Origin: Acidimicrobiia bacterium
GTDB lineage: Bacteria; Actinomycetota; Acidimicrobiia; Spongiisociales; UBA4744
Direction: 5' to 3'
NCBI GenBank assembly: GCA_029863625.1
Contig: JAOTUY010000001.1
Coordinates: 82,046 to 146,045 of the forward strand
Length of the DNA: 64,000 nucleotides
Shown here: one piece after another, positions 1 through 64,000 of the stretch
Numbering within the stretch: the stretch's first letter is position 1
How the letters are laid out: each line of letters begins with the position of its first letter
The notes under the pieces: generated by a model
The model's database searches: none
Told to the model about the DNA's origin: nothing
The model's input: the letters and a program-made list of their open reading frames with translations, nothing else
Program-made: the position numbers and the translations under genes

Positions 1-864
1 CATATAGGGAGTTGCCAAACACGGCTGCCGTCGTTGGAACGTTGAACAGCGGATGGGTTACCGGCTCGCCGATGATGCCAGAAACCAGGTCAGAGTTGAG
101 CGCAATGACGCCGATCTGATTCAACTGATTCTGGACCACGTAGAGGGTCTTGCCCACCAAGACGAGACCGTCTCCGGCCGGCACGGCTGTACCCCCAAGT
201 TCGATCTGTTTCGCCTCGCCGGTGTCCGGATCAACGGTGTAAACCGCTTCCGCCACGCTGCTCACGATGAAGAGCGTCTCACCGTTTGGAGCTGCCTCAA
301 TACCGTTCGCGTTGAAGACAAATGGGCCTTCGACCTGCGCCCAGTCGCCAGTGAGCGGGATAGCATCAGCACTCTGCGCAACCAGTGTGCCTGCCGGTCC
401 CAGCGGAACGCGAGATATCTCCCGAGCGAACGAGTTGGTGAAATAGGCCGCGTCACGGGTGACGATCACGTCGTTGATGAAGTCGCCAAATTGACCGCCG
501 CTCGACATGTCATACTCGGCCACGAGTTGGCCGGATTCGGTGTCATAGACACGACCAACTCCGTTTAGGCCGCCGGCTACGAATAGGTAACCGCTCCGCG
601 AGTCGAAGCTCATACCCACGGCTAGACGACCCTCCTCTCCGGCGACCAGGACCTCGGTGTGTCCGGTCCGGAGGTCACCTGAAACAATCGTGCCGTCGGC
701 CAGCGAACCGGCGTAGAACGTGTGCTGGGTCCCAACCGCGATGCCCTCGGATTGGAAAGCAGTCGGAAGCTGGATGACTTCGGGGTATGCCGATTTGGCC
801 GCGGCCGGAACAGCTCCGGCGACGAGGAGCGCAAGGCTCGCAAAGGCAAGCGTTATTCGTTTCA
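1..864 (-). CDS. Secreted beta-propeller protein, partial (3' end beyond window); SMP-30/gluconolactonase/LRE-like repeats suspected
   Basis: Reverse translation from the ATG at 862-864 gives MKRITLAFASLALLVAGAVPAAA (signal peptide) followed by Gly/Asp-rich beta-strand repeats (GDWAQVEGPFVFNANGIEAAPNGETLFIVSS). The frame is open to position 1. The plus-strand ORF 53..568 is antisense to it. Confidence 0.6.
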
Positions 865-1185
865 TGGTTTCCCCTATGTTTGGACCGTCTCGTCACCCAA
901 TACGGACGGTTCGTGAACCTTGGTTCCCTCGATTCCGACTCTACCCGTGCTGGAAGTGCTATATCAGCTCTAGTTTTGGGGGATCTTGGGACGCCAGCAG
1001 CCGGCACGAACTGGCCCACTGTGCAATTCACCGGCGACCGTTGGTTGAAGGAACGGCACGGTGAGGCCTCACAACAGACCGCACTGTTGCCCCTGGCAGA
1101 AGCTTGCCCTCCTCATTCCACATCTGAAGGAGTGCCACGTGCCGCCCCGTTCCTTAGTCGGGGAACCTGGCAAGCTGTAGAAACT

Positions 1186-3225
1186 GTGAGACGAATCGGA
1201 TACCTGCCGTTGCTCCTCGTTGGACTTGCGCTCGTGCTGGCCGCCTGTACGCGAACCACCGCTGCCAACGACAAAACCGATGCGCCAACGTCCACCACCG
1301 CCCCGGAGACCACCAACACCACGTTGCAGTCCTATGCCGGAACCACCGCAGCGCCGGAGTTCCCGGTCGGGCTGGATTGGCTCAACACCGACCGCCCTCT
1401 GGCCCTCGAGCAACTCCACGGCAAGATCGTGATTCTCGATTTCTGGACCTATGGCTGCATCAATTGCATCCACGTCATCCCCGACCTCAAGCGCCTCGAA
1501 AAGGAGTACGCCGAGGAGTTGGTAGTGATCGGGGTGCATTCGGCCAAGTTCGAGGCTGAGGCCGACACCGACAACATTCGGCAGATCATTCTCCGCTACG
1601 GGCTCGAACATCCGGTGATCAACGACGCCGATTTCGCGGTGTGGAGCATCTGGGGAGCCCAGGCCTGGCCGACGCTGGCCATCGTCGATCCGGCCGGCAA
1701 TGTCGTCGGTGCGCACAGCGGTGAAGGCGTCTACGACCTGTTCAAGCCGGTCCTCGACTCATTGGTCGCGGAGTTCGAAGGTCAAATCGATCGCAGTTCA
1801 CTCGATATCAAACTCGAAAGGATAGGTCTGCCGGAGACGGCTCTGTCCTTCCCTGGGAAGGTTTTGGCCGACGCGGAGGGCGGTAGGTTGTTCATCGCCG
1901 ACACCAACCACCACCGGATCATCGTGACGGGCCTGGACGACGGCGAAGTGATCGAGGTCATCGGTAGTGGCGCTCAGGGGAGCGGTGACGGCTATCTCCG
2001 GACCGCAGCCTTCAACCAGCCTCAGGGCATTGCCTTGAGTGAGGATGGCGCGAGGCTGTACATCGCCGATACCGAGAATCATCTGATTCGCATGGTCGAT
2101 TTCTCCCGCGGGCAGGTTTCCAAGGTGGCAGGAACCGGTCACGCGGGTTTGTTTCCCCCGACGGGCGGTGTTGCATTGTCAACCGGTCTGAATTCTCCGT
2201 GGGACCTCACGATCGACAAGAACCGCTTGTTCGTGGCGATGGCCGGGTACCACCAGATCTGGGTGATTGATCTCGAGGAGGGAACAGCCGCACCCTACGC
2301 CGGGAACGCCCGGGAGAGCACCGTAAACGGGCCGCTGGCCGAGGCCGAATTGGCCCAGCCGAGTGGTGTCGCGCTCGACGGAACAGGGCGGCTCTACTTC
2401 GCCGACTCAGAGAGCAGCTCCATTCGCTGGGCGGACGTCGACGGTGATGATCGGATGGTGAACATCCTCGCCGGCAGCGACCAGGACCTCTTCACGTTCG
2501 GCGACGAGGAGGGGGTCGGAACTGCGGCACGATTGCAGCACCCGCTTGGCGTGGTCGTCGATGGGGAGTACGTGTGGGTGGCCGACACCTACAACTCAAA
2601 GATCAAGCGCATCGACCCTGAGACCGCGGAGGTGACCACTCTGGTGGGTGGGCGGGGTTGGCGGGATGGACCAGACCCGTTGTTTTATGAACCCGGTGGG
2701 ATCAGCGCGGCCAACGGCAAGCTCTACGTGGCCGATACCAACAATCATTCGGTTCGGGTCATCGATCAAATCTCCGGCGAGACGGAGACTCTGGTGCTCA
2801 CCGGACTGGAGCGATTTGTCATTGATGCAGGCGATGGTGCCTTCCCCTGGAAAACGGTGACACTCGATCAAATGGCCGTGGCACCCGGAGCCGGCCGCTT
2901 GCTGTTGGAAGTGGGTTTGCCGTCCGGGTACAAGGTCAACCCGCTGGCTCCCTCCCGCTTCGAGTGGAAAGTTGACGGGGGCGTAGCGGATCTGGCGTCG
3001 GAAGCCACCGGTTCGGTCGTGAACCCCTCGTTCCCGCTGGAGATACCGGCCACCTTCAACACTGGAACCGGCTCGATCACCGGCGACCTATACATCGTGT
3101 ATTGCGAATCCGAGCAAGAAAGCATCTGCCTCATCGACCAGGCCCGGGTAGTGGTGCCGTTGACCGTCGGTGCGGGAGGGTCAACGGTTGCCATCAAATA
3201 CGCGATCGAGTTGCCCGACCGATAA
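1186..3225 (+). CDS. Lipoprotein with a thioredoxin-like (redoxin, CxxC=CINC) domain fused to an NHL-repeat beta-propeller (NHLRC2-like)
   Basis: A GTG at 1186 gives VRRIGYLPLLLVGLALVLAAC (lipobox LAAC) and a Thr-rich linker. Trx-like motif LDFWTYGCINCIHVIPDLKRLEKEY...VIGVHSAKFE. Multiple NHL repeats (FNQPQGIALSEDGARLYIADTENHLIRMVD, LNSPWDL, YVADTNNHSVRVID). The 5' part of track ORF 787..3225 has no start upstream. Confidence 0.75.
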   Translation: MRRIGYLPLLLVGLALVLAACTRTTAANDKTDAPTSTTAPETTNTTLQSYAGTTAAPEFPVGLDWLNTDRPLALEQLHGKIVILDFWTYGCINCIHVIPDLKRLEKEYAEELVVIGVHSAKFEAEADTDNIRQIILRYGLEHPVINDADFAVWSIWGAQAWPTLAIVDPAGNVVGAHSGEGVYDLFKPVLDSLVAEFEGQIDRSSLDIKLERIGLPETALSFPGKVLADAEGGRLFIADTNHHRIIVTGLDDGEVIEVIGSGAQGSGDGYLRTAAFNQPQGIALSEDGARLYIADTENHLIRMVDFSRGQVSKVAGTGHAGLFPPTGGVALSTGLNSPWDLTIDKNRLFVAMAGYHQIWVIDLEEGTAAPYAGNARESTVNGPLAEAELAQPSGVALDGTGRLYFADSESSSIRWADVDGDDRMVNILAGSDQDLFTFGDEEGVGTAARLQHPLGVVVDGEYVWVADTYNSKIKRIDPETAEVTTLVGGRGWRDGPDPLFYEPGGISAANGKLYVADTNNHSVRVIDQISGETETLVLTGLERFVIDAGDGAFPWKTVTLDQMAVAPGAGRLLLEVGLPSGYKVNPLAPSRFEWKVDGGVADLASEATGSVVNPSFPLEIPATFNTGTGSITGDLYIVYCESEQESICLIDQARVVVPLTVGAGGSTVAIKYAIELPDR

Positions 3226-3364
3226 CGCGACACTCCTCGATCGGTCCACTCAACAGGTGATAGCTCCGTTGCGAAGTTCCACTTGTGCGGGTTCTCGATG
3301 TCCGGGGCCCGGACGAACGTGCCCACGCCTTGTCTATCGATGGATACCGAGGGACGATGGTCTC

Positions 3365-4609
3365 GTGCACATCACCATCGTCACCATTGGATCCCGCGGC
3401 GACGTTGAGCCGTATCTCGCCCTCGGGAAGGGACTCTTGCTGGCGGGGCACACGGTGCGCCTCTCCACCCACGACCGGTTCCGGCCGGAGATCCGGGAGG
3501 CGGGTCTCGAGTTCAGCCCGATCACCGGCGATCCGCGCCAATTGGTGGAGGATGAGGCCGGGAAACGATGGCTCGAGAGCGGACGCAACCCGGTCCGGAT
3601 CATGCGGCGCCTGCTCGATGTCTCCGGACCGTTCTTTTCGCAGTTGCTGCAGGATTGTGAGACGGCCATGGCGGGAACCGGTGCGGTCTTGTTCTCCGTT
3701 CTGGCTTTTCCCGCTTACCACCTGGCGGAGGCTTCCCGGATCCCAGCCGTTGCGGCCTATCTGCAGCCCATGACACGCACTCGGGAGCTCCCCAGTATGT
3801 TCGTGAAAGCAGGAGGGCCCGGATTCTGGAACCTCTGGTCACATGTTGCCGCCGAGCAGATCACCTGGCAGCCGCTCCGCCGTGAGGTCAACCGATGGCG
3901 GAGAAGCCTGGGACTCGGCCCGCTCCCCGTATCGGGGCTGTACCGGCCCGTCTATCGGTCGATGCCGGTTCTGTACGGGTTCTCGCCGGCCGTAGTGCCA
4001 CCGCCGACCGACTGGCCCGCCCTTGTGAAGGTGACCGGATACTGGTTCCCGGCGGTCGGCGACAACCGGCGCCCGCCGGAGCGTGTCACGCAGTTCCTGG
4101 ATGACGGCCCGGCCCCTGTTTACGTCGGATTTGGCAGCCGTCCTGAGCGGCGGCCCCAGGAACTCGCCGACCTGGTGCTGGCCGCCGTCAGGCAGGCCGG
4201 TCGACGGGCGATCCTGCTGACGGGATGGGGTGGACTCACCGTTCCCGACTCGAGCGACGACGTGCTGGTGGTCGATGAGATCCGTCACGACTGGCTGTTC
4301 CCGCAGATGTCGGCGGTCGTGCATCACGGTGGGGCAGGCACGACGGGGACGGCCCTGCAGTCGGGAATCCCGTCGATCGTGGTGCCTTCCTTCGCCGACC
4401 AGTTCTTCTGGGGGGAGCGGGTGGCAGCGTTGGGAGTCGGACTGAACCTGCCGCGGCGCAAGCTCATTCCGGAGTCCCTGGCCGGGGCGATCACGGCCAC
4501 CTCCGATCCGGCAATGGGCCGAAGGGCGGTTGACCTTGGCGTGAAGCTTCGTGCTGAGAACGGCGTCCGGCGGGCCGTCGACGAACTGACCTCTATCTTC
4601 AATCTCTGA
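3365..4609 (+). CDS. GT1-family glycosyltransferase (MGT / macrolide-type UDP-glycosyltransferase)
   Basis: HITIVTIGSRGDVEPYLALGKGLLLAGHTVRL N-domain. C-terminal UDP-sugar motif HHGGAGTTGTALQSGIPSIVVPSFADQFFWG. GTG start at 3365 is in frame with track ORF 3170. Confidence 0.8.
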   Translation: MHITIVTIGSRGDVEPYLALGKGLLLAGHTVRLSTHDRFRPEIREAGLEFSPITGDPRQLVEDEAGKRWLESGRNPVRIMRRLLDVSGPFFSQLLQDCETAMAGTGAVLFSVLAFPAYHLAEASRIPAVAAYLQPMTRTRELPSMFVKAGGPGFWNLWSHVAAEQITWQPLRREVNRWRRSLGLGPLPVSGLYRPVYRSMPVLYGFSPAVVPPPTDWPALVKVTGYWFPAVGDNRRPPERVTQFLDDGPAPVYVGFGSRPERRPQELADLVLAAVRQAGRRAILLTGWGGLTVPDSSDDVLVVDEIRHDWLFPQMSAVVHHGGAGTTGTALQSGIPSIVVPSFADQFFWGERVAALGVGLNLPRRKLIPESLAGAITATSDPAMGRRAVDLGVKLRAENGVRRAVDELTSIFNL

Positions 4610-4633
4610 CACCACTCAACCGGGAATCGCTCT

Positions 4634-5257
4634 TTACCGAGGCGACCGGACCACTACTTCGCCTCGCGCCACAGCTCGCAGGGTCTCGTAGAGGGCGGAA
4701 TCGCGAACTGCATGGGCAGGCAACGGCAGAGGGATATCGAAACGGACCATGCTGTCTTCTTCCCGCCTCTCGATGCCGGGAGCGTGGAGAGCGGCCAGGA
4801 CTTTGCGGTTATCAGACAGCACGTACGACCGGAATCGCCGCACTCCGTTCTCCAGCGCCGATTCCGCCAGCAAACTGAGCAGGATGCCCCCTAGTCCCCG
4901 CCCCTGGTAAGCATCGAGTACGGCCACCGCCGCCTCGGCAATCGTCGGGTCGTCCGCAAGGCACACGTAGCGCGCCAGGCCGATCCCGCGGTGTTGGCGA
5001 CCTCGAGCGAGCTCGGCTCCCCAGGCAAAATGGGTCCGGTAGTCGATCTCGGTCAGGTACGTGAGTTCCTCAGAAGACAGATGATCGACCGGGCGAAGAA
5101 ACCGCAAATAGCGCGATTCGGCCGACAGCTCGGTTAGTCCCTCGGAGATCCGCGGTTTGTCGGCCGGAACGATCGGTCGGACCCGGACGGGTGTGCCGTC
5201 GGACAGGTCGACGGTGGTCGTCCGCAGCTTGATGAAATCGTCGTCGATGTCCATCAC
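4634..5257 (-). CDS. GNAT-family N-acetyltransferase
   Basis: AcCoA-binding motif QGRGLGGILLSLL. 207 aa. Start overlaps the stop of the upstream Hly-III gene. Confidence 0.7.
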   Translation of the reverse strand: MMDIDDDFIKLRTTTVDLSDGTPVRVRPIVPADKPRISEGLTELSAESRYLRFLRPVDHLSSEELTYLTEIDYRTHFAWGAELARGRQHRGIGLARYVCLADDPTIAEAAVAVLDAYQGRGLGGILLSLLAESALENGVRRFRSYVLSDNRKVLAALHAPGIERREEDSMVRFDIPLPLPAHAVRDSALYETLRAVARGEVVVRSPR

Positions 5258-5919
5258 AGCCGCTCGATTGGCACAACGTAGATGAGGATCATCAGGAAGT
5301 GCAGGAGGGCGCCCGAGATCACCAGCACGTGGAACACCTCGTGATAGGAGAAGATCCGGGGGAAGAGCCGAGGCCGTTTAGTGACGAGGAGGATCATTCC
5401 GACTGAGTAACAGGCTCCGCCCATGATGAGGAGCACCATCGCCTCGACCGGGAGCCGATCGAACAGCTCCCGAACAGGAATCACGGCAAACCAGCCCATG
5501 ACCATGTACAGCGTGAACGACAACCAGTTCCGCACCTTGGGAAAGAGCATCTTCTGCAGAATCCCAAAGACGGCAATACCCCAAACGACCCCGAGCGTGA
5601 TCCACTTCCAGGGGCCGGTCAGGGCATTGAAGGCGATCGGGGTGTAGGTACCCGCCACCAGCAGGAAGATCATCGAGTGGTCGAAGCGCTGCATGCGCTT
5701 CTTCCAGCGTTCTTTCCATGGCACGGAGTGGTAGAGCGAACTGGTGGTGAACAAGGCAACCATGCTTCCCCCGTATACGAGCATGGTGAACATCCGAGGC
5801 CGGTCCGACGACGTCTGCACGGCCAGCACGAGCATCCCGGCGAACGAAAACACCGCGGCCGTGCCGTGGAGGAACCCCCGGACCGGGTGATGCATCTTTC
5901 CGAGAGTGACACGGTCCAC
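5254..5919 (-). CDS. Hemolysin-III / PAQR family 7-TM membrane protein
   Basis: Conserved motifs HSVPW, DHSMIFLLVAGTYTP and SYHEVFHVLVISGALLHF. Seven hydrophobic segments. Confidence 0.8.
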   Translation of the reverse strand: MDRVTLGKMHHPVRGFLHGTAAVFSFAGMLVLAVQTSSDRPRMFTMLVYGGSMVALFTTSSLYHSVPWKERWKKRMQRFDHSMIFLLVAGTYTPIAFNALTGPWKWITLGVVWGIAVFGILQKMLFPKVRNWLSFTLYMVMGWFAVIPVRELFDRLPVEAMVLLIMGGACYSVGMILLVTKRPRLFPRIFSYHEVFHVLVISGALLHFLMILIYVVPIERL

Positions 5920-6044
5920 CCTCCGAGCCTACTGCCGGCGATGATGCTGATTGCGGAGTACGACGAGGTGTGCCCGGCGGAACCTCCGGGGTAGGGCAAG
6001 CGTTGAGGGGCAGTACCATGAACGCTTGACCAAGCGGGGGATCG

Positions 6045-6827
6045 ATGAGTCAGGAAAGAACGCTGCTGCGGCCGATCTACCGGCTGTATGAGGACCGTCT
6101 GCTTCGACAGATGGACCCACAGCGGCTGCCGCGCCACATTGGGATCATCCTCGACGGCCATCGACGGTATGCCCGGGCTGAAGGCCTGGCGGATTACGAG
6201 TCAAGTTATCGGGTCGGCATGCGGAAGTTCGACGAGTTCCTCGGATGGGCGCAACAGATCGACATTCCGGCGATCACCGGCTGGTTGTTGAGCAAAGAAA
6301 ACCTGGCTCGCCCGGCCGAAGAGCTGCAGCCGTACTTCGAGGTGTTGATCGGGCTATTTGAGAGGTTGCCCGAACTTGCTCAGCGCTACGGCTTCGAGCT
6401 GCGTTTCATCGGGAGTCTGGATCTGCTTCCCCCGGATCTGGTCCGTGCCGCGAAACAGGCTCAAGAACGCGCCGGCGATGGTCGCCGCCGGTTGACCATC
6501 GCGATTGGTTATGGGGGACGCCAAGAGATCGTCGACGCCGTCCATGATCTGGTTTCGTCGCTGGCCGCGGCCGGGATACCGGCAGAGGAGATGGCGGATC
6601 ACATTGACGCAGAAAGGATCGCCGACCATCTCTACACAGCCGATCTCCCCGATCCCGACCTCGTCATTCGCACGAGCGGCGAATCGCGACTGTCAGGGTT
6701 CCTCCTCTGGCAGTCGGCCTATTCAGAGTTCGCTTTTGTCGACGTGTACTGGCCGGCGTTTCGGCGCGTTGACTTCCTTCGAGCCTTGCGTGATTTCACT
6801 CGGCGCCACCGCCGGTTCGGCAAGTAG
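6045..6827 (+). CDS. Isoprenyl transferase (cis-prenyl diphosphate synthase, UppS family)
   Basis: RHIGIILDGHRRYA (variant of the DGNGRWA motif), AIGYGGRQEIVDAV, LVIRTSGESRLSGFLLWQSAYSEFAFVDVYWPAF. Confidence 0.85.
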   Translation: MSQERTLLRPIYRLYEDRLLRQMDPQRLPRHIGIILDGHRRYARAEGLADYESSYRVGMRKFDEFLGWAQQIDIPAITGWLLSKENLARPAEELQPYFEVLIGLFERLPELAQRYGFELRFIGSLDLLPPDLVRAAKQAQERAGDGRRRLTIAIGYGGRQEIVDAVHDLVSSLAAAGIPAEEMADHIDAERIADHLYTADLPDPDLVIRTSGESRLSGFLLWQSAYSEFAFVDVYWPAFRRVDFLRALRDFTRRHRRFGK

Positions 6828-7119
6828 GCGAAGCACCGGACAGCCGGAGGAGAGGGCGACGATGCGCTTTCTGCTCTTCAATCGTCGTGGTTGTGCCCGT
6901 GTGCTGCGCCCGAACCGGGCGCGTCGGGACCTTTTCAACAACCGGGCTCGCCGTGATTCCCGCAGCAATCCGATCGGTTCTTGAGTTTGATGGCGTTGTT
7001 CTTGGCTACGAGCGCCAGCTTCTCCAGAAACGGGAGATCCGAATTACGCCAGTTACCGACGACATGGCGGGGATGGGGTCGATTCATGGGCTGAACCTAG
7101 TCCGCCGCTCGATCGGCCG

Positions 7120-8556
7120 TCAGTTCTCGATGTACCGCAGCTGGCTCACCAGGTATTCGACGTGGTCGGGCCCGTACGATGACCACACGCGATAGAGGCA
7201 GCCGGGATGCTCGGCCACCTCGATGAGCGCCAGGTAGGCCTCTGGAGCCAATGCACCGGTCTCCGGGTCGAGATGCACGATCCGGTCGGCGGGCAGATCC
7301 ATACTGAGCTCCGGAAAGACCCAAACGTTGCTTCCATCATCGAAACGCAGCGTTGGATTCCATTCCTGCTGGTAGAAACCCTCGTGTTGCCACAAGCTCG
7401 TTCCGAATGCGCCCCGTCCGCAGTCCGCGCAGTAATCACCCGAGCCGTAGCGACCCGGCCCATCGGGAAGGTCCCAGGCGACGATTAGGGCGCTGTCACC
7501 GTTGGCCCGGCGGGCGGTGGCTCCTTCGCCCTCAGGCCCCAGATCGGCCAAACCCATCATCGGGCAGACCGTGGTGCCGAGGTCTTCGGCCCACTCTTCG
7601 AAGAACACCGACGGGACCTTCGAAGAGGCGAGTCCGGTCCGGTGCCAGGGTGCTTCACCCGGCTCACGGGTCTCGATGGTGGCGGGGTCGACGAGTGCCA
7701 CGGGCTCGGCTTGCATTCCCTCAACGAACCGAAGCGAGTTGAGCAGCGTCATGAGGTGTTCCTCACCGAGGAACGACCAGACGTTGTAGAGACAACCCTG
7801 ACCTTCGACCAACAGGTAGCTCAGCGCGGGAGCGCCCGAGCCGGGTTGCTCCAGGCCTTCCAGGCCATAGCCCGCCCGGCTGCCGTCATCCCAGGCGATG
7901 CGATCGACCCAGATATTCAGATCGTTGATGGTGCCGGTGATATCTGCTCCGGCCACCCCGTAGGCACCCCGGCCACAGTCCGGGCAATAGCCGCTGTCCC
8001 GGGACCGTCCCGGACCATCAGGGAGATCCCAGGCTACGGCCCACCCGCCGCTGAAATCGGCGGACCGGCTGACGCCGCCGGCGCTCAGTTCGAGGGGATC
8101 TGCCGGGTACAGTACCGAGCACCACATCTGATTCTCGGCCGTCGCCCAATCCTCGATGAGATGTTGCGGTATGGCCGCTTGGGGAAGAGGCTCGGCCGAC
8201 CAGGGTGCGACCCCTCCAGCGGTCGCACCGTTGCCGTTGAGGACTGCAGCGGTAGTGGTCGTCGTCGACCCCGGTTCGGTGGTGGTCGTGGCCGAGGGGT
8301 CCAACGTCGTGGTGGTCGAAACCTGGTTCACAGCCGGTTCGTCTGTTCCGCTCGGCAGGATCGTGGTCGCCAGCGCCACGGCGGTCAGGACAATGGCCAT
8401 GGAAGCCAGGCCCAGGGCCGGGCCCGAGAGGCGGAACCGGCGAGGTGAGCGACCCGCCATGATTCGGCTTGCCGTTCCAAGAGGGGCTCCCGGGAGGTCC
8501 TTGGGGTCGACGGGATTGGACTTCCGGACTCGATCAAAGGCATCGTCGGTATTCAT
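7120..8556 (-). CDS. Putative membrane-anchored anti-sigma factor with a duplicated CxxC-containing extracytoplasmic domain
   Basis: Sits immediately downstream of the ECF sigma gene with a 4-nt ATGA overlap. Short cytoplasmic N-terminus, one TM (LGLASMAIVLTAVALATTIL), Thr-rich linker. Two homologous roughly 130-aa repeats each carry WDLPDGPGR..YC(P/A)DCGRGA(Y/F)G. Confidence 0.55.
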   Translation of the reverse strand: MNTDDAFDRVRKSNPVDPKDLPGAPLGTASRIMAGRSPRRFRLSGPALGLASMAIVLTAVALATTILPSGTDEPAVNQVSTTTTLDPSATTTTEPGSTTTTTAAVLNGNGATAGGVAPWSAEPLPQAAIPQHLIEDWATAENQMWCSVLYPADPLELSAGGVSRSADFSGGWAVAWDLPDGPGRSRDSGYCPDCGRGAYGVAGADITGTINDLNIWVDRIAWDDGSRAGYGLEGLEQPGSGAPALSYLLVEGQGCLYNVWSFLGEEHLMTLLNSLRFVEGMQAEPVALVDPATIETREPGEAPWHRTGLASSKVPSVFFEEWAEDLGTTVCPMMGLADLGPEGEGATARRANGDSALIVAWDLPDGPGRYGSGDYCADCGRGAFGTSLWQHEGFYQQEWNPTLRFDDGSNVWVFPELSMDLPADRIVHLDPETGALAPEAYLALIEVAEHPGCLYRVWSSYGPDHVEYLVSQLRYIEN

Positions 8557-9098
8557 GATCGACCTCCGGAAATCGAAGCTAGAGCTTGTCCGAGCTGCTG
8601 CTTGGCGCGGTGAAGGCGGATGCTGGCTGCATTAGGAGAACATCCAAGGACGACGGCGATCTCCGAGATGGAGAGGTCCTCCCAACAGTGAAGACGGATG
8701 ATCTCTCGGTCTTGGAAACGAAGAATGGCCATCGCTTGGGCCACGTCGGCGTGCTCGCCGTACGATGGGTCGAGGGTGGATCCGTTGGTGAGGGACGTCA
8801 CTTTGGTTGACAACCGTGCCCGCCGGCGGAGGCCTCGATTGCTGTTGGCGAGCACCTTGCGGGCGATGCCGAATAACCAGAGACGAACTGCATCGGGCGG
8901 TGCCGACGTCCACCTCCGCCAGGCGATGGTGAAGGTCTCGGCAGCGATGTCCTCAGCGTCGACCGGGGACGAGCGCCGTTGTGCGTAGGCGAGTATGTCC
9001 CGATAGTGCTCGTCGAAGGCGCGCTGGAAACCCGCGTTGTCCTGGGAGCTTGAGACAGTTCCCACGAAAGTCGATCCCCTTGTAATGACTCCGCTCAT
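8553..9098 (-). CDS. ECF-type RNA polymerase sigma-70 factor
   Basis: Region 2 (DAEDIAAETFTIAWRRW) and region 4 HTH (LSISEIAVVLGCSPNAASIRLHRAKQQL). 181 aa. Confidence 0.85.
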   Translation of the reverse strand: MSGVITRGSTFVGTVSSSQDNAGFQRAFDEHYRDILAYAQRRSSPVDAEDIAAETFTIAWRRWTSAPPDAVRLWLFGIARKVLANSNRGLRRRARLSTKVTSLTNGSTLDPSYGEHADVAQAMAILRFQDREIIRLHCWEDLSISEIAVVLGCSPNAASIRLHRAKQQLGQALASISGGRS

Positions 9099-9268
9099 AC
9101 TCTCGCATGTCCGGATGCCACGTGGATCTTTCGGGCAGGTGGGGGCTCGTGTGCGGCGGGGAAGTCGGGAACTGAAGCGACCGCCCTTGGGGGAAGGCGG
9201 TCGCTATGGTCGGGCTAACACGGGAGGTGGGCTAACCACTCGCTTTATCGGTTCGGAATGGGGGATAC

Positions 9269-9829
9269 TTGAGGGATTTCTCGGCGAAACGTCGAGCTTT
9301 GATAGAGCACCTTCGGGACCATGCTTTACGCACCGACGGACCGTTCAAGCTGCGATCCGGGGCGGTTGCTTCCTGGTACCTCGATGCCCGTCAGACCACC
9401 TTCGATGGAGGCGGCGGTCTCATTGTCGCCGACGCCGTTCTCGAAGTGCTTGACGGTCGGGTTACTGCGATTGGTGGGATGACCATGGGCGCCGACCCCA
9501 TTGCCGTGGCCGCGGCGATGATCAGTACGCAGAATGGCCGGCCTCTGCGGTCGTTCTCTATCCGCAAGGAGGCCAAGAGCCACGGGGCGGGAGGCAGGCT
9601 GGTCGGCCCGGTGAGGTCTGGAGATGTCGTCGCCGTTCTCGAAGACACCACCTCCACCGGGGGAGCGTTGTTGGAAGCGCTCGAAGTGGCGGTAACCTCG
9701 GGTTTGCAGGTCGTGCAAGTGATGGCTCTCGTCGACCGAAGCGGGGGCGTCGTGCTGGAGCGGATAGCTGGAGCCGGGTTCCGATATCAGGCTCTGGTTA
9801 CTCCCGAGGATCTTGGAGTGGAGGAATGA
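9269..9829 (+). CDS. pyrE: Orotate phosphoribosyltransferase
   Basis: FKLRSGAVASWYLD, and PRPP-binding loop VAVLEDTTSTGGALLEA. Confidence 0.85.
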   Translation: MRDFSAKRRALIEHLRDHALRTDGPFKLRSGAVASWYLDARQTTFDGGGGLIVADAVLEVLDGRVTAIGGMTMGADPIAVAAAMISTQNGRPLRSFSIRKEAKSHGAGGRLVGPVRSGDVVAVLEDTTSTGGALLEALEVAVTSGLQVVQVMALVDRSGGVVLERIAGAGFRYQALVTPEDLGVEE

Positions 9830-10392
9830 GCGAAACGGTGGAGTTCGAAAAATCGGCGTGGAAAGTCTGGCTGCTGGCCTTGCTCGGGGTTCCTTTCCTG
9901 CTCATCGGGGTTGATTTCTTTTTCGCCCAGAAGTTGTTCGGAGTATTTCGAGACCTCATTTACGGGACCGAAGAGCTGCCGGCCTTCGAACCTCGCGACA
10001 CGATCATTGCTGCTTTGTTCATCATCGGCGGCGCCGTCCTGACGCTGTGGGGTCTCAAAGAACTCGTGTTTCCCAAGAAGGTCTTCGTCGCGGATCACGA
10101 GGGCATTCGCCTGGCGGTGAATGGACCCTTCCGCCCGGCGGTCCTGGTTCCGTGGGAGCTGCTCACCGATGTTGGGTATGAGGTGATCAACGATGAGGGT
10201 GACCTCTGCCCGTCGATCCGGGTCGAGGTGGCTGACCGAACGGGTTTGCCTGATCATCCGTGGGGGGCCCGCTGGGTCGGTTCGAACGAACTGCTGATCG
10301 ATACGGCCGGCTGGTCACCACCGGCCTCCGATATCGTTGATTCGTTGGTGCGTCTCCGTCAGTCGGTCGACGTTGAGGCTTCCGCCGAATAG
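9826..10392 (+). CDS. Hypothetical membrane protein (2 TM plus a soluble domain)
   Basis: Open frame with an ATGA overlap to pyrE. Hydrophobic segments [22 protein letters not shown] and [18 protein letters not shown]. Confidence 0.55.
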
Positions 10393-10405
10393 GAGAGGTG
10401 TTCGG

Positions 10406-11164
10406 ATGCTCATTGGGGCTCACGTCAACAATGTTCATCCGCTCGAGGAAGCCGCGTCACGAAAAGCCGACGTCGTGCAGATGTTCGCATCGAATCCACA
10501 GTCGTGGAAGAAGCCTTTGCCCCGTCCCGATTGCGAAGAACTCAAAGCGGCATCCGTTCCTATCTACGTACATGCTCCGTATCTGATCAACGTGGTGTCG
10601 CCCAACAATCGTGTGCGTATCCCAAGCCGCAAGATCCTGGCCGAGACGCTCGAAGCGGCCGGAGCGTTTGGCGCTGCGGCAGTGATCGTGCACGGCGGTC
10701 ACGTGACCGACGAAGAGTCGATCGAGGAAGGTCCGGAACGCTGGAGGAAGGCCCTCGAACCCCTCGAAACTGACCTACCGATCCTGATCGAGAACACGGC
10801 AGGCGGGGGAGCGGCGATGGCCAGACAGGTCGACGATATCGCCCGTTTGTGGGAGGAAATCGGAGATCTCGGTCCCGGATTCTGTCTCGATACCTGCCAT
10901 TTCTGGGCAGCGGGCGAAGACCTCGCCGGCCTGGTCGAGCGGGTGATGGCCGCCACCGGCCGGATCGATCTGATCCACTGCAACGACTCCCGTGATGCGT
11001 TTGACAGCCGTCGCGACCGTCACACCAATCTCGGAAAGGGTGAGATCCCCCCGGAGCTGTTGCTACAGGTCGTTCGGGAGGCCGGGGCACCGGTGGTCGT
11101 TGAAACACCAGGCGGTTCTGAAGAACAGGGTGCGGACATTGCCTGGCTGCGAGCAAATCTGTGA
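10406..11164 (+). CDS. nfo: Endonuclease IV (AP endonuclease, TIM barrel)
   Basis: [46 protein letters not shown] and a C-terminal IAWLRANL all match Nfo signatures. ATG at 10406 has an upstream GGAGAGG Shine-Dalgarno. Confidence 0.85.
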
Positions 11165-11205
11165 GGTCGAGGTCCGCGTTTCCTCCGGTTTGCAGTTAGG
11201 AGCTC

Positions 11206-12639
11206 ATGGTGCCACTGGTTGCCGGAATCGATTGCTCGACACAGTCGACGAAAGCCTTGATCGTTGATGTCGACTCGGGTGAAGCAGTTGCGATCGGGAG
11301 AGCAAACCACGAAGTCACCGGGACGGGCGGAGCGCGGGAGTCGGACCCCGAAGGCTGGTGGACCGCTCTACGCGATGCGATCGGGCAGACGGGCCGGGGA
11401 GCTGAACTGGCCGCGATTTCCATTGCCGGGCAACAACACGGAATGGTGGTCCTGGATGGCGATGGAAAACCGCTTCGGGCGGCCAAGCTGTGGAACGACA
11501 CAGAGTCAGCCGCAGATGCGGCGACTTTGATTGATGCTCTGGGGGGATCCAACTGGTGGGCCGAGCGGGTCGGTCTCGTGCCCGTCGCCTCGTTTACGGC
11601 AGCCAAATGGGCCTGGTTGCGGCGGATGGAACCTGACGTAGCCACGGCTACGGCCGCCATTCGTCTACCTCACGATTTCCTGACCGAACGGCTGTGCGGA
11701 CGCGGGGTTTCCGACCGAGGGGATACGTCGGGGACCGGGTGGTGGTCGACGGCAACGGAGGCATACGTCGACGAGGTCCTGGACCACCCTTCCATTCGTC
11801 TCGACCCCGCCCTCCTTCCGGTCGTGCTCGGTCCGCGGGAAGTGGCCGGAAACGTCACCAGCGAAGCGGCCGACTTCGTTGGTATTCCGGCCCGTATTCC
11901 GGTCGGTCCCGGCACGGGTGATAATGCCGGCGCGGCCATCGGCCTCGGTTTGGAGCCGGGTGTGCCGGTCATCAGCCTGGGGACCTCGGGGACCGCTTTC
12001 ATGGTTTCCGAATCGCGCAGCGCGGATCCTTCCGGGACGGTGGCCGGGTTTGCCGACGCCACCGGGCGTTTCCTCCCGTTGGCGGCAACGCTCAACTGCA
12101 CTCTGGCGGTGGATCGGGTGGCATCCTGGCTCGGGCTCGAGCGTGACGACGTGGTCGCACCCACCGAGGTAGTGGTTCTGCCGTTTTTCGATGGGGAGCG
12201 GACGCCGAATCTCCCCGATGCCGCGGCTTCCATTATCGGGCTGCGGCATACGACCCTGCCCGGTGAGATCTTGCTCGGTGCTTATCAGGGTGCGGTCCTC
12301 AGTCTGCTCGATGCCCTCGACGTGATCGATCGTTGCAGCTCCGGAATCGGGGTCGACGCGCCCCTGGTTCTGGTCGGCGGAGGATCGAAAGGTTCCACCT
12401 GGCGGAGCGTCATTCAGGCGATGTCCGGTCGAGCGATCCAGATTCCCGAGGCAGAGGAACTCGCGGCTCTTGGAGCAGCTGCCCAAGCGGCCTCGATGCT
12501 CGGTGGAGAGCACCCCGACGCGGTGGCGAGGCGATGGGGAACCCGCCGGGGTACCGTTCTTGAGCCGGTGTCGAGAGATGAGCAAACGCGCAACCGAATT
12601 CACCGGGTGCGCGAACTGACCACGGAGCTGAACGGGTAG
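11206..12639 (+). CDS. xylB: FGGY-family carbohydrate kinase (xylulokinase-like)
   Basis: N-terminal VAGIDCSTQSTKALIVD, ISIAGQQHGMVVLD, FGGY C-domain GGGSKGSTWRSVIQ. 477 aa. Confidence 0.75.
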   Translation: MVPLVAGIDCSTQSTKALIVDVDSGEAVAIGRANHEVTGTGGARESDPEGWWTALRDAIGQTGRGAELAAISIAGQQHGMVVLDGDGKPLRAAKLWNDTESAADAATLIDALGGSNWWAERVGLVPVASFTAAKWAWLRRMEPDVATATAAIRLPHDFLTERLCGRGVSDRGDTSGTGWWSTATEAYVDEVLDHPSIRLDPALLPVVLGPREVAGNVTSEAADFVGIPARIPVGPGTGDNAGAAIGLGLEPGVPVISLGTSGTAFMVSESRSADPSGTVAGFADATGRFLPLAATLNCTLAVDRVASWLGLERDDVVAPTEVVVLPFFDGERTPNLPDAAASIIGLRHTTLPGEILLGAYQGAVLSLLDALDVIDRCSSGIGVDAPLVLVGGGSKGSTWRSVIQAMSGRAIQIPEAEELAALGAAAQAASMLGGEHPDAVARRWGTRRGTVLEPVSRDEQTRNRIHRVRELTTELNG

Positions 12640-12642
12640 GAA

Positions 12643-12745
12643 CTCGCTTCGCTCCCAGCGTCCAGCTTCCAGCCCGCTTCGCTCCCAGCTTCGAGCACCC
12701 GGCCAGAACGGTGCTGGGCCAAGTTGCTGGTTGCTGGTTGCTATC
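12643..12745. repeat. Copy A of a roughly 100-bp intergenic repeat (GCTTCGCTCCCAGC ... CCGCCAGAAC-GTG ... GCTGGTTGCTGGT)
   Basis: Shares the ordered blocks gcttcgctcccagc, cagcttcgagc, cc(g/c)gccagaac(g/a)gtg and gctggttgctggt(t/c)gct with 31548..31645. Lies between convergent xylB and the Gfo gene. Confidence 0.6.
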
Positions 12746-13730
12746 CCTTCGCCGCTTCCAGTATTCGCTCGATGACCCGCATATTGGCCACCCCGTCCTC
12801 CGGGGGAGTGGGTACGGGCGCATCGTCGAGGATGGATTGAGCGAAGAGCTCTGCTTGAACGGTGTACTGATTGATCGGCGGGAACGTGATCGTGACGGTA
12901 TCCGGGCCGGCTGTCGGGTTTTCCGCCTGTGTGAGGAAGATCCGGGTCTCACGATCCGGCGGAGGGTTGAAGGGGATTTCGACCTCGATCCGCCCGGTCG
13001 ATCCCAGCAGATGAACCGCCTGGTCTGGCTCTGTCTGGGTGGAGACGACGAAGCTCGCCTGGCCTCCACCGAAGTCGAGAAGGGCGGAAGTGACGATATC
13101 GGTCCCGAAGTCCGGGTCCCTGAGGACAGAGGCTTGGACGCGAGTCGGCTCACTTCCAAACAACATACGAGACAGATTGATGGCATAGCAACCGATGTCC
13201 ATGAGTGCGCCCCCACCCGTGTCCATCCGGTTGCGAATGTTGTCCCGATCGTTGTTGAAATAGGCAAACCGGGTCTGGACGGAGCGCAGCTCACCGATGA
13301 CACCTGAGGACACCATCTCGAGGACTTTGGCCCATAATGGGTGGAGCCGGTACATGAAGGCCTCCATCAGCTGCACCCCTTCCGCTGCACAAACATCGAC
13401 CATTTCTTGCGCATCAGCCGAGCTGAGCGCAAAGGGCTTCTCGCACAGAACGTGCTTGCCGGCCCGGCCGGCGGCGATCGACCACTCGCGGTGGAGGTGA
13501 TTGGGGAGCGGGTTGTAGATGGCATCGATGTCACCGTCGGCGAGGAGCTCCTCATAGCTTCCGTACGTTCGTGGGATCCTCAGTCGGTCGGCAGCTGCGC
13601 GACCTCGAGAGAGATCACGCGAGGCGATGGCGATCACTTCGCAGTTGGAAGCGTCTTGTATCGCCGGTATTACCTGCTCGGTGCCAATGGCGGCGGTGCT
13701 GAGGATGCCCCAGCGCACTGTGTCAGTCAT
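12741..13730 (-). CDS. Gfo/Idh/MocA-family NAD(P)-dependent oxidoreductase
   Basis: N-terminal Rossmann VRWGILSTAAIG, and the family-typical LCEKP motif. Confidence 0.8.
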   Translation of the reverse strand: MTDTVRWGILSTAAIGTEQVIPAIQDASNCEVIAIASRDLSRGRAAADRLRIPRTYGSYEELLADGDIDAIYNPLPNHLHREWSIAAGRAGKHVLCEKPFALSSADAQEMVDVCAAEGVQLMEAFMYRLHPLWAKVLEMVSSGVIGELRSVQTRFAYFNNDRDNIRNRMDTGGGALMDIGCYAINLSRMLFGSEPTRVQASVLRDPDFGTDIVTSALLDFGGGQASFVVSTQTEPDQAVHLLGSTGRIEVEIPFNPPPDRETRIFLTQAENPTAGPDTVTITFPPINQYTVQAELFAQSILDDAPVPTPPEDGVANMRVIERILEAAKG

Positions 13731-13736
13731 GTCTCC

Positions 13737-14525
13737 TCATTTCAGCTTGGTCCATTGGAAAGTGGCGTTGGCTACCAGCGGATGCCCTGGTCGCACAACA
13801 TGGGGGGAGTTGTTCAGTGCGTCGGGCGGAGCGGTCTGCGGTTCGATACACGTGGCGTAGTCGCGCTCGTTGTAAACGACCCACCAATCGCAGTCCGTCG
13901 TCACTCGCATACGAAGGAAACCGGGCCATTCGAGCACCGGCGGTGACGCGACTTCCCCGAAACAGTCGTCCCAGGGACCCTCCGGCACCTCAGCCCTGTC
14001 CAGGGTAGAGATGCCGTCCTGGTCGCGGCGCAGCATGAAACCGGGCCGGAAGTCGAGGTGCGACGCCGTATCGTCGACGACCCGGCGGAACCACGGATGC
14101 CACCCGCACGAGGCGGGCATCGGACCCTGGGTCGCGTGGACCTCGAGACGAAGACTGAGGGAGCCGTCCTCGAGCCGAATTTCTTGAAGGACAAATCCCG
14201 GAAACGGCCAGGGAGGACCGAGGTCGGTCACGAAAGTCGTATCGCCGTTCTGTTCCCACTCTTGAAGGTAGGCGGTGCCATGGATGGCGTGGCCGTTGAG
14301 AGTGCGCGGCAATTCGTAGCGACGCTCGTCGAAGCCGAAGCTGCCGTCGCGGACCCGTCCTGCGTAGGGCGCCATCGGGTAAAGGCCCCATTCGATGGGA
14401 GACCGTCCCGTCGTGATCAGGAGCTCGCGTCCGCCCACGTGCAACGAAGCGATACGGCATCCCTGGTTGAGGTCGACGACCAGAGTGGTGTCGTACGAAG
14501 ACATGGTCACCCGTCGGGGTTTCAT
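13737..14525 (-). CDS. Aldose 1-epimerase (galactose mutarotase-like) family protein
   Basis: GHAIHGTAYLQEWE and PWPFPGFVLQEIRLEDGSL with a beta-sandwich pattern. 262 aa. Confidence 0.7.
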   Translation of the reverse strand: MKPRRVTMSSYDTTLVVDLNQGCRIASLHVGGRELLITTGRSPIEWGLYPMAPYAGRVRDGSFGFDERRYELPRTLNGHAIHGTAYLQEWEQNGDTTFVTDLGPPWPFPGFVLQEIRLEDGSLSLRLEVHATQGPMPASCGWHPWFRRVVDDTASHLDFRPGFMLRRDQDGISTLDRAEVPEGPWDDCFGEVASPPVLEWPGFLRMRVTTDCDWWVVYNERDYATCIEPQTAPPDALNNSPHVVRPGHPLVANATFQWTKLK

Positions 14526-14567
14526 GAGAAGAACCTAGTGGTACCTGCGGGCGCTACCGTCTCCGGC

Positions 14568-15800
14568 ATGCGGAAGTCATTCGGTTTGCTGGCGCTCAGC
14601 ATGGCGGCTTTCGTTGTGCTGGGTATGCCCAAATCGGGCTTCGGGATTGCCTGGCCAACCGTCGCCTCTGATTTCGGTAGACCGATAGGCGATCTCGGGC
14701 TGGTTATCGCCGTGTACGTCATTGGATACTTCCTTGCTGCGGTTGGGACCGGTTCACTGGCCCGCCGTTTTGAGCTGGGACCCCCATTGATGGTGGCCGC
14801 CGGCTTGGCGACGGTCAGCTTGATCGGATACGCGACCGCCCCGGGGTGGATATGGCTGCTCGTATCGGCCGCCGGTCTTGGTTTGGCGGGTGGAATCATC
14901 GACGCAGGAATCAATGCGGTCGTGGCCGTGCGTCACGGGCCCCGAGCGATGGGGATGCTGCACGCCGGGTTTGGGGTCGGCGCCACCCTCGGACCGCTGA
15001 TGATGACGACCCTGATCGAAACGGACACGTCGTGGCGGATCGGATTCGTCGTGCTGGCAGTCGGTCAGGGGGTTCTGGCGTTGCTCTATGTGCGAACCCG
15101 TACTGCGTGGAAGGTTACGGTCGAGTCGGTCGATGCGTCTCTTCCTGTTCGACCCGATGGAAACCACGCGTTGTGGGGGGCGCTGACGGTCTTCGCCCTG
15201 TACTCAGGGGTCGAGGTCGGCACCGGCCAGTGGGCCTACAGCTTGCTGACCGAAGGGAGGGGGGTGTCGACCGCCGCGGCCGGAGGAGCGGTCACGGCCT
15301 TCTGGGCCGCTTTGACCGTGTCGCGGTTGGTATTGGGGGTCATCGGTCACCGGATGTTGATCCACCGGCTCCTGCGGGGCAGTTCGCTGCTGGTTCTGGT
15401 TGGGGTGGCCGCCTTGTGGCTTGACCCTGTTGAGTGGGCTGGACCGGCCGGCCTGGTGGTTATGGGATTTGCGCTCGGTCCGATCTTTCCTCTGCAGACG
15501 ACGCTCACACCGAGTCGGGTGGGAGCTGCCTTTACGCCGACCGCAGTCGGTTACCAGTTGGCCGCCGCTACCGCCGGCGCCGCCGTCATCCCTGGCGGCC
15601 TGGGCATCCTCGTCACCCACTTCGGGCTGGAAGTGGTTGGAGTGGTTCTAGTAGTAACGGCCGTCATGATGGCTGGATCGATCGAGGTGTTGAGCCGGGC
15701 GAGTGCCGGGAGCGAACGGACTGGACCGACCGAGCCTACAAATCTCAACGAAGATCGTCGTTCCGGCAATGAGGGACATGGGCGAGGCCCCCTCTGGTAG
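14568..15800 (+). CDS. MFS transporter
   Basis: ATG at 14568 gives MRKSFGLLALSMAAFVVLG followed by roughly 12 TM segments. The track's 14058 start would overlap the convergent epimerase gene and is an artefact. Confidence 0.75.
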   Translation: MRKSFGLLALSMAAFVVLGMPKSGFGIAWPTVASDFGRPIGDLGLVIAVYVIGYFLAAVGTGSLARRFELGPPLMVAAGLATVSLIGYATAPGWIWLLVSAAGLGLAGGIIDAGINAVVAVRHGPRAMGMLHAGFGVGATLGPLMMTTLIETDTSWRIGFVVLAVGQGVLALLYVRTRTAWKVTVESVDASLPVRPDGNHALWGALTVFALYSGVEVGTGQWAYSLLTEGRGVSTAAAGGAVTAFWAALTVSRLVLGVIGHRMLIHRLLRGSSLLVLVGVAALWLDPVEWAGPAGLVVMGFALGPIFPLQTTLTPSRVGAAFTPTAVGYQLAAATAGAAVIPGGLGILVTHFGLEVVGVVLVVTAVMMAGSIEVLSRASAGSERTGPTEPTNLNEDRRSGNEGHGRGPLW

Positions 15801-15812
15801 AGAGGGGGCCTC
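15784..15812. terminator. GC-rich hairpin (12-bp perfect stem GAGGCCCCCTCT / AGAGGGGGCCTC) between convergent genes
   Basis: Inverted repeat seen directly. The MFS stop codon TAG lies in the loop. No U-tract, which is typical of actinobacterial terminators. Confidence 0.5.
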
Positions 15813-15833
15813 GGTCACTCGACTGAGGACTGT

Positions 15834-16289
15834 TTACTTGACCGGTAGCAACGGGCACTGGAAGTACGGCGGCGGCCCACCGTCGAACGAACCGGGCGTG
15901 ATGTTCAGATGCCGGAGGCCCGCGTGGTACATAACGTCTGCGTATGACGTCAGCACCGGAAGGGTGGCGTGAGCAGCGACCCCGGCCTCCGTCCACTCAA
16001 CCGTCTGGGTGAACCACCGTCCGCCGTTGTAGGCGGGATTGCCGGGAGCGGCCTCTGCCACCGGCAGTTGTCCTTCAGCGCCGTTGGTGATCACAAACAG
16101 CTTGTCGAAGGACTGTAGGTTGTGATCGTTGGGGGCTGGCAGGTTTGTCGTGCCTTTGGTACCCCATGTCTCTCCGTCGGCGTAGAGGGCAGGGCCGAAA
16201 TTCGGCTTGCCCGGGGCTGCGAAGGCCGGGGCGGCCATCACCAGCACCATGGCCGCCACCAGCGCCAGGATGGTAAATCGTCGGTTCAT
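15834..16289 (-). CDS. Secreted hypothetical protein
   Basis: ATG at 16289 is preceded by GGAGA. MNRRFTILALVAAMVLVMAAPAFAAPG is a signal peptide. The longer track ORF is a 5' extension. Confidence 0.6.
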   Translation of the reverse strand: MNRRFTILALVAAMVLVMAAPAFAAPGKPNFGPALYADGETWGTKGTTNLPAPNDHNLQSFDKLFVITNGAEGQLPVAEAAPGNPAYNGGRWFTQTVEWTEAGVAAHATLPVLTSYADVMYHAGLRHLNITPGSFDGGPPPYFQCPLLPVK

Positions 16290-16536
16290 CGTCGATCTCC
16301 TTTCGGACCGGAGGGTCCGGCCTCCCCATAACCGTCGCAACCAAATCTTTCGCAGTAGGAACAGCGTCCGAAACAAACTCGAAACAAGGCCGGCTGAACT
16401 TTGAACGGAAGAGACGCAGGGGTTCACCCATACTCGAGGTTCTTGGCGGCGGTAACAGTGCCGGGGTCATCTGTTGGGTTGGTTGGGTCGAGGTGCTTGC
16501 CCCATTTGAACGGGCCCCAGACTGAGATCGTCGGGT

Positions 16537-16947
16537 TCAGCCGGTGATCAGATTGGCGCCCTTCCGAGCCAAGCCGATGTCCTCCGCTTCAGGTAACCCA
16601 CTTACCCCGACTGCTCCGATGGTCTGGCCATCGACTTTGATCGGAACCCCGCCTCCCCAAGTGACGTAGCGAAGCTCCCCGAAGTTCGTCATCGGAAAGC
16701 CCTCTTCTCGCGACCGCTCGCCCAGGTTCCCGCTTTCGATCTGTTCGCGGGCCGCGGTGTACGCCTTGTTGATGGCTATGCCAATGGACGGCAGCCGGCA
16801 TCCGTCGGTTCGGAGGAAGGCCACAAGCTCGCCATGTGAGTCGACAACGGCGACGGCGGCGCCCAGCCGGCTCGCCTCCAGTTCGCCTCGCACGACGTCG
16901 ACGATCCGGGCTGCATCCTGGTGAGTGAGGCGGCGGGTTGAGCTCAT
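16537..16947 (-). CDS. GlcG/HbpS-like (DUF336) heme-binding-fold protein
   Basis: MSSTRRLTHQDAARIVD...AVGVSGLPEAEDIGLARKG. ATG at 16947 overlaps the stop of the upstream gene as ATGA. Confidence 0.65.
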   Translation of the reverse strand: MSSTRRLTHQDAARIVDVVRGELEASRLGAAVAVVDSHGELVAFLRTDGCRLPSIGIAINKAYTAAREQIESGNLGERSREEGFPMTNFGELRYVTWGGGVPIKVDGQTIGAVGVSGLPEAEDIGLARKGANLITG

Positions 16948-18092
16948 GTGACCTCCGAGAGCTTCACAGAGGTTCGATGTCGTGCGGACTGGACGGCTGC
17001 CTCCATGACCCGTTGGGTGGTGAAGGCGTCTTCGAAATCGGGGATGGGTACGATTGGATCGGCACCGCTCAATGCCACGACGATGTCGGCCGCCTGGTTG
17101 GCGAAAGTGTGTTCGTATCCGAGCCAATGCCCATCCGGCCACCAGTTCGCGGCATAAGGATGCGCCTCATGCATGGCCTGAATGGTCCGCCATCCTTGTG
17201 TCCGGGGCGGCTCGTTCCCATCGAAGAATTCCAGTTCGTTCATCCGCTCGAAATTGAAGCGTACCGCCCCCTGCTCGCCGTGAATCTCGATGCGGTTCGA
17301 GTTCTTGATGCCGGTTGCCAGGCGAGTGGACTCGAAGGAGCCAACCGCTCCGCCCCGGAAGCGGGCCAGGAAGAGGACTGCATCGTCCACTGAGCTGCGC
17401 CCCTTCTTGGTGGGGTCGTCGGGCCGTGTCCTTTGTTTGATGAACCGTTCCTCGATGGCTCCCGTGACCTCGGCGATTTCGTCGCCGGTCACAAACCTGG
17501 CCAGATCGATGGTGTGGGCCATGAGATCGCCGAGCGCGCCCGATCCGGCCCGGGATTTCTGGAAACGCCAGCCAAGCGGGGTGTCTGGACCTCCCCACCC
17601 TTGCAGGTAGGCGGCTCGGACGTGATAGATACGACCGAGTCGCCCCTCCGCCACCAGCTGGTGGGCAAGGGCCAGGGCCGGGGCGCGGCGGTAGTTGAAC
17701 CAGACGAACGTAGGGACCCCCGTTCGACGCGCCGCGTCTCTCATCTCCCGGGCGTCATCAATGGTTCCGGCGAGCGGCTTCTCGCAGGCGACCGCCAACC
17801 CCGCCTCCAGGGCGGCCAGTGCCTGCTCGCGGTGCAGGTGATTTGGGGTTCCGATATCCACCAGGTCGACGACCGGGTCGGAGATGGCAGTCCGCCAGTC
17901 GGTCGTCCAGCCGGCCCAACCCCACTGCTTCGCGAACCGCTCGAGGTAGTCAGCGTCGCGGGCTGCGATCGTATGCAGGGCCGGCCGTCGCGGTAGATCG
18001 AAGAAGTGGCCGGCTTGGAGCCAGGCGTTGGAATGCGCCTTGCCCATGAATTTCGAACCGAACAGGGCGATGTTGAGAGGTGGAGTCGGCAT
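16944..18092 (-). CDS. Gfo/Idh/MocA-family oxidoreductase
   Basis: MPTPPLNIALFGSKFMGKAHS Rossmann, and LAVACEKP. ATG at 18092. The track's 18302 start is an Arg-rich extension. Confidence 0.8.
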   Translation of the reverse strand: MPTPPLNIALFGSKFMGKAHSNAWLQAGHFFDLPRRPALHTIAARDADYLERFAKQWGWAGWTTDWRTAISDPVVDLVDIGTPNHLHREQALAALEAGLAVACEKPLAGTIDDAREMRDAARRTGVPTFVWFNYRRAPALALAHQLVAEGRLGRIYHVRAAYLQGWGGPDTPLGWRFQKSRAGSGALGDLMAHTIDLARFVTGDEIAEVTGAIEERFIKQRTRPDDPTKKGRSSVDDAVLFLARFRGGAVGSFESTRLATGIKNSNRIEIHGEQGAVRFNFERMNELEFFDGNEPPRTQGWRTIQAMHEAHPYAANWWPDGHWLGYEHTFANQAADIVVALSGADPIVPIPDFEDAFTTQRVMEAAVQSARHRTSVKLSEVT

Positions 18093-18190
18093 TGAGGCTC
18101 CCAGGCTAGAGCACCATTGCCGGGCATGAACAAACTCGAAACATCGGTCATCGTTGTTGAGTTCCACCTCAGGATTCGTAACCTGCACCT

Positions 18191-18889
18191 GTGAGCGCGA
18201 AAACACATCCGGCCGGACGGGTGCTGGTCGTTGATGACGAGCCGATGGTGCGCGAAGTGGTGACACGCTATCTCGAACGGGATGGGTTCCGGGTTGACGC
18301 AACCGGGGACGGATTGACGGCTCTTGATCTCGCCAGGGCCCGGCCGCCAGATCTGTTGATTCTCGATGTGATGCTTCCCTCCAAAGACGGCTTCAGTGTC
18401 CTAGCGGAATTGCGAAAGACCAGCTCGGTGCCGGTCATCCTCTTGACGGCCCGCGCCGACGAAACCGATCGGGTGCTCGGGCTCGAACTGGGTGCGGACG
18501 ACTACGTGGTGAAACCATTCTCCCCTCGTGAGCTTGCCGCCCGGGTCCGATCAGTGCTGCGCCGCTCGAATCCAACCGAACCGGGCACCCGGCTCGATTT
18601 CGAAGGTCTGACGATCGATCCGCAGGCGCGCGAGGTCAAGGTCGGGGAGAAGACAGTCGACCTGACTCCGAAAGAGTTCGATGTGCTGACGTTCCTTGCT
18701 TCACATCCGCGCCAGGTGTTCTCGCGCGGCCAGCTACTCCAACAGGTGTGGGATTCCTCAGCGGAGTGGCAGGATCCTGCCACCGTGACGGTGCACATGC
18801 GCCGGTTGCGAACCAAGCTCGAAGCAGATCCACAAGATCCCCGCTGGTTGTTGACGGTGTGGGGTGTTGGCTACCGGTTCGAGCCATGA
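18191..18889 (+). CDS. OmpR-family response regulator
   Basis: Receiver domain VLVVDDEPMVREV...LLILDVMLPSKDG and a winged-helix C-terminus (WGVGYRF). GTG start. Confidence 0.85.
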   Translation: MSAKTHPAGRVLVVDDEPMVREVVTRYLERDGFRVDATGDGLTALDLARARPPDLLILDVMLPSKDGFSVLAELRKTSSVPVILLTARADETDRVLGLELGADDYVVKPFSPRELAARVRSVLRRSNPTEPGTRLDFEGLTIDPQAREVKVGEKTVDLTPKEFDVLTFLASHPRQVFSRGQLLQQVWDSSAEWQDPATVTVHMRRLRTKLEADPQDPRWLLTVWGVGYRFEP

Positions 18890-20094
18890 GGTTTCTCCTG
18901 GTGCTCATCGCCGTCGTAGTTGCAGCGCTGGCAGTCACCGAATTCACGATGCAACCGTCTTCTGCGGATCGCGCGGCGCTGTTGGTGATTTTCGGGTCGA
19001 TCGCGGCCGCGACCGGTCTGGCGAGCTGGCTGTTGCCCGGGGTCACCGCCCGGTTCCGCACTTTGCGGCATACCGTGCTCCTGGTGTCGATGGCGGCCGT
19101 GGCGGTTGTGGCCGTTGCCGTTGCTGTTTCGGCTCAATTGATGTTTCTGTCGTCGCACGATCTGCGACTGGTGGTCGTCGCACTCGGGCTGGGAGTGGTG
19201 CTCGGTGCGCTGCTGGCCGCCACGATTTCGCGCCCCCTCGCAGAAGATCTCGAGCGGCTGGCCGGGACTGCGCGGCAAGTAGGAGAGGGAGACCTCTCGG
19301 TCCGGTCGGATTTGGATCGCCCCGACGAGGTGGGGATCGTGGCCGTGGCAATGGACGGCATGATCGATTCCCTGCGGGCCGGCCGGGCCGATCGGGACCA
19401 GGTGGAACAGTCCAGACGAGCTTTCTTGGCCGCCATAGGGCATGATCTCCGCACACCGTTGACCTCGATGCAGGCAGCCGTCGAAGCGCTACAGGACGGC
19501 GTTGTTGAGGACCCTGATCGCTACTTGCGGTCGATGCTGTCCGACCTCGATCTGTTGTCGGGTCTCGTTGAAGACCTCTTCCTCCTGGCTCAGATCGAGG
19601 CCGGGAAACTGGATGTCCGCACCGAACCCGTCGACCTGGCTGATCTGGCCGACGAAGCGGTTGAGGCCATGACACCGGTGGCGCGCCGGCGAGGCATTGA
19701 GATCGACATCGATGCTGATCATCACATAACGGTATTGGGTGGCGAGCGCGAGCTGGGAAGGGTGATTCGGAACCTCCTCGACAATGCCATCCGGCATGCG
19801 CCCGCTTCTTCGCATGTACGGGTCGAGGTTGGGGACGGTGGACGAGACGCCACCGTGAGGATCGTCGATCAGGGTCCGGGGTTTCCCGAGGGTCTTGATG
19901 TGTTCGAGAGCTTCGCCAAGGGTGACGCGGCTCGTTCCCGAACCCACGGTGGAGCCGGTCTGGGGATGGCGATCGCCAAGGGTCTGGTTGAGGCGCATGG
20001 CGGGTCGATCGCCATCGAACCCGGCCCGGGCGGCCGGGTTGCGTTCCGGTTGCCCCTTCACAATGTCAGGCTGCCCCAGTCGGGAACCCGGTGA
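18886..20094 (+). CDS. Sensor histidine kinase (2 TM, HAMP, HisKA, HATPase_c)
   Basis: ATG at 18886 overlaps the response regulator stop as ATGA. H-box LAAIGHDLRTPLTSM. G-boxes VDQGPGFPEG and GGAGLGMAIAKGLVEAHGG. Confidence 0.85.
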   Translation: MRFLLVLIAVVVAALAVTEFTMQPSSADRAALLVIFGSIAAATGLASWLLPGVTARFRTLRHTVLLVSMAAVAVVAVAVAVSAQLMFLSSHDLRLVVVALGLGVVLGALLAATISRPLAEDLERLAGTARQVGEGDLSVRSDLDRPDEVGIVAVAMDGMIDSLRAGRADRDQVEQSRRAFLAAIGHDLRTPLTSMQAAVEALQDGVVEDPDRYLRSMLSDLDLLSGLVEDLFLLAQIEAGKLDVRTEPVDLADLADEAVEAMTPVARRRGIEIDIDADHHITVLGGERELGRVIRNLLDNAIRHAPASSHVRVEVGDGGRDATVRIVDQGPGFPEGLDVFESFAKGDAARSRTHGGAGLGMAIAKGLVEAHGGSIAIEPGPGGRVAFRLPLHNVRLPQSGTR

Positions 20095-20116
20095 CCGCCA
20101 GTTGCGTCATACCTGC

Positions 20117-20989
20117 ATGAAGAGACTCGTCCTTGTGCTCCTGATCATGGTGGGACTGGTTGCGTGCGCTCCCGATGACCCGGGCCGGGCCGGCAGTGCG
20201 TCTGCAAACAGAGCAGCCGCTACCACCCCCGTCGATCTCGAGGCTTGGTGTGCGACCCAAACACCCGACCGCTGCATCGAGGGGATGGTGTACCTGGATT
20301 GGAATCCAGGGCGGGACACCTGCGTGTTCTCCAGCTCCGACCAATTCGTCCGTTTCTGGGAACTTTGCGGCGACGGAGGTCCGGACGTCGTACCGGTCAC
20401 CACCACCCCGACCCAAGAGTCGATAGATCAGCAGCAGGCTGCCGAACAGAACTACGAAGATGAGGCGGCCCGGCGACTCCCGGTACTGGACGAGCGCGCT
20501 TTCGACTTGCTGGCATCAACGCACTCCGACGGGGTTGTCACCGCGGGGCTCGTGTTAGCCGATCCACTGAATCTGACAGAAGCGGAACAGCTCATGGCCG
20601 ACATTGGCGCAGAGCTGATCTCCGTCTGGCGAACGGACTACGAGTGCTTTCCCGGGTCCGATGCTGCTTGGCCCGTCGCAACGGCCAGCCGATTTGCCTA
20701 CCCGGACGGGGTCGAGCGAGCCGAGAAATCGCGACAGGAGATGGAAAACAGCACCACTCCCGTGACCGGCGCCCATATTCCCTTGAACGCCTTTGCGGTC
20801 ATGGAACAGGCGGCCCTCGCCCTACGCGACCCCGGTGTGCTGCTCGAGGTGGTGCAGGCAAAGGTCTCCGTTGCAGCGCTCGAGTTGTTGCGCAACGATC
20901 CGCGGATCGAACGGGTTCGCTTGGCCGATTTCCCGACCGAGTGGATTGATCTGAGCAACCTACCGATCCCCACCTGCGAGAACAGTTGA
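20117..20989 (+). CDS. Lipoprotein of unknown function (6 Cys)
   Basis: MKRLVLVLLIMVGLVAC lipobox. Sits downstream of the response regulator and kinase in the same orientation. Confidence 0.6.
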   Translation: MKRLVLVLLIMVGLVACAPDDPGRAGSASANRAAATTPVDLEAWCATQTPDRCIEGMVYLDWNPGRDTCVFSSSDQFVRFWELCGDGGPDVVPVTTTPTQESIDQQQAAEQNYEDEAARRLPVLDERAFDLLASTHSDGVVTAGLVLADPLNLTEAEQLMADIGAELISVWRTDYECFPGSDAAWPVATASRFAYPDGVERAEKSRQEMENSTTPVTGAHIPLNAFAVMEQAALALRDPGVLLEVVQAKVSVAALELLRNDPRIERVRLADFPTEWIDLSNLPIPTCENS

Positions 20990-21095
20990 GTCGTCCGTAC
21001 GCTCGAACTCGGCCCGCCCCGCCCGCTCGGCAGCCGGACCCTCGCTGGTTGAAGTGGTGGTTTTCGCCCGGAAGGTCTGAGGGAGGCGGCAGCGC

Positions 21096-21121
21096 GAAGG
21101 GGCCCGTGTTCGGGCCCCTTC
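21096..21121. terminator. Bidirectional GC-rich hairpin GAAGGGGCCCG-tgtt-CGGGCCCCTTC
   Basis: Perfect 11-bp stem between the convergent lipoprotein and SRPBCC genes. Confidence 0.5.
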
Positions 21122-21162
21122 GCACTGGGCAGTCGGTTACCTCGGACCTGCTCGCCCGTTAA

Positions 21163-21618
21163 CTAGTCGGGGATGCCCATCTCGAAGATGTCCTCGAGGT
21201 TGTCCATCGTCCGTTTCAGGTCTTTCTCCAAGGCCTTCGGGAGCAGCGTGGCTTCAATCAGGCGCCCCATGAAGCTGGTTGCCCCTTCCGTCTCCAGCAC
21301 GACGCGCAGGATGAAGTGGTCATCGAGGTCCGTATAGTGCCATTCCTGGATGACCTCGGGGAGCGCAGGGATCTTGCTGCTGAACTTCACCATCGCACCC
21401 TCGTCGCGCCCGTCGAGTGTGAGGACGCCTTCGATACTCCGACCGAGCAGCCGGTACGTGAAGCGGACGCTGTCGCCCACTTTGCTCCAGGCGCCCTTTT
21501 CGGGTTCGACGATGTGATCGAATCCGGCATAGAAATCGGGCCAGCGCCGGAAATCGTTGAGGTAGTCCCAGCCCTTCTTCAATTCGATCGGCATAGTGCG
21601 AGTTTCTTCGAACCGCAT
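21163..21618 (-). CDS. SRPBCC (START / Bet v1-like, polyketide-cyclase SnoaL-unrelated) family protein
   Basis: 151 aa. Pattern typical of the activator-of-Hsp90 / polyketide cyclase SRPBCC fold. GGAGGAGG Shine-Dalgarno lies 10 nt upstream of the ATG. Confidence 0.5.
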   Translation of the reverse strand: MRFEETRTMPIELKKGWDYLNDFRRWPDFYAGFDHIVEPEKGAWSKVGDSVRFTYRLLGRSIEGVLTLDGRDEGAMVKFSSKIPALPEVIQEWHYTDLDDHFILRVVLETEGATSFMGRLIEATLLPKALEKDLKRTMDNLEDIFEMGIPD

Positions 21619-21772
21619 GTGTTTACACCTCCTCCGGGAGTCGGACTCGCGCCCCGGCGGCGGAAGAAGAGGCGCTTGACCCCAGTTTGTAACGTACGTC
21701 GGAAGAGGCTGTGTGCCTAGTGGGTTTGTCTCACGATAAGAGTTCTCGGGCCAGGCCTTCTACCATCTTGGG

Positions 21773-22441
21773 ATGCTCGACTCTGCTTCGTTCCGGCGCG
21801 GTCTCCGAGATGGATTTCCCGTTTTCCTGGCGGTGGGAGTGTTCGGGATCGCTTTTGGGGTACTGGCCGTGCAAACCGGTCTGGCACCCTGGCTGGCGGT
21901 CGTTTCGTCGGTTGTCGTCGTGTCCGGGGCCGCCCAGTTTGCCCTGGTCGGGTTGCTGGTGGCTGGTCCTGGGCCGGTGTTGGTAGCCACTACCGGCCTT
22001 GCCCTGCGCCACTTGCCGATGTCCGCGAAACTGGCAGATCTCATTGGGGAGCGTTCACTTCGAACCAGAGTGAGCCTCGCCTGGGTTCTCACCGATGAGA
22101 CATTTGGTCTAACCCTGCGTGCCTCGCAAACCGGGGTCCCCGACCTGGTGGCCTACAAGGCGGCCGCGGATGTGATGCTCTATTCCGCCTGGGTGACGGG
22201 AACCGCGGTTGGGGCCTTTGTGGGGAGAGCCATCGACCCGGCCGCGCTCGGAATCGACGTGCTCTTCGCTCTGCTGTTTCTCGGCCTGGCCGCCCCGCTG
22301 ATACGCACACGTCGCGACTGGCTGGTCGTCGGCCTGGCGGTGGCTTCTGCGATGCTGGGCACACTGGTCCTCCCGGAGGCGTGGCAGATCACCGGAGCGG
22401 CGACGGCTGCCGCGCTCATCGGGACGGCCATTCGTGAATGA
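21773..22441 (+). CDS. azlC: AzlC-family branched-chain amino acid exporter subunit
   Basis: Roughly 7 TM, 222 aa. Followed by an overlapping azlD-like small hydrophobic gene. Confidence 0.7.
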   Translation: MLDSASFRRGLRDGFPVFLAVGVFGIAFGVLAVQTGLAPWLAVVSSVVVVSGAAQFALVGLLVAGPGPVLVATTGLALRHLPMSAKLADLIGERSLRTRVSLAWVLTDETFGLTLRASQTGVPDLVAYKAAADVMLYSAWVTGTAVGAFVGRAIDPAALGIDVLFALLFLGLAAPLIRTRRDWLVVGLAVASAMLGTLVLPEAWQITGAATAAALIGTAIRE

Positions 22442-22742
22442 CCTGGCCTTGATCGTGCTGGTCGCCATCGTCACGTTTGGCAGTCGGGTGGCGTTCCTGG
22501 CCCGTCGCCGACCGGTCCCGGAGGGACTACTTGGCCGCTTTCTCGAAGTCTTTCCGCTGGCCCTCTTTGTAGCGCTGGCAACGAGCGGACTGGTTGCGCC
22601 CGAAGGATCCCTGGCCGTCACCCCTGCCCTGGGCGGTGCGGCCGGCGGCGTGGTCGGAGCCGTCGCCACCCGGCGGTCGCTGGTCGGAACCATCCTGCTC
22701 GGGGCAGCCGGCTACTGGCTGACCCGGGTTCTGGTGGGGTGA
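22434..22742 (+). CDS. azlD: AzlD-family small membrane protein
   Basis: 102 aa, 3-4 TM (MNDLALIVLVAIVTFGSRVAFL...). Overlaps azlC by 8 nt. Confidence 0.7.
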   Translation: MNDLALIVLVAIVTFGSRVAFLARRRPVPEGLLGRFLEVFPLALFVALATSGLVAPEGSLAVTPALGGAAGGVVGAVATRRSLVGTILLGAAGYWLTRVLVG

Positions 22743-22832
22743 CTTGGAGACCGCCGAGCAACATACGTTGCCCATCCAGCCGAATGGAACGCCTGCTGGC
22801 CGATCTACGCAACGGCATCGCTCAGCGGACCC

Positions 22833-23987
22833 CTACCCAGCCAGGTAGCTGATGATGCGGTCTTCCTCTGCCTCGCCATCGGCGATGAAGTCGATGACGA
22901 AGTCACGAGCTTCCTCATCGAGGTATTGGACCGGGGGGCTCTTCATGAAGTAGGCGGAAGGTCCTGGCAGCGGTCCACCCATGCCACGGTCCCTGGCGAT
23001 TTGCACCGTCCGGATGGCGTCGATCACCACTCCCGCCGAATTCGGCGAATCCCACACCTCGAGCTTCAACTCGAGATTGAGGGGGACGCCACCAAACGAT
23101 CTTCCTTCGAGCCGGATATAGGCCCATTTGCGGTCTGAGAGCCAGGCCACGAAGTCGGATGGCCCGATGTGAACATTGCCGTCCCCGAGATCGTAGGGGA
23201 TCTGGGAGGTAACGGCCTGCGTCTTGGAGATCTTCTTTGACTCAAGCCGGTCGCTTTCCAGCATGTTCTTGAAGTCCATGTTGCCGCCAACATTGAGCTG
23301 CATCGTCCGCTCCAGATCGACGCCCCGTTCCTCGAAAAGGCGGGCCAGTGCCCGATGGACGATGGTCGCTCCGACCTGCGACTTGATGTCATCGCCAATG
23401 ATGGGGATCCCTGCGGTACGAAACCTCTCGGCCCACGATCTGTTTGAGGCGATGAACACCGGAATGCAGTTGACGAACCCCACCCCCGCCTCCAACGCAG
23501 CTTCGGCGTAGAAGCGGGTCGCCTCTTCCGAGCCGACCGGCAGGTAGTTCACCAGCACGTCCGCCCGCGCCTCTCGCAGAGCTGCGACCACGTCAACCGG
23601 GTCCACCATCGATTCCTCAACAGAGTCGCGGTAGTAGGCGCCGAGCCCGTCGAGCGTCGGTCCGCGCAGCACCTCTGTTTCGAGATCTCCGACGTCGGCG
23701 AAGCGCACGGTGTTGTTCATGCCTGCCCACATCGCCTTGGAGAGATCCAGACCGACTTTGGTCGTGTCCACATCGAAGGCGGTCACGAACCGCAGATCGC
23801 CAATGTGGTAATCGCCCATCCGCACGTTCATGAGACCCGGGACCGAGTCGCCGGGCACCGCGGTCCGGTAGTAGTCGACCCCTTGGACGAGCGAGTTGGC
23901 GCAGTTGCCCACTCCGACGATGGCCACTCGAATCTCACTCAATGGTTTCGGGTCCTCTCGGGGCGTTATGACTGGCCGGCCGGTCAT
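22833..23987 (-). CDS. ino1: myo-Inositol-1-phosphate synthase
   Basis: Near-colinear with mycobacterial Ino1: [78 protein letters not shown]. Confidence 0.9.
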
Positions 23988-24112
23988 GGTTAGGCGGTTT
24001 GTTGATCTCTAGGTAGATATCTTGCCCAAACCCCGAAGTTACGTCCATTCCCTTTTGACCTGGCCGACGATACGCTCGACAATCCTCAACTATTGAGAAA
24101 GGCTGAACACCC

Positions 24113-24505
24113 ATGGCCGACACGCTTGTCACCACACATTCCATCTGGCGGTGGCTCGTACTGGTGGGGCTCGTTGCTGCGCTTGTATACGGATTCTCCC
24201 GGTCTTCGGACGCCGCCCCCCTCGAGAAGAGCACTGCTCAGCCGTTTATGTTCTCGCTGATCATGCTCGATATCCAGGTTCTCATCGGCCTATTCCTGTG
24301 GATCGCCGCGAGCGGATGGGACCTCGATGTCTTCCGTGCCTGGATCCATCCGGTCGGCATGCTCATCGCCCTCGGGGTCGGGCACGCGGTCGTCGGTCGA
24401 GCCATAAAATTCGGAGCGTCGTCGGCCTACCGGACCGCTGCAGTCGGGATCCTGGTGACGCTGGTCATTGTTGCGGCTTCGATTCCGCGGGACGCATGGT
24501 TCTGA
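24113..24505 (+). CDS. Hypothetical 4-TM membrane protein
   Basis: 130 aa, hydrophobic segments. Divergent from ino1. Confidence 0.5.
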   Translation: MADTLVTTHSIWRWLVLVGLVAALVYGFSRSSDAAPLEKSTAQPFMFSLIMLDIQVLIGLFLWIAASGWDLDVFRAWIHPVGMLIALGVGHAVVGRAIKFGASSAYRTAAVGILVTLVIVAASIPRDAWF

Positions 24506-24714
24506 GACGGTATGTCCTTGCCGGTTTGGAAGTTCCGGCGCTGAAGGGCGAGTACGCCCGGCGCCACGAGCCGACCCGAGCGGCGGCCTCGCCTCGTCGG
24601 GGATCATCGCCGAATACGGACGGGTTCAATGGATGCGGAACCCGGGAGTTTAGGGGTTGCAGACAGGTCGTAGACACACCGTATTCGTGTCTTTGTGACG
24701 TCAAAACCCCTGAT

Positions 24715-26487
24715 CTAGCCGTCGTAGTCGATCAGCACCATCAAGGAGCCGCGATACACAGACCCATCGATACTGGTTCCGGCGATCACGGCCGTGAATG
24801 GCTCGAGGGCCACTCGCACGTCGCCCTCCGCTCCGAACACGTCGACCATCGCCGCCACATCGGCGTAGAAGGAGACCACGTATTCTTCGCCAGGAAGGGC
24901 GTCGATCGCGGCTGCAAAGCTCGGATTGGTGGTCAGATCTGGTCCGCCGGCGCCGATCCTGGCCAGGTCGTTGCTGCTTGTACCGATCAGGAAGCGCTGG
25001 CCGGTGACACCATAGGCCACCGCCTCTGCTCCGTCATCTTCGAAGACGTAGAACTCGTTTCCGGCGACCATCGAGGTGGAAACCGGCATTCCCTCATCGG
25101 CCAGAAGGTCGTTCAGCTTCGAGAGGGAAGCCCGCACCGGATCCGGCGAAGACGTGCCGACGAATCCGACCAACCCGATCGGGTAACCCGTTTCGGCGGC
25201 TAGAAGACCATCTCCGGATCGGAGCAGGGCAACACCGAGGGCGCCGTCCAGATATGCGACGAAGTCGTCGATCGGATGGAAGCCGAGTTCTTCAGCGAAG
25301 GTATCGAGCTCGTCCTCATAACCTGACTGCAGGCCCATGATCGAGGTCGCAACGGACGACCAGATCCCCGCCGGGCTCCCGTACTCCACGAAGGCGAGCG
25401 TGTCGGTCGGCAGGAGGGCGGGGACGGCTCCCGTACCAAGCAACTCCGGTGTGTACCAATCGGGTACCTGCCCATCTTCGAACAGGACGACTCCATCGAA
25501 GGCAACGCCTGCGTCGGTGACGGTCACGGCCAGGGCGGCTCCCCTCCAACCGTCCAATGAGTTCTGGGTCAGCTCGACGTCGGGTGAGATTTCCCCGAAG
25601 TCGGTGAGCAGGTCCTCATAGAGCGAACGGTAGAAACCTGCGTCGATCCAACCGGTGAACAAGCGCGAGTCCGGGAGCGATGCGGTGACCTCTGCGAAGG
25701 CCGGGTTGTCGGCCAAAGAAGTTCCGCTCTGAGCATCGATGCCGCGCTGCACGGCTCGGGTGGTGCCGGCCAGCAGCATTCCATCTGACACGCCGATGGC
25801 TGCATCGGTCCCGGCGTCTGCCCAGGCCAGCAGGTCAACACCGCCATACTCGATCGGCGCCAGGACAATTCCCTCACGACCCGCAGAGACTCGGAAAGTC
25901 TCCAAGAAATCTCGAGCTTCACCCTCGTTTCTCACTTCGACGGCCACCAGGACATCAGGGGTCGTTGTGTAATCCATTGGATCCCACCCGCCGCCGAGAA
26001 CTCCCACCCCGATCGTCCGACCGATCCAGGGTTGGATGTCGTTGCTGAAATCGAAACCGGCAGATGCCTGGAGCTGAGCGTCGAGGTCGGCGATCAGGTC
26101 TTCAGGGTCGTTGATATCCTCACCGAGCCGGCCGAGGACTCCTCTGATCGTGTTGACCAGTGCCCCGGTCGTGTCTTCGCCGGTCAGCTGGAGAAGGTCC
26201 ACCGAGAAGTAGACATCTGTATCCGGGGGCATGGAAGTGGAGGGTGCCTGACTGACGGCGGTGAAGGCCTGGAGAGCGAAGAACCCTCCGCCACCGACGA
26301 GGGCCAACACTGCCACGGCACTGGCCACGAGCACCCACGGACCCCGCTTTTTTGTGGCGATCACTCCGGACGCATACGTGGCTTGGATCAGCCCGGAGGT
26401 CGAGGACGTGTCGAATGAATCGACGGGCAGCTCGTACGGATCAGACGGCGGGTAGTCCATAGCCACGTCTATCGGCATTTCGCCCAT
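24715..26487 (-). CDS. Large membrane-anchored hypothetical protein (possibly DUF3352-like)
   Basis: 590 aa. Pro/Asp-rich N-terminus, a single TM (WVLVASAVAVLALVGGGGFFAL), then a large Gly/Asp/Ala-rich extracytoplasmic domain. No recognisable catalytic motif. Confidence 0.55.
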   Translation of the reverse strand: MGEMPIDVAMDYPPSDPYELPVDSFDTSSTSGLIQATYASGVIATKKRGPWVLVASAVAVLALVGGGGFFALQAFTAVSQAPSTSMPPDTDVYFSVDLLQLTGEDTTGALVNTIRGVLGRLGEDINDPEDLIADLDAQLQASAGFDFSNDIQPWIGRTIGVGVLGGGWDPMDYTTTPDVLVAVEVRNEGEARDFLETFRVSAGREGIVLAPIEYGGVDLLAWADAGTDAAIGVSDGMLLAGTTRAVQRGIDAQSGTSLADNPAFAEVTASLPDSRLFTGWIDAGFYRSLYEDLLTDFGEISPDVELTQNSLDGWRGAALAVTVTDAGVAFDGVVLFEDGQVPDWYTPELLGTGAVPALLPTDTLAFVEYGSPAGIWSSVATSIMGLQSGYEDELDTFAEELGFHPIDDFVAYLDGALGVALLRSGDGLLAAETGYPIGLVGFVGTSSPDPVRASLSKLNDLLADEGMPVSTSMVAGNEFYVFEDDGAEAVAYGVTGQRFLIGTSSNDLARIGAGGPDLTTNPSFAAAIDALPGEEYVVSFYADVAAMVDVFGAEGDVRVALEPFTAVIAGTSIDGSVYRGSLMVLIDYDG

Positions 26488-26684
26488 CGCGCTTTACCTG
26501 CGCGGGAGAACCAGGGGCGAGCGTGTTCTTGCTACCGATGCCACTAGTGGGAACGGGCCGGCCACAGGGATTTGACGATGGACGATGGCGCCTCATTGGG
26601 AATCTCGAAGTGGTGCAGGTGCAGCCGATCGAGGGTGCCAGGACCGACGAAACCCGTCAGCGCGGCCCGCCTCGCAGCGGGCCG

Positions 26685-27200
26685 TCAGGGGGTTGTGGCG
26701 CCGAACGGGAACCGGCGCCGGACGGACCAGCTGCCGGCGCGCATGATCATGAGCCAGGCCTGGCGAGCCGTACAGGCGATCGGGAGCGCCGGTTCGAGGG
26801 TTTTGCGGATCTCCTCGATGCCGTGGGAGGTGTGGGCCACGGTCAGATGGGGGGTTACGTCGCTGTAGATACCCCCGTATGGTGGTGTTTCAGGCCAGCG
26901 CGTGGCGATCGCGGCGGTGAGCCGGGAGAAACGCTCGACCGGATCGGGAGCCAGAAATACCAGGTCGGGAAACTGGGAGATGGTCGAGAGAACGAAATCG
27001 AATGGGGTCACTCCGGCGAAGATCGCGGCCAACGCCGCCAGAATCGGTTCGTCCAACGCCTCTGGTGCGATGAACGGGTAGAGCACGGTGACGTGGGCCG
27101 GCAAGCCGGCCGGGGCGGCCGGGTCGAACCGGGCCCGGAAATCCTTTACCAACGGTTCGGCTTCAGGAACCGGCACGACCAAAGCCGACTCGCGCGTCAA
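26685..27200 (-). CDS. 2H-phosphoesterase (LigT / 2'-5' RNA ligase-like) family protein
   Basis: Two H-x-T-x motifs (HVTVLYPF and HLTVAHTS). TTG start overlaps the stop of the upstream PPOX gene as TTGA. The track ORF to 27734 is an out-of-frame extension across the PPOX gene. Confidence 0.55.
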   Translation of the reverse strand: MTRESALVVPVPEAEPLVKDFRARFDPAAPAGLPAHVTVLYPFIAPEALDEPILAALAAIFAGVTPFDFVLSTISQFPDLVFLAPDPVERFSRLTAAIATRWPETPPYGGIYSDVTPHLTVAHTSHGIEEIRKTLEPALPIACTARQAWLMIMRAGSWSVRRRFPFGATTP

Positions 27201-27670
27201 TAGGCACCTCGCAGCTTGCGGTGATCCCACGAAACAACTTCTTCCAACTCGACCATGACGGCCGTGTTCTTGCCGGCGTACCGACCAAATAGCAGCTCGA
27301 GCGTCTCGGGATCCAGCGCTGCGGATCCCCCGCCCCCCTCGTATTTGGCGGCGATCCGCCCGTAGGTCTCGAGCACGGTGGGGCGGTCGTCGATCAACCG
27401 GGCGCGCCCTTTGACCATCACCCCCCGCAGGGTGTCGTACGAATTGCCTTCTTCGACCAGCACGGTGAGGCGCGGGTCTCGGCGCAGGTTGACGATCCGT
27501 TGTGATCTCGAGAATGAGCGGAACGTAATGCGATCTTCGGCTATCACGTACCAGACAGTGGTGAGATGGGGATAACCGTCGGAACCGAGCGTGGCGACCT
27601 GGAGATTTCGGCCGGCTTCCAGGAAGGCCCGAGCCTCCTCGATGGTCATCGAGACGTCTTTGCGTGCCAT
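27197..27670 (-). CDS. Pyridoxamine 5'-phosphate oxidase-family (F420/FMN-binding split barrel) protein
   Basis: 157 aa. LQVATLGSDGYPHLTTVWYV is typical of the PPOX class. Confidence 0.65.
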   Translation of the reverse strand: MARKDVSMTIEEARAFLEAGRNLQVATLGSDGYPHLTTVWYVIAEDRITFRSFSRSQRIVNLRRDPRLTVLVEEGNSYDTLRGVMVKGRARLIDDRPTVLETYGRIAAKYEGGGGSAALDPETLELLFGRYAGKNTAVMVELEEVVSWDHRKLRGAY

Positions 27671-27856
27671 GGGAGAAGAGTAGAGATGGTTCTCGGCGGG
27701 AGCGCCTTGGTTGAAGAGAGAAAGGCGAGATCACCTTCGAGCCGGGATCACCTCCCGTCCTATTGCTCGTACCTGTACGGGCTCCGGTTTGGGTCGGCTT
27801 CCAAGGGTGGTTGCGCGGTCAAGACGCGCAATTCGCCTGCCGATACTTATCTCCAG

Positions 27857-29512
27857 ATGTCTCAAGGCACAGAAACTGCGGAACGCCTGGGAACCGGCCG
27901 GGCGACTGGAGACGATTCCGGTGTTTCCGCGCGTGCCGATGTGGTGAACATGGAGAGGCTGGACACCTCTCTGGCTCGCCGCTATCACCTGACGCGTCTA
28001 GTCATCGCCGGGGTGATGTTCCTGGTGAGCTTGGCATTGGTATTCGCCTGGGAATGGCCGGTGGGTCTTTTCGTTGCCGGAGTTGCAATGGGGGCGGCTG
28101 CAGATGCCTGGATGAGATTTGAAGGTCGCTGGTCCCGGTCGGCTCGGTTGCCTTTGGTGGTCGACTCGACCGCCATCGGGGCTGCCACCGTGCTCGGCCA
28201 ACTTCCGGCCGAGGTGGTGATCATCCCTTTCTCCTACATATTCGTGAGCGCTTTTGCCATGTTGAAGGTCCGGACTGCAACGTGGTTTGTTCTCTATCCG
28301 ACCATATGGCTGGTCGTTCACTTGCTCCTGGTCGGTAGCGGCGATTGGTCGGAAACCGAACTATGGATAATCAGGGCGGTCGGCTTGCTGACGTACCTGC
28401 CGGGGATGGTGGCGGTGCTCATCTCTGCGTCTGGCGCTCTGCAGTCCGCCGAGCGACTCGACCGTCAATTAGTGGTCAGCGAGAGACAGCTCGAACTGGC
28501 CATAACCGGCGCGCCGCTCGTCCTTTTCGAGTACAACCCACATGGCATCTTCACTTTGTCCGAGGGAGCCGGGTTGGAGAAACTCGGGTTGGTTCCCGGT
28601 GAGGTCGTCGGCCTTTCAGCCCTCGAGGTATATGCCGACGTTCCTGGAGTCCTCTCTGCTGTCGAGCGGTCCTTGCGGGGCGAATCGTTCTCTGAAGTCG
28701 TCCAGCTCGGCGATGCGTTCTTCCAGGTTCAGTATCGGGCGCAATTCGACGAGGACGGCAGCCTCGAAAGAGTGATCGGCGTCGCCACCGACGTATCCGA
28801 GCGGGTGGCGGCTGAGGCCGCTCTGGAAGCGTTGGTTCGTTCCAAAGACGAGTTCGTGGCAACGATCGCCCATGAACTCCGCACTCCGCTCACCGCCGTG
28901 GTCGGTCTGTCTGAGGAGCTGCGCTCGAGCCACCAGGTGTTCAAGCCGGCCGAGATAGCCGAATTCATCGACATGATTGCCGATCAGAGCCACGAGGTGG
29001 CAGCGATCGTTGAGGACCTGCTCGTCGCGGCCCGGGCCGACATCGGGAAGGTGTCCGTCATCTCTCAGAAGGTTGACCTGCAGCGGGTGGTCGAGGGGGT
29101 ACTGACGGAAACCAATCATTTGCGAACTTCGACCACCCGGTCGATTGTTTTTGAGGAAGCTCGAGGTTGGGCGGTTGCGGATCCCCAACGGGTTCGTCAG
29201 ATTCTCCGGAATCTCGTGACCAACGCGTTCCGCTACGGAGGTGAAGATGTCTGGATCGAGGTCGATTCGACCCTGGCCTGGTGCAAGATCGTGGTTGCCG
29301 ATAGCGGGCCCGGGATATCTGAGTCTGAACGGGAAGCCATCTTTGAGCCCTTCCGCCGGGCCCACGACACGCCCGGGCTTCCTGGTTCGCTTGGGCTCGG
29401 GCTCTCCGTAGCTCGGAAACTGGCAGAGATGATGGACGGCACGCTCAGCTACCGGCACACCGGCGGTCGGAGTGAGTTCGAGCTGGCCTTGCCGGCGGGC
29501 CCGGAGCAGTAG
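27857..29512 (+). CDS. Sensor histidine kinase with a multi-TM N-terminal sensor, PAS, HisKA and HATPase_c; no adjacent response regulator
   Basis: ATG at 27857. Roughly 6 TM. H-box ATIAHELRTPLTAVVGLSE. ATPase motifs VADSGPGISESEREAIFEPF and GLGLSVARKLAEMMDG. Confidence 0.75.
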   Translation: MSQGTETAERLGTGRATGDDSGVSARADVVNMERLDTSLARRYHLTRLVIAGVMFLVSLALVFAWEWPVGLFVAGVAMGAAADAWMRFEGRWSRSARLPLVVDSTAIGAATVLGQLPAEVVIIPFSYIFVSAFAMLKVRTATWFVLYPTIWLVVHLLLVGSGDWSETELWIIRAVGLLTYLPGMVAVLISASGALQSAERLDRQLVVSERQLELAITGAPLVLFEYNPHGIFTLSEGAGLEKLGLVPGEVVGLSALEVYADVPGVLSAVERSLRGESFSEVVQLGDAFFQVQYRAQFDEDGSLERVIGVATDVSERVAAEAALEALVRSKDEFVATIAHELRTPLTAVVGLSEELRSSHQVFKPAEIAEFIDMIADQSHEVAAIVEDLLVAARADIGKVSVISQKVDLQRVVEGVLTETNHLRTSTTRSIVFEEARGWAVADPQRVRQILRNLVTNAFRYGGEDVWIEVDSTLAWCKIVVADSGPGISESEREAIFEPFRRAHDTPGLPGSLGLGLSVARKLAEMMDGTLSYRHTGGRSEFELALPAGPEQ

Positions 29513-29539
29513 AGGCCGGGCGTCGAAGCGGGAATCGAT

Positions 29540-29995
29540 CTATTTCGAGTCGTGGACTTCCGCTTCTTTGCTTTCGGGCTTCCGGTTCTTTGCCATCGCC
29601 GTCGGGAATTGCCGAGTTAGCGACGCGGGCAGCAGGGTCAGCAGCATAATGCTCGGCTCGATGGCCTCGACAGAGTGGGGAAGCCCGGCGGACATGTGGG
29701 CCCAATCGCCCGGCTTGGCTTCGAATGTCTCCGATCCCATCGTCAGCCGGAGATGTCCGGACAGGACCTGGATGATGGCCGGCAGTGCGGCGGTGTGTTC
29801 GGTGAGTTCCTGATCTTGGTCGAAGGCAAAAATGACCACCCGAACGTGATCGTCTTTGTACACCACCTTGCTGAGGGTCCCCTCAACGGGAATCTCGGTT
29901 GTGTTGACCAGATCGGCGAGGAACGTGTGTTGCGAGGTCATAGTCGTCAGCGTACCGGGAACCCGGGAGCTCGGGTTGGCTGGGGAGTGTTTCAC
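29540..29995 (-). CDS. Cupin-domain protein
   Basis: HTAALPAIIQVLSGHLRLT...GDWAHMSAGLPHSVEA is a cupin two-motif pattern. Confidence 0.6.
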   Translation of the reverse strand: MKHSPANPSSRVPGTLTTMTSQHTFLADLVNTTEIPVEGTLSKVVYKDDHVRVVIFAFDQDQELTEHTAALPAIIQVLSGHLRLTMGSETFEAKPGDWAHMSAGLPHSVEAIEPSIMLLTLLPASLTRQFPTAMAKNRKPESKEAEVHDSK

Positions 29996-30134
29996 AACCC
30001 GATCCGGTAATGTAGGTGTTGGTTCAGAGCACGGTTGACCCCTCGGGGGCGGCTGAGGTTCGATCGGACCGAAGGCAAAGCCCAGATTTCATGGAGTCCC
30101 CCAACCCGTCGGGGTGGGGAGAGAGGAATCGAAC

Positions 30135-31007
30135 ATGGCCGACAAGATCAACGTCCCGCACGTACTATCGCGCAAGGGCGGTCCCAAGCTGACCATGGTG
30201 ACCGCTTACGACGCTCCTACCGCGCGGATCGCCGACGCCGCCGGGGTCGACATGATCCTGGTAGGAGACTCGGTTGCGAATGCGGTCCTCGGCTACGACG
30301 ACACGCTGGCTGTTGACATCGATGTGATGATCCATCACACGGCTGCCGTTGCTCGTACGGAACCGGATGCTCTGGTGGTGGGTGACATGCCGTGGATGAG
30401 CTACCACGTGTCGGTGGACGATGCCGTGCGAAATGCCGGTCGACTTGTTCGCGAAGGCGGAGCCGAAGCCGTGAAACTGGAAGGCGGCCGCAAGCGGATT
30501 CCGGTGGTAAAGGCAATCCTTTCGGCCGAGATCCCGGTGATGGGCCATCTTGGGCTCACACCCCAATCGGTGCATGCTATGGGTGGGTACCGGGTCCAGG
30601 GGAAAGCTGGCGAAGCAGCCAGGGAACTTCTCGAGGACGCCCATGAATTGGCTGAGGCGGGTGTTTTTGCCTTAGTACTTGAAGGCATCCCCGATGTGCT
30701 TGCCCAACTCATCACGAAAGAGGTCTCGGTGCCAACCATCGGTATCGGCGCCGGTGAGCACACCGACGGTCAGGTGCTGGTCTTCCACGACGTTCTGGGA
30801 CTGCACGACGGCCGGGTGCCGAAGTTCGTTCGCAAGTATGCGAATCTCTTCGACGACGCGGTGCTGGCACTGCGGGCCTATGTCGGCGACGTCCAAAGCG
30901 GTGCCTTCCCCGGTGATGAGGAGAGCTATCACATGACCGAAGAGGCGGCCAAGGAGCTATTCAAGGAGGAGCCACGCGACGACTTGTCCTGGCCCTTGTC
31001 CTGGTAA
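30135..31007 (+). CDS. panB: 3-methyl-2-oxobutanoate hydroxymethyltransferase
   Basis: LTMVTAYDAPTARIADAAGVDMILVGDS, VMGHLGLTPQS, VQSGAFPGDEESYH. Carries a roughly 24-aa C-terminal extension relative to typical PanB. Confidence 0.85.
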   Translation: MADKINVPHVLSRKGGPKLTMVTAYDAPTARIADAAGVDMILVGDSVANAVLGYDDTLAVDIDVMIHHTAAVARTEPDALVVGDMPWMSYHVSVDDAVRNAGRLVREGGAEAVKLEGGRKRIPVVKAILSAEIPVMGHLGLTPQSVHAMGGYRVQGKAGEAARELLEDAHELAEAGVFALVLEGIPDVLAQLITKEVSVPTIGIGAGEHTDGQVLVFHDVLGLHDGRVPKFVRKYANLFDDAVLALRAYVGDVQSGAFPGDEESYHMTEEAAKELFKEEPRDDLSWPLSW

Positions 31008-31057
31008 CGGCCGCTTGCACCGACGCGGCGGTTTCTCCTCCGACGACAGCACAGCCC

Positions 31058-31543
31058 GTGCCCGCTGCGTCGACGACCGCATCCACCGCGTCTTCGACCA
31101 CTGCGACGGCGATGACGACCACCGCAGCTCGCGTTGTCGAGGGTTTACCCGGGTTCGAAACGGTCGAGGTAATTCTGGAAGGCGAATCGCTGCTCGTCGC
31201 CCTCGCCGATACACGGGACCTGCGGACTCAGGGCCTCATGGGCGTAACCGATCTGGGAGGTCTCGATGGCATGGTGTTCGTGTTCCCCGACCCGTCGGTC
31301 CACACGTTCTGGATGAAGGACACGCTCATCCCGCTTGACCTCGCCTTCTTCGCGACCGACGGATCCTTGTTGGGCGTGCTGACGCTGGAACCCTGCCCAT
31401 CGGGCGCGTGCCCCTCATACGGCGTCGGCGAGCCCTCGCAATGGGCCATCGAGGTCCCGGCCGGCGGTTTCGCCGATCTTCCCTTGGATGCGACGCTCGA
31501 TGTCGGCCGGGACCCGTTTCTCGCCCTGTTCTCAGAGAGTTAG
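31058..31543 (+). CDS. DUF192-family protein; likely a lipoprotein whose true start lies upstream in a non-ATG codon
   Basis: DUF192 core ...LIPLDLAFF...WAIEVPAGG. In the same frame upstream, RRLVLALVLVTAAC forms a lipoprotein signal preceded by AAGGAGG and an ACG codon. Confidence 0.6.
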   Translation: MPAASTTASTASSTTATAMTTTAARVVEGLPGFETVEVILEGESLLVALADTRDLRTQGLMGVTDLGGLDGMVFVFPDPSVHTFWMKDTLIPLDLAFFATDGSLLGVLTLEPCPSGACPSYGVGEPSQWAIEVPAGGFADLPLDATLDVGRDPFLALFSES

Positions 31544-31547
31544 GCAA

Positions 31548-31645
31548 TAGCTTCCAGCTTCGAGCCTTCCCAGCTTCCGGCAGCTGGATGGCTTCGCTCC
31601 CAGCATCCCGCCAGAACAGTGGTTCGCTGGTTGCTGGTCGCTGCT
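31548..31645. repeat. Copy B of the roughly 100-bp intergenic repeat
   Basis: Same ordered blocks as 12643..12745. Lies between the DUF192 gene and rpsF. Confidence 0.6.
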
Positions 31646-31799
31646 CCGCGAAAACTCCCTTGCTACTGGGGTTCCGCTACCTGCCTATCGTTGGTTACAC
31701 TTCCAACGCTTCCCCGGGTAACCAATGCTTACCCGAGCCTGCTCCGCCAGACGGCGGGGCCTTCCGCATCGAGCGGTTGTCCATAGGAGGAGGTTGCCT

Positions 31800-32090
31800 T
31801 TGCGCAACTATGAGCTGATGACCATCCATCGGCCTGAATTGGCCGATGACGACTACCGAACGCTGGTGCGCGAGACGGAGGAGTTCCTCCGGAGCCGTGG
31901 TTCCTCCGTTCTTGATACCGACCTCTGGGGCAAACGCCGCTTTGCCTATGAGATCAAACATCTCAACGAGGGCTACTACTCAGTACTCAAGTTCTCGGCC
32001 GAACCAGACGTGGTCGATGACCTGGACCGGGTGCTATCGCTGGCCGATCTGGTGATTCGACACAAGATCTTTCACCTCGACAAGACATGA
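31800..32090 (+). CDS. rpsF: 30S ribosomal protein S6
   Basis: LRNYELMTIHRPE aligns with E. coli MRHYEIVFMVHPD. TTG start with AGGAGG 9 nt upstream. Confidence 0.85.
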   Translation: MRNYELMTIHRPELADDDYRTLVRETEEFLRSRGSSVLDTDLWGKRRFAYEIKHLNEGYYSVLKFSAEPDVVDDLDRVLSLADLVIRHKIFHLDKT

Positions 32091-32157
32091 CCGATCGGCA
32101 GGTGTCACACCCCTCTGGCACAGTGAGGGTGAGCCTGCCTCGTAAGGAGAGAGAAGA

Positions 32158-32607
32158 ATGGCGACGAACAGTGTGACCGTGATCGGCAATCTTGTTGAGG
32201 ATCCCGAACTTCGTTTCACCCCGTCCGGTGTGGCCTTGGCGAAAATCCGGGTGGCTGTGAACCGCAGATGGCGTGACCAAGCAGGTGAGTGGCAGGAAGA
32301 GACCGGTTTCTTTGGTGGCACCCTGTGGCGAGAGGCGGCGGAGAATGCTGCCGAGTCGCTGACCAAGGGTGCCCGCGTGATCATCACCGGCAGCCTGGAG
32401 CAGCGCCAATGGGAGACTCAGGAGGGCGACAAGCGATCAGTCGTTGAGATCCGTATCGACGAGCTTGGCCCGTCGCTTCGCTGGGCTACGGCCTCGATCA
32501 CGAAGACGGCCCGGTCGGGCGGCGAAGACTGGGGTAGCGGAAAGCAGAGCGTTCCGGCCGCGCCCGTGGCCCGGGAAGATTACGGGCCAGATGAGGCACC
32601 GTTTTAG
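32158..32607 (+). CDS. ssb: Single-stranded DNA-binding protein
   Basis: OB fold [21 protein letters not shown], Gly-rich tail, acidic C-terminus DEAPF. Confidence 0.9.
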
Positions 32608-32627
32608 GTAGGAGGAAAGACACAGAA

Positions 32628-32891
32628 ATGGCTGCAAAAGCACCTCGGCGTCGCCGAGAGAACCCCAAGAACGTCAAGAAATTCAAGAAGAAGGTCTGTT
32701 ACTTCTGCCGGGAGAAGATTGACCATATCGATTACAAGGACGCTGCCGTGCTCCGCAAATACATGTCCGACCGGGCCAAAATCCGGGCGCGACGGGTGAC
32801 CGGCAACTGCACGCAGCATCAGCGCCAGGTGGCGATTGCGATCCGCAATGCCCGCGAAATGGCGTTGCTCCCATATGTAGGGCAAGGATGA
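32628..32891 (+). CDS. rpsR: 30S ribosomal protein S18
   Basis: [18 protein letters not shown]...RITGNC... is the classic S18 pattern. Confidence 0.9.
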
Positions 32892-33334
32892 AGCTCATAC
32901 TCACCGAAGACGTCTCGGGGTTGGGCGGCAAGGGCGAGGTCGTAGAGGTTGCCGATGGCTACGGTCGCAACTTCCTCCTTCCCAAGCGCTTGGCGATGAG
33001 GGCAACCGCGGGAGCCCTACGAGATGCCGAGGGCATCAGGACGGCGCACGAAGAAACTCTCCGAAAAGTCCTCGAAGAGGCCGAGGCAACCGCCGGGATC
33101 CTGGTCGGGACCCGAGTGGTTCTGGCTGCCCAGGCGGGAGATGAGGGCAAGCTCTTCGGGTCGATCTCCACCACCGACGTGGTCGACGGTGTTCTGAAGT
33201 TCACTGGTGTGCAGCTCGATCGCTCCACGGTCCAGATGGCCGCTCCGATCAAGAGTATCGGCTTGCATGAGGTGATGGTCAAACTGCACCCGGAGGTTCA
33301 GTTTTCTCTGACCATCGATGTGATTCCTGCGTGA
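32888..33334 (+). CDS. rplI: 50S ribosomal protein L9
   Basis: [36 protein letters not shown]. Confidence 0.9.
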
Positions 33335-33341
33335 GGCAACC

Positions 33342-34712
33342 ATGACCGATCTCGACCGGATCTCCGCTCCCACCAGGAGCACATCCGGTCGGGGCCGTAT
33401 TCCCCCTCACAACATCGACGCCGAGGAATCGGTGCTGGGCGCCATCATGCTTTCGGCGGATGCCGCCAATCTGGTGATGGACAAGCTCGAAGCCGATGAC
33501 TTCTACGTTCCGGCGCATCAGGCTATTTTCGATTCGATTGTCCAGTTGTACAACGCCAACCAGCCGATCGATCCGCTGACCGTCTCGGACGCGCTGCACC
33601 GCAAAGGCGAGTTAGACCGAATCGGCGGCGCCGGATATCTCACCGACTTGATGGAGGGCGTGCCCACAGCCTCCAATATCGAGTATTACGCCGAGATTGT
33701 TGAGGAACATGGTCTACGGCGCCGCTTGATCAGCGCCGGTGGCCTGATCGGCGATCTGGCGGTCATGACCGATCTCGAAATCTCGGCAGTCCTCGACCGG
33801 GCCGAGCAAACGGTGTTCGGAGTCGGTGAGCGGAGGATCGGCGAAGGCCTGATCGCGATGAGCCCGCTGCTCCACAGCACCCTCGAAGTGATCGAAGAGA
33901 TGGAAGCCCGCGGCACTGAGTTGACCGGGCTGGCCACCGGTTTTCGGGACCTGGATCGCAAATTGGCAGGACTGCAGGCTGCCAACCTGGTAATCGTTGC
34001 GGCAAGGCCGTCGATGGGTAAGTCGGCCCTTGCCTCGAACATTGCCACCAACGTGGCCATGGACGGTGGGACCGTGGCCATGTTCAGCCTCGAGATGAGT
34101 CGCGAAGAGATCGTGCAGCGGCTTTTGTGTTCTGTGGGCAGGGTCGATTCGATGAAACTCCGTACCGGTCAGCTCGGCCCTCAGCTTTGGCAGAAGGTTG
34201 TGCACGCCGCTTCGCGCATGTACAAAGCGCCGATCTTCATCGACGATTCCGGGCAGCTCACGGTTACCGACATCCGGGCAAAATGTCGCCGGCTCAAGCG
34301 TCAACACGGGTTGGACCTCGTGATCATCGACTATCTCCAGCTGATGACCGGGTCGAACCGCGAGAATCGCCAGCAGGAGATTGCCGAGATAAGCCGGTCA
34401 CTCAAGAACCTCGCCCGGGAACTCGATATCCCGATTTTGGCGGTGTCGCAGTTGAATCGAGGCTTGGAAGCCCGAGAGGACAAGCGTCCCAGGCTGGGTG
34501 ACCTTCGAGAGAGCGGCGCCATTGAGCAGGACTCTGACGTCGTGATGTTCATCTATCGCCACGAGTACTACCACCCGGAAGCCCAGGACACGAAGGGTCT
34601 CGCCGAGGTGATTATCGCCAAACACCGGGCAGGATCCACCGGCCGGGTCGACATGACTTTCCTTCCTGAATTCACTCTTTTCGCCGACCTGGGTCGCGAC
34701 GTCTCCGTCTGA
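33342..34712 (+). CDS. dnaB: Replicative DNA helicase DnaB (no intein)
   Basis: PHNIDAEESVLGAIMLS, Walker A ARPSMGKSALA, SQLNRGLEAREDKRP. 456 aa. Confidence 0.9.
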   Translation: MTDLDRISAPTRSTSGRGRIPPHNIDAEESVLGAIMLSADAANLVMDKLEADDFYVPAHQAIFDSIVQLYNANQPIDPLTVSDALHRKGELDRIGGAGYLTDLMEGVPTASNIEYYAEIVEEHGLRRRLISAGGLIGDLAVMTDLEISAVLDRAEQTVFGVGERRIGEGLIAMSPLLHSTLEVIEEMEARGTELTGLATGFRDLDRKLAGLQAANLVIVAARPSMGKSALASNIATNVAMDGGTVAMFSLEMSREEIVQRLLCSVGRVDSMKLRTGQLGPQLWQKVVHAASRMYKAPIFIDDSGQLTVTDIRAKCRRLKRQHGLDLVIIDYLQLMTGSNRENRQQEIAEISRSLKNLARELDIPILAVSQLNRGLEAREDKRPRLGDLRESGAIEQDSDVVMFIYRHEYYHPEAQDTKGLAEVIIAKHRAGSTGRVDMTFLPEFTLFADLGRDVSV

Positions 34713-34735
34713 AACGACCGGCGCCCCATCGACCG

Positions 34736-35080
34736 ATGAGTTCCTCGGTGGCGTGTTCGATTCCAGAGGAAAACGGGCTTCTCTTCCGGGTGGACGATCT
34801 CAACGTGGCCTTGGCCGCTTGTATCGTCGGGTTCGCCGATCAAGCCGTTCTGCCGGATTACCTATTTTGGGCGATGGCCGGGGATTGGTTGGCTAGGTTC
34901 AATCTCATGACTAACCAATCCCGGGTCCTGTGGATCGTCGGCATCATCGTGGCTCTGGTCGTACTCGGCCAGCTACTCGCGCTCCTCAAATGGGCGATCG
35001 GTTTCGTGATCCTGGTGGTCGTGATCGGTCTCGTGGTTCGTGCGATGGGATCAGATACCGACCGGGGACCTCATCCCTGA
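34736..35080 (+). CDS. Small hypothetical membrane protein
   Basis: 114 aa, 3 hydrophobic helices. Confidence 0.4.
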   Translation: MSSSVACSIPEENGLLFRVDDLNVALAACIVGFADQAVLPDYLFWAMAGDWLARFNLMTNQSRVLWIVGIIVALVVLGQLLALLKWAIGFVILVVVIGLVVRAMGSDTDRGPHP

Positions 35081-35290
35081 CGGGAGTTGCCGCGGCGCAG
35101 GCCCGAAGGGCCTGAGGGCGGTGCCCGTAGGAGCGCTCGCCGGCCGGGTAACCGCTCACCGCGTTGGCGGCGGCTCGGCGACGAGCGCTCCTCGTATTCC
35201 GCAGCCCTCGGCACCCGGCCGCCGAGTATGCAAGGCTTGGATAAGCCAGAGGATGGCGTGGCGTACCGGCGACATCGATAGGAGCAATGA

Positions 35291-36631
35291 GTGGCACAGC
35301 GCAATGTGATCATCATCGGAGCAGCCGGGCGAGACTTCCACAACTTCAACACCCGCTACCGCGATGACGATTCGTCGAAGGTCGTTGCCTTTACCGCCAC
35401 TCAGATTCCCGACATCGAGGGCCGCCGCTACCCACCGGAACTGGCCGGTCCCCTTTACCCCGACGGAATCCCCGTCTACCCCCAGGAAGACCTCACTCGC
35501 CTCATCGGAGAACTCAGTGTCGATGAGTGTGTGTTCTCGTACAGCGACGTGTCCTACCAGCATGTGATGGGTGTTGGTGCCATCGTCCAAGCGGCGGGAG
35601 CATCTTTCACGATGCCGGGACCCGCCGATACTCAACTTCCCAGCACAAAACCGGTTGTCTCAGTGTGCGCCGTCCGCACCGGGTCGGGAAAGAGCCAAAC
35701 CTCCCGGCGAGTGATCGAGATCCTGATGGCCCGGGGTCTCAAGGTGGTGGCCGTCCGTCACCCGATGCCGTATGGGAACCTCGTTGCCCAAACCGTGCAA
35801 CGGTTCGCCGAACTGGCCGATCTCGAGAAGCACGACTGCACCATCGAAGAGATGGAGGAGTACGAACCGCACATCGTGCGAGGCAACGTGATCTATTCAG
35901 GCGTTGACTATGAGGCAATCCTGCGGGCGGCCGAAAACGACCCAGACGGTTGTGATGTCGTCGTCTGGGACGGCGGCAACAACGACTTCTCTTTCTTCAA
36001 ACCCGATCTGCGGATCACCGTGGCCGACCCCCATCGGGCCGGCCATGAGCTCCGGTACTACCCAGGCGAAATCAACGTTCGGATGGCCGATGTGGTGGTG
36101 ATCAACAAGGTCGACAGTGCCGATCCCGAAGGGGTCAAGACGGTCCGGGAAAACACAATGGCGATCAACCCCCGAGCGGTCATCGTGGAGGCGGCGTCAA
36201 CTGTACGAATCGACGACCCCGACATCGTGCGAGGCAAGCGTGCACTCGTGATCGAAGACGGTCCCACCCTCACCCACGGTGGGATGAAGATCGGGGCCGG
36301 GGTGGTGGCCGCCAGGCGGGCAGGGGCAACCGAACTGGTCGATCCACGCCCCTACCTGGTCGGACGCCTGCGAGAGACCTTCGAGACTTACCCCGACATC
36401 GGCACGATCCTGCCGGCCATGGGCTACGGCGAAGAGCAACTGCGCGATCTCGAGGCGACCATCAACGCAACGGATTGCGATGTAGTAGTGATCGGCACCC
36501 CCATCGACCTCAATCGGATCGTCACCATCGACAAGCCGAACACCCGGGTCTTTTACGACCTGGAGGAGCTGACGAAACCCAACCTCACCGACCTGCTGGC
36601 GAGTTTCGTGGAGGAACACGGTCTGACGTAG
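35291..36631 (+). CDS. P-loop NTPase with an N-terminal Rossmann-like domain; resembles the cyclic 2,3-diphosphoglycerate synthetase (COG2403) family
   Basis: N-terminal VIIIGAAGRDFHNFN. Walker A CAVRTGSGKSQTS. Roughly 446 aa, the same size and architecture as archaeal cDPG synthetase. The family assignment is from memory of the motif, not a search. Confidence 0.5.
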   Translation: MAQRNVIIIGAAGRDFHNFNTRYRDDDSSKVVAFTATQIPDIEGRRYPPELAGPLYPDGIPVYPQEDLTRLIGELSVDECVFSYSDVSYQHVMGVGAIVQAAGASFTMPGPADTQLPSTKPVVSVCAVRTGSGKSQTSRRVIEILMARGLKVVAVRHPMPYGNLVAQTVQRFAELADLEKHDCTIEEMEEYEPHIVRGNVIYSGVDYEAILRAAENDPDGCDVVVWDGGNNDFSFFKPDLRITVADPHRAGHELRYYPGEINVRMADVVVINKVDSADPEGVKTVRENTMAINPRAVIVEAASTVRIDDPDIVRGKRALVIEDGPTLTHGGMKIGAGVVAARRAGATELVDPRPYLVGRLRETFETYPDIGTILPAMGYGEEQLRDLEATINATDCDVVVIGTPIDLNRIVTIDKPNTRVFYDLEELTKPNLTDLLASFVEEHGLT

Positions 36632-36688
36632 TCCCCGTTTTGGCGCCGATGTTGCTCGCTATGTCGGGAAACTAGGCGCCAAAACCCT

Positions 36689-36717
36689 CTGAAAAGGCGA
36701 GACCCCCTCCGCCGACG
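36689..36717 (+). terminator. GC-rich hairpin GAGACCCCCTC-cgccgac-GAGGGGGTCTC
   Basis: Perfect 11-bp stem 58 nt after the cDPGS-like stop. Confidence 0.5.
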
Positions 36718-36992
36718 AGGGGGTCTCTCGTTCTCGTCCGGTCCTCTCGGGAAGAGTCGGAGGAAGGGGGAACTCCGTATTGCTCGGCGTGCATGAGACC
36801 GGGCGAGAACTTGTACTTCTCCTATCGGGTTCTGCGTCTCTTTTCTTGAGTCGAATTCTCAAGGGAACTTCCCGCTGGGCCGCAACGTCTCGCTGCCAGG
36901 AGTCGATCACTTCCGCGCCGATCCCCGGGTCCAGAAGCTCGGGGATCGTGCGCGCCAGATATCCTCGTTCCGTGCAGTCCCGTTCGAACGCT

Positions 36993-37841
36993 ATGGTCTC
37001 TCTACTTGTCCTCACTGCCGCGTGGGGGACGATCCCCCTGATCGTGCGGTCCGTGGACCTATCCACGCAACAACTGGTGGCTATGCGCTTGTTGCTGGGG
37101 GCGCTGCCCTTGCTGGCGGTTCTCCTGAGTCGCGGTGTACCGCGTTTGGGTGGTTCCCAATGGTTGAAAGTGATCGGTCTGGGGGGGCTGCTGGCCTTTC
37201 ACTGGGTTGCCTTTTTCCGGTCACTCAGTACGACCACTGTGGCGATTGCGCTGGTTTTGGTCTACCTTGCTCCGGTGGCTATGGCCACCCTGGCGCCGAT
37301 GGTCCTAGGAGAACCGCTCCGGACCCGAGCAGCTGGTGCGCTGGCGGTTGCCCTCGCCGGAGTAGTGCTGGTGGCCAGACCGGGTGAGGGGGCCACCACT
37401 GAAGGCGTGATCTTCGGCTTGCTGGCGGCGGCCTCATTCACCGGTCTGGTGCTGGCCGGCAAACCGATTGCCCAGCAAATCGGCCCCCTCCGGCTTGCAG
37501 CCCTGGAGACCTCGGTGGCGGCTGTGCTCACGATTCCCTGGGCTGTGACCGCCTTTCCGGAGGCGATTGACTCCTGGTGGCAGCTCGCCATTCTTGGCGT
37601 CTTGCTGACCGGGCTGGCAGGTTACGTGTACTGGAGGAGCGTCGCAGCGCTTCCGGTCGCGACGGTTGCGGTGCTCAGCTACATGGAGCCTGCCTCGGCA
37701 GTTGTGTGGGCTGCCTTTTTCCTGGGCGAAACCGGCGATCTGACCACCTGGTCGGGGGTCGTCCTGGTCCTGGCTGCCGGCGCGGCAGCCGGATTGGAGG
37801 GCCGTGAGGCTTTGTCGGCGGAGCAACCGATTTCCGGCTGA
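36993..37841 (+). CDS. EamA/DMT-superfamily transporter
   Basis: 10 TM in two repeated halves. MVSLLVLTAAWGTIPLIV. The track start at 36780 is an extension. Confidence 0.7.
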   Translation: MVSLLVLTAAWGTIPLIVRSVDLSTQQLVAMRLLLGALPLLAVLLSRGVPRLGGSQWLKVIGLGGLLAFHWVAFFRSLSTTTVAIALVLVYLAPVAMATLAPMVLGEPLRTRAAGALAVALAGVVLVARPGEGATTEGVIFGLLAAASFTGLVLAGKPIAQQIGPLRLAALETSVAAVLTIPWAVTAFPEAIDSWWQLAILGVLLTGLAGYVYWRSVAALPVATVAVLSYMEPASAVVWAAFFLGETGDLTTWSGVVLVLAAGAAAGLEGREALSAEQPISG

Positions 37842-38435
37842 GGCTCGCGGTCTCGATGCCGAAGCATGGCGCAGTGGCGGTCAAGCGAGGTGCACCGGGG
37901 AAACCTCTTGTTAGGGCCGCCCTTGCCTCCATCGTGGGCGTCATCAGCGGCCGGGAGACAACCGCCAACGTGAAAGCCAGGTTCAAGGGGTACCGCGGCG
38001 AGTCTCTGGTCGCCAATGCGCTCCGCGGTCTTCCCGGTGCGTGGCGGTTTTTCCTGATGTCGCACTCAGTGCTGAGAGCGTGGAATTTGTAGTGACCGGC
38101 CCGGGCGCCGTTTTCAACGTCGAGGTAACGCAGACGCAGGAACGGTGGCGGCGAACTCACCTGGCTTGCACATTCACGGGCGGCGCAACAATGGGCCGGT
38201 GACACAAGCCATGCGGTAGGCGCGCAATTTAGAGGAGCGACTCGGGGTTGAGGTACGGCCTGTGCGGGCCATAGTGGGGGCCGACCTCACGGGTGAAGAA
38301 GTCGATGGACTCCCGGTGGTCCGACTTGAAGAGCTGACCGAATTCCTCCTTTCCGACAATGGGCGGCCCTTTCCATGGGAGGTAGCGAAGCGTGTGTTGG
38401 GCACCCTCGAGGCCGTGATGCGCTAGAAGTAAGGC

Positions 38436-39236
38436 ATGAGCACCTGGAACGAAGTTGGGGAGCGAGTGTATGTCCACCGCTATGCATGGCTGGCTCTGAC
38501 GATCGGTGCAGTCGTCGGTGATGACGGTGTCTTGATCATCGACACGGGTGACTCGCACCGCCAGGCCCGCGAGCTGATCGACGACCTCGCCACACTGACC
38601 GACCTGCCCGTCCGCTGGGTCGTCAATACCCACTATCACTGGGACCATTGCTGGGGTAACGCTTTGTTCCGTACGGCGGAACTGTGGGGCCATGAGAACA
38701 CCCGGCTGGAGCTACTCGAACACGGGGAGGACGCCCGTCGCCGGGTCATCGGATTGCTCCCGGTCGAGCACCATGACGCCATTCGTGCGGTCGAGATCGT
38801 CCCCCCGGAGCACACGTTTTCGGATCGCGTTTCGATCGACATCGGGCGGGCCGTCGACCTCAGGTATCACGGACCGGGGCATACCAACAGTGACATCTCC
38901 GTGGCTGTGGATGAGGTGTTGTTCGCCGGCGACCTCGTCGAGGAAGCAGGTCCGCCGGCCTTCGGGGACGCGTATCCGCTTGACTGGCCGGCCGCTTTGG
39001 ACGGGCTGCTCGGCTACGTGCACGGTCCCGTTGTTCCCGGCCACGGCCGGCCGGTCGACCGGGCCTTCGTCGAGCATCAGCGAGCCGATATTGCCGTCAC
39101 GGTAGAACTGGCCCGAGCCGGCTTCGAGGGCCATGTACCGATGAGCGAAGTCGATGTCGAGGATGCACCATTCTCCGTTGAGGTGAGCCGTTCGGTTGTG
39201 GAGCGGACCTACGCCCAGCTGACCGGGGACCTCTGA
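38436..39236 (+). CDS. MBL-fold metallo-hydrolase
   Basis: THYHWDHCWGN (HxHxDH) and later HGPGHTNSD, GHG. Confidence 0.75.
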   Translation: MSTWNEVGERVYVHRYAWLALTIGAVVGDDGVLIIDTGDSHRQARELIDDLATLTDLPVRWVVNTHYHWDHCWGNALFRTAELWGHENTRLELLEHGEDARRRVIGLLPVEHHDAIRAVEIVPPEHTFSDRVSIDIGRAVDLRYHGPGHTNSDISVAVDEVLFAGDLVEEAGPPAFGDAYPLDWPAALDGLLGYVHGPVVPGHGRPVDRAFVEHQRADIAVTVELARAGFEGHVPMSEVDVEDAPFSVEVSRSVVERTYAQLTGDL

Positions 39237-39247
39237 GAGCACGCACC

Positions 39248-40498
39248 TCAGCCGTCTCTTTCGGCCAGCTCCCGGAACTCATCCGGCACTGCGCCGGTCT
39301 CGGACAGGGCGACCGAGGCATACCCAACGGCCTTTCGTCCGAACCGATCCCGTACCCCGTCGACCGACCGGTCGAGTGCCCAGAGAGCGGCGCCGGCGAC
39401 GGTGCCCGGGCGCCGTTTCTCCTCGCCGATATCGATGGGAAGTTCGAGCTGCAATGCTGCCTCGTAGACCAGGTGCGAAACAGAGATCGCCAGAAGCGTG
39501 ATCACCCGTTCTTGCGGATGATCGTTCAAGGCCGTGGTCACGAGGGAATACGCCACCTCAGCGAGAATCGGGGTGGCCGAGATGGCCGCGGGAAGGGTGA
39601 TCGATCTGGTTACCGACTGCATTTCCGCGAAACGCACCCTGACCGTGACGGTCTTGCCCGCTCGCTCCTTGGCGCGCAAGCGGGTCGCTACCCGGTCGGC
39701 GAGATGGCGCAGCGTCATGCGGATCAGCGTGGTGGATATCGGCTTACGGCCCAGTGCCGACTGAGCGCCAACCGACCCGGCCCGGTGCGTCGTCTCGATG
39801 GCGCGGGGGTCCTGGTTCCAGGCCAGCGATCCGAGTTTGGTGCCGACGGCTCGCCCCAGCAGGTTTTCGAGTGACCGGCCGGGGGTGGCGGCGAGCTCGC
39901 CGATCGTTGTGATGCCCCGTTCGGCCAGACGGGCCTGAGTAACGGGACCGACCCCCCACATGAGACCAACCGGCAGGGGGTGAAGGAAATCCAACTCTTG
40001 CTCGGGTTCAACGACGATGTACCCGTCGGGTTTGGCCACCTGAGAGGCAATCTTGGCGAGATGCTTGGTGCGGGCGACACCCACCGACACCGGTAGCCCT
40101 GCCTCCTGACGGGTGCGTCGCCGTATCTCGATGGCCATCGACTTCGGTGAACCAAACAAATGTATGGAGCCGGCCACCTCGAGGAAGGCTTCGTCGATGG
40201 AGATTCTCTCCACCAGCGGGGTGAAGTCTCGCATGATGTCGATCACCTGATCGCCCAGGCGTTGGTATTCGGAGAAGTGACCACCAACGAATCTCAGATC
40301 GGGGCAGAGCTCACGGGCCCGGCGCCCGGCCATGCCCCCTCGGACTCCGTACTTTTTGGCTTCGTAGGAGGCGGCCAGCACTACGCCGCCCCCGACCGCG
40401 ATCGGTTTCCCGCGCAGTGACGGATCGAGGAGTTGCTCCACCGACGCATAGAAGGCGTCGAGGTCGGCGTGCAGAATGGTGGCTGCGGCCGTAGCCAT
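39248..40498 (-). CDS. dinB: DNA polymerase IV (Y-family)
   Basis: ILHADLDAFYASVEQ, SIDEAFLEV and little-finger domain. ATG at 40498. A LexA box lies 16 nt upstream. Confidence 0.85.
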   Translation of the reverse strand: MATAAATILHADLDAFYASVEQLLDPSLRGKPIAVGGGVVLAASYEAKKYGVRGGMAGRRARELCPDLRFVGGHFSEYQRLGDQVIDIMRDFTPLVERISIDEAFLEVAGSIHLFGSPKSMAIEIRRRTRQEAGLPVSVGVARTKHLAKIASQVAKPDGYIVVEPEQELDFLHPLPVGLMWGVGPVTQARLAERGITTIGELAATPGRSLENLLGRAVGTKLGSLAWNQDPRAIETTHRAGSVGAQSALGRKPISTTLIRMTLRHLADRVATRLRAKERAGKTVTVRVRFAEMQSVTRSITLPAAISATPILAEVAYSLVTTALNDHPQERVITLLAISVSHLVYEAALQLELPIDIGEEKRRPGTVAGAALWALDRSVDGVRDRFGRKAVGYASVALSETGAVPDEFRELAERDG

Positions 40499-40513
40499 AT
40501 ACGGGCATCCTAA

Positions 40514-40529
40514 TCGAACATATGTTCGA
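40514..40529. promoter_or_regulatory. LexA (SOS) box TCGAAC-ATAT-GTTCGA
   Basis: Perfect match to the mycobacterial/actinobacterial SOS-box consensus TCGAAC-N4-GTTCGA, directly upstream of dinB. Confidence 0.7.
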
Positions 40530-40973
40530 TTGCTTTGAAACCCAAGGCCGTGGTCTTGGCGTAGAGATCCCAAGCCCCGCTGGCCGAACTTGAACATTAG
40601 GACAAGGCCGACTGCCGCCGCGATCCCAAAGGTCGCTCCGGTCGTGGGAGCTCCGGCGGACACCAGGGCTGCCGCCGCCCCTCCAAAGAAGATGATCTCC
40701 ACGGCGACCCGCGCCGATTCCCCAGTCGCTTGGACGCCTTGGGGGCGATGAACCTACCCAAGATGCTGGCGGCCACAAGGGGGCGACCACACCCAGGAGG
40801 ATTCGTGTGGTCGCGTTTGGCCCGGTCTGCCAGCCCCAATAGGCCAGCCCGGCCAGCGCGCCAAGCTGGAGTAGGAATCGCAGAGCGAGGTTGATCGACT
40901 TCACAGGGAACATCGTGCCACCAGGTGTCGGGTGGGGGTTGTCGGGTGCATCTGCAGGCTGTTGTTGAACCAA

Positions 40974-41008
40974 GAATGAATGAACGTTCATAATGAACAT
41001 TCATTCAT
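40974..41008. promoter_or_regulatory. 35-bp near-perfect palindrome (AATGAACGTTCAT / AATGAACATTCAT units); putative repressor operator
   Basis: GAATGAATGAACGTTCATAATGAACATTCATTCAT seen directly. Lies 15-50 nt upstream of the SDR start at 41023. Confidence 0.5.
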
Positions 41009-41022
41009 GGAAGGACCTCATC

Positions 41023-41967
41023 ATGGCCTGGACGGCCGACGATATTCCCGATCAGACGGGACGGGTCGTGGTAGTAACCGGTGCCAATGGAGGTTTGGGT
41101 CTCGAGACGGCCCGCCAGTTAGCGCGCCACGGCGCCCTCGTCATCATGGCCGCCCGCAACCTCGAGAAGGCCCGAACTGCCGAGCAGGACATTCTCTCGG
41201 GAACCCCGGCCGCCTCTCTGGAAGTCCGATCGCTCGACTTGGCCTCACTCGACTCGGTCCGGCAGTTCGCCGGCGCGGTCACGGCGGACCATCCGGTCAT
41301 CGACATCCTGGTCAACAACGCTGGAGTGATGGCTCCTCCCCGGCGAGAGACTGCCGACGGTTTCGAGCTTCAGTTCGGTACCAACCATCTCGGCCACTTC
41401 GTCCTTACCGGCCTGCTCATGCCCGCCTTGCTCCGTTCGAAAGCGGGGCGGGTCGTGACCGTCACCAGCACCGGGCGGCACGTGGGAGGGCGCCTCAATG
41501 TCGATGATCCTCACTACAAATCGGACTATCAGCCGTGGACCTCGTACGGCCAGTCGAAGATGGCCAACTTGCACTTCGGCGTCGAGTTGAACCGCCGCTT
41601 GCAAGCCGCCGGTACTACCGTCGAGAGCCTTGTTTCCCATCCCGGCTTCTCGAATACCGACCTTCAGGCACAGAGTGTGGAGGCCACCGGCGGTGGTGTG
41701 AGCCAGCGGTTCTTCCATGTCGCGGTCGGCTGGTTCGGGATGACCCCGGCCCGGGGAGCTTTGCCACAGCTGCGGGCCGCCACCGACCCGACGGCCAAGG
41801 GTGGGGAGCTGTACACCCCTCGTTGGGCAAATCGGGGTTCGCCCGTTCGTAGACCGATCCTCGCCAGGTCCCGCAAACCCGAGGATATGCAGGCGCTCTG
41901 GGAGCTGTCCGAGCGAGAGACCGGGATCCCGTTTGATGTTGAGGGTCTTGTGAAGGGAGCCGATTGA
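41023..41967 (+). CDS. Short-chain dehydrogenase/reductase (SDR) family oxidoreductase
   Basis: VVVVTGANGGLG and NNAG match the SDR family. The second-domain YGQSK is YxxxK. Start chosen at MAWTADDIPDQTGR. Confidence 0.8.
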   Translation: MAWTADDIPDQTGRVVVVTGANGGLGLETARQLARHGALVIMAARNLEKARTAEQDILSGTPAASLEVRSLDLASLDSVRQFAGAVTADHPVIDILVNNAGVMAPPRRETADGFELQFGTNHLGHFVLTGLLMPALLRSKAGRVVTVTSTGRHVGGRLNVDDPHYKSDYQPWTSYGQSKMANLHFGVELNRRLQAAGTTVESLVSHPGFSNTDLQAQSVEATGGGVSQRFFHVAVGWFGMTPARGALPQLRAATDPTAKGGELYTPRWANRGSPVRRPILARSRKPEDMQALWELSERETGIPFDVEGLVKGAD

Positions 41968-42221
41968 GCCCGGTCACGGTACGGGTCGACCGGGCGGCCC
42001 TGGTCGGGGCATTGCTCGAACTCGTGGCCGAACGCGGGTTTCAGGTGACGTCGATGGCGGCGGTGGCCGAACGAGCCGGGGTGGCCCCCGGCGCGGCCTA
42101 TGTGCGCCACGCCTCCAAGATGAGCTTGTCTGGGCGACCTATCTGGAACAAACCGCTCCTCGTCGATCTGCCGATGCTGGTCCTGTACGACCAGGGGATC
42201 GGACCGGCTGTCAGCGTGTGA
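41964..42221 (+). pseudogene. TetR-family regulator, frameshifted and truncated (HTH domain only)
   Basis: Canonical TetR HTH FQVTSMAAVAERAGVAPGAAYVRHASK. The expected continuation DELVWATYLEQ is in the +2 frame, consistent with a 1-nt deletion at about 42119. The opposite-strand gene begins at 42261, so a full-length TetR cannot fit. Confidence 0.6.
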
Positions 42222-42260
42222 TCGACGACGGCGTGTTTAGACATCACACCCGGGCGCCCT

Positions 42261-43052
42261 TCAGATCGAAGCGGCGAGTTCGGCCACCAGGGTCGCCGCG
42301 TTGGCCACTACCGGTTCACCGTGGCCGAACACGACTGTGTCGAACCGGTAGCCCGCCAGTTTCTTCACCGAGCGATTAGCGGAATCCATGTCGGGCGAGA
42401 ATTGGGGGTTCGCTCCGATCACTCCGCCGTTCGCTCCGTTCAACGCGTCGCCGGCAATGAGCAGGCTGGCGTCGGCCGAGAGCACGCTGATGTGACCCGG
42501 TGTATGACCGGGAGTCTCGATGATTTCGAGGTCGAACACGTGGTCGCCGTCCCCAACGGACACCAGCGACCGGGGTGAGGTGATAGCGGCCAGATCCCCG
42601 GCCCCGGCGTAGCCGGTGGCGTCAACGGCGGCTGCCATGACCGCAGGCAGGCTCCCTTGATGGTCTCCGTGACGGTGGGTGAGGATCACGTGGCCGACCG
42701 CACCCCAGTCCAGGCCGAGTGATATCAGTCCTGCCTCGATATCCGGCTCGCTGTTCTCCACCCCGGTGTCGACGATGGCTGCCTCTCCGCCTCGAACCAC
42801 GATGTAGGCCGAAACAAAGCCAAGATTGACTCGCTGCCAGGCGACGCCGCTGGTGGCCGGCGGCGCTGTGGTGGTGGTTGTGTCAGGCGCAGTCGTGGTC
42901 GAGTTGGATTCCCCGGGGATCGAAGTAGCGGACGAGACGGTGTCGAGAGATTCGTCGGGGTCGGCACAGGCCGACAGCCCGAGCACCGCCAGGGCGAGCG
43001 TGCCCCGGCCGAGGTCGTAGAGGAAGCCTCGTCGACTGATGCCCGGGTGCAT
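42261..43052 (-). CDS. MBL-fold metallo-hydrolase, probable Tat-exported lipoprotein
   Basis: MHPGISRRGFLYDLGRGTLALAVLGLSAC (RR motif plus lipobox), LTHRHGDHQG. ATG at 43052 with AGGAGA Shine-Dalgarno. Confidence 0.75.
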   Translation of the reverse strand: MHPGISRRGFLYDLGRGTLALAVLGLSACADPDESLDTVSSATSIPGESNSTTTAPDTTTTTAPPATSGVAWQRVNLGFVSAYIVVRGGEAAIVDTGVENSEPDIEAGLISLGLDWGAVGHVILTHRHGDHQGSLPAVMAAAVDATGYAGAGDLAAITSPRSLVSVGDGDHVFDLEIIETPGHTPGHISVLSADASLLIAGDALNGANGGVIGANPQFSPDMDSANRSVKKLAGYRFDTVVFGHGEPVVANAATLVAELAASI

Positions 43053-43135
43053 GGTTGTCTCCTTACCTGATTGGTTTTGCCAACTTACCGGCCGTCTGGA
43101 GATAGGGACAAAGGAGCGCAACGGTGGGTCTGCCG

Positions 43136-44092
43136 CTAGGTCCAGGTCAGGCTGCTCCGCTTTGACCAATAGAGCTCGGGGCTTTCAGCCATGGCCGGAA
43201 GCTTGCCGGGCTCCACCGTGAGGGCCTCGAGGTTCGATGACAGCTGATCGACGGTGGCCGCTCCGCTGAGGACTACGTCCGCCCAGGGCTGCGCCAGAGC
43301 CGCCGCCAACGCGGCAACGTCGGGGGCTACTCCGGGTCGCCACTGGCGCAGCCTGGCAGCTGCCGTTCGGTCGCGGGTGGTGAGACGGCCGTTGGCCAAT
43401 GCCTCTTTCACGATCACACCGACACCGTCTGCGTGCGCTTTGGCGAGTATCGGTCCTGTGGAGGGTTCGAGCAGGTTCCAGGTTGCCTGAATCGTTCCGA
43501 AAAGCCGGGCGCCGTCGACCTCGATATCGATGGCGCGCCGGATTGTCTCGCTCTGCCATGGCCCGCTGGCACTCAACCCGATGATGGCACCTTCTCCGCG
43601 AATCGCTGCCAATCGTTCGAGCACGGCCCGGTCACTGAGCACGTCCAGCGTTGCGGAGTGAATCTGATACAGCTTTAGGTGAGGGCAGAGAAGACGCAAG
43701 GTCTCCTGATATTGCGAATCGAGATGTCCAACGGTGAGATCTTTGATCTCGTGGGTTTCGGCCGCAATCCGCCAACCTGCCGTATAGCGATATCCCCACT
43801 TGGAACTCACCGTAATCTCACCCGGCGCGATGTTCCGAGTTGCCAGCCAACTCGCCAGGAAGGCTTCAGCCCTTCCGTAGGAGCGGGCCGCATCGACATA
43901 ACGGATTCCCGCCTGCCGGGCCTTGTCCAGCACATCATGGGTGTGTTGTTCGAGTGCCTCGATGGTGCGCCGTCCGGCCAGGTCGACACCGTGACCGAGG
44001 TTGAGATAGCCGGGTCGACCCAGGGCAGCCAACCCGAGACCTAGCCGGGTCACCTCGAGTCCCGTTTCGCCGAGCGGCCGTGATTGCATCAC
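43136..44092 (-). CDS. Aldo/keto reductase family oxidoreductase
   Basis: LGLGLAALGRPGY..., IRYVDAARSYG, and a TIM-barrel AKR pattern. Confidence 0.8.
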   Translation of the reverse strand: MMQSRPLGETGLEVTRLGLGLAALGRPGYLNLGHGVDLAGRRTIEALEQHTHDVLDKARQAGIRYVDAARSYGRAEAFLASWLATRNIAPGEITVSSKWGYRYTAGWRIAAETHEIKDLTVGHLDSQYQETLRLLCPHLKLYQIHSATLDVLSDRAVLERLAAIRGEGAIIGLSASGPWQSETIRRAIDIEVDGARLFGTIQATWNLLEPSTGPILAKAHADGVGVIVKEALANGRLTTRDRTAAARLRQWRPGVAPDVAALAAALAQPWADVVLSGAATVDQLSSNLEALTVEPGKLPAMAESPELYWSKRSSLTWT

Positions 44093-44245
44093 CCCACTTT
44101 ACGAAGCGGACGTCAATCAGCCGGTCGACCCCAGGCCGGGTGGCCGGTGGCACCCGGGGGAAAGGCCCGTCCTCCTAGATTTGCCCTGCGTGCGCTGGTC
44201 ACCGGTGCCGGGATCGGCCATTATGGATCGCTCAATGAGCCTCAT

Positions 44246-47200
44246 ATGACTTTCACTTCGTCCGAACTCCGCGCCCGCCTCGACGGACTCGCACCGAATG
44301 ACCGGCAGCGCTTCCGGCGCCGGCTGTCCGGAGCCGATCGCCTCCCCGACCCCACCCGGCGGGAGAAGGTGCTCGCCACGATCGCCGGGGAGATCGACGC
44401 CGCTCGTCAGAGACTCGAGCGACGCCGGGCAGCAGCGCCGACGAGGCTCGCCTACCCGGCCGAGTTGCCGATCACCGAACGCAGGCAGGAGTTGCTCGAA
44501 ACCATCCGGCGTCATCAGGTAGTGATCGTTGCGGGCGAGACCGGCTCGGGGAAAAGCACCCAGCTGCCAAAGCTCTGTCTCGAATTAGGTCGCGGTGTGG
44601 AAGGGATGATCGGTCACACCCAACCCCGGCGGATCGCAGCTCGGTCGATTGCCGAGCGGGTGGCCGAGGAACTCGCCACCACCGTCGGTGGGCTGGTCGG
44701 CTACTCGGTTCGGTTCTCCGATCAGATCGGCGAAACCACCCTGATCAGACTGATGACCGACGGCATCCTGCTGGCAGAAATCCACCGGGATCGGCGTCTG
44801 AGCCGTTACGACACGATCATCATCGATGAAGCCCACGAACGCAGTCTCAACATCGATTTCCTGCTTGGCCACTTGAAGACGCTGCTACCCCGTCGCCCCG
44901 ATCTCAAAGTCATCATCACGTCGGCCACGATTGACACCGAGCGGTTCTCTGAGCATTTCCAGAATGCCCCGGTCGTCGAAGTGTCGGGCCGCACCTACCC
45001 GGTCGAAGTGCGGTATCGGCCTCTCGATGACCCCGCCGAGCCCGAACCGCGCGACCAGCCGCAGGGCATCTGCGATGCGGTGGTTGAGCTCTTCGGGGAG
45101 GGGTCGGGCGACATCCTGGTGTTCTGCTCGGGGGAGCGGGAGATCCGAGACGCGGCCGACGCCCTGGCCGAGCTCGACCTGACCCACACCCAGGTGCTGC
45201 CACTGTATGGTCGGCTCTCTGCCGCGGAACAACACCGGATCTTCCAGTCGCACCGGGGCAGAAGGGTGGTGCTCGCAACCAACGTGGCCGAAACCTCCCT
45301 CACGGTGCCCGGCATCCGCTACGTCGTAGATTCAGGAACTGCCCGAATCTCACGGTACAGCAAGAGAACCAAAGTCCAGCGCTTGCCGATCGAGCCGGTG
45401 TCCAGGGCCTCAGCCGACCAGAGGGCCGGCCGGTGCGGGCGTCTCGGCCCGGGCGTGTGTATTCGTCTGTACAGCGAGGACGACTACAACGCCCGCCCCG
45501 AGTTCACCGAACCGGAGATTCGGCGCACCAACCTGGCCGCCGTGATCCTGCAAATGCTTGCCCGGGACCTGGGCGATATCGAGACTTTCCCGTTCCTCGA
45601 TCCGCCCGACGCCCGCACGATTCGAGATGGGATCGCCTTGCTGGCCGAGTTGGGAGCTGTGCAGCCGGAGCAGCAGAGATCCGGGAAATGGCTGACCAGG
45701 GTGGGCAGGCAGATCGCCGAGTTCCCGCTCGATCTTCGGCTGGCCCGCATGATTATCGAAGCCGATCGCAACGGTTGCCTCACCGAGATTCTCATCATCG
45801 CCGCAGCGTTGGCCATTCAGGATCCGCGTGAGCGTCCCCTCGAGAAACGGCAGCACGCCGACCAACAGCACACTCGCTTTCGTGACGCAGATTCGGACTT
45901 CCTGAGCTGGCTGCGTCTCTGGGAGTACCTGGGCGACGAGCGACGGGCCCGGACCTCGAACCAGTTCCGGCGGATGTGCCGGGACGAGTTCCTCAACTAC
46001 CGGCGGGTGCGAGAATGGCAAGACGTCCATGCGCAGCTGCGCGACGTGGCGGATGAGCAGGGCTTCACGGTGAATCGCCGGCCGGCGGCCCCGGATATCA
46101 TTCACCGCTCCCTTCTGGCCGGCCTTTTGTCAAATATCGGTCATAGAGACCCGAATGGTTTCGAATACCGCGCTGGACGGGGCGCTCGCTTCTCCATCAA
46201 CCCCGGCTCAACCCTGTTCAAGCGGTCCCCTGAGTGGGTGATGGCGGCCGCACTGGTGGACACGAGCCGGTTGTGGGCCAGGGGAGTCGCCGCGATCGAT
46301 CCGGAATGGGTCGAAGAGGTGGGTGCCCACCTGGTCAAACGTTCGTACTCAGACCCCTGGTGGGACCCGGCTCGAGGCGCGGCCATGGCCCGGGAGACGG
46401 TCACCCTTTTCGGCCTGCCTCTCCAGACCGATCGCACTATCCAATACGAACCCGTCGACCCGGCCGGAGCGAGAGAACTCTTCATACTCAACGCCCTCGT
46501 AGCCGGCGAATGGGAAACCGATCACCGATTCATTCGGCACAACCGGTCTCTCATCGCTGAAGTTCATGCCCTCGAGGCACGCCGGCGGCGCGCCGATTTG
46601 CTGGTCGATGACGAGGTCATCTACCACTTCTTCGATCAGCGGATTCCTGGGGACACGACGTCGGTGCGCCATTTCGATAGCTGGTGGAAAGAGGCTCGCC
46701 GTCTGGATCCTCATCAGCTCGACCTCAATCTCGACCTGCTCATCGATTCGGCCACGGGTCCGGTCGACGAGTCGGCCTTCCCGGAAGTGTGGGCTCACGG
46801 GGATTTGGCGCTTCCCATCACTTACGAGTTCGATCCGGGCAGCCCCACCGACGGGATCACCGTCGACATTCCGATTCAGGATCTCGACCGGGTCGATCCG
46901 GCTGTATTCGAGTGGCATGTGCCGGGTGTGCGCGAAGAGCTGGTCACGGCGCTGATCCGGTCGCTGCCCAAGCAGCTAAGGAAACGGTTCTCACCCGTTC
47001 CCAATACGGTTCGACTGCTGATGGAAGATCTCGATCCAGACGACGGGGGACTCCTCAGCTACCTGCGGCGAGACCTCGCTCGAATCGGCGGTATTCCGGT
47101 TCCGGCCGACGCGTTCGACTTCACCCTTCTCCCGTCCTATCTTCAGCCGACCTTTCGAATAGTGGACGGCGAGGGCCACGTCCTCGCCGAGGGCGGCAAT

Positions 47201-48124
47201 TTGGCCGCTCTCAAGACGGACTTGCGGGAGGAAGCCAGAGCGACGGTAACGGCCTCCGGCCACGAACTCGAGCAAACCGGTTTGACCGCCTGGAGTATTG
47301 GCGAACTTCCCCAGGTTGTGGAGATCAGCGGAACAACCCACTCTGTCAAGACATATCCGGCCGTGATCGACGAAGGAACCTCCGTGGGCGTCCGGCTCTT
47401 GGCCACCCCTGGAGAGCAGGCAGACGCCATGTGGGCCGGAATCCGCCGCCTCCTCTTGTTGAATCTGCCATCGGCCGGGCGCCTGCTCCGGCCATTGCTA
47501 ACCAGCCAGGCGACCGCCGCGGTCAAGGGCGGTCCCTACGACACACCGGCGGAGTGGGCGCAGGATTGCCTCACCTGTGCGATCGATCGGATCATGGGAA
47601 AGGTGGGCGCTCAGATTTGGGACGGGGTGGCCTTCGAAGGTTTGCTGGCTGAAACCCGCGACCAACTCGACGGCCGACTCACCGGGGTGGCCGAAGCGTC
47701 GCTGCAGATCCTGAGCACCCTCCTATCCGTCCGGGTGGCGCTAGCCCGAGTCTCCAGCCCCTTTGAGAGCACCGTCGCCGATATCGAGGATCAACTCGAT
47801 CGGCTGATTTATCCTGGATTTGTGGCGGGGATCGGGGCCGAACGCCTGTCCGACCTGAACCGGTATCTCCAAGCCATTGAGCGCCGGCTCGAACAGCTAC
47901 CGGAGAGCGCCGAACGCGACCGACGGAGGATGGCATCGGTACAGAAACTGGAGGATCAGCATGATCGGCTGCGGGAAGCGCGGCCGGATTCAGCGTCGGT
48001 ATTGGAGATCGCCTGGATGTTGCAGGAACTGCGGGTCAGTCTCTTTGCCCAAGCCCTCGGCACTCGCGGCAAGGTCAGCGAGAAACGAATCGCCCAGGCG
48101 TTGGCCGATGCACTGGCCGGGTGA
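44246..48124 (+). CDS. hrpA: ATP-dependent RNA helicase HrpA (DEAH-box)
   Basis: Walker A GETGSGKSTQLPK, DEAHER, HA2/OB and C-terminal HrpA domain. 1292 aa from the ATG at 44246. Confidence 0.85.
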   Translation: MTFTSSELRARLDGLAPNDRQRFRRRLSGADRLPDPTRREKVLATIAGEIDAARQRLERRRAAAPTRLAYPAELPITERRQELLETIRRHQVVIVAGETGSGKSTQLPKLCLELGRGVEGMIGHTQPRRIAARSIAERVAEELATTVGGLVGYSVRFSDQIGETTLIRLMTDGILLAEIHRDRRLSRYDTIIIDEAHERSLNIDFLLGHLKTLLPRRPDLKVIITSATIDTERFSEHFQNAPVVEVSGRTYPVEVRYRPLDDPAEPEPRDQPQGICDAVVELFGEGSGDILVFCSGEREIRDAADALAELDLTHTQVLPLYGRLSAAEQHRIFQSHRGRRVVLATNVAETSLTVPGIRYVVDSGTARISRYSKRTKVQRLPIEPVSRASADQRAGRCGRLGPGVCIRLYSEDDYNARPEFTEPEIRRTNLAAVILQMLARDLGDIETFPFLDPPDARTIRDGIALLAELGAVQPEQQRSGKWLTRVGRQIAEFPLDLRLARMIIEADRNGCLTEILIIAAALAIQDPRERPLEKRQHADQQHTRFRDADSDFLSWLRLWEYLGDERRARTSNQFRRMCRDEFLNYRRVREWQDVHAQLRDVADEQGFTVNRRPAAPDIIHRSLLAGLLSNIGHRDPNGFEYRAGRGARFSINPGSTLFKRSPEWVMAAALVDTSRLWARGVAAIDPEWVEEVGAHLVKRSYSDPWWDPARGAAMARETVTLFGLPLQTDRTIQYEPVDPAGARELFILNALVAGEWETDHRFIRHNRSLIAEVHALEARRRRADLLVDDEVIYHFFDQRIPGDTTSVRHFDSWWKEARRLDPHQLDLNLDLLIDSATGPVDESAFPEVWAHGDLALPITYEFDPGSPTDGITVDIPIQDLDRVDPAVFEWHVPGVREELVTALIRSLPKQLRKRFSPVPNTVRLLMEDLDPDDGGLLSYLRRDLARIGGIPVPADAFDFTLLPSYLQPTFRIVDGEGHVLAEGGNLAALKTDLREEARATVTASGHELEQTGLTAWSIGELPQVVEISGTTHSVKTYPAVIDEGTSVGVRLLATPGEQADAMWAGIRRLLLLNLPSAGRLLRPLLTSQATAAVKGGPYDTPAEWAQDCLTCAIDRIMGKVGAQIWDGVAFEGLLAETRDQLDGRLTGVAEASLQILSTLLSVRVALARVSSPFESTVADIEDQLDRLIYPGFVAGIGAERLSDLNRYLQAIERRLEQLPESAERDRRRMASVQKLEDQHDRLREARPDSASVLEIAWMLQELRVSLFAQALGTRGKVSEKRIAQALADALAG

Positions 48125-48277
48125 ATGGCGCAGCTATGGCGTGACCGAACCACCCGGCCATCGCAGCAATGTCGTCCCGGCGAAAAGCTATGGTCGTTCC
48201 CGGGCGGCAAATCAACTGCGCCGACCGGCCGTTTCACACGAGCGCGGGAGAGGTGCCCGCAGTTAGGGTGTTCCTTC

Positions 48278-48751
48278 ATGAGACCGAGTTGGGACGAGTA
48301 TTTCCTGGAGTTAGTCGATCAGATTGGATCCAGAGCGACTTGTGATCGCGGCAAGAGCGGCTGCACGGTCGTCCGTGAGAAGCGGATCATTTGCACCGGA
48401 TACGTGGGCTCCCCGTCCGGAATGCCCCACTGTGACGAGGCCGGGCACGAATTCAAGCAGGTGATCGATGAGGACGGAACCACCCGCCGGCACTGCGTTC
48501 GGACCGTCCATGCCGAGCAGAACGCCATCTGCCAGGCAGCCCGCTACGGGCTGTCGCTGGAGGGGACCACTCTCTATTGCTCGATGGAGCCGTGCCGGGT
48601 GTGCGCCATGCTGATTGCCAGCAGCGGCATCTCGAGGGTGGTGGCCCGACGTCGCTATCACGCCGGCCAGGACAGCCGCCGCATCCTCTCGCAGGCAGGC
48701 GTGACCCTCGATGTGATCGAGGACACGGTCGAGGGTTACGAAGGGCAATAG
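48278..48751 (+). CDS. dCMP deaminase (ComEB-type cytidine/deoxycytidylate deaminase)
   Basis: HAEQNAI and PCRVCA zinc-binding motifs. Confidence 0.8.
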   Translation: MRPSWDEYFLELVDQIGSRATCDRGKSGCTVVREKRIICTGYVGSPSGMPHCDEAGHEFKQVIDEDGTTRRHCVRTVHAEQNAICQAARYGLSLEGTTLYCSMEPCRVCAMLIASSGISRVVARRRYHAGQDSRRILSQAGVTLDVIEDTVEGYEGQ

Positions 48752-48819
48752 CCGAATGGGACCCTGCATCCCGCGCACCAGATCAATTTCGGTCAGGGAA
48801 CCCGTTCGCAGGGGGCCCA

Positions 48820-49287
48820 ATGACCCTTGACGATGCCAGGTTCATGGAAGTGATCGACCGGACACCTTTGGTCTCTATTGACCTGGTGGTGGTCGATCCC
48901 GATCAGCATGTGTTGTGCGGATGGCGGGTCAATCAACCCGCCCGGGGATTCTGGTTTGTGCCCGGCGGGAGAATCCTCAAAGGGGAAACGCTTGACGACG
49001 CCTTCAGGAGGATCGCCGGGTCGGAGCTGGGTCACGGTGAATGGAGCCGCTCAGACGGCCGGCTGCTCGGGGTGTTCGAGCATCTGTACGACACAAACTT
49101 TGCCGACGTTCCGGACATCTCCACCCACTACGTGGTCCTGGCCTACCGGCTCGACGTGAAGACCCGCCCGACACCACCCGATGTCCAGCACTCGAAATAC
49201 GCATGGTGGTCAAAATCCGCCGCCGCAACGGATCCGGTCGGGCCGACCATCCACCCCAACACAGCCGCCTACTTCGAGTTCGTCTGA
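48820..49287 (+). CDS. NUDIX hydrolase (variant Nudix box)
   Basis: GFWFVPGGRILKGETLDDAFRRIAGSELG. Confidence 0.6.
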   Translation: MTLDDARFMEVIDRTPLVSIDLVVVDPDQHVLCGWRVNQPARGFWFVPGGRILKGETLDDAFRRIAGSELGHGEWSRSDGRLLGVFEHLYDTNFADVPDISTHYVVLAYRLDVKTRPTPPDVQHSKYAWWSKSAAATDPVGPTIHPNTAAYFEFV

Positions 49288-49530
49288 GGGCCCGCCTTCG
49301 GCGGGTAGATCCCCATGATCGAGGTACCCGCGGTCACACTCTTTCTCCGGCCCGCACCCGACAAACCGACGCTCCATGTGGATGACCCCACCTTCTTCCG
49401 CCAACAGCTTGCCGTCCTGGTCGTAGTCACAGTGCAGACCGTGAGGTACCTCGCCGGTTGGGAACCTTCCCGGGAGGTGAGATCGTCATACTGTTGTGTG
49501 ATGCCGAACGAGCTCACCAAGGAGAAAACG

Positions 49531-50262
49531 ATGCGTAGATTGCTGATACCCCTGGCGGCGATCAGCTTGATTTTGGCCGGCTGCGCGGGGTCAACCAACG
49601 CGGCCGCACAAGTTGTGCCGACGGGAGGAACGCCCATGAGCAACACGATCGCAGTATCCGGCACCGGCGAGGTGACCGGGACCCCCGACACGCTGATCAT
49701 TGATCTTGGCGTGCAGGTGCTGCGACCGTCGGTCGGTGAGGCTACCGGTGAGGCGGCTCGTCTCGCCCAAGCCGTCATCGACGCCCTCAAGACAGAGGGC
49801 GTCGCCGAGAACGACATTCAGACCACCAACTACTCGATCTGGCCTGAGTACGACTACCGCAACGACAATCAAACGTTGCGTGGCTATCGAGTCAGCAATA
49901 CGGTCAGCGCCAAGATTCGGGAACTGGATAAGGCCGGTGAGGTCATTGACGCGGCCACCGCGGCCGGCGGTAACGATGCAGTCGTCAATGGCATCCGGTT
50001 CGACCTCGAAGCCAACGGCGCTCTGATCATCGCGGCCCGGGAGGCAGCGTGGAACGATGCAAAAGCCAAGGCCGAGCAACTGGCAGCTCTGGCCGAGGTT
50101 CGGCTCGGCAAGGCTGTTTCGATCAGCGAGGCATCCAGCCCGACCCAGCCTCCGATCCTCTACGCGGAGGCGGCGGCAGCGTTTGACGGCGCCACGCCGA
50201 TCCAGGCCGGTCAAGCTTCGGTTTCGGTGGTGGTCACCGTCCAGTTCGCCATTGAGGGGTAA
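49531..50262 (+). CDS. SIMPL/DUF541-family periplasmic lipoprotein (YggE-like)
   Basis: MRRLLIPLAAISLILAGC lipobox, AAGGAG Shine-Dalgarno, roughly 240 aa with the SIMPL pattern. Confidence 0.55.
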   Translation: MRRLLIPLAAISLILAGCAGSTNAAAQVVPTGGTPMSNTIAVSGTGEVTGTPDTLIIDLGVQVLRPSVGEATGEAARLAQAVIDALKTEGVAENDIQTTNYSIWPEYDYRNDNQTLRGYRVSNTVSAKIRELDKAGEVIDAATAAGGNDAVVNGIRFDLEANGALIIAAREAAWNDAKAKAEQLAALAEVRLGKAVSISEASSPTQPPILYAEAAAAFDGATPIQAGQASVSVVVTVQFAIEG

Positions 50263-50342
50263 CCAACGGCTATCAGCAGGCTGCCGGGCGAGCTCCGGCA
50301 GCCTGGGCAGGGTGGCCTTGTCCGACCGGTATCCTCGGGGTC

Positions 50343-51137
50343 GTGGGCTATCTGCTGTTGACCAACGACGATGGCGTGGACTCACCGGCGCTGCTTCCGT
50401 TCGCACGCGCCCTTGATGAGATCGCCCCGTTGAAGGTGGTAGTGCCGGCCGAGGAACGCAGCTGGGTCGGCAAAGCCATCACCCGTTTCGACGAAATCAG
50501 GGTTGAGCGGACCGTTCGGGAGGGGATTGAGGTCTTCGTTGCCGATGGATACCCGGCTGATTGCACCCAGTTGGGGGTCCACTCGCTGTTCGGCGCAAAA
50601 CCGGACATGGTGCTTTCCGGTATCAACATTGGACTGAACCAGGGGCTCGGCTTCCTACTCTCGAGCGGCACCGTGGGAGCAGCTGCGGAAGGATGGATTG
50701 CCGGGCTCCCTGCCGTCGCATTCTCAACCGGCTCGTCGTTTGATCACCGGGGGTGGGCAAAAGAGGCCTGGTCCGATTCGTCCCGTGTCTTTTGGGAGGC
50801 CACAGCAACTCTGGCCGTCGATGTGCTGGCCGACATCTTGCGGGTCGGGTACCCGGACGGGGTTGATGTTTTCTCGGTCAACTTCCCCGAAAACGCGAGC
50901 TTCGACTCCTCGCGGCGGATCACCAGTCTGGCCAAGGTTGGATACGACAACATCTTTCGCGAACATGAGCCGGGACGGTATATCCATGACTTCAACACCG
51001 GCCTGCGGATGACCGGAGATCTGGCCGGATCCGATGTTGAGCTCTTGCGATCAGGAGTTGTGACCATCACCCCGATCCAGTTGGCCCACACGGGGACGGT
51101 TCCCGACACTTTCCGAGCTGCGGTCGAGCGCGGATAG
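50343..51137 (+). CDS. surE: 5'/3'-nucleotidase SurE
   Basis: LLLTNDDGVDSPAL, SGINIGLN. Confidence 0.85.
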   Translation: MGYLLLTNDDGVDSPALLPFARALDEIAPLKVVVPAEERSWVGKAITRFDEIRVERTVREGIEVFVADGYPADCTQLGVHSLFGAKPDMVLSGINIGLNQGLGFLLSSGTVGAAAEGWIAGLPAVAFSTGSSFDHRGWAKEAWSDSSRVFWEATATLAVDVLADILRVGYPDGVDVFSVNFPENASFDSSRRITSLAKVGYDNIFREHEPGRYIHDFNTGLRMTGDLAGSDVELLRSGVVTITPIQLAHTGTVPDTFRAAVERG

Positions 51138-51285
51138 AGGCACGGGTTTGACACAGCTTCTTCGCCGGACCGCACGCCGGTGCGCCGATCCGGGCCTGCC
51201 GAGGCTATTGCTGCCCTCTCGCAGCGGGTTTGGGCGGCTCCGTTGGTGAGGCGGTGGTGGGCACGACATCGGCAATGGCTCTAGC

Positions 51286-52167
51286 GTGGTGGCCATGTTG
51301 GTGGCCGCCCAATCATCGTTGACCTCGAGCGCTGTTGGTTGGCCGGTGGTGTTTGCTTCGCTGTCTCTGGTAATCCTTGCTCTGGCGCTGGCGTTGGTGC
51401 TGGGTCTGCGCATCGAACGTGAGGTGATCGTCGCCACGCTACGGGCCGCAACGCAGCTTCTGGCAGTTGGCTTCGTGTTTGCCCTCATCTTCAATTCGAC
51501 CGCCGCTCAATACTGGGCCTGGTTCTGGGTTGGTGGCATGGTCGTCGTCGCAACGGCGGTAGTAATCCGACGAGCGAAATACCGGATCGACCACCTCGCT
51601 CTGGTCGCGGGAAGTGCGGTGCTGGGATCGGCGTTGATCAGTATCGCCGTTACCTTCGGGTTCGGGGTGATCGACTATGGCCCCGTTTCACTGGTGGTCA
51701 TCGCTGGGATCACCATCGGCAACGCGGTGCCGTCGGCCGTTCTGGGCGTCAACCTGTCGGTCGATTCGTGCCGGGACCGGATCGGCGACCTCGAAGCACT
51801 CTTATCCCTCGGCCTGGATCGGCAACAAGTCGTGCGATATCTGGCACCGCGCAACGCCAGGATGTCGCTGATACCCCAAATCGAACGTACCAAGGTTGTC
51901 GGCCTGATCGCCTTGCCGGGAGCGATGACCGGCCTTCTCCTCGCCGGAGTTGACCCGGTTGAGGCTGTGGTGATCCAGCTCTTGGTGATGTACCTCGTAT
52001 TGGGAACCGCCGCCGTGTGTGTGGTCGCAGTCGTCACCGCCATCACCCGGGCGGCGGTGACGAGCGATCTCCTTATCGCCGAATGGGTCTACCCGGAGAC
52101 ACCCGTTCCACCGGTAGGAAGAGAATCAGGAAAGGAGAAACGGGCTACGAGAGGGATGGCTCGATGA
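51286..52167 (+). CDS. UPF0014 (FetB/YbbM-like) putative ABC-type permease, no partner ATPase nearby
   Basis: Roughly 7 TM, 293 aa. Family assignment from memory of the FetB pattern. Confidence 0.5.
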   Translation: MVAMLVAAQSSLTSSAVGWPVVFASLSLVILALALALVLGLRIEREVIVATLRAATQLLAVGFVFALIFNSTAAQYWAWFWVGGMVVVATAVVIRRAKYRIDHLALVAGSAVLGSALISIAVTFGFGVIDYGPVSLVVIAGITIGNAVPSAVLGVNLSVDSCRDRIGDLEALLSLGLDRQQVVRYLAPRNARMSLIPQIERTKVVGLIALPGAMTGLLLAGVDPVEAVVIQLLVMYLVLGTAAVCVVAVVTAITRAAVTSDLLIAEWVYPETPVPPVGRESGKEKRATRGMAR

Positions 52168-52266
52168 AGCGCCGATTGGGACGTTAGAGGGTCAACGGCG
52201 TTCCCGACCGCAGCGAGGCCTCGCGCAAGATCCGAGAACTGAGAACCAAGAACTGAGAACGCTCTT

Positions 52267-52830
52267 TCACACAAAGTCCTGACGCACGCGGCTCGGAGTT
52301 GGTCCGCGCTGGCCCTGGTATTTACTCCCGGCCTCATCACTCCCGTATGGGTGGTCGGCCGGCGTCGTGAGCTGATAGAAAGAGATCTGACCGATCTTCA
52401 TCCCCGGGTAGATAGCGATCGGCAGGTTGGCAACATTCGACAGCTCCAGGGTCAAGTACCCGTCGAAACCAGGATCGACGAAACCGGCGGTCGAGTGGAT
52501 CAGAAGGCCGATGCGGCCCAGGCTGGATTTTCCCTCCAAGCGGGCGACGACGTCCTCGCCGAGTTGCACTCGTTCGAGCGTTGATCCGAGTACAAACTCG
52601 CCGGGATGCAGGATGAAGGGGTCTTCTTCGCCGACCTCGACCAAGGTCGTCAAGTCTTCCTGCGACGCCTTCGGATCGATGTAGGGATAAAGGTGGTTTT
52701 CAAACACCCGAAAGAAGCGATCGACCCGCAAGTCGATGCTGGACGGCTGAACAAACGATACGTCGTAGGGATCGATGACGATACGACCGGCTGCGATCGC
52801 TTCTTTGATGGTCCGGTCGGACAGGATCAT
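52267..52830 (-). CDS. dcd: dCTP deaminase
   Basis: [34 protein letters not shown]. Confidence 0.85.
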
Positions 52831-52914
52831 GATGGTCCCCGTTGGTCACGCTGATGGTAGATCGCACCGAGCCGGGGTGGGGCGGGCAGGGCAACCCCGG
52901 AAGGTTGCCGGAAG

Positions 52915-52985
52915 AGCGGGTGAGGGGAATTGAACCCCCGTTCCAAGCTTGGGAAGCTCGTGTTCTACCACTGAACTACACCCGC
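52915..52985 (-). tRNA. tRNA-Gly (anticodon CCC)
   Basis: The reverse complement folds as a cloverleaf: acceptor GCGGGTG/CACCCGC, D-arm GTTC-AGTGGTA-GAAC, anticodon stem/loop CGAGC-TTCCCAA-GCTTG, T-arm GGGGG-TTCAATT-CCCCT. CCA is not encoded. Confidence 0.85.
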
Positions 52986-53046
52986 AGGATTGGCATTCTA
53001 CCTGGCCTTTCGTGCGTTCACCGCTTGTCACTGTCTTGCATCGGTT

Positions 53047-53454
53047 TCAAACAAACCGGGTCCTGCGCGCGCCCTGGCAAATGCGATCAATGTCGCGGCC
53101 CGATCGACGAGACATACCCCCTGCGCAATATCGGCATGAGTCCCGACGCGCAGCTCCGGCGGGGCAGACCCGACGGGCCGGAACGTCGCGTACGACTTCG
53201 GGATACCTATTGGCAGGGTTTCGGTGAACAGGGCCGCTACTTGCCGGCCAGTCCGCCACCTGCACCAGGCCCTCAACTCGAGATCCATTCGGAGCGGTGA
53301 ACAGCACCGGGACCGTTCTTTTACTCCGAGGGGTGAGCTTGTTGCGGAGACCGGTGACATGCGGCATGGTGAGACGGCTGGCGTCGCCGCCGTAGCTGCG
53401 GGGATCCGGGATGTTCAGCTCGACGTCGTTGAGGTCGTCGATGTCTGGGTACAC
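53047..53454 (-). CDS. Hypothetical small protein (GTG start)
   Basis: 135-aa ORF 15 nt after the P450-fusion stop. Strong GC3 bias in the first roughly 40 codons, weaker afterwards. No recognisable motif. Confidence 0.3.
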   Translation of the reverse strand: MYPDIDDLNDVELNIPDPRSYGGDASRLTMPHVTGLRNKLTPRSKRTVPVLFTAPNGSRVEGLVQVADWPASSGPVHRNPANRYPEVVRDVPARRVCPAGAARRDSCRYCAGGMSRRSGRDIDRICQGARRTRFV

Positions 53455-53469
53455 GTCGCCGGCGCCGTC

Positions 53470-55614
53470 CTACGCGGTGCCGACTGCTCGCCTGCTCACG
53501 ACCACCGGTAGGTGGGTCGGGCCGGTCAGCCGGTCGGATTCGAGCATCGAGATCCGTTCCGGGTCGACTTGAAGCTCCATCTCGTGGAGCCGGGGCCTGA
53601 TCGCCGCCAGCGCTGCTTGGGCCTCCAACAACGCCAGGCGCGCCCCGGGGCACCGATGCGGCCCGGCACCGAACGCCAGGTTCGACACGAGATCTGCCAG
53701 GCGCGTGCTCTCGGCATCCGGAGTTTCGGCGCCGTTTGCTGCGGCGAGGTTCGCAGCAACCACGGTGCGCGCGGCGAGCGATCGCTCACCAATCGCCGTC
53801 TCCTGGGTCACCAGCCGGTACACCCGGGCGACAGGTGGCCGGGTCCATAACACCTGTCCAAGGAGCGCTTGGTCCGATAGGCGCGCCCTGGGCGGCACGC
53901 CGGCGGCGAACAACGCGACTAGGGCATTGCCGATCAGGTGCGTCGTCGTTTCGTTGCCGGCCACTAGGAGCAAGCGGGCCACGCTGACCGCCTCCTCTGC
54001 GGCCAGGGCCTGGAGACCGTGCAGGATGGAGCTGATGAGATCCGCTCCGGGCGCCCGCTGCAGCCGGTCGACCAGGGCGACCAGCGCTTCTTCGAGTTCC
54101 GCGAGGTCACTCTCCGAATCGATCGAGTCACCTCCCTGCCTAACCCCGGTGCCGGCCAACACCACGGCGTCGGACCATCGGCCAAGGTCTGCAAGAGGCA
54201 CGCCGTCCAATCCGAGGAGCCATCCCATCGTGGCCACTGGGAGAGGTTTGGCGAAGTCGCCGACGAGATCACCGGTCCCTCTGGTGAAGATCTGTCCAAC
54301 GAGACGGGCGGCGAGTGATCGAACTTCGGGCTCGAGCGCAGCGACCCGGCTGTCCGACAGGGCCTGCGTCAGCGCCCGGCGCGTGCGTGTGTGCGCCGGC
54401 GGGTCGGCTCCCAGCAGAACGGGATCCGCCGCGGCCATAATGGAAGAGGAGAACGACTCCGGGTCGCGCAGCACTGTGATCACGTTGTCGCGGCCGGTGA
54501 TCTCGACAGGACTCGCCGGCGCTTTGTCGGCGGGTCGCCGGGAGGTGGTTGCGGATCGGATTGGGGTCACCTCGAGCGGCGGTGCCGGATCCGACGGGGA
54601 GACTTCGAGCCTCGTTTGTATCGCCCTCAAGGAGCTGAGCACAGTGGCGGCCGTGTAGTTCCGGTTCTGATCGAAGATGATCGATCCGGCGCCCCTTCCG
54701 GACGCTACCCATCCGTCATGGTGTTGCGGATCGACGACGTTGGGCGGCGGGATTCGTAGCGACGCCGACGCCGCCCACGCTCCATCCGCGGCTTGGGTGG
54801 CGAGGAGCCAGCCGGCTGCGCGCTCCAGTCGGTCCAACACACTGTCGGGGCCCCAGCGGGCCATGGTCTCCGCGGCACAGGCCGTGGCGAAGGATGACCC
54901 GCTGGGGTGCCAACGCGTCGCAACGGCCCCGACCACATCGACGCGTGAGCACATGGCGAGGGCCGCTCGCTGGAGTCGCTCCAGGTTGTCCGGTGCTGCG
55001 GCGCGCCCCAGCATGCGGCCCGCCAGCATGGTGGGGTACTCATCGTCGGCCCACCAGTATCCGGTCCAGGACCCGTCGGCGTTTTGCACCGATCTGAGGT
55101 ATTCGACGGCGCGCTGATGACCCGCATACTCGGGGATATCGGCGGCAGCCGTCACGCACACGTGATCGCCGCACCACCCCGCGAACGAGATGGAGCCCGA
55201 AAGCTTCGTGAATGCCCCGATCCTCCCGGCGGATCGGAACGTGGCGACCGCCCCCGACGGACGAGCGTGCCGGGCTACCAAGTCCAGCGCCCGGCTCGCC
55301 CGTCGGCCGCCGAGGTTGCCCATCCGTTCCGCCAGCTGCAGCGCCCACAATGTGGAGTCCGCGTCCGTTGGCACCCTCCGGTTGTAACCCCAGCCACGCT
55401 CCCAGCGCCGGCGACGCCGCAGCAGCCGCCATGCATGGCGCGCCGCCTCACGAGCCCGTTGCTCGGGCTCACCCGCGATCGCGACGGCGACATAGGCCGT
55501 CACCCACTCGTCGCTCGCTCCGGCCAGGGTGTCGAAGTCGCGCCACCAGCCTCGGCGGTCCCGACCGGTCAGCAGGAACTCGGTTGCCCGGTCGCGACCA
55601 GCCTGGATCTCCAT
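53470..55614 (-). CDS. Fusion protein: N-terminal class-II terpene-cyclase-like (squalene-hopene-cyclase repeat) domain plus C-terminal cytochrome P450
   Basis: N-domain: FLLTGRDRRGWW, DEWVTAYVAVAIAG, VPTDADSTLWALQLA (DxDD to DADS), QNADGSWTGYWW, QAADGAWAAS (QW motifs). C-domain: I-helix LVAGNETTTHLIGNA, heme loop FGAGPHRCPGARLA. ATG at 55614. Track residues 1-162 are an Arg-rich artefact overlapping the next gene. Confidence 0.75.
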   Translation of the reverse strand: MEIQAGRDRATEFLLTGRDRRGWWRDFDTLAGASDEWVTAYVAVAIAGEPEQRAREAARHAWRLLRRRRRWERGWGYNRRVPTDADSTLWALQLAERMGNLGGRRASRALDLVARHARPSGAVATFRSAGRIGAFTKLSGSISFAGWCGDHVCVTAAADIPEYAGHQRAVEYLRSVQNADGSWTGYWWADDEYPTMLAGRMLGRAAAPDNLERLQRAALAMCSRVDVVGAVATRWHPSGSSFATACAAETMARWGPDSVLDRLERAAGWLLATQAADGAWAASASLRIPPPNVVDPQHHDGWVASGRGAGSIIFDQNRNYTAATVLSSLRAIQTRLEVSPSDPAPPLEVTPIRSATTSRRPADKAPASPVEITGRDNVITVLRDPESFSSSIMAAADPVLLGADPPAHTRTRRALTQALSDSRVAALEPEVRSLAARLVGQIFTRGTGDLVGDFAKPLPVATMGWLLGLDGVPLADLGRWSDAVVLAGTGVRQGGDSIDSESDLAELEEALVALVDRLQRAPGADLISSILHGLQALAAEEAVSVARLLLVAGNETTTHLIGNALVALFAAGVPPRARLSDQALLGQVLWTRPPVARVYRLVTQETAIGERSLAARTVVAANLAAANGAETPDAESTRLADLVSNLAFGAGPHRCPGARLALLEAQAALAAIRPRLHEMELQVDPERISMLESDRLTGPTHLPVVVSRRAVGTA

Positions 55615-55622
55615 CTGAGAGG

Positions 55623-56252
55623 TCAGCAGGATGCGGTGATGTACGTCGCGTTGGGGGCCAGCACTTGTGCGCCGGCGTTGGCAGTGGGGCCGCTGCTCCA
55701 GCTTCCGCCGCTGAGCACCTTCACCGACACCTGCCCGGTCGACGGATTCCACACGACGAACTCGCCGGCCCTCAGTCCGCCCCCGATGGCCGATGTTTCG
55801 CCGCAGAAGGCGTTCACCGTCGCTCCGCCGGGGTTGATCGTGCCTCGGCCGACGTAGAAGCGGTTCTCCAGCGCCCACGAGTCGAGCTCGCCGCCGCCGC
55901 ACGAGTGGACGATCTCGTGAAAGACCGTCACGTCCGTGTCCGCTTGCACATTGGGTGGTAACGCCAGCGCACACATGTTGATGCTGTCCCCGTCCCGCGG
56001 TGCGGTGCCGAAGATGCCCGCCCGGCAGCTGCCTCCGAGACAGTCCACGTTCACCGACGCAATCGTCTTGCCGGCGAGCCGGTTCGCCAGGGTGGCGCAC
56101 TCGCCGCCCAACGCAGCCACCTGGGCCCGAATCGTGTTTTGCATGAAGTTGAAAGCGGAGGTGATCGCGTTGCGGTCGTTGAGATTGCAGTTCGGTACCT
56201 CCGTACCGCCTCCGGACCAGCTGCCGCCCTCGGTGTGTGTTACGAACGGCAT
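55623..56252 (-). CDS. Cys-rich HExxH zinc-metallopeptidase-like protein
   Basis: VTVFHEIVHSCGGGE (HExxHxxGxxE). About 10 Cys, no signal peptide. ATG at 56252 lies 7 nt after the upstream stop, with GAGG. Confidence 0.55.
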   Translation of the reverse strand: MPFVTHTEGGSWSGGGTEVPNCNLNDRNAITSAFNFMQNTIRAQVAALGGECATLANRLAGKTIASVNVDCLGGSCRAGIFGTAPRDGDSINMCALALPPNVQADTDVTVFHEIVHSCGGGELDSWALENRFYVGRGTINPGGATVNAFCGETSAIGGGLRAGEFVVWNPSTGQVSVKVLSGGSWSSGPTANAGAQVLAPNATYITASC

Positions 56253-56259
56253 GGAAGCC

Positions 56260-56721
56260 TCAGGACTCGAACTGCCACAGCACAAGCACGCCGCGGCTCA
56301 GTGGAAGGGGTACCTTCGAACCCTCGCTCGCGGCGCGGTACGAGCCGACCTGGGCCCGGCGGGCGTACATCGCCGCATCGGCGGGCTCGAGTGCGATCTC
56401 CCATCGAACCACGCCACCATCCGGAAGCTCTTGCGCACTCTGCAGCTTGATGGGCTCCTCGAGGTTCTGACCCTCGAACGGCGACTCGCCCTCCATCTCG
56501 ATGGGCTCGCCGTCACGCTCGTAGAGCTGCAATTTCCACGCCGCCACCTTCTTCTCCTCCATGAAGTGCACCTCGATGGAGGCTTTGCGTCCGTTGGCAT
56601 CGACGAGCTGGCCGGACCAGACGCTACGTTCTTGGGCCACGCGCGCTCCTTTCGCTGAGCGGCTCGGCGATGCCGGGCGTAGCCGGGACACCGCAGCCGG
56701 GTGGTCGTAGGCCGAAAGCAT
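56260..56721 (-). CDS. Hypothetical 153-aa acidic protein
   Basis: ORF between the acyltransferase and the HExxH gene. No known motif. Confidence 0.45.
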   Translation of the reverse strand: MLSAYDHPAAVSRLRPASPSRSAKGARVAQERSVWSGQLVDANGRKASIEVHFMEEKKVAAWKLQLYERDGEPIEMEGESPFEGQNLEEPIKLQSAQELPDGGVVRWEIALEPADAAMYARRAQVGSYRAASEGSKVPLPLSRGVLVLWQFES

Positions 56722-56731
56722 ACACTCGGGC

Positions 56732-57691
56732 TCACGCCTTGTAGGCGATTCTTTCGATGGCCTCGAGCACCGAGGACGAGTCGTCGTGGGCGCTCATCGT
56801 CGGCAGGACTGCGGCCCCGCCGGCAGCTTCAGTCACTGCGGTGGACAAGATGGGGTGAGGGCCGACTTCGACGAAGGTTCGTATGCCGGCGCGCGCCATG
56901 GAGCGGACAGCGGATACAAAGAGTGCCGGTTCGGACATGACGCGCCACCAGTAGTCGATTGTCAGGCGAGACCCATCGATGGCAGCGCCCTTGAGCGAGG
57001 AGTAGAAGGGCGCCGGTGCCGAGCGGGGCCGGATCGACGAGGCGGCGGCACGGAACGGCTCGCGCAGCGGCTCCATCTCGGCGCAGTGGAAGGCATACCG
57101 CAGCGTCTGCCGGCGCGTCCCGAGGCCCCGGGCGGCCACCACTGCCAGCGCCGAGTCGACGGCGCCCTCTTCGCCGGTGATCACGGTTGCCGTCGGGCTG
57201 AGCTCGACGGCGATCCAGACGTCGTCTCGTCCGTCGATGGTTTCCCGTACCGCCTCGGCTGATGCCAGCACCAGGGCCATTTGTCCGGACCGTAGCGGGC
57301 GTCGGATGGCCTCCGCTTCGGCGCCGGCAACGGCGATGGCGTCCTCCAGGCTCAATGAGCCGATGGACCACGCCGCGGCGAGTTCCCCCATGCTGAGACC
57401 CACCACCGCGTCCGGCGCCACCCCGGCATCGGCTAGCATCGCCGCTAACCCGATTTGAACGGCCGTGAGCACGGGCTGCACCCGATCCGGCTCTGCGTCG
57501 GAACCTCCCAGCCGCGACACCTTCTCGAGAATCGACCAGCCGAACTGATGTCGGCAGGCGGCATCGCAATCGGCCATCGCTTTGGCGAAGGCGGCATTGT
57601 CTAGTAGCAGTCCGTCGGCCATCCCGGGCCACTCCCCGCCCTGGGAGGAGAACACGAAGGCCACGGCGCCGGTCGTGAATAGGTCGTTCAC
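56732..57691 (-). CDS. Stand-alone acyltransferase (malonyl-CoA:ACP transacylase / PKS-AT fold) with a GLSMG active site
   Basis: AFVFSSQGGEWPGM (compare FVFPGQGSQ), GLSMGELAAAW (GHSxG variant), AFHCAEM. GTG at 57691 overlaps the upstream stop as GTGA. 320 aa, which matches FabD length. Confidence 0.7.
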   Translation of the reverse strand: MNDLFTTGAVAFVFSSQGGEWPGMADGLLLDNAAFAKAMADCDAACRHQFGWSILEKVSRLGGSDAEPDRVQPVLTAVQIGLAAMLADAGVAPDAVVGLSMGELAAAWSIGSLSLEDAIAVAGAEAEAIRRPLRSGQMALVLASAEAVRETIDGRDDVWIAVELSPTATVITGEEGAVDSALAVVAARGLGTRRQTLRYAFHCAEMEPLREPFRAAASSIRPRSAPAPFYSSLKGAAIDGSRLTIDYWWRVMSEPALFVSAVRSMARAGIRTFVEVGPHPILSTAVTEAAGGAAVLPTMSAHDDSSSVLEAIERIAYKA

Positions 57692-58677
57692 GGCTGAATG
57701 TGGGATGCGCCGAACCACGAGTACACCACCGAGGGCAGGGCCGAGTGGAGCCAGCCCGGTACCTGCGCCCCGGCTGGGAGCCGATGCCGCCATTCCTCGA
57801 GGCTGTGCACTCCACGGGAGACGATGCGGGCTGCCACGGCGGCCGGCGGGCGGGACCGGAGCGCGATCTCCACCAGGTTGGGCTCGTTTGCCTGCTCGTC
57901 CGCCTCGATGTCCATCGCGTCGTCGATTGCGCCGATGAACGCGCCGACGCCGAACATCCAACGGAGGTGCCACAGGAAGGTCGCCCGATCGGGAGATTGC
58001 GCCGGGAGCCACGCGGGCAGTCCCAGGACCACGAAGGGGAGCGCCGCTTTACGACGGAGCAAACCCGGCACCGCCAGTACCCCCGGTCGCGTCAGCGCCA
58101 CCTCAGCGGCGTGCATGCGCACCACGGCGTCGTCAAGTAACCGCCGAACCGTCTGGGCGGCGTCGCCGTGGGGGAGATCGTCCACCTCCGAGAAGTACCG
58201 CCTGACGAGCAGCGCCACGGCTCGGCCCGGCGCGAGCAAGTCTCGGGACCGTCGCCGAGGAGCGCCAGCCCAGTGCCCTAACAGGTCGAAAACGTCTTCG
58301 GGGAGCAAGCCGTTCGCTGGGATCCCTGCGTCGAGAAACGCGTCGTAGACCGTGACGATGAGGTTGGCGAGCGCCCCGATGTCGGCGACCCATTGCTCGA
58401 GGTCTGGTGCCAGGCCCAGCGGTGCGATCAAGAAACGGGTGAGGAGCCAGCCGAAGCCCATGATGCGGACAGGGTCGTCCGGACCCAGCGCCGTGGGCAG
58501 GGTGGCCATCGCGTCGAGCCAGGTCCTCGACCCCGCCAGCGGATCCAGGTCCCTCCAGAGACGTGCCCCTTGGCGCGACACGTGCCCGCGCACGTCCTGG
58601 TAGACGTGCGCGGACGGGATCAACTCGCGTGTCATCAGCTCATCCCAGACGAGCCGGCGAACAGTCACCGCAGGCAA
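57688..58677 (-). CDS. All-alpha protein with Asp-rich motifs at class-I terpene-synthase-like spacing (function unknown)
   Basis: VYDAFLD (roughly residue 112) and IDDAMDIEADE (roughly residue 252), about 140 aa apart. 329 aa with no TM. Translationally coupled to the acyltransferase. Confidence 0.5.
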   Translation of the reverse strand: MPAVTVRRLVWDELMTRELIPSAHVYQDVRGHVSRQGARLWRDLDPLAGSRTWLDAMATLPTALGPDDPVRIMGFGWLLTRFLIAPLGLAPDLEQWVADIGALANLIVTVYDAFLDAGIPANGLLPEDVFDLLGHWAGAPRRRSRDLLAPGRAVALLVRRYFSEVDDLPHGDAAQTVRRLLDDAVVRMHAAEVALTRPGVLAVPGLLRRKAALPFVVLGLPAWLPAQSPDRATFLWHLRWMFGVGAFIGAIDDAMDIEADEQANEPNLVEIALRSRPPAAVAARIVSRGVHSLEEWRHRLPAGAQVPGWLHSALPSVVYSWFGASHIQP

Positions 58678-59015
58678 TGGGACACATCCGCAAAGAGGCC
58701 GAGAACGAGATCACGCTCTACAGCGCCGCTCAGTTTCGGCACCTGGGCTGGACCGACCATGCGTCACCCTACCCGCGGCGCCAAGGTGCCGACGTAGGTC
58801 GAGGGTACGGGTCGTCGGCAGAAGGCTCAATTGATTCGTCTGATACGTCCCGATCATAGCCGCCGCCTTCGCTGGTGCTGCCTCCGCTCCGAGCGGCAAC
58901 CGAAAGGGGCCGATGGGCTTGACCGGGATGTCGCCCATGCGTCGACGAGGTGAGCCGTGATGCCGGTGTCACGTGGAGTGGGTGTTGCTTCCGTGCGTGA
59001 CTCCGACTCCGGACA

Positions 59016-59231
59016 CTATGAGAAGACGCTGGCCCCTCCCCACACGGCCAAGATAACTCCGACGGCGCCCAGGAACCAGGCTCGACCCGGCCGGAATTCA
59101 CCTTCCACTCCCCGCGGGCGCTCGCCTCGCCGATTCTTGAAGATGGCCAAGCCGTTGCCTAGGACCATCGCCAGTCCGATGGCCAGCACCACCTCAGGGA
59201 ACAAGCTCTCCAACCCAAAGATGTCATCCAT
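59016..59231 (-). CDS. Small 2-TM membrane protein
   Basis: 71 aa, two hydrophobic helices. No clear Shine-Dalgarno. Confidence 0.35.
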   Translation of the reverse strand: MDDIFGLESLFPEVVLAIGLAMVLGNGLAIFKNRRGERPRGVEGEFRPGRAWFLGAVGVILAVWGGASVFS

Positions 59232-59277
59232 CGGCCGTCACGGTAGCGGGTATGGTTGCTCTCTCGAAAGGAGCTGC

Positions 59278-60084
59278 ATGCCGAGGCACTGCTACGTCCT
59301 TCGTGTCTTCACTCGGGGCGATGAGGGTGGCAACCATTTGGGGGTTGTCACCGACGCCACCAGCCTGACTACCGCATCGATGCAGGCCATCGCCGTCGAT
59401 CTGGGGTTCTCAGAGACCATCTTCCTGGAATGGAGAGAAGGAGAGATCCCGTATGTGCGGATCTTCACGCCGGGAGCCGAACTTCCGTTCGCCGGTCACC
59501 CGCTCGTCGGGATGGCATGGACACTGAAGACCCTCGGCCCGGGTGGTCCCGACACCCTGCGGTGTGAGGCCTTTGAAGTTGCCATCCGCCTCGACGGGGA
59601 ATTGACGGCGATCGAGGTTCCGCTGGGACAGACGGTTCGTCCCGTACCGGAAGCCGCTTCGCTCGCAGCCGCGGTCGGCCTGCCGGAACCGGTGTCGGCC
59701 CGGTGGGTGGACATGCCCTTGCCCTACCTTCTGATCGAAGTCGCCTCGGCGGCAGCCGTTTCGGCGGCTGAACCTGCCTCCGAAGCAGAATTCGCCAGGG
59801 CCGGAGCAGACATGGTCTATTTGTACGCCTTTGCCTCTCCCTCGGTGGTGCAGGCTCGTTTCTTTGCACCCGGTCACGGCGTGTTTGAGGATCCTGCGAC
59901 CGGAAGCGCCGCCGTTGCTCTGTCCGCAGCGCTGCGCGCCGAGGGACGTGCATCAGGCCGCCTCGAGATCCGCCAGGGGTCCGAGATAGGCCATCCATCT
60001 TCCATCAACTTGGAATGGCACGGTGCCCAAGCGAGCATCGGTGGGACGGTCCGAAAGGACGAGGTACGGTGGCTGGATATTTGA
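59278..60084 (+). CDS. PhzF-family (phenazine biosynthesis-like / DAP-epimerase fold) isomerase
   Basis: YVLRVFTRGDEGGNHLGVV N-terminus, roughly 268 aa, AAAGGAG Shine-Dalgarno. Confidence 0.7.
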   Translation: MPRHCYVLRVFTRGDEGGNHLGVVTDATSLTTASMQAIAVDLGFSETIFLEWREGEIPYVRIFTPGAELPFAGHPLVGMAWTLKTLGPGGPDTLRCEAFEVAIRLDGELTAIEVPLGQTVRPVPEAASLAAAVGLPEPVSARWVDMPLPYLLIEVASAAAVSAAEPASEAEFARAGADMVYLYAFASPSVVQARFFAPGHGVFEDPATGSAAVALSAALRAEGRASGRLEIRQGSEIGHPSSINLEWHGAQASIGGTVRKDEVRWLDI

Positions 60085-60088
60085 AGTC

Positions 60089-60881
60089 ATGACGGCTCTG
60101 CGCCTCCCACTTCCCGAACCCGAGGATCCGCTCGGCCTCCGGGTTCAGACAGAAGAAGCAGGGCTTGGTTTCACGTTGGAGGGCTGGAGGCTGCGTGGGG
60201 CCAACGGTGACATGGTTCCGGTGGACGTCTACCTCCCGCCCGAACAGGAGGCTTGGGGTGTAGTCGTGGCGATGCACGGCGCCCGCGGTGACCGCAGAGC
60301 ACCTTACGTGCGCGGTGCCGCCAAGCGATGGTCACGAGACGGTCTCGCCCTTGCTTCAATCGATGCTCCTTACCACGGGGCTCGCTCGCTTGATCAGACT
60401 CCTGACCTGGCCCGCAACGAACCTTTCCTCACGCAGACAGTTGGTGATTTGCGGCGGTTGTGCTCGGCAATAGGTTCCGACCGCAGGTTGGCCGGCCTCC
60501 CACTCGGGTATCTGGGTTTCTCTATGGGAGTCTTGGTTGGCGTTCCCTTCATGGCTGTTGATCAGAGGGTGAGCGCTGGAGTCTTTGCGGTTGGGGGGCG
60601 CTACCGGCACCGGGGCTACCGACCCTGCGACCTATGCCCCGCTCATTGGGGAGCGACCTGTGATGTTGCTCAGCGCCGATCGGGACGAGTTCTTCAACCG
60701 TGCCTCCGTCACCGCCTTGTATGAAGCGTTGGGGGCCTCCACGGAGTTGCTGCAGTTCCCCGGGTCCCACGGAAACTGGCAGCATCCAGGCCGCCGTTAT
60801 CGGTCTATGTTCGACTTCTTCAGGACGCATCTGGGCGGTGCTCAGTGCATGAGTTGCGAGCGAAGCGGCTTCGGTTCTTAG
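60089..60881 (+). pseudogene. alpha/beta-hydrolase (dienelactone-hydrolase-like), frame disrupted at a G6 homopolymer (60593-60598)
   Basis: Nucleophile elbow GFSMG in frame 1 up to ...VFAVGG. The continuation ATGTGATDPATYAPLIGERPVMLLSADRDEFF...FPGSHGNW is in the adjacent frame. One G fewer in the run would restore a single 263-aa ORF. Confidence 0.6.
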
Positions 60882-60892
60882 ACTGACCAACC

Positions 60893-61807
60893 ATGGCTGC
60901 AGAAGGATCAAAGTCGGCGGTTCTCGCCGCTCTCGTCGGTAACTCGCTCATTGCCGTAGCTAAGTTCGTTGCGGCTTTCCTGACCTCAAGCGCGGCAATG
61001 CTCGCCGAGGCTTTCCACTCGGTCGCCGATTCAGGCAATCAGGTGCTGCTGTTGCGCGGCATCAGCGTGTCCCGAACTGCCCCAACGGTCCGCCACCCGT
61101 TCGGGCGTGGCAAGGAGGTCTACTTCTGGAGTCTCTTGGTGGCGGTGATGTTGTTCGTCGCCGGCGGGGTGCTCGCCGTGCAGCGGGGCATCGAGGCACT
61201 TCAGCATCCCCACGAGATCTCGACCTTCGCACCCAACTACATCGTGCTGGGAGTTGCCTTTGTCATCGAGGGGTTTTCGTTCCGGGTGGCGTTCAAGCAC
61301 TTCAACGTTGTCCGGGGCTCGCGGGGAATCTGGCGCAGTATTCGTGAGACCAAAGACAGCGCCCTGCTGGTGGTCCTATTGGAGGACAGCGCAGCAATGC
61401 TGGGTTTGGTTTTCGCAATTATTGGATTAGCCATCGCCCAGGCAACCGGCAATGACCTCTGGGATGGGGTGGCATCCATCGCCATCGGAATCCTGCTGGG
61501 GTTCGTGGCGATGCTGTTGGCCACCGAAACCAAGCAACTGTTGGTCGGCGAGGCGGCCGGTCGTCGTGATCGAGCTGCGTTACGAATGTCGGTGCTGTCG
61601 TTGCCGGAAGTTGAGAGTGTTGGTCGGCTACTTACCATGCATATGGGACCCGAAGAGATCCTGGTCAACCTCGAGGTTGATCTCACCGACGGGCTGACCT
61701 CCAACGAGGTAGAGAGGGTTATCGACACTATCGAGACTGAGATTCGGAAGGTGCTGCCCGGTGCGATGAATATCTTCGTTGAGCTGCAGACCAGAGCCGA
61801 TGGCTGA
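60893..61807 (+). CDS. Cation diffusion facilitator (CDF) family metal efflux transporter
   Basis: LAEAFHSVADSGNQ in TM2 and HxxxD in TM5, plus a C-terminal cytoplasmic domain. Confidence 0.8.
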   Translation: MAAEGSKSAVLAALVGNSLIAVAKFVAAFLTSSAAMLAEAFHSVADSGNQVLLLRGISVSRTAPTVRHPFGRGKEVYFWSLLVAVMLFVAGGVLAVQRGIEALQHPHEISTFAPNYIVLGVAFVIEGFSFRVAFKHFNVVRGSRGIWRSIRETKDSALLVVLLEDSAAMLGLVFAIIGLAIAQATGNDLWDGVASIAIGILLGFVAMLLATETKQLLVGEAAGRRDRAALRMSVLSLPEVESVGRLLTMHMGPEEILVNLEVDLTDGLTSNEVERVIDTIETEIRKVLPGAMNIFVELQTRADG

Positions 61808-62651
61808 GGCGACGGCTCCGGCATCCTCAGCCAACCTGGGTGCTGGATTCGACACGCTGGCACTGGCCCTCGAGTTGCGCTGTACGGTGACGGCCGAACT
61901 CTCGGTCGATTGGCGGGTCGACCACGTGGGCGCGCATTCTCCAGATTCTCTCGCGCAGGATGCCGTTCTGGCCGCAGCCCAGCGCGCAGTCGGTATTGAG
62001 CGTCCCCTGCACCTGACGGTCAGCAGTGAGATTCCGGTAGCTCGCGGACTGGGCTCATCTGCTGCCGCCTACGCAGCCGGAGCACTGGCAGCGTGGCGAG
62101 CTACCGGCATAGAGCCGGTCCCGCGCCGAGTCTTTGATCTGGTTTCAAGTCTCGAAGGTCACGCAGATAACGCGGCGGCGGCTGTCTTCGGCGGGCTCCA
62201 GGCAGTCACCATCTCCGGTGATGCATATCCGTTGGTTCTACATCCCAACCTACTGCCGGTACTGGCAGTTCCCACGGCGGTCCTCTTGACCAGTGACGCA
62301 CGGGCCGCACTGCCCGACTCAGTTTCTCGATACGTGGCGGTCAGGTCGCTCCAGCGAGCAGTTGCCTTGGTCCAGGGCCTCCGGACGGCCGATCGCGCCC
62401 TATTGGCGGCGGCTGCCGGAGACGAGATTCACGAGGAGCCCAGAACGGGGCTCAACCCTCAGGCCGCCGAGTTGATCACCGCAGCCCGTGACGCGGGAGC
62501 CCTGTTTGCCTGTTGGTCGGGGGCGGGCCCATCAGTTTTGGCGTTGAGCGGGGCGGCCCAAAGACCGGAAATCGCTCTCAGCTTGGCATCTGTACTCGAC
62601 AACCGAGGTTCGGTGTTGACCCCGGCCATCGCCGCCAACGGGGTCGAGTAG
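61800..62651 (+). CDS. thrB: Homoserine kinase
   Basis: GHMP motifs SANLGAGFD and PVARGLGSSAA. Confidence 0.8.
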   Translation: MAEATAPASSANLGAGFDTLALALELRCTVTAELSVDWRVDHVGAHSPDSLAQDAVLAAAQRAVGIERPLHLTVSSEIPVARGLGSSAAAYAAGALAAWRATGIEPVPRRVFDLVSSLEGHADNAAAAVFGGLQAVTISGDAYPLVLHPNLLPVLAVPTAVLLTSDARAALPDSVSRYVAVRSLQRAVALVQGLRTADRALLAAAAGDEIHEEPRTGLNPQAAELITAARDAGALFACWSGAGPSVLALSGAAQRPEIALSLASVLDNRGSVLTPAIAANGVE

Positions 62652-62690
62652 CGGGACTCCTTGCGTTCGTTTGGCGAGTAGCGTGATGGG

Positions 62691-63641
62691 ATGGACGCGG
62701 GGGCTGGGTTTGTTGCGAGATCAATAGAACACCACCTAGGGGTTCGGCCCGAACACGTAACGAAGCTGGGGTCAGGTTATGGAGAAGAAGTGTTCGAAGC
62801 CGTGCTTGGTGAGCGCACGGTTCTTTTCAAATCCGATCAAGAAGCCGGCCGTCGCCGGGTGGTCTTAGAAGCGTGGGCGTACCAGCGTGTTAGGGAGCTC
62901 GGGGCCCCGGCGCCACGAGTCCTTGCTACTGACCTTGGGCGAGAAACCTATCCTCGCAACTTCATCATCATCGAAAAGGTCCCCGGTGTTTCGCTTGCCG
63001 ACATCAGCGTTGAGCCGGAGGAACGCTACCGACTCATCCGCGAAGCCGGATGGGCCATTCGTGCTGTGCACGAGATTGGAATTCCCCGATTCGGGCTTCT
63101 CGAGGAAGCAACCTACCTTCGAAATGCTCAGGTGCATGGAGAGTTTGACTCCTGGGTTGACTTTCTGACTGGAGTTCTTGATTTGGCAGTACCTGCTCTT
63201 CGGTCGGGTGGGGCGTTTGACGATGCGAGAGTGGATCGCGTCAACCGAGTCTTTGCCGACCACGCCGACTATTACGACTTGGGCGCCGTCGGCCAGCTTC
63301 TCCACGGTACGTTCGACCCGGCCCATGTGCTGGTCGATAAAGGCCGGATCACCGGCCTCGTCGGGTTCGGCGGCCGTTGCAGCGGAGACCCGGCCTGGGA
63401 CCTGGCCTGGTTTCTGGTGGGCAACGCCGCCGAGACGCGTCATCTGCTTGATGGCTACGAACCTGATAAGCAACGAGCTGCGGACTTCGAGGTGACTATT
63501 CCGCTCTACGGCGGTCTGCGGGCGATACTGGCTGCGCGTCGAGCTGACGATGAGAACCGGCCGGTCGACCGGGACCGCTTGTTGGCTTTTGCCGACGCGT
63601 CGTTTGACGCGCTCGGACATTCGGGTTCTCCTGCTTCGTGA
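62691..63641 (+). CDS. Phosphotransferase enzyme family (APH / choline-kinase-like) protein
   Basis: Brenner motif HGTFDPAHVLVD, and LVGFGGRCSGDPAWDLAW. Confidence 0.7.
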   Translation: MDAGAGFVARSIEHHLGVRPEHVTKLGSGYGEEVFEAVLGERTVLFKSDQEAGRRRVVLEAWAYQRVRELGAPAPRVLATDLGRETYPRNFIIIEKVPGVSLADISVEPEERYRLIREAGWAIRAVHEIGIPRFGLLEEATYLRNAQVHGEFDSWVDFLTGVLDLAVPALRSGGAFDDARVDRVNRVFADHADYYDLGAVGQLLHGTFDPAHVLVDKGRITGLVGFGGRCSGDPAWDLAWFLVGNAAETRHLLDGYEPDKQRAADFEVTIPLYGGLRAILAARRADDENRPVDRDRLLAFADASFDALGHSGSPAS

Positions 63642-63714
63642 CGTATCGCGCGTTTGCGCTTCACCCGGAGAACAGGCAAGCTGTTGGTTCCGAATCCGTC
63701 TATCAGAGGTTTGC

Positions 63715-63807
63715 ATGGGCTCGTTGGTCAAGAAGCGGCGCAAGAAGATGAGCAAGCACAAGTACCGGAAGCGCCTCAAGGCCAACCGGCACAAGCGCAA
63801 GAAGTAG
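63715..63807 (+). CDS. 30S ribosomal protein bS22 (actinobacterial AURKAIP1-like micro-protein)
   Basis: MGSLVKKRRKKMSKHKYRKRLKANRHKRKK matches mycobacterial bS22 MGSVIKKRRKRMSKKKHRK... Confidence 0.7.
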   Translation: MGSLVKKRRKKMSKHKYRKRLKANRHKRKK

Positions 63808-63957
63808 CCGTCGGCTCCTCGAAGCGCCTTTCCGGCGCCGAGTACGCCTGTGCTCACCAGCAGAATCAACAGTCTGCGTGCTGTCTTGCGCCCGTTCGTT
63901 CGCGAATACAGGTTGTCGCCAACACCGACACCGGATCGAAGATCCGATTGCGGGGAG

Positions 63958-64000
63958 CTACTCGACCTCGAGGATCTGTTTGGCCAGATCCAGGTCATCC
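63958..64000 (-). CDS. 3' end of an unidentified minus-strand gene (partial)
   Basis: Reverse frame ...DDLDLAKQILEVE* is open to the window edge. Confidence 0.3.
   Translation of the reverse strand, partial: DDLDLAKQILEVE

Follow-up and report, generated by a model that had tools for sequence, protein, structure and literature searches.

Five genes on the minus strand of this 64-kb window, by which is meant the whole stretch of DNA that was analysed (64,000 nucleotides), form one operon at 53470-58677, and four of the protein types that it encodes recur as a group at about 50 independent loci in genomes and metagenomes. The operon, or cassette, is tentatively read as related to the ComQ/PalQ and 'PC' systems of peptide prenylation and cyclisation, though built from another set of genes; it would lipidate a peptide or a protein, and we put the probability of this reading at about 0.45. 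It starts from what is observed directly, i.e., the gene couplings, the folds, the catalytic motifs and the co-localisation across phyla. The genes (A to E) and two adjoining regions are the following, in window coordinates.

Gene A, 57688-58677, minus strand, 329 aa: predicted divergent class I terpenoid-synthase-fold enzyme.
Gene B, 56732-57691, minus strand, 319 aa: predicted stand-alone acyltransferase domain.
Gene C, 56260-56640, minus strand, 126 aa: orphan protein.
Gene D, 55623-56252, minus strand, 209 aa: predicted zinc metallopeptidase.
Gene E, 53470-55614, minus strand: putative terpene cyclase domain (54610-55614) fused to a putative P450 domain (53470-54501).
Doubtful sixth ORF, 53047-53454, minus strand, 135 aa: probably a stretch that separates E from tRNA-Gly and does not code for protein.
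Intergenic region from PhzF (divergent) to gene A, 58678-59277, minus strand: presumed promoter site.

The initial annotation described a single operon with a GTGA overlap and spacers of 7-8 nt, and all the junctions that it cited are exact. The stop codon of A (TGA, 57690-57688) overlaps the start codon of B (GTG, 57691-57689), which gives GTGA at 57688-57691, and the stop codons of C and D are separated from the ATG codons of D and E by 7 nt (56253-56259) and 8 nt (55615-55622), respectively. Translation of A starts at TTG 58677 or GTG 58668, and ATG 58635 is disfavoured because the N-terminal helix is conserved among the homologues. The start of C is most likely GTG 56640, where the homologues begin and which has AAAGGAG 5 nt upstream; a start at ATG 56721 would make C 153 aa long, and the N-terminal extension 56641-56721 was rejected since it has no codon-position GC bias. 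From the start at GTG 56640 follows a gap between B and C of about 91 nt. Mechanically listed ORFs of 876 and 426 aa are high-GC read-through, with the true starts at 55614 and 57691.

A strong codon-position GC bias is present in all five genes (A-E). The possible sixth gene of the initial annotation, ORF 53047-53454, did not survive: its codon-position GC is flat (0.68/0.57/0.68), it has neither a homologue in other cassettes nor a family match, and its tblastn matches are confined to the same species. Gene callers disagree about this ORF. In the region 58678-59277 there is no match to the sigma-70 consensus, and around the block no promoter or terminator signal rises above background. A 71-aa ORF at 59016-59231 has a sequence that suggests two hydrophobic helices; it has no Pfam match, and no comparable ORF is called at locus L001.

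The flanks are the housekeeping genes that had been named from the start: dcd and tRNA-Gly(CCC), the latter at 52914-52985, lie below the block in window coordinates, PhzF and a CDF transporter above it. The block has a GC content of 0.67-0.70 against 0.60-0.64 in the flanks and a GC3 of 0.79-0.85 against 0.70-0.73, and this shift in composition, together with a patchy distribution across phyla, supports the proposal that an accessory operon has been inserted here. The block lies on the 5' side of the tRNA-Gly gene, and neither an integrase (in the gene list) nor att-like direct repeats of the tRNA 3' end were found at it. A tRNA-associated integrative island was therefore rejected, the composition shift being the one local sign of acquisition. 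A plasmid origin was likewise rejected, as tblastn with D gave no match among 72,556 plasmids, and so was a role in anti-phage defence, as none of the six ORFs had a PADLOC match.

The loci in which C, D, the cyclase and A occur together span at least six bacterial phyla and one archaeal MAG. Among the taxa represented are Acidimicrobiia, Burkholderiales, Acidobacteriota, Bacteroidota, Solirubrobacteraceae, a delta-proteobacterial MAG and a Nitrososphaeraceae MAG; the bacteria live in soil, sediment and freshwater, and the single cultured strain is Terrimonas ginsenosidimutans NA20. In 44 of 48 loci C is the gene immediately upstream of D, and among the 20 well-flanked loci C is present in 19, the cyclase in 17, A in 17 and an acyltransferase in four. 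The gene order is rearranged between loci while the membership is kept, so that the conserved core consists of C, D, the cyclase and A, and the acyltransferase and the P450 are lineage-specific additions. Among 146 ORFs near cassettes no neighbour family is enriched (the commonest accounts for two of the 146), and no conserved transporter or regulator partner was seen in this census. From this follows that the cassette is self-contained, its neighbours being random, and that any polypeptide substrate must be encoded inside it. RRE, LanM and lasso genes and short precursor genes are absent from the window and from the surroundings of 24 cassettes. A polyprenyl synthase adjoins the cassette only at loci L032 and L033, which belong to one lineage.

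The fusion of a squalene-cyclase-repeat domain to a cytochrome P450 in gene E was recognised correctly in kind, as were the domains of the other genes, and the cyclase can be specified further. By sequence comparison, residues 1-335 are assigned to the MstE-like monodomain class II terpene cyclases: residues 8-329 align to residues 29-360 of MstE (PDB 6SBB/6SBF) with phmmer E values of about 1e-64 to 3e-64, the 'prenylcyclase' 6IJ1 follows at 4e-53, and the matches to Pfam SQHop_cyclase are weak. The catalytic-type motif WGYN...D84AD86ST is encoded at nt 55351-55365; here WGYNRRVPTDADST of E aligns to WGYNYILCGDADTT of MstE, DAD on DAD, so that the motif is DxD instead of DxDD, as is known for MstE-type cyclases (PMC12324236). 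The putative P450 domain (residues ~372-714, nt 53470-54501) matches P450s in the PDB at 1e-35 and below and the NCBIfam model Cyp119 at 1e-28. It keeps the Cys loop FGAGPHRCPG (nt 53644-53673) and the I-helix motif AGNETT (nt 53944-53961), has QVLW in place of ExxR (nt 53845-53856) and is missing about 40 N-terminal residues; in an alignment, the unfused P450s of other cassettes retain EETLR. The nearest relatives of the E cyclase outside the cassettes, with identities of ~39-44% at loci L005 and L008 and 37% at L006, are parts of fusion proteins of about 700 aa within lasso, lanthipeptide and PqqD-type clusters. One such lasso cluster also encodes an acyltransferase-P450 fusion, which ties these two activities to the terpenoid moiety.

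The gene combination had been put forward as unlike any characterised pathway. In so far as literature searches for it found no publication describing the cassette, this stands, but through its MstE-type cyclase the block is connected with a chemistry of peptide prenylation and cyclisation that has been described recently, and hence it is not without relatives.

Gene A had been singled out as an all-alpha protein with Asp-rich motifs at terpene-synthase spacing, and structure modelling bears this out in that it predicts a divergent enzyme of the class I terpenoid-synthase (isoprenoid-synthase) fold. Its structure is matched best by terpene cyclases, among them class I diterpene synthases that follow class II enzymes in their pathways; at the sequence level there is no link to Pfam or to solved structures. 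Class I terpene synthases are recognised by DDxxD on helix D and an NSE/DTE triad on helix H. Two Asp motifs are invariant across the A family, YD112xxxD116 (nt 58330-58347) and D252DxxD256xxxD260 (nt 57898-57924). D252-D256-D260 has the 1-5-9 spacing of NSE/DTE with Asp at all three positions, and the first motif is reduced to D112xxxD116. The possibility that A is the detached P domain of PC-like fusion proteins was rejected, because hhalign gave a probability of 0.1% against RiPP-associated N-domains.

Gene D, first described as an HExxH zincin-like protein, is on the evidence of its modelled fold an aspzincin-like Zn metallopeptidase. The zinc motif H112ExxH116 (nt 55905-55919) is followed by D124 (within nt 55878-55892), and HExxH...D is invariant in the homologues, even if D has no Pfam, NCBIfam or PDB family match at the sequence level. 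Conservation begins at residue 3, and the N-terminal sequence, MxFxTHTEGGSW, is not that of a signal peptide. Gly-rich motifs with Trp occur twice, GGSW12SGGG (nt 56205-56228) and GGSW185 (nt 55692-55709), and AF2 secondary structure places both W12 and W185 between beta strands. Furthermore, 31 of 48 complete homologues end in poly-Gly-(Ser)-Trp-(Ile/Val), a C-terminal tail that the copy in the window does not have. No other gene of the cassette is conserved as strongly as D, which far exceeds the enzymes in this respect. A short match of its C-terminal region to designed propeller blades was discounted as beta-hairpin resemblance.

Gene C belongs to no recognisable family, as the initial annotation had it, at a length that is most likely 126 aa rather than the 153 aa given there. 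It has no match in Pfam, NCBIfam, PADLOC or PDB, and it is rare: among 1.84 billion proteins there are 42 representatives, nearly all of 114-159 aa, and outside the cassettes it is almost absent. From its sequence pattern the protein appears to be beta-rich. Conservation is spread along its full sequence (W8, G10, D14, G17, A93, G99, Y101, G117 at 100%, W122 and F124), and its terminus ...SRG-VLVLW-QFES (nt 56263-56292) contains a Trp that is conserved in 92%; in 40 of 59 sequences two to four residues separate it from the stop codon. This Trp sits within an all-hydrophobic stretch, which looks like the buried strand of a folded domain and not like a free core peptide.

Gene B had been called a FabD-like acyltransferase. 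Hallmarks of FabD are the nucleophile elbow GHSxG, an Arg117 that binds the malonyl carboxylate, His201 and a partner ACP. The stand-alone acyltransferase part of the claim holds (PF00698, E value 5e-57), and the best NCBIfam matches, the acyltransferase regions of type I PKSs, assign B to the stand-alone PKS-type acyltransferase domains as far as sequence can tell. The FabD part does not hold: FabD comes out at only 6e-22, the score against the FabD equivalog is 78 with a cut-off of 261, and in an alignment to a FabD reference sequence the equivalent of Arg117 is Glu or Gln. The elbow GLSMG (nt 57386-57400) keeps the Ser and has Leu for the His of GHSxG, and the equivalent of His201 is kept in YAFH (nt 57086-57097). 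The window had been said to hold neither an ACP nor a ketosynthase; phmmer searches with E. coli queries agree for ACP and, as regards ketosynthases, for a FabH-type query, and a polyprenyl synthase was not found in the 64-kb window either. With Arg117 replaced, the equivalog score below its cut-off and no ACP in the window, B is placed in the acyltransferase superfamily and not with FabD.

How these proteins could work together may be pictured in four steps. In step 1, A would bind a polyprenyl diphosphate from primary metabolism, ionise it with its two Asp motifs and move the chain to an aromatic acceptor, most likely a Trp indole close to the C-terminal end of a polypeptide that the cassette encodes. 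In the window the acceptor would be C (...GVLVLW-QFES); a second candidate would be the poly-Gly-Trp tail that D carries in most other cassettes. In step 2, modelled on MstE and the C domains of RiPP 'PC' enzymes, the cyclase of E would protonate the terminal double bond by an Asp of DxD and turn the chain into a polycyclic terpenoid. In step 3, the P450 domain would oxidise the terpenoid, and the hydroxyl so formed would receive an acyl group other than malonyl from B. In step 4, D would cut the carrier polypeptide, so that the lipidated product is released or matured. The substrate, the order of the steps and the product are what we infer.

In favour of lipidation are the RiPP clusters in which the closest relatives of the cyclase outside the cassettes lie, the polyprenyl synthase that adjoins one cassette lineage as a source of prenyl groups, and the Trp residues near the C-termini of C and D. 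In ComX pheromones the position of the Trp is similar to that in C. Characterised MstE-clade cyclases act on prenyl chains that are already attached to an aromatic group, which is either an aryl-C20 meroterpenoid or a Trp in a peptide (PMC12324236, PMC13290415). For PalQ a C-terminal Trp is strictly required (PMC10853753), and GW/GGW are reported as its more favourable motifs in a review (PMC13290415). Against lipidation count that D of the window lacks the Gly-Trp tail and that the Trp of C apparently belongs to a folded domain; that A lacks the ComQ/PalQ signatures, is not homologous to the N-domains of the RiPP-associated fusion proteins and has terpene cyclases as best structural matches; that RRE, transporter and classical short precursor are missing; and that the fused P450 has no ExxR.

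The main rival, which we hold to be possible though rather unlikely, is a small-molecule (mero)terpenoid pathway. When class II cyclase, class I synthase and P450 occur together, they follow the standard logic of bacterial diterpenoid clusters, which favours this rival. Either the cyclase and A form a class II/class I pair that acts on a free prenyl diphosphate and makes a labdane-type terpenoid, or A prenylates a free aromatic compound (tryptophan, benzoate) and the cyclase then acts as in merosterolic acid. P450 and acyltransferase would tailor the product, C would be a binding or carrier protein for a hydrophobic product, and D an accessory hydrolase, unless C and D are an inhibitor-protease pair with a separate role. 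MstE does act on a small molecule, the isoprenoid-synthase-fold enzyme Ord1 farnesylates free Trp (PMC13290415), and the lack of precursor gene, RRE and exporter and the folded appearance of C fit as well. However, such a pathway has no proper role for C and D, the most tightly linked and best conserved genes, of which D is by fold a peptidase, and it leaves the conserved poly-Gly-Trp tails unexplained. In addition, PMC12324236 and PMC13290415 describe no MstE-clade cyclase with a diphosphate substrate, and most cassettes lack a dedicated prenyl synthase.

A second rival, which is improbable, takes D itself to be what the cassette makes. D would be a cytoplasmic metalloprotease bearing prenyl groups on Trp residues of the Gly-rich tail and/or of GGSW (W12, W185), with the MstE-like cyclase turning the prenyl group on the protein into a sterol-like polycyclic anchor and C serving as lipid chaperone or protease inhibitor. 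This would account for a conservation of D that far exceeds that of the enzymes, for the repetition of GGSW at W12, at W185 and in the tail, with W12 and W185 between beta strands in the AF2 secondary structure, for the nearly constant adjacency of C and D, and for the lack of exporter and short precursor gene. However, a third of the D proteins, including the copy in the window, have no tail, and W12 and W185 may be either exposed or structural. To our knowledge there is no precedent for such a modification, and we know of no whole bacterial protein described with a cyclised terpenoid on tryptophan.

Chance juxtaposition or ORF-calling artefacts, suggested by the many spurious long ORFs of a high-GC genome and by one of six ORFs being probably no gene, can be dismissed in view of the exact couplings, the codon-position GC bias of all five genes, the confident folds with intact catalytic residues and, above all, the co-occurrence of the same families in about 50 loci of distant phyla. 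Both outcomes that the initial annotation had named as refuting it, a lack of conserved co-localisation and artefactual couplings, are thereby contradicted.

Only recently have peptide-terpenoid hybrids been traced to MstE-type cyclases and tryptophan prenyltransferases, and very few such systems are characterised; the cassette is compact, with four to six genes. Should the peptide or protein reading hold, new lipidated peptides or a new protein lipid anchor could be reached by a route that can be tested directly, and the enzymes could serve to lipidate peptides at chosen sites; under the small-molecule reading, the cassette is a new type of terpenoid pathway with an unexplained protease requirement.

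Among known systems, the aspzincins (MEROPS M35: deuterolysin, peptidyl-Lys metalloendopeptidase, AsaP1) share with D the predicted fold and HExxH with a downstream Asp ligand. In contrast to them, D lacks a sequence-level family match, a signal peptide and a propeptide, and has an extra C-terminal beta domain, Gly-rich Trp motifs and the context of a terpenoid cassette. Labdane-related diterpenoid clusters (Sat1646 or LrdC) have the same logic of class II, class I and P450, but their class II enzymes are didomain beta-gamma proteins with DxDD while that of E is monodomain with DxD, the window has no GGPP synthase, and the peptidase and C have no counterpart in them.

In ComQ/ComX and PalQ/PalX the modified Trp is the C-terminal residue or close to it, in a polypeptide with a folded leader domain. 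A resembles these prenyltransferases in its isoprenoid-synthase alpha fold, and the D tails (GGW, GGSWI) and the end of C (W-x-F/Y) fit as acceptors. ComQ/PalQ systems have no cyclase, peptidase, acyltransferase or P450, and the cassette, for its part, has no kinase or regulator partner. PalQ, formerly annotated as a terpene synthase, is a soluble Trp prenyltransferase of the isoprenoid-synthase superfamily (PMC13290415, PMC10853753), and enzymes of the ComQ/PalQ type have DDxxD as first motif and a Gln immediately preceding the second motif (SARM) (PMC13290415). A lacks both, in that F-I-G-A-I precedes DDAMD and the family consensus has no Gln there.

The N-terminal 330 residues of E are like MstE from end to end, with the same WGYN...DxD and the size of a single alpha/alpha-barrel domain. 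The MstE pathway employs a UbiA-type prenyltransferase and chorismate-derived aromatic chemistry, whereas the E cyclase shares its polypeptide with a P450 and is accompanied by a peptidase, an orphan protein and a soluble enzyme of predicted terpenoid-synthase fold. In ChrPC/NctPC (Hubrich et al., Chem 2024), an MstE-like cyclase module follows a prenyltransferase that places a C10-C20 chain on a peptide Trp (PMC13290415). These 'PC' enzymes are, by the description in the review, prenyltransferase-cyclase fusions, while in the operon of the window A has a gene of its own and the fusion partner of the cyclase is a P450; the cassette has no LanM, lasso, RRE or short precursor genes, and instead the peptidase and C are obligatory. 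The components that set the cassette apart from known systems are the A family, the aspzincin-like peptidase, the orphan C and, in some lineages, the coupled acyltransferase and P450.

The five genes form a real, compact accessory operon that is compositionally foreign to its flanks: inside the block the GC content is 0.67-0.70 and GC3 is 0.79-0.85, compared to 0.60-0.64 and 0.70-0.73, respectively, for dcd, SurE, PhzF and CDF on either side. The features of the region are as follows.

52914-52985, tRNA-Gly(CCC)
53470-55614, minus strand, gene E, MstE-like class II terpene cyclase fused to a P450 (protein identical to NCBI OEM81_04530)
55623-56252, minus strand, gene D, aspzincin-like Zn peptidase
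56260-56640, minus strand, gene C, small orphan protein
56732-57691, minus strand, gene B, acyltransferase
57688-58677, minus strand, gene A, class I terpenoid-synthase-fold enzyme
59016-59231, minus strand, 71-aa ORF between the divergent PhzF gene and gene A, two hydrophobic helices suggested by sequence

The close packing described in the initial annotation is exact. Read on the minus strand, A and B overlap at the TGA stop of the former (57690-57688) and the GTG start of the latter (57691-57689), the C stop is separated from the ATG of D by 7 nt (56253-56259), and the D stop from the ATG of E by 8 nt (55615-55622). The trimmed gene starts match homologues and the public gene calls at the identical locus, and the ORFs of 876 and 426 aa in the mechanical list are inflated, as is typical of high-GC DNA. 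Gene C stands, but not its length of 153 aa: it most likely starts at GTG 56640 and encodes 126 aa, since an AAAGGAG precedes this codon by 5 nt, homologues have the same start, and the preceding 81 nt show no codon-position GC bias. Five genes are likewise retained out of the proposed five to six, because the optional sixth ORF (53047-53454) has no codon-position GC bias, no family match and no counterpart in other cassettes. Public annotations of this locus list the 71-aa ORF as a gene. It has no match in Pfam, and gene callers gave nothing comparable at L001, the locus of the closest full cassette outside the window's species. An integrase-type island is not supported. In the approximately 485 bp from the E stop to the tRNA (52986-53469), neither a convincing gene nor a second copy of the tRNA end is present, and the position of the cassette, 5' of tRNA-Gly, is unusual for tRNA-targeted integration.

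The same five-gene arrangement recurs on a JGI contig with an E homologue at 45% identity. D is the best conserved gene, with 78% identity to this contig compared to 36-54% for the others, and was therefore used as probe in locus scans. It detected 14 loci in 185,579 species genomes and 47 further loci in metagenomes, and all ORFs at these loci were labelled by profiles. One of the 14 comes from a cultured strain, Terrimonas ginsenosidimutans NA20, a practical carrier for experiments; MAG labels among them are Burkholderiales, Vicinamibacterales, Prolixibacteraceae, Sediminibacterium, Mariniphaga, Roseivirgaceae, Terrimonas sp., Acidobacteria, Solirubrobacteraceae, Micrococcales, Actinomycetota, delta proteobacterium and Nitrososphaeraceae archaeon. 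Where enough upstream sequence exists (48 loci), C immediately precedes D in 44. When at least 2.6 kb is available on both sides (20 loci), C is present in 19, an MstE-like cyclase in 17, and A or its distant subfamily A' (hhalign 98.3%) in 17, whereas acyltransferase and P450 occur together in only four. At apparent exceptions, such as L013 and L014, the missing genes are displaced or divergent. The set of genes is retained in varying order:

A-B-C-D-[cyclase~P450], the window and L001
cyclase-A-B-C-D-P450
cyclase-A-C-D
C-D-cyclase-A
C1-C2-D-cyclase-A'

Among 146 ORFs that neighbour 24 cassettes, a Pfam census gave no family occurring at more than two loci. From this it follows that the cassette is self-contained and is not accompanied by a transporter, RRE, regulator or short precursor gene of its own. 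The cassette families are rare, with 52 D clusters, 26 E relatives and, among 1.84 billion proteins, 42 representatives of C. The suggestion of an undescribed system is supported by co-localisation across phyla, and no description of the cassette was found in the literature.

Individual loci show further variation. A polyprenyl synthase adjoins the cassette in one lineage: at L032 (8389-10126) and L033 (3244-4981), three short D-like fragments (54, 57 and 102 aa), which look like a broken second D copy, lie downstream of the P450 and are followed by this gene (PF00348, 2e-51). Two D genes occur in Sediminibacterium (L013, 8528-9187 and 10001-10648), extra C copies at L011 (11806-12237) and L023, and a regular C1-C2 tandem, in which C1 has no C-terminal Trp, in the L019-L023 type. 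In the Nitrososphaeraceae archaeon MAG (L014, 7983-11950), C-D and an A-like gene are found with a cyclase-like gene on the opposite strand, which reflects either transfer of the cassette between domains or mis-binning of the contig. In the Terrimonas strain (L015, 9564-13623), a GNAT acetyltransferase and a MarR regulator come after C-D-cyclase-A. A resolvase/HTH_7 gene at L001 (2895-3365, minus strand) is the sole gene of mobility type seen beside any cassette.

The initial reading of the cyclase-P450 fusion was right in kind. Residues 8-329 of E align end to end with MstE (E 3e-64), a monodomain class II merosterolic acid synthase, and retain the WGYN...DxD motif; by full-length homology and DxD, the N-terminal domain is classed as an MstE-type monodomain cyclase. 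The C-terminal half is a P450, atypical by its motifs since ExxR is lost: the Cys loop and I-helix are kept, about 40 N-terminal residues are absent, and QVLW (53845-53856, residues 587-590) replaces ExxR. The other fused copy, at L001, is also degenerate (TVLR); EETLR is retained in P450s that are not fused, in sister cassettes. The domain in the fusion may have changed its function or be in decay.

As proposed, B is an acyltransferase-superfamily domain (PF00698, 5e-57). It keeps the Ser/His dyad (GLSMG, YAFH), but it is not a malonyl-specific FabD, because Glu or Gln occupies the position of FabD Arg117 in a motif alignment; its best scores are against type I PKS AT regions. Searches of the 64-kb window by phmmer with E. 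coli queries for ACP, FabH-like ketosynthase and polyprenyl synthase gave no match, and the earlier claim of no ACP or KS holds for ACP and for ketosynthases of the FabH type.

D, described initially as an HExxH zincin-like protein, has the aspzincin fold and ligands; aspzincin family sequence models do not recognise it, and secretion features are absent. In 31 of 48 complete homologues the protein ends in a tail in which a Pro/Gly-rich linker leads to poly-Gly-(Ser)-Trp, followed by Ile/Val or nothing (for example GGGW, GGSWI, GGGGGGWI). The GGSW motif recurs at the invariant W12 and at W185, both placed between beta strands in AF2 secondary structure. The C-terminal tail is absent from the window's subfamily and most acyltransferase/P450 cassettes, and tailless copies often have Cys within the last three residues. 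A separate family of 356-387 aa (L063-L069, e.g., L065 7848-8918), with weak Peptidase_M76 matches and none of the cassette partners nearby, is related to D through the catalytic core alone (D residues ~21-141) and may represent a broader family that gave rise to D. For C (114-159 aa), no relatives exist in Pfam, NCBIfam, PADLOC or PDB. Its conserved positions (W8, G10, D14, G17, A93, G99, Y101, G117 at 100%, W122 at 92%, F124) are spread along the chain, which together with an alternating sequence pattern suggests a folded, beta-rich domain, and 40 of 59 sequences end 2-4 residues past W122.

The operon, its folds and catalytic motifs, the co-localisation and self-containment of the cassette and the near-C-terminal Trp motifs are shown by the analysis; the acceptor, order of steps and product of the proposed mechanism are inferred. 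A would ionise a polyprenyl diphosphate and alkylate a Trp near the C-terminus of a cassette-encoded polypeptide, C in the window, with the D tail as second candidate elsewhere. The cyclase domain would then protonate the distal alkene and build a polycyclic terpenoid, P450 and B would hydroxylate and acylate it, and D would process the carrier. The probability of this whole sequence is put at about 0.45. A small-molecule pathway, doubtful but the first alternative to consider, fits the pairing of a class II with a class I enzyme, the resemblance of A to diterpene synthases in fold, the action of MstE on a small molecule and the apparently folded state of C, but leaves the obligatory peptidase and the Gly-Trp tails unaccounted for. 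Lipidation of D itself is improbable, and chance juxtaposition of the genes is excluded by the co-localisation data.

Trp prenylation followed by cyclisation has close parallels. Characterised MstE-clade cyclases, as described in PMC12324236 and PMC13290415, receive a prenyl chain that is already on an aromatic group, either in an aryl-C20 meroterpenoid (PMC12324236) or on a peptide Trp. In the bifunctional RiPP 'PC' enzymes ChrPC and NctPC (Hubrich et al. 2024, via the 2026 review PMC13290415), a prenyltransferase domain adds a C10-C20 chain to Trp, which an MstE-like domain then cyclises. ComQ and PalQ are isoprenoid-synthase-fold Trp prenyltransferases, and PalQ favours Gly before Trp (GW, GGW) (PMC13290415); it requires a C-terminal Trp, and its precursor has a folded NHLP leader domain (PMC10853753). 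Outside the cassettes, the E cyclase has its nearest relatives in ~700-aa proteins with an unknown N-domain and an MstE-like C-domain, which look like relatives of the published PC enzymes. They lie in a lasso-type cluster with PqqD, Asn synthase, transglutaminase-core and ABC genes (L005, 10001-12109 and 662-2701), beside PqqD, an HPr-kinase-like protein, two P450s and a methyltransferase in Constrictibacter (L006, 10001-12022), and with five NHLP precursors and LanM (L008, 4935-7142), a setting consistent with the peptide-acting PC and PalQ enzymes. The L005 cluster also holds an acyltransferase-P450 fusion; the recurrence of this pair next to a cyclase of MstE type, in a peptide cluster that is otherwise unrelated, suggests that both tailor the terpenoid part.

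The cassette does not belong to the PC-fusion family: its prenyltransferase candidate is unfused and non-homologous, and RiPP class genes are absent. Nor is A of ComQ/PalQ type by motif, lacking both DDxxD and the Gln before the second motif, so that only the fold is common to them. Compared with these systems, the cassette would represent prenylation-cyclisation chemistry with a different gene make-up, distributed across phyla.

What the first reader, a model, noticed from the sequence alone, without database searches (positions are those of the whole stretch)
55623..56252. Cys-rich protein with HEIVHSCGGGE: metzincin-like HExxHxxGxxE site, no signal peptide
The HExxH plus Gly at +3 arrangement resembles metzincins and snapalysin (HExxHxxGxxH/D), but the third ligand position is Glu.

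There are about 10 cysteines in 210 aa and no export signal, and the gene sits inside the P450 operon.

It could be a peptidase acting on a pathway intermediate or peptide, or a non-proteolytic zinc enzyme.
Basis: seen in the sequence. Interest (0 to 1): 0.6.

Follow-up and report, generated by a model that had tools for sequence, protein, structure and literature searches.

The report
Cytoplasmic deuterolysin-like zinc protease in terpene cassette
The gene is real and encodes an unannotated, distant relative of the fungal zinc protease deuterolysin that has no export signal and, in nearly every genome carrying it, sits beside a small partner protein and two terpene-building enzymes, which suggests an undescribed pathway linking proteins or peptides to terpenoids.

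Summary
The ORF (55623..56252, minus strand, 209 aa) is real and conserved. HExxH is invariant in 38 close homologues.

No Pfam or NCBIfam model matches, and only 177 relatives exist among 1.84 billion representatives. Some of these are tips of RHS toxins.

The gene always follows a small all-beta protein of about 125 aa. In all but one of the loci with enough flank, an MstE-type class II terpene cyclase and a class I terpene-synthase-fold enzyme are also present (the archaeal cyclase match is weak). The window's clade adds an acyltransferase and a P450, here fused to the cyclase.

Best guess (about 0.4): it is the proteolytic component of a peptide/protein-terpenoid maturation cassette. A protease-inhibitor (toxin-like) pair or a non-proteolytic role remain open.

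The parts
55623..56252 (-). Gene for the 209-aa HExxH protein: an aspzincin (M35, deuterolysin)-like zincin core (about residues 17-135) followed by a helix and a small beta domain (about 143-200). No signal peptide.
55866..55919 (-). Active-site segment HEIVHSCGGGELDSWALE. Contains H112, E113 and H116 (zinc ligands and general base, inferred), G120, E122, D124 (probable third ligand) and E129.
   Evidence: Translation. Conservation. D124 aligned to deuterolysin D143.
56260..56640 (-). Gene for the 126-aa small partner protein. It has a GTG start preceded by AAGGAG and is predicted all-beta. It carries an invariant WxGxxxDxxG motif near the N-terminus and G-x-x-[VI]-x-W-x-[FY] near the C-terminus. 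Its stop lies 7 nt before the HExxH ATG.
   Evidence: It lies immediately upstream of the HExxH gene in every locus. Beta periodicity.
53470..55614 (-). Gene for a 714-aa fusion protein. The N-terminal part is an MstE-type monodomain class II terpene cyclase (about 54595..55614) with the VPxDADST acid motif and two QxxxGxW motifs. The C-terminal part is a cytochrome P450 (about 53470..54490).
   Evidence: Pfam and NCBIfam. Profile against PDB: MstE E = 2.4e-79 over full length. Alignment. P450 is a separate gene in L009 and L010.
57688..58677 (-). Gene for a 329-aa class I terpenoid-synthase-fold enzyme (a terpene synthase or prenyltransferase). Invariant N105, D112xxxD116, K210 and D252-D253-xx-D256-xxx-D260-N267.
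56732..57691 (-). Gene for a stand-alone PKS-type acyltransferase (about 319 aa). Its GTG start overlaps the stop of the upstream gene (GTGA). It is an accessory component of the window's clade.
   Evidence: Pfam Acyl_transf_1, E = 5e-57. Same position in L009 and L010. Start.

Best explanation
The gene encodes a cytoplasmic zinc metallopeptidase of the aspzincin (MEROPS M35, deuterolysin-like) fold, and it founds an unannotated family. Zinc is most likely held by H112, H116 and D124, with E113 as the general base. Cysteines 22/71 and 76/94 occupy the positions of deuterolysin Cys 6, 78, 85 and 103.

The protein works as a unit with the small all-beta protein encoded just upstream and translationally coupled to it. 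The pair belongs to a horizontally spread cassette whose other members are an MstE-type class II terpene cyclase and a class I terpene-synthase-fold enzyme. In this clade the cassette also has an acyltransferase and a P450.

The most likely role is the proteolytic step in maturing a ribosomal peptide or protein that carries a prenyl group, probably on a tryptophan, which the MstE-like enzyme then cyclises. The small protein, with its invariant C-terminal Trp segment, is the prime candidate substrate.

Shown: the gene and its conservation, the fold, homology to deuterolysin, the invariant residues, the gene linkage and the identity of the cyclase. Inferred: metal binding, peptidase activity, the substrate and the chemistry of the cassette. 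Rough confidences: about 0.85 for the fold and homology, about 0.7 for an active zinc hydrolase, and about 0.35-0.4 for the proposed role.

For: Homology. hhalign of the family profile against deuterolysin gives E = 1.8e-4, with HExxH and three cysteines in register. MAFFT alignment also matches TEVPNC22 to the mature N-terminus TEVTDC6, and D124 to D143. Distant members score just below the Pfam Aspzincin_M35 threshold (28.7 bits against 30).

Conservation.

Linkage. Small-then-HExxH is adjacent in all loci examined. The cyclase and the TS-fold gene are present in all but one locus with enough flank, although the archaeal L002/L013 toroid match is weak (E = 5.8e-5) and on the opposite strand. 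The linkage was found starting from either gene.

Precedent. The RiPP maturases NctPC and ChrPC join a prenyltransferase to an MstE-like cyclase and modify tryptophan (review PMC13290415).
Against: No activity, metal content or substrate has been shown.

The small protein looks like a folded all-beta domain rather than a usual leader peptide, and its Trp lies in a hydrophobic strand.

One locus (L012) has the small + HExxH pair without terpene genes nearby. No transporter is present in the cassette.

Domain relatives at the tips of RHS toxins point to a toxin ancestry.

Model coordinates could not be read, so the ligand geometry is unverified.
Confidence: 0.4

Rival explanations
1. Protease-inhibitor (toxin-antitoxin-like) pair. 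The HExxH protein is a potentially toxic protease effector related to RHS toxin tips. The small beta protein encoded upstream is its cognate inhibitor, immunity protein or chaperone rather than its substrate. The terpene enzymes would then make a lipid that regulates, modifies (for example on the Gly-rich C-terminal Trp tail) or accompanies the effector.
For: The same domain forms the C-terminal tip of an RHS polymorphic toxin and of secreted multidomain proteins. The upstream, translationally coupled small gene has an antitoxin-like arrangement. The small protein appears folded and all-beta. The pair occurs alone in L012. The small protein evolves faster than the protease. Degenerate protease paralogues are also paired with small-gene copies. 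A type VI secretion sheath gene lies next to the cassette in L009.
Against: No PADLOC defence model matches. The RHS toxin's own neighbours are unrelated to the small protein. Nothing explains why a toxin pair would keep a cyclase, a synthase-fold enzyme and, in one clade, a P450 and an acyltransferase, which is the typical make-up of a biosynthetic cluster. There are no copies on plasmids or phages.
Confidence: 0.25
2. Small-molecule terpenoid cluster. The synthase-fold enzyme and the MstE-type cyclase make a polycyclic terpenoid, as class I YtpB and class II SqhC do in Bacillus. The P450 and acyltransferase tailor it. The small beta protein binds or carries the lipid, and the HExxH protein is a zinc hydrolase of a non-peptide bond or a structural partner.
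Against: The catalytic E113 and both His are conserved as in active peptidases. Domain relatives are protein toxins. A lipid-carrier fold for the small protein is only a guess, with no Pfam or PDB match. No known terpenoid pathway needs an M35-like protein.
Confidence: 0.2
3. One reading: a metzincin- or snapalysin-like site HExxHxxGxxE, with Glu122 as third zinc ligand.
For: The literal motif is present, and E122 is 84% conserved. In the model E122 begins the helix that follows the active-site helix.
Confidence: 0.07
4. The protein is a catalytically inert, zincin-derived binding module (a pseudoenzyme).
For: Inactive paralogues exist in the family: HQMIL and HQLIL in L004 and L012, and Arg at both His positions in about 7% of the superfamily.
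Against: The window protein and all 38 close homologues keep H112, E113, H116, D124 and E129 intact.
Confidence: 0.05

Closest known systems
Deuterolysin / neutral protease II and other aspzincins (MEROPS M35; PDB 1eb6, 1g12, 2x3a)
   Different: There is no signal peptide or propeptide. GTxDxxYG is replaced by G-[TSG]-E-x-D-[SA]-[WE], which has one extra residue and no Tyr-Gly. The spacing from the second His to the Asp is 8, against 11 in deuterolysin. The helical C-terminal half of M35 is replaced by a helix plus a beta domain. An extra N-terminal Gly-rich hairpin carries an invariant Trp. The protein is below the Pfam M35 thresholds. It is encoded in a terpene cassette rather than as a secreted digestive or virulence protease.
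C-terminal toxin domains of RHS/YD-repeat polymorphic toxins
   Same: Same domain family (E = 1.4e-16 to the family profile), with HExxH, the Asp and the four cysteines conserved.
   Different: In those toxins the domain is the cargo of a secreted 1173-aa RHS shell, followed by an exported immunity candidate. Here it is a free-standing cytoplasmic protein with added N- and C-terminal elements and an unrelated upstream partner.
RiPP maturases NctPC and ChrPC (Hubrich et al. 2024, as summarised in PMC13290415)
   Same: A prenyl-transfer enzyme is combined with an MstE-like class II cyclase, acting on a ribosomal peptide. In ChrPC the prenyl-transfer enzyme is of the isoprenoid-synthase superfamily.
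   Different: The two activities are separate genes here. The prenyl-transfer candidate lacks the Trp-recognition Gln. No recognised precursor family (proteusin, Nif11, lasso) is present. An M35-like protease and an all-beta protein are obligatory partners. The primary paper could not be read, so overlap with its genome-mining set is unknown.
MstE, monodomain class II terpene cyclase (PDB 6sbb-6sbg)
   Same: The cassette's cyclase is a full-length homologue (E = 2.4e-79), and the D-x-D-[ST]-T acid motif is aligned.
   Different: This concerns the neighbouring gene, not the HExxH protein. In the window it is fused to a P450.
Metzincins / snapalysin (M7) and minigluzincins (selecase, proabylysin)
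   Same: HExxH zincin core. Minigluzincins are likewise small, and by my recollection are regulated by their own C-terminal tail.

Membership tests
Aspzincin / MEROPS M35 | HExxH on the active-site helix | tested here: met
   H112, E113 and H116 are invariant. They align to deuterolysin H128, E129 and H132.
Aspzincin / MEROPS M35 | Third zinc ligand is the Asp of a GTxDxxYG motif on the following helix | tested here: inconclusive
   D124 is 97% conserved, lies at the start of helix 122-132, and is aligned to D143 by MAFFT. However, the motif here is G-x-E-x-D-S-W, with one extra residue and no Tyr-Gly, and the model geometry could not be measured.
Aspzincin / MEROPS M35 | Overall fold similarity to solved M35 enzymes | tested here: met
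Aspzincin / MEROPS M35 | Match to the Pfam Peptidase_M35 / Aspzincin_M35 models above the gathering score | tested here: not met
   The window protein has no hit. One of 38 members reaches E = 0.007. The best distant member scores 28.7 bits against a cut-off of 30. Family profiles do not reach M35 PDB sequences with HMMER.
Aspzincin / MEROPS M35 | Cysteines at the positions of deuterolysin's Cys 6, 78, 85 and 103 (the disulfide pairing 6-78 and 85-103 is my recollection of the structure paper) | tested here: met
   C22, C71, C76 and C94 align to Cys 6, 78, 85 and 103, with conservation of 100%, 95%, 76% and 80%. Whether they form disulfides in a cytoplasmic protein is not testable here.
Aspzincin / MEROPS M35 | Secreted, made with a signal peptide and propeptide | tested here: not met
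   The conserved N-terminus starts at Met1 and has no hydrophobic segment.
Metzincins (incl. snapalysin M7) | HExxHxxGxxH/D, with the third ligand at +6 from the second His | tested here: not met
   Position +6 is Glu122, which is 84% conserved and Q or A in some close homologues.
Metzincins (incl. snapalysin M7) | Conserved Met-turn below the zinc site | tested here: not met
Gluzincins | Third ligand is a Glu on a separate helix, 18 or more residues after HExxH | tested here: inconclusive
   E129 is invariant in close homologues and 80% conserved in the superfamily, but it lies only 13 residues after H116 and on the same helix as D124.
NctPC/ChrPC-type terpenylated RiPP systems | MstE-like class II cyclase module | tested here: met
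   E = 2.4e-79 to MstE over the full length.
NctPC/ChrPC-type terpenylated RiPP systems | Prenyltransferase module of the ABBA or trans-IDS-like type, with the Gln before the second Asp-rich motif that recognises Trp | tested here: not met
   The partner has the isoprenoid-synthase fold with Asp motifs, but the Gln position is G, Q, R, W, L or S (criterion from PMC13290415).
NctPC/ChrPC-type terpenylated RiPP systems | Prenyltransferase and cyclase fused in one protein | tested here: not met
   They are separate adjacent genes in all loci. In the window the cyclase is fused to a P450 instead.
NctPC/ChrPC-type terpenylated RiPP systems | A precursor peptide with an acceptor Trp | tested here: inconclusive
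   The small protein has an invariant Trp near its C-terminus in 20 of 20 primary copies, but it looks like a folded beta domain and matches no known precursor family.

The most novel reading that the evidence does not exclude
The cassette is a protein or peptide terpenylation system of a new kind. The synthase-fold enzyme attaches a prenyl chain to an exposed, Gly-flanked tryptophan. Candidate sites are the small protein's C-terminal segment or the protease's own GGSW motifs, including the extreme C-terminal GGGSW[I/V] tail (Cys in the window's clade). The MstE-type enzyme cyclises the chain into a polycyclic lipid. The deuterolysin-like protease then processes or releases the product. This would be a polycyclic terpenoid modification of a folded protein, spread by horizontal transfer across at least six bacterial phyla and into an ammonia-oxidising archaeon.
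Probability: 0.25. Interest if true: 0.85.

Novelty: new variant of a known kind. Interest (0 to 1): 0.62.

Why it matters
M35 aspzincins are known as secreted, disulfide-bonded digestive or virulence proteases of fungi and some bacteria. This family is a cytoplasmic offshoot that keeps the catalytic residues and the cysteine scaffold. It has no database model. It is also locked into a compact, widely transferred cassette with an MstE-type terpene cyclase.

If the protease processes a terpenylated peptide or protein, the cassette would define a new class of ribosomal peptide-terpenoid hybrids. It would supply a dedicated protease, and split, portable prenyl-transfer and cyclase enzymes, for engineering. 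If instead the pair is a toxin and inhibitor, it would link terpenoid chemistry to bacterial conflict systems.

Either way the question is directly testable. A cultured carrier exists (Terrimonas ginsenosidimutans NA20), and the cassette has only four genes.

Tried and rejected
Family libraries. Pfam, NCBIfam, PADLOC and PHROGs scans of the HExxH protein found nothing. A lenient Pfam scan of all 38 members gave only scattered sub-threshold hits: M76, SprT and Aspzincin_M35.

Sequence searches against PDB. The single protein, the family profile, a 64-sequence superfamily profile and the distant member P0086 gave no M35 hit. They returned only a repeat-inflated resemblance of residues 169-202 to one PQQ-type propeller blade, plus chance hits. 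The link to deuterolysin came only from fold searches and from hhalign/MAFFT against the 1eb6 sequence.

Rejected readings. Metzincin/snapalysin was rejected (see the membership rows). A Zn-dependent LanC or prenyltransferase-beta reading of the toroid was rejected because it has no invariant Cys or His and matches MstE. A defence-system reading has no support from PADLOC.

Other dead ends.
- The RHS toxin's neighbours were tested as relatives of the small protein and are not related.
- The afdb50 fold library was unavailable.
- The primary papers on terpenylated RiPPs and on MstE are not in the library.
- Plasmid and phage collections hold no copy.
- The promoter and terminator scan was uninformative.

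Full report
**1. The observation.** The minus strand carries an ORF at 55623..56285. Its conserved start is the ATG at 56252, giving 209 aa. The segment 55866..55919 translates to HEIVHSCGGGELDSWALE. The frame is confirmed by 52 homologues in the 5.8-billion-protein collection, all unnamed and without Pfam domains. The identical protein comes from an Acidimicrobiia metagenome-assembled genome. The protein has 8 cysteines, not about 10. It has no hydrophobic N-terminus, and the N-terminus is conserved from Met1. Across 201 superfamily sequences D124 is 97% conserved, E113 94%, both His 87%, E122 84% and E129 80%. Cys22 is 100% conserved and Cys71 95%.

**2. What the protein is.** No Pfam, NCBIfam, PADLOC or PHROGs model matches. 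An AlphaFold2 model built from the family alignment is very confident (pLDDT 95.2, pTM 0.90). It has a zincin core, with the HExxH helix at 103-117 followed by helix 122-132 carrying D124 and E129. After the core come a further helix and a small beta domain.

- M1 aminopeptidases and minigluzincins score about 7.
- Metzincins (astacin, MMPs, snapalysin) score 5.5 or below.
- Foldseek independently gives deuterolysin as the only hit with probability 1.00.

I recovered the true 1eb6 sequence through the PDB sequence search. hhalign of the superfamily profile against it gives E = 1.8e-4 over 53 columns. H112/E113/H116 fall on H128/E129/H132, and C71, C76 and C94 fall on Cys78, Cys85 and Cys103. 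MAFFT also aligns TEVPNC22 with the mature N-terminus TEVTDC6, and D124 with the zinc ligand D143. By my recollection of the deuterolysin structure paper, 6-78 and 85-103 are its disulfides. Four of the protein's eight cysteines are therefore the conserved M35 cysteine positions.

Two distant members score just below the Pfam Aspzincin_M35 threshold. The protein is thus a remote, unannotated relative of M35, not a metzincin. The family is small: 177 representatives at E <= 1e-3 among 1.84 billion.

**3. Relatives in other architectures.** The same domain is the C-terminal tip of an RHS/YD-shell polymorphic toxin (P0127, directly after a DPLGL motif). It also follows FG-GAP repeats or a signal peptide in other proteins. 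The RHS toxin is followed by an overlapping ORF with a signal peptide, a likely immunity gene, which is unrelated to the partner protein described below. About 7% of the superfamily have Arg at both His positions. Second copies in two Bacteroidota loci read HQMIL and HQLIL, so inactive paralogues exist.

**4. Genomic context.** The gene is the fourth of five tightly packed minus-strand genes:

| Gene | Coordinates | Junction to next gene |
|---|---|---|
| 329-aa protein | 57688..58677 | stop overlaps the next start (GTGA) |
| PKS-type acyltransferase | 56732..57691 | 91 nt |
| 126-aa protein | 56260..56640 | 7 nt |
| HExxH gene | 55623..56252 | 8 nt |
| 714-aa fusion | 53470..55614 | - |

The block has 67-69% GC against about 62% around it. 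It lies between tRNA-Gly and a divergent PhzF-like gene.

I gathered loci through exact-protein look-ups and a scan of species-representative genomes. They come from Burkholderiales, Vicinamibacterales and other Acidobacteriota, five Bacteroidota lineages including the cultured Terrimonas ginsenosidimutans, Solirubrobacteraceae, Micrococcales, a deltaproteobacterium and a Nitrososphaeraceae archaeon. HMMs for the four proteins show the following:

- In every locus one or two small genes come directly before the HExxH gene.
- In all but one locus with enough flank there is also a toroid gene followed directly by the 330-aa gene, in one of two gene orders. In the archaeal locus the toroid match is weak and on the opposite strand.
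- Starting instead from homologues of the 330-aa protein leads back to the same cassette.
- The exception is a Sediminibacterium locus with only the small + HExxH pair.
- The acyltransferase and a separate P450 recur at the same positions in L009 and L010. They are therefore accessory enzymes of this clade, and the window's cyclase-P450 fusion is a local event.

**5. The partners.**

- *Toroid.* It is a full-length homologue of MstE, the monodomain class II terpene cyclase (E = 2.4e-79). The acid motif is aligned (MstE GDADTT, cassette PxDADST). It has two QxxxGxW motifs and no invariant Cys or His.
- *Small protein.* It has no relative in Pfam or PDB. It shows beta-type hydrophobic periodicity in 78 of 119 windows. 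It has an invariant WxGxxxDxxG motif near the N-terminus and an invariant Trp in G-x-x-[VI]-x-W-x-[FY] near the C-terminus, often followed by a short polar or basic tail.

**6. How it most likely works.** A review (PMC13290415) describes the RiPP maturases NctPC and ChrPC (Hubrich et al. 2024). In these a prenyltransferase domain prenylates a peptide tryptophan and a fused MstE-like domain cyclises the prenyl chain. The cassette found here contains the same two kinds of enzyme as separate genes, plus an obligatory protease-fold protein and a small Trp-bearing protein.

My best explanation (about 0.4) is that the HExxH protein is the zinc peptidase of such a peptide/protein-terpenoid pathway and acts on the small protein. 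Several findings argue against it:

- The Gln that marks Trp-specific prenyltransferases is absent.
- The small protein seems folded.
- The pair can occur alone.
- Domain relatives are toxins.

Hence two serious rivals remain: a protease-inhibitor (toxin-like) pair at about 0.25, and a non-proteolytic role in a small-molecule terpenoid pathway of the YtpB/SqhC type at about 0.2.

**7. Unexplained features.** The protein carries up to three Gly-flanked GGSW motifs: an invariant W12 in an N-terminal hairpin, W185, and in about half of the homologues an extreme C-terminal tail GGGSW[I/V] or GGGGGGW(I). That tail is replaced by a terminal Cys in the window's clade and is absent in others. It could be a prenyl acceptor or an autoinhibitory tail. 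Four scaffold cysteines in a protein with no export signal are also unexplained.

**8. Verdict.** This is a real, conserved, new family of aspzincin-like zincins in an unexpected cytoplasmic and biosynthetic setting, so I rate it a new variant of a known kind. Its biochemical role is unproven but directly testable.

Noticed in passing
window 53470..55614 (-): The MstE-type class II terpene cyclase is fused in frame to a cytochrome P450. In the related loci L009 and L010 the P450 is a separate gene after the HExxH gene.
   Followed up: partly
window 53400..58700, with tRNA-Gly(ccc) at 52914..52985: The cassette is a GC-rich block (0.67-0.69 against about 0.62) lying between a tRNA gene and housekeeping genes, which is consistent with horizontal acquisition. 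No repeats marking island ends were looked for.
   Followed up: no
HExxH protein residues about 169-202 (window about 55647..55748): Weak resemblance to a single PQQ-type beta-propeller blade (designed 'Bagel' proteins). The overall score is inflated by the repeats, and each repeat alone is insignificant.
   Followed up: partly
C-termini of HExxH homologues, e.g. L001 8001..8648, L019 7977..8531, L014 7995..8597: A Gly-rich tail ending in Trp (GGGSW[I/V] or GGGGGGW[I]) sits at the very C-terminus in about half of the homologues, including the deepest branches. The window's clade ends in Cys or Cys-Pro instead, and some homologues have neither.
   Followed up: partly
L004 6831..7436 and L012 6528..7145: Second HExxH-family copies with degenerate motifs (FHQMILAC, FHQLILAC), so probable pseudoenzymes. 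Each sits next to a small-gene copy or fragment.
   Followed up: partly
L012 (Sediminibacterium sp. MAG), 6528..8648: The small + HExxH pair occurs without a cyclase or synthase-fold gene within 8 kb. It is flanked by glycoside-metabolism, SDR and rRNA-methyltransferase genes.
   Followed up: yes
L023 5001..8522 and 8509..9066: An RHS/YD-shell polymorphic toxin carries this domain as its C-terminal tip, straight after a DPLGL motif. It is followed by an overlapping 185-aa ORF with a signal peptide, a likely immunity protein.
   Followed up: partly
L002 / L013 (Nitrososphaeraceae archaeon), 7219..9950: An ammonia-oxidising archaeon carries two small genes, the HExxH gene and the synthase-fold gene, in a region full of short unknown ORFs. 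The cyclase is only weakly detectable, on the opposite strand. This suggests transfer between domains of life.
   Followed up: partly
L009 8377..9834: A type VI secretion sheath gene (VipA/VipB domains) lies directly after the cassette's P450 in a Burkholderiales genome.
   Followed up: no
window 56732..57691 (-): A stand-alone PKS-type acyltransferase with no acyl carrier protein or ketosynthase nearby. Its start overlaps the preceding stop codon (GTGA).
   Followed up: partly
window 53047..53454 (-): A 135-aa ORF with no Pfam match lies between the end of the P450 gene and the tRNA gene. It is unclear whether it is a real gene.
   Followed up: partly
window 58957..60084 (+): A PhzF-family (phenazine biosynthesis-like) gene is divergently oriented from the cassette. 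It is not conserved next to the cassette in the other loci whose neighbouring genes were annotated.
   Followed up: partly

Follow-up and report, generated by a model that had tools for sequence, protein, structure and literature searches.

The 64,000-nt stretch of DNA that we analysed (the window) encodes a stand-alone protein of the acyltransferase (AT) fold. By sequence comparison, this protein is a free-standing descendant of the AT domains of polyketide synthases (PKSs) and not a housekeeping FabD. Its gene sits in an operon that is a terpene/prenyl-cyclase cassette, and across related loci the AT and a cytochrome P450 form one optional module of this cassette. The reading that we favour, tentatively and at somewhat less than an even chance, is that the AT is an optional tailoring enzyme that acylates a P450-made hydroxyl with a non-carboxylated acyl group and without a carrier protein.

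The AT gene and its operon

The AT gene lies on the minus strand, with GTG at 57691 as start codon and TGA at 56734-56732 as stop codon, and encodes 319 aa, a length similar to that of FabD. It is the only ORF of the window with an AT domain. A longer reading of 426 aa, starting at 58012, was rejected; it overlaps the upstream gene and is without homologue support. The 319-aa translation matched the Pfam model Acyl_transf_1 (PF00698) with E = 5e-57 and 194.2 bits (gathering threshold 32.7) over profile positions 2-294 of 319. Other phyla have homologues with 36-77% identity. An earlier reading made from the sequence only had described a FabD-like enzyme, embedded in an operon, that reproduces the landmark motifs of malonyl-CoA:ACP transacylases. 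The motifs that it quoted were all located in the translation: FVFSSQGGEW at aa 12-21 (window 57658-57629), which contains the oxyanion residue Gln17; GLSMGE at aa 98-103 (57400-57383), with the codon of Ser100 at 57394-57392; and AFHC within RYAFHC at aa 198-203, which includes Phe201-His202. The gene and these motifs are real, far beyond chance. The full set of landmarks is not reproduced, since the malonyl-binding Arg is absent: Glu125 occupies the position of FabD Arg117, and on this a HMMER pairwise alignment to DEBS and MAFFT alignments agree.

The embedding in an operon was borne out. Five genes, encoding X, the AT, a 153-aa protein, a protein with an HExxH motif and a 714-aa fusion, are packed with gaps of -4, 10, 7 and 8 nt (Table 1). 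The first of these is a 4-nt overlap (GTGA) of the AT start codon GTG with the TGA stop codon of the upstream gene X.

Table 1. Positions of the operon features and of the neighbouring tRNA gene in the window
Feature	Coordinates	Strand	Description
Gene X	57688..58677	minus	329 aa from TTG start, 315 aa as called in databases; isoprenoid-synthase (alpha) fold
Stand-alone AT-fold enzyme	56732..57691	minus	319 aa; Pfam Acyl_transf_1
~125-aa protein family	56260..56721	minus	153 aa here, ~115-145 aa in homologues; adjoins the HExxH gene in all cassette loci
HExxH protein (~205-aa family)	55623..56252	minus	209 aa; most conserved cassette gene
MstE-type monodomain class II terpene cyclase, N-terminal domain of fusion	54565..55614	minus	DADS motif (DxD)
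Linker and cytochrome P450, C-terminal part of fusion	53470..54564	minus	Pfam p450 and NCBIfam P450 models
tRNA-Gly(CCC)	52914..52985	minus	ARAGORN; ~480 nt downstream of operon, one edge of G+C-rich segment

The invariant residues of X are Asn105, Asp112 and Asp116 (YDxxLD), and Asp252, Asp253, Asp256 and Asp260 (DDxxDxxxD); the protein is equally close to prenyl-chain synthases and to class I synthases. The HExxH protein starts with the almost invariant sequence MxFxTHTEGGSWxGGGTEVxxC and also contains four invariant Cys, HEIVHSCGGGELD and a second GGSW. Many of its homologues end in GGGGGSW(V/I), a tail that the window copy does not have. Members of the ~125-aa family always end in GVxxLW(Q/H/N)F followed by 0-2 residues. 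Profile searches of Pfam, NCBIfam and the PDB gave nothing significant for X or for these two proteins; among 12 HExxH members there was one weak match to Peptidase_M76.

The fusion polypeptide (714 aa, 55614-53470) starts with a cyclase domain that is a single ~350-aa alpha/alpha barrel with a DxD acid motif and homology to MstE. A fold search ruled out that this domain is a LanC-like or prenyltransferase-beta-like protein. The motifs of the P450 domain are intact: the I-helix contains AGNETT, and the haem-binding Cys lies in FGAGPHRCPG. The terpenoid nature of the operon is supported by the isoprenoid-synthase fold of X and from a polyprenyl synthase gene that lies after the cassette in a related locus, L013. 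With PADLOC, none of the five operon proteins matched a defence system.

The operon segment differs in composition from its surroundings. Its G+C content is 0.67-0.69 vs ~0.62 elsewhere, and GC3 of the operon is 0.79-0.85 vs 0.67-0.74 in the flanking genes, of which those annotated are unrelated housekeeping genes. Direct repeats of the att type around the tRNA-Gly gene and the G+C-rich segment were found at chance level only.

Origin of the AT

The specific likeness to FabD did not hold up against family models. The fabD model TIGR00128 gave 78.5 bits, while its curated equivalog cutoff is 260.9. A FabD structure (77.6 bits) and the acyl hydrolase PksD (82 bits) likewise scored far lower than the best solved-structure matches, DEBS and other modular PKS ATs, at 150-160 bits. 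The type I PKS model NF045894 matched with 233 bits; this match was local, and the PKS equivalog models gave local matches only, far below cutoff. An exhaustive HMMER search with the AT against 1.8 billion representatives returned a near-identical copy and then PKS megasynthases only. The result was dominated by multi-AT megasynthases, which confirms the PKS ATs as nearest relatives.

To place the protein phylogenetically, we built a neighbour-joining tree, in which an E. coli FabD sequence was used as outgroup only. The AT and its relatives with GLSMGE formed a separate branch within the PKS-AT radiation, far from E. coli FabD. This clade was monophyletic in 194 of 200 bootstraps, and its sister was an AT-P450 fusion (P0036). 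The sequence-only reading had asked whether the protein clusters with housekeeping FabD; in this tree it does not.

Searching for an acyl carrier protein (ACP), we ran phmmer with two ACP queries on six-frame translations of the window and of the loci gathered by then. None was found in this shallow search, for which AcpP was among the probes. The earlier statement that the window has no ACP is in line with this result. The further suggestion of a non-ACP acceptor is plausible and gains support from an ACP-less context that is conserved in about ten loci. We also considered that the AT might be a conventional ACP-loading transacylase with a carrier outside the window and, in the extreme case, the FabD of the cell. 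An AT fold with an intact Ser-His dyad would suit that function. Even so we regard it as very improbable: the score lies below the fabD cutoff, the malonyl-binding Arg is missing, and the segment around the gene is G+C-rich and borders on a tRNA gene. Moreover, the AT travels with the cyclase cassette across phyla; no fab genes were detected near it in the loci examined, and no PKS genes in any of them.

Active-site signature

Alignment with canonical ATs defined a signature for the clade. The canonical FPGQGxQW is replaced by F(S/P)(S/A/T)QGGxW, and GHSxGE by GLSMGE, which is invariant across the clade with Leu for His in every member. The two deviations described earlier for the window protein, Leu instead of His before Ser and Ser-Ser instead of Pro-Gly, are thus real and conserved clade-wide. 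In addition, AVELxP replaces AA(V/I)NxP, and (Y/H)WWx(V/I)MS replaces YWxxNxR. The position of FabD Arg117 holds Gln in six of the eight aligned clade sequences, Glu in the window AT and in the AT of L019 (77% identical to that of the window), and Gly in the AT of L024. The catalytic His is kept in the motif xFAFH.

Ser100, His202 and the oxyanion Gln were invariant or nearly so in this alignment, and so were the Gly and Glu of the nucleophile elbow across homologues at 36-77% identity. This invariance points to selection on catalysis. It also speaks against an AT that is catalytically dead or that has become a structural partner, for instance a scaffold for the P450 or a subunit that presents the substrate to it. 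Such a role could be read from the loss of two strongly conserved AT residues (the His before Ser and the Arg), and from the 698-aa AT-P450 fusion P0036, whose motifs have decayed further (GVSLGE, CAGGNGAW); we give it hardly any weight.

A structural study of PksD (PMC11775670) describes the role of the Arg: in ATs it makes a salt bridge with the malonyl carboxylate. Its absence, usually through replacement by Gln or His, is called diagnostic of acyl hydrolases, in which the residue before Ser is not conserved. According to the same study, acetyl could be loaded onto a trans-AT in which the Arg had been mutated to Gln. Because the window AT is without the malonyl-binding Arg, it should not handle malonyl or methylmalonyl units, even though it keeps the catalytic machinery. 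The clade is a variant of the AT fold whose substrate pocket has been remodelled in all members, and the function that we assign to it is a prediction.

Distribution of the cassette and co-occurrence of AT and P450

Related loci were gathered with the HExxH protein and other operon members. Several of them are short contigs, and some absences are uninformative. The cassette gene set was present in Burkholderiales, Vicinamibacterales, Sediminibacterium MAGs, Acidimicrobiia and several metagenome contigs, and the cassette, to which the AT clade is confined, was found in four phyla. Its core consists of the cyclase, X, the ~125-aa protein and the HExxH protein. Across the four phyla the HExxH protein is 50-78% identical to most of its homologues; divergent copies (35-42%) occur in L017, L018 and L020 and as a second copy in L009. 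Identity among loci is 30-60% for the ~125-aa protein, and X (25-36%) and the cyclase (32-50%) are less conserved overall. The cassette is a horizontally mobile, uncharacterised relative of MstE and of the polycyclic-isoprenoid RiPP systems.

The AT gene always keeps one of two places in the cassette. It sits between X and the ~125-aa gene in L004/L010, L007, L008 and L013, and directly after X in L017, L019 and L024. L011 and L012 lack it at the first of these places. Both AT and P450 were present in the window, L004/L010, L007, L008, L013/L014 and L001-L003, and both were absent from L009, L015/L016 and L020. In every locus that was complete enough to judge, the two were jointly present or jointly absent. 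The P450 is fused to the cyclase in the window, L004/L010 and L023, and is a separate gene in L007, L008, L013 and L001. In the more distant loci L001-L003 the AT adjoins the P450, and the genes in common are the cyclase, the AT and the P450 only. No homologue of X, the HExxH protein or the ~125-aa protein and no ABBA-like prenyltransferase was found when L001 was tested for them.

Proposed function of the AT

Taken together, the intact Ser-His-Gln machinery, the missing Arg, the lack of a detected ACP, the obligatory companionship with a P450 and the optional status lead us to propose that P450 and AT act as a pair, hydroxylation being followed by acylation. The core proteins (X, the cyclase and the two conserved ones of no known family) would together generate a cyclised prenyl moiety, and the product of the cassette may be a free (mero)terpenoid or a prenyl group on a peptide or protein. 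The P450 partner would first hydroxylate the cyclised prenyl product. The AT would then take a non-carboxylated acyl group, acetyl-like or from another monocarboxylic acid, from an acyl thioester onto Ser100. His202 would serve as base, and the backbone amides at Gln17 and at Met101, which follows Ser100, would form the oxyanion hole. Finally, the acyl group would be handed directly to the hydroxyl, with no carrier protein involved. The choice of a non-carboxylated group is based on the replacement of the malonyl-binding Arg by Glu or Gln. The acyl donor, the acceptor, the order of the steps and transfer rather than hydrolysis are what we infer in this scheme.

Some points count against the proposed tailoring function. 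In the literature searched, we found no AT-fold enzyme that O-acylates a small molecule or a peptide directly; known AT-fold enzymes deliver acyl groups to ACP thiols or to water. An ACP or an acyl-ACP donor may be encoded elsewhere. The active-site signature of the AT (Gln for Arg, a residue other than His before Ser, Phe before His) is that of acyl hydrolases and is at least as good an argument for hydrolysis as for transfer.

The main rival is an acyl hydrolase or esterase, from which the acyl group on Ser100 would be released to water. Such an enzyme might take off a protecting acyl or ester group; alternatively, it might split a thioester or ester of a pathway intermediate, in the manner of the acyl hydrolases of trans-AT PKSs. 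The retention of Phe-His and of the oxyanion Gln along with the two replacements, as in the acyl hydrolases of PMC11775670, would be accounted for, and so would the lack of a detected carrier protein or any obvious acyl acceptor. We nevertheless consider hydrolysis unlikely. The AT is nearer to cis-AT domains (160 bits) than to the acyl hydrolase PksD, it was never found in a PKS cluster, and the cassette has no thioester- or ester-forming enzyme to supply a substrate. The tight coupling to the P450 is also more typical of hydroxylation followed by acylation.

Peptides and proteins as possible acceptors

The tailoring scheme leaves room for an acceptor that is not a small molecule. The AT might acylate a peptide or protein at Ser, Thr, Lys, Cys or the N-terminus, the target being the HExxH protein, the ~125-aa protein or a fragment of one of them. 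The product would then be a doubly lipidated peptide, prenyl-cyclised and acylated. Several observations are consistent with this. The characterised relatives of the cyclase other than MstE are RiPP maturases (PMC13290415). Related loci show RiPP hallmarks: a gene for PqqD, an HprK-like gene and a 53-aa ORF are found in L005, together with two P450s and a methyltransferase, and in L024 a gene of the DUF692 family (MbnB/TglH/ChrH) lies beside X and the AT. The proteins themselves carry a Gly-flanked GGSW (HExxH protein), GGGGGSW(V/I) tails (its homologues) and LW(Q/H/N)F ends (~125-aa protein). We still rate a peptide or protein acceptor as quite unlikely. No conserved small precursor ORF was found around the cassettes, where the search gave only alternative-frame shadows of conserved genes; the candidate acceptors are present throughout, but the AT only in some cassettes; and the RiPP acyltransferases mentioned in PMC13647313 are all GNATs, not enzymes of the AT fold. 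Furthermore, the coupling of AT and P450 would be left without explanation.

The cassette as a whole may work on a prenylated acceptor, a reading that fits the data. X would be the prenyltransferase, the MstE-like enzyme would cyclise the attached chain, and the two conserved proteins of no known family would thereby gain a role. As candidate prenylation sites, the GGSW of the HExxH protein and the C-terminal LW(Q/H/N)F of the ~125-aa protein are suggestive only. Precedents are reviewed in PMC13290415: NctPC, an ABBA-type prenyltransferase (PT) fused to an MstE-like cyclase, and ChrPC, in which the cyclase is fused to a trans-IDS-like PT, both attach a geranylgeranyl group to Trp of ribosomal peptides and then cyclise it. 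Three relatives of the window cyclase (P0016, P0027 and P0030) have an N-terminal prenyltransferase-like domain, as in NctPC and ChrPC, and in L023 a PT-like gene adjoins the cyclase-P450 fusion. A more far-reaching version, which we hold to be decidedly improbable, is that the cassette prenylates a Gly-flanked Trp of a folded protein or of protein termini, after which the MstE-type domain would cyclise the prenyl group into a polycyclic terpene. In cassettes with AT and P450, the P450 would hydroxylate this terpene and the AT would O-acylate it independently of an ACP. If this were true, no AT-fold enzyme before this one would have been shown to modify a terpenoid or a peptide-terpenoid directly.

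Significance and comparison with known systems

In textbooks, AT-fold enzymes are the ones that load carrier proteins during the synthesis of fatty acids and polyketides. If the AT acts as we propose, the fold would also serve to tailor terpenoids or prenylated peptides independently of carriers, and the enzyme would be a new acylating or deacylating catalyst. There is also a warning for annotation, as a protein of this kind would receive the wrong name, FabD or PKS fragment. Beyond the AT, the finding flags an uncharacterised mobile relative of MstE and of the 'polycyclic isoprenoid RiPP' systems, whose two most conserved genes belong to no known family.

With FabD (TIGR00128) the window AT shares the Acyl_transf_1 fold, a similar length, the Ser in a GxSxG elbow, the catalytic His (His201 in FabD, His202 here) and the oxyanion Gln (Gln11 and Gln17). 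It differs in scoring far below the family cutoff, in having Leu for His and Glu for Arg117, and in its setting, where no fab neighbours or ACP were detected. The similarity to cis-AT domains is closer: the DEBS AT (PDB 8ee0/2hg4) is ~35-40% identical and matches with 150-160 bits over the whole domain. Unlike these domains, the window AT stands alone, without KS-AT linker, KS or ACP. Its clade also departs from them at GQG, which has become (S/A/T)QG, and in the changes of GHSxG to GLSMG, Arg to Gln or Glu, AAxNxP to AVELxP and YWxxNxR to (Y/H)WWx(V/I)MS.

The acyl hydrolases PksD and PedC are likewise stand-alone AT-fold proteins with the Arg replaced by Gln, a variable residue before Ser, and Phe-His and Gln kept (PMC11775670). 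Those of trans-AT PKSs act on non-carboxylated short acyl groups (PMC11775670). Their substrate is acyl-ACP, whereas the window AT has no detected ACP, is never in a PKS cluster and matches PksD with 82 bits only.

MstE (merosterolic acid synthase, PDB 6sbb) cyclises a prenylated benzoate. The window cyclase is ~40% identical to it and shares the ~350-aa single domain and the DxD motif, but is fused to a P450 and partnered with a protein of the isoprenoid-synthase fold. In the cassette loci, as far as they are annotated, there was no UbiA-type prenyltransferase. Review-level accounts of the MstE pathway, as far as they were available, make no mention of the AT, HExxH or ~125-aa proteins.

The NctPC and ChrPC systems (Hubrich et al. 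2024, as reviewed in PMC13290415) combine an MstE-like cyclase with an ABBA-type or trans-IDS-like prenyltransferase. Only in loci related to the window cassette was an ABBA-like domain found, as a fusion with the cyclase or next to it and along with P450s. In the window, by contrast, X has its own gene and belongs to a distinct family, and the cyclase is fused to a P450, not to a PT; neither an RRE nor a short precursor was found with the cassette. The review-level texts available on NctPC and ChrPC do not mention an AT-fold enzyme.

The cassette also invites comparison with bacterial labdane-type clusters, which combine a class II cyclase, a class I synthase, a P450 and a GGPP synthase. An AT-fold tailoring enzyme is, to our knowledge, not a known feature of these clusters. 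The class II enzyme of the window is a monodomain MstE-like protein and not a beta-gamma CPP synthase. The window cassette further differs from labdane-type clusters in its two extra conserved genes of no known family and in X, which is as close to prenyl-chain synthases as to class I synthases.

Genes of the cassette around the HExxH protein

Among the genes of the terpene-cyclase cassette, the highest conservation was found for that encoding the HExxH protein. Its identity is 50-78% to most homologues, which span four phyla, and 35-42% to a few divergent copies. The N-terminus MxFxTHTEGGSWxGGGTEVxxC is near-invariant and four cysteines are invariant; the protein also carries the motif HExxHxxGxxExD. 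The GGSW motif occurs two or three times per protein. In many homologues the C-terminus is GGGGGSW(V/I), which the window copy lacks. The protein may serve as a substrate or as a protease, or have another role. An additional family copy lies 3' of the P450 gene in two related loci (L013 and L014). It is split into three short ORFs and appears to be a frameshifted pseudogene; in L013 it is followed by a polyprenyl synthase gene.

The C-terminal end of the ~125-aa protein is always ...GVxxLW(Q/H/N)F plus 0-2 residues. One locus (L008) carries a second, divergently oriented paralogue whose N-terminus resembles a signal peptide.

Coordinates of the features discussed
Feature	Locus	Position	Strand	Remarks
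HrpA-type DEAH helicase	window	44084-48124	+	1346 aa, with DUF3418
tRNA-Gly(CCC)	window	52914-52985
HExxH protein	window	55623-56252	-	~205 aa; homologues in L004, L007-L018, L020
~125-aa protein	window	56260-56721	-	homologue loci as for HExxH protein
Gly/Asn-rich repeat proteins (GGNGG-type)	L001/L002	4357-6313	-	338 + 312 aa, adjacent gene pair
RiPP-like cluster	L005	8536-15033		Constrictibacter sp. MBR-5, GCA_040549485.1
Second ~125-aa-protein paralogue	L008	11806-12237
Broken HExxH-family copy	L013	8389-9058
Polyprenyl synthase gene	L013	9119-10126
Broken HExxH-family copy	L014	3244-3913

Genomic setting

The tRNA-Gly(CCC) gene flanks a window segment (53000-59000) with a G+C content of 0.67-0.69 versus ≈ 0.62 and a GC3 of ≈ 0.8 versus ≈ 0.7. 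The raised G+C of this tRNA-bordered segment fits horizontal acquisition, but neither an integrase nor an att repeat was detected. In L004, a resolvase gene lies immediately upstream of the cassette. The HrpA-type helicase is an ordinary housekeeping gene with no relation to the finding on AT, the stand-alone acyltransferase-fold enzyme.

Neighbours in related loci

In L001/L002, the MstE-like gene is separated from the AT-P450 pair by the repeat-protein genes and two GMC-oxidoreductase-like genes. A relative of the cassette P450 (P0034, 828 aa) is joined to an ABC1/UbiB-type kinase domain (PF03109).

RiPP-type genes were also encountered. In L024 (57-1734) and L025, a divergently oriented DUF692 (MbnB_TglH_ChrH) gene, accompanied by ORFs of 87 and 174 aa, adjoins homologues of AT and of the isoprenoid-synthase-fold protein X; this AT homologue has Gly at the position of the malonyl-binding Arg117 (FabD numbering). 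The L005 cluster contains a 53-aa ORF with C-terminal GGGGGGGFDGVDYS, together with genes for PqqD, an HprK-like protein, two P450s and a methyltransferase. Its 673-aa protein combines an ABBA-like N-domain with an MstE-like C-domain, an architecture like that of NctPC, the prenyltransferase-cyclase RiPP maturase in which an ABBA-type domain is fused to an MstE-like cyclase.

Follow-up and report, generated by a model that had tools for sequence, protein, structure and literature searches.

An unannotated protein family with a predicted class I isoprenoid-synthase fold is the partner of an MstE-type class II terpene cyclase in a conserved bacterial gene cassette

The window, by which we mean the whole stretch of 64,000 nucleotides of Acidimicrobiia DNA analyzed here, contains a 329-aa open reading frame that a preliminary description had likened to class I terpene synthases, raising the question of whether its product (hereafter the target) belongs to that class and which reaction it would catalyze. 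The reading frame is present as described and gives 329 aa when it is started at a TTG codon. By contrast, gene callers applied to identical public contigs choose an ATG at 58635, yielding a 315-aa protein. We favor the 329-aa form because homologues align across residues 7–14 (RRLVWDEL). The gene and its motifs are as follows.

57688..58677, minus strand: target gene, encoding a 329-aa enzyme of an unannotated family with a predicted class I fold (isoprenoid synthase alpha-fold)
58330..58350, minus strand: first acidic motif, VYDAFLD, residues 110–116 (D112, D116), at the C-terminal end of helix 91–116 (from conservation and AF2 helix bounds)
58036..58056, minus strand: RRKAALP (R208–P214), a basic pair and a helix-kinking Pro, 43–44 residues upstream of the second motif
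57877..57924, minus strand: second acidic motif, DDAMDIEAD...PN (D252, D253, D256, D260, N267), at the end of helix 231–255 and in the next turn; DDAMDIEAD itself (residues 252–260) occupies 57898-57924

The AF2 model of the target (pLDDT 88.7, pTM 0.90) consisted exclusively of helices, in agreement with the all-alpha architecture originally proposed, and its strong fold matches all had the isoprenoid-synthase fold, that of the class I all-alpha terpenoid synthases. The other fold considered in the preliminary description, that of a DUF2236 / latex-clearing-type oxygenase, has a negligible probability in our view, given that the target has no Pfam match (PF09995) at E ≤ 1 and that its confident model fits isoprenoid-synthase folds only. 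Sequence comparisons gave a different picture. No match to the target was found in Pfam or NCBIfam at E ≤ 1 or in a PADLOC scan, PDB searches with the single sequence and with a profile returned nothing significant, and no terpene-synthase model was matched when 100 relatives were compared with family HMMs (E ≤ 0.1), so that terpene synthase HMMs recognize neither the target nor its relatives. A word-indexed search, profile included, gave just 11–15 relatives, none of them named; an exhaustive search of cluster representatives revealed the family, which comprises about 440 representatives at 50% identity, every one unnamed. We conclude that the target is, as judged from its predicted structure, a member of an unannotated family with a class I isoprenoid-synthase (terpene synthase / trans-IDS) alpha fold and that, as far as profile searches can tell, it is not in any canonical terpene-synthase family.

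Conservation was analyzed in an alignment of 100 sequences with 23–46% identity to the target. In the first motif, D112 was conserved in 100% of the sequences and D116 in 93%, the remaining 7% having Glu, while position 111 was Tyr (61%) or Phe (35%) and never Asp. The motif thus reads [YF]-D-x-x-x-D, with two acidic residues, and is non-canonical with respect to DDxxD, as had been pointed out. In the second motif, D256 and D260 were conserved in 100%, D252 and D253 in 99%, and N267 in 97% of the sequences. D112 and D252 are 140 residues apart, in line with the approximate distance given in the preliminary description, and both motifs lie at helix ends. The same description had made its reading depend on the conservation of these Asp residues in homologues, and their conservation at 93–100% makes a chance occurrence unlikely. 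The D112/D116 motif is a putative Mg2+ site equivalent to DDxxD or the FARM. The second motif, D252-D253-x-x-D256-x-x-x-D260, occupies an NSE/DTE-like position yet has Asp at all three ligand positions, and its spacing is compatible with NSE/DTE as well as with the SARM of isoprenyl diphosphate synthases (IDS). The basic residues R208/R209/K210, positioned 42–44 residues upstream of it, are a candidate diphosphate sensor (K210, 91%; P214, 92%; R209, 63%), at a position that we take to be comparable to that of the Arg that senses pyrophosphate in bacterial class I synthases, some 46 residues ahead of NSE. The C-terminal RY pair is absent from the family, in which S320-W321-x-G323 is conserved instead. 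In addition, N105, Y161, E192, H237, W240 and W321 are each at least 90% conserved, and this wealth of conserved polar and aromatic residues suggests a single conserved reaction rather than a product-diversifying cyclase. In summary, the fold and the conserved Asp motifs of the proposed class I terpene synthase stand, whereas membership of a canonical family does not, considering the lack of an HMM match, the YDxxxD motif and the missing RY pair.

The resemblance of the second motif to a SARM brings up a chain-elongating trans-IDS supplying GGPP or a longer donor, a function that we consider very improbable for the target. Its DDxxDxxxD...G stretch aligns locally to the SARM region of E. coli IspA, and polyprenyl_synt was matched by 2 of the 100 members, at an E value of 0.028 that remained below threshold. 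However, hhalign of the family profile against IspA gave a non-significant probability of 0.45%, with nothing aligned beyond the SARM region. A SARM-like DDxxD is present, but the trans-IDS FARM, DDx(2-4)D, is absent from the target, none of the columns that appeared conserved by inspection corresponds to the conserved basic residues with which IDS bind IPP, and the cassette described below would then be left without an enzyme using the diphosphate.

Downstream of the target gene lie the following features, all on the same strand.

56732..57691, minus strand: stand-alone PKS-type acyltransferase (AT), 319 aa, accessory (Pfam Acyl_transf_1, E 5e-57)
56260..56640, minus strand: p126, 126 aa, of a family without a name; candidate prenyl acceptor/precursor or product-binding protein
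55623..56252, minus strand: p209, aspzincin-like Zn-metallopeptidase-fold protein, 209 aa, with its HEIVH motif at 55905-55919
54610..55614, minus strand: MstE-type monodomain (beta-only) class II terpene cyclase domain (phmmer to MstE), with its acid motif DADST at 55351-55365
53470..54609, minus strand: cytochrome P450 domain that continues the cyclase at its C-terminus as a fusion (matched by p450 in Pfam and by P450 models in NCBIfam), with its heme motif FGAGPHRCPG at 53644-53673

The GTGA coupling of the target to the acyltransferase that had been reported is real: the GTG start of AT (57691-57689) shares bases with the TGA stop of the target (57690-57688), and the same junction recurs at loci L001 and L020. 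To place these neighbors in a wider context, related loci were located with an 11-sequence alignment and counts were made over 30 non-redundant loci. The cyclase adjoins the target in 22/30 loci, a p209-type gene in 19/30, a p126-type gene (~125 aa) in 13/30 and AT in 8/30, and loci in which the target had no partner were confined to contigs of 2 kb or less. At P0073, the sole fusion, the cyclase comes first and is followed by a target-type alpha domain. The hosts belong to several phyla, with Acidimicrobiia, Vicinamibacterales, Burkholderiales and Gemmatimonadota among them, and have GC contents of 38–71%; tblastn with the target and p209 found no match among the PLSDB plasmids. These results show that p126, p209, the cyclase and the target form a conserved cassette, to which AT and the P450 are accessory, and that an MstE-type beta-monodomain class II cyclase has the target as its dedicated partner. 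The target family probably marks an undescribed pathway that builds or attaches a cyclised terpene.

The assignment of the cyclase domain rests on phmmer matches to MstE (PDB 6sbf; E 3e-64, over residues 8–329) and to the 'prenylcyclase' 6ij1 (E 4e-53), and on its architecture, one beta domain of some 340 aa that carries a DxD general-acid motif, as in MstE-type enzymes. The acid motif, P-x-DAD-[ST], is kept in all cyclase partners, that of P0073 reading DADD. The P450 is a separate gene at L011 and L012.

p126 had no relatives in Pfam, NCBIfam or the PDB. Alignment of its members revealed an invariant W8xG..D..G as well as a G-hydrophobic-W-Q-F tail at the C-terminus; the general form of this tail, G-hydrophobic-W-[QRKH]-[FY], was kept together with its Trp in 14/14 members, and the Trp lay 3–9 residues from the C-terminus in 13/14. 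The gene is duplicated in three loci, and some loci with p209 and the cyclase are without it. The body of p126 is long and conserved and its C-terminus is conserved, not hypervariable, and the protein could alternatively be a folded ligand-binding protein. One paralogue, L011b, has an apparent signal peptide, which may have arisen artificially because the longest ORF was taken. In p209, the HExxH...D residues are conserved as in an active peptidase. Two other candidates for a prenylated substrate or precursor were set aside. The three GGSW motifs of p209 were downgraded as Trp acceptor sites, because the internal one fits a propeller-blade motif of the PQQ type, which makes a structural role probable, and because of the peptidase residues just mentioned. 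An ORF of 71 aa, located between the PhzF gene and the target, was rejected as a precursor peptide since it is not kept in the 72%-identical L001 and has the look of a small membrane protein.

A class II cyclase next to a class I fold and a P450 is the classic composition of a terpenoid cluster, and the main rival to the reading that we prefer below is that the target is a true class I terpene synthase, though a non-canonical one, which works in tandem with the cyclase in the manner of labdane-type diterpenoid pathways. Protonation by the MstE-like enzyme would cyclise a prenyl diphosphate, after which the target would ionise the cyclised diphosphate and complete the skeleton, with the P450 and AT tailoring the product, p126 binding this hydrophobic product and p209 serving as an accessory. 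The positions of the motifs and their 140-residue spacing are those of DDxxD...NSE/DTE, with D252/D256/D260 at the N/S/E positions, a basic pair resembling a PPi sensor lies 43–44 residues upstream, and the non-canonical subclasses IB–IF provide precedents for altered motifs. Nevertheless, we judge this reading rather unlikely. The target has neither the RY pair nor DDxxD, its 100 relatives escape all terpene-synthase HMMs, and the stronger conservation of p126 and the Zn-peptidase-fold protein in the cassette, compared with the P450 and AT, would be left unexplained. Moreover, the island has no IDS gene (none lies within 10 kb of the target), and characterized MstE-type cyclases, according to reviews, use chains on aromatic acceptors and not free diphosphates; the substrate of MstE is described as a C20 prenyl chain already attached to a benzoate head group.

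That benzoate-headed substrate is also an argument for a soluble prenyltransferase that would place a polyprenyl chain on a small-molecule acceptor, aromatic or other. The resulting meroterpenoid would be what the MstE-like cyclase acts on, and the target would stand in for the membrane-bound UbiA-type transferase of the merosterolic-acid pathway. AT and the P450 could make or tailor the small-molecule part. The core cassette, however, contains no gene for the biosynthesis of an aromatic acceptor, AT occurs in the 8 loci only, and the peptidase fold of p209 finds no explanation, so that we regard a small-molecule acceptor as improbable.

The reading that we tentatively prefer, with slightly less than even confidence and by analogy with the RiPP maturase ChrPC, is that prenyltransferase and cyclase form a split pair in which the target carries out the prenyl transfer. 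Because the target neighbors an MstE-type cyclase in a conserved cassette, a decisive context that the preliminary description had not taken in, we consider prenyl transfer no less likely as its role than cyclisation. As we envisage it, the target would bind an allylic prenyl diphosphate via Mg2+ ions gripped between two opposed helix ends, one contributing D112/D116 and the other D252/D253/D256/D260/N267, with K210/R209 contacting the diphosphate. The donor would probably be C15–C20 and drawn from primary metabolism, given that no IDS gene lies nearby. Ionisation would generate an allylic cation and the target would alkylate a nucleophile, most plausibly the invariant Trp close to the C-terminus of p126. 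The MstE-like domain would then cyclise the transferred chain by protonating its distal double bond; trimming of the precursor would fall to p209, and decoration of the terpenoid to the P450 and AT. A peptidase-fold protein co-conserved in the cassette would fit RiPP logic.

Several observations count against prenyl transfer by the target: the loci that are without p126, the conserved C-terminus of p126, a stand-alone AT with no explained role, and the absence of a Gln residue that is characteristic of Trp prenyltransferases. In ComQ, PalQ, ChrPC and Ord1, a Gln just before the second motif has been proposed to recognize Trp through its indole N-H (Q197 in PalQ). No such Gln is conserved upstream of D252 in the target family, in which position −3 (G249) is Gly in 79% of the sequences and position −2 (250) is Trp in 55%, with L, A, Y and R also found. 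In its boldest form, which we find doubtful, the proposal would make the cassette a widespread system that puts a cyclised C15–C20 terpenoid on a C-terminal Trp of a ~125-aa protein, from which the Zn-peptidase would then release the terpenylated peptide; this would amount to a new class of RiPP or protein lipidation, with a prenyltransferase family that does without the Trp-recognition Gln.

Enzymes with a terpene-synthase fold that lie outside every HMM are hard to reach by sequence-based genome mining, and a family of ~440 unnamed representatives with invariant, distinctive acidic motifs and set partners is a clean experimental target. If the target is a split-pair transferase, the modification of ribosomal peptides or proteins with polycyclic terpenoids would extend past the two characterized fusion maturases, NctPC and ChrPC, and would reach Actinomycetota, Acidobacteriota, Gemmatimonadota and Proteobacteria, and the family would offer a new prenylation catalyst, for Trp or otherwise. 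Should it prove to be a class I synthase, the pair would represent a class II / class I tandem in minimal form, with two genes, beta plus alpha, and with a bearing on the origin of multidomain terpene synthases.

Among known systems, the bacterial class I labdane-related diterpene synthases Sat1646 and LrdC share 11% identity with the target. Their DDxxD and NSE/DTE motifs are canonical, unlike the YDxxxD and DDxxDxxxD of the target, and their class II partners are GGPP-using beta-gamma didomain enzymes, whereas that of the target is an MstE-type monodomain. The motifs of the class IB enzyme BalTS (PDB 5yo8; compare YtpB), DYLDNLxD and DY[FLW]IDxxED, do not occur in the target, and those of class ID (D[N/D], ND, RxxKD) are likewise unlike its own. 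For classes IB–IF, of which the motif comparison covers IB and ID, no tie to an MstE-like cyclase has been reported. With MstE, the merosterolic acid synthase, the N-terminal 335 aa of the 714-aa neighbor align end to end (E 3e-64), and both are single beta domains, with DADST in the partner and DADTT in MstE. Unlike MstE, however, the partner carries a fused P450, and the UbiA-type prenyltransferase of the MstE pathway has no counterpart here, its place in the cluster being taken by the alpha-fold target.

ComQ, PalQ and Ord1 have the all-alpha isoprenoid-synthase fold in common with the target, as well as Asp pairs at i,i+4 (D89/D93 and D200/D204 in PalQ), and their acceptor Trp lies at or near the C-terminus of the peptide; PalQ had earlier been mis-annotated as a terpene synthase. 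The target differs from these enzymes in having no detectable sequence similarity to IDS-type profiles and no SARM-adjacent Gln. Furthermore, ComQ is without a true SARM and the SARM Asp residues of PalQ are dispensable, whereas the second motif of the target is fully acidic and invariant. The closest parallel is offered by NctPC and ChrPC, in which, according to the review PMC13290415 (on work by Hubrich et al., Chem 2024), MstE-like domains are fused to prenyltransferases that add C10–C20 chains to peptide Trp. ChrPC, PalQ and ComQ were compared with the target by their published descriptions. The candidate acceptor p126 is not a precursor of the proteusin, Nif11 or lanthipeptide kind; the aspzincin-like protein is an obligatory third component of the target cassette; and the Gln that precedes the second Asp motif in ChrPC is missing from the target. 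While ChrPC and NctPC are fusions, the target is normally a separate gene, coupled to the cyclase by adjacency (22/30) and by the P0073 fusion. Like the target, the P domain of ChrPC is described in PMC13290415 as having a trans-IDS-like alpha fold without an InterPro entry, Trp-bearing proteins are encoded nearby in both cases, and in both a prenyl-diphosphate-using enzyme, predicted as such for the target, is paired with an MstE-like monodomain cyclase.

The 329-aa open reading frame that the preliminary description had likened to a class I terpene synthase, with Asp motifs 140 residues apart, is present on the minus strand, and the gene is real. VYDAFLD occupies residues 110-116 and DDAMDIEAD residues 252-260, the distance from D112 to D252 being 140 residues. 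The gene belongs to a five-gene minus-strand operon flanked by a PhzF-like gene and by dcd / tRNA-Gly, in a region with these features:

57688..58677 (-): gene of the alpha-fold enzyme, 329 aa, TTG start
56260-56640 (-): p126, a member of an unannotated ~125-aa family
55623-56252 (-): p209, an unannotated 209-aa aspzincin-like metallopeptidase-fold protein with HExxH..GGxExD
53470-55614 (-): last gene of the operon, encoding a 714-aa fusion

In identical public contigs the annotated start is the ATG at 58635 (window 58635-58677 (-)), which yields a 315-aa product. The segment RRLVWDEL ahead of this ATG is kept in homologues and, because their alignment runs through residues 7-14, the longer form, starting at an upstream TTG or GTG, is more likely. 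Coupling to the acyltransferase gene was also confirmed: its GTG start overlaps the TGA stop of the alpha-fold gene, and this GTGA junction recurs in two further loci. The stand-alone acyltransferase (56732-57691 (-)) has GLSMG around its active-site Ser, as opposed to the usual GHSxG, with YAFH where the specificity motif is expected. Neither an ACP nor a KS is encoded nearby. Between the PhzF-like and alpha-fold genes lies an ORF of 71 aa (59016-59231 (-)) that encodes two hydrophobic segments; it has no conserved counterpart in the homologous locus closest to this one. The GC content reaches 66-69% at 54-60 kb (54000-60000) compared with ~62% elsewhere in the window, and a tRNA-Gly(CCC) gene (52914-52985 (-)) lies ~480 bp beyond the operon's final gene. 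The raised GC and the adjoining tRNA gene suggest a horizontally acquired island.

AlphaFold2, run with an 11-sequence alignment, returned a confident all-helical model (pLDDT 88.7, pTM 0.90), in agreement with the earlier all-alpha description. When this model was compared with the PDB using Foldseek, every match at E<=0.003 was a class I terpene synthase or an isoprenyl-diphosphate synthase (IDS), so that the protein, as modelled, has the class I isoprenoid-synthase fold.

Foldseek match table for the model (protein, type, table value)
Sat1646, pimarane-type class I diterpene synthase, 17.5
T-muurolol synthase, class I synthase, 17.1
BalTS, class IB synthase, 16.7
LrdC, labdane-related class I synthase, 16.6
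trans-IDS, chain-elongating synthases, 15.8-14
DabA, alpha-fold prenyltransferase, 15.4
MoeN5, alpha-fold prenyltransferase, 15.1

The invariant acidic motifs sit at canonical metal-site positions: D112 and D116 form the C-terminal end of helix 91-116, and D252 to D260 span the end of helix 231-255 plus the next turn, sites that we take to correspond to the DDxxD/FARM and NSE-DTE/SARM of the isoprenoid-synthase fold. The enzyme would presumably carry out Mg2+-dependent ionisation of a prenyl diphosphate.

No match was obtained in Pfam, NCBIfam or PADLOC, and no sequence relative in the PDB. The DUF2236/latex-clearing oxygenase alternative is excluded by the lack of a Pfam match together with the exclusively isoprenoid-synthase-type Foldseek matches. 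A word-indexed search found 11 relatives, all unnamed, and an exhaustive profile search extended this to 438 cluster representatives at E<=1e-3, of which 181 also passed E<=1e-30. Conservation was analyzed in a 100-sequence alignment, whose members are 23-46% identical to the query.

Conservation in the 100-sequence alignment
D112, D256, D260, G74, G76: invariant
D252, D253: 99%
N267: 97%
D116: 93%, remainder Glu
K210: 91%
N105, Y161, M188, E192, P214, W223, H237, W240, W321: at least 90%

With their Asp residues 93-100% conserved, the motifs are family-defining and chance is ruled out. The first motif is nevertheless [YF]DxxxD instead of DDxxD, and differs, like the second, from those of the published class IB and ID non-canonical synthases. 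None of the 100 members matched a terpene-synthase HMM, and the alignment contains no RY pair. The terpene synthase assignment stands as regards fold and motifs, neither of the two refuting checks named in the preliminary description having gone against it, while family membership and specific role are not established. A genuine class I enzyme as one half of a class II / class I tandem, which the position and spacing of the motifs would fit and the missing HMM matches and RY pair would not, is the main rival reading and seems less likely than transfer to an acceptor. The second motif, DDxxDxxxD...G.PN, reads equally well as an NSE/DTE triad made up wholly of Asp and as an IDS SARM; its local alignment with DDILDVVGD of IspA is not significant. 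A chain-elongating IDS, the reading to which the SARM-like stretch would point and the atypical first motif would not, is very improbable.

Gene context gave the decisive evidence. Neighbours were counted by a profile-HMM screen of 30 non-redundant loci with a homologue, obtained by looking up the encoding contigs and from GTDB genomes and JGI metagenomes.

Genes beside the homologue
MstE-like cyclase: 22/30 loci
p209: 19/30
p126: 13/30
acyltransferase: 8/30
P450: 4/30

Only three loci were partnerless, every one a contig of <=2 kb, and in genomes the protein is the obligate partner of p126, an aspzincin-like protein and an MstE-type cyclase. It belongs to a class-I-fold family that carries no annotation and sits in a new, conserved cassette. 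Hosts include Acidimicrobiia (this window), Vicinamibacterales, Burkholderiales and Gemmatimonadota, in loci of 38% to 71% GC. No gene encoding an IDS occurs within 10 kb of the alpha-fold gene. The first ~335 residues of the 714-aa fusion are a close MstE homologue (E 3e-64) and also match the PDB 'prenylcyclase' 6ij1 (E 4e-53); their acid motif DADST aligns with DADTT of MstE, and P-x-DAD-[ST] is kept in all cyclase partners examined. The C-terminal half (~370 aa) is a cytochrome P450 by Pfam and NCBIfam. Cyclase and P450 are separate genes in loci L011 and L012 and fused, as here, in L023. In P0073 (711 aa; locus L021, 20-2155) an MstE-like cyclase that has a complete DADD motif is naturally fused to the alpha-fold domain, the cyclase coming first; a p209 homologue lies immediately downstream on the opposite strand. 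In one homologous locus (L006, 57-1734, and L007), an 87-aa ORF and the genes for an MbnB/TglH/ChrH (DUF692) enzyme and a 174-aa partner run divergently, directly beside the alpha-fold/acyltransferase pair, which puts a RiPP-type cluster next to the family.

p126 has no detectable relative in Pfam, NCBIfam or the PDB, and three loci carry two copies. Its family shares an invariant N-terminal WxG...D..G and a conserved C-terminal tail, ...G-V-x-x-L-W-Q-F, the invariant Trp lying within G-hydrophobic-W-[QRKH]-[FY], 3-9 residues from the C-terminus in 13/14 members. p209 lacks a signal peptide, has conserved Cys residues and is conserved from residue 1 (MxFKTHTEGGSWxGGG); many of its ~50 homologues, each labelled 'hypothetical', end in GGGSW[IVL]. 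We tentatively favor a reading in which the alpha-fold enzyme would transfer a prenyl group to an acceptor, most plausibly the C-terminal Trp of p126, and class II cyclisation would follow.

MstE is described as cyclising, through a DxD motif, a C20 chain already joined to an aromatic head group. Prenyl transfer for a small-molecule meroterpenoid would fit this precedent but leave p209 unexplained, and seems improbable. For transfer to p126, the closest parallels are the RiPP maturases NctPC and ChrPC, in which, according to a 2026 review (PMC13290415, reporting Hubrich et al. 2024), a prenyltransferase fused to an MstE-like cyclase attaches C10-C20 chains to a peptide Trp before the cyclase closes the chain; the review describes the ChrPC P domain as trans-IDS-like in fold and without an InterPro entry. 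PalQ is described as the same kind of enzyme as these transferases. The known Trp transferases have a defining Gln just upstream of the SARM, which is absent from the present family. By description rather than by sequence, the cassette resembles a split version of NctPC/ChrPC that would supply its own candidates for precursor and peptidase.
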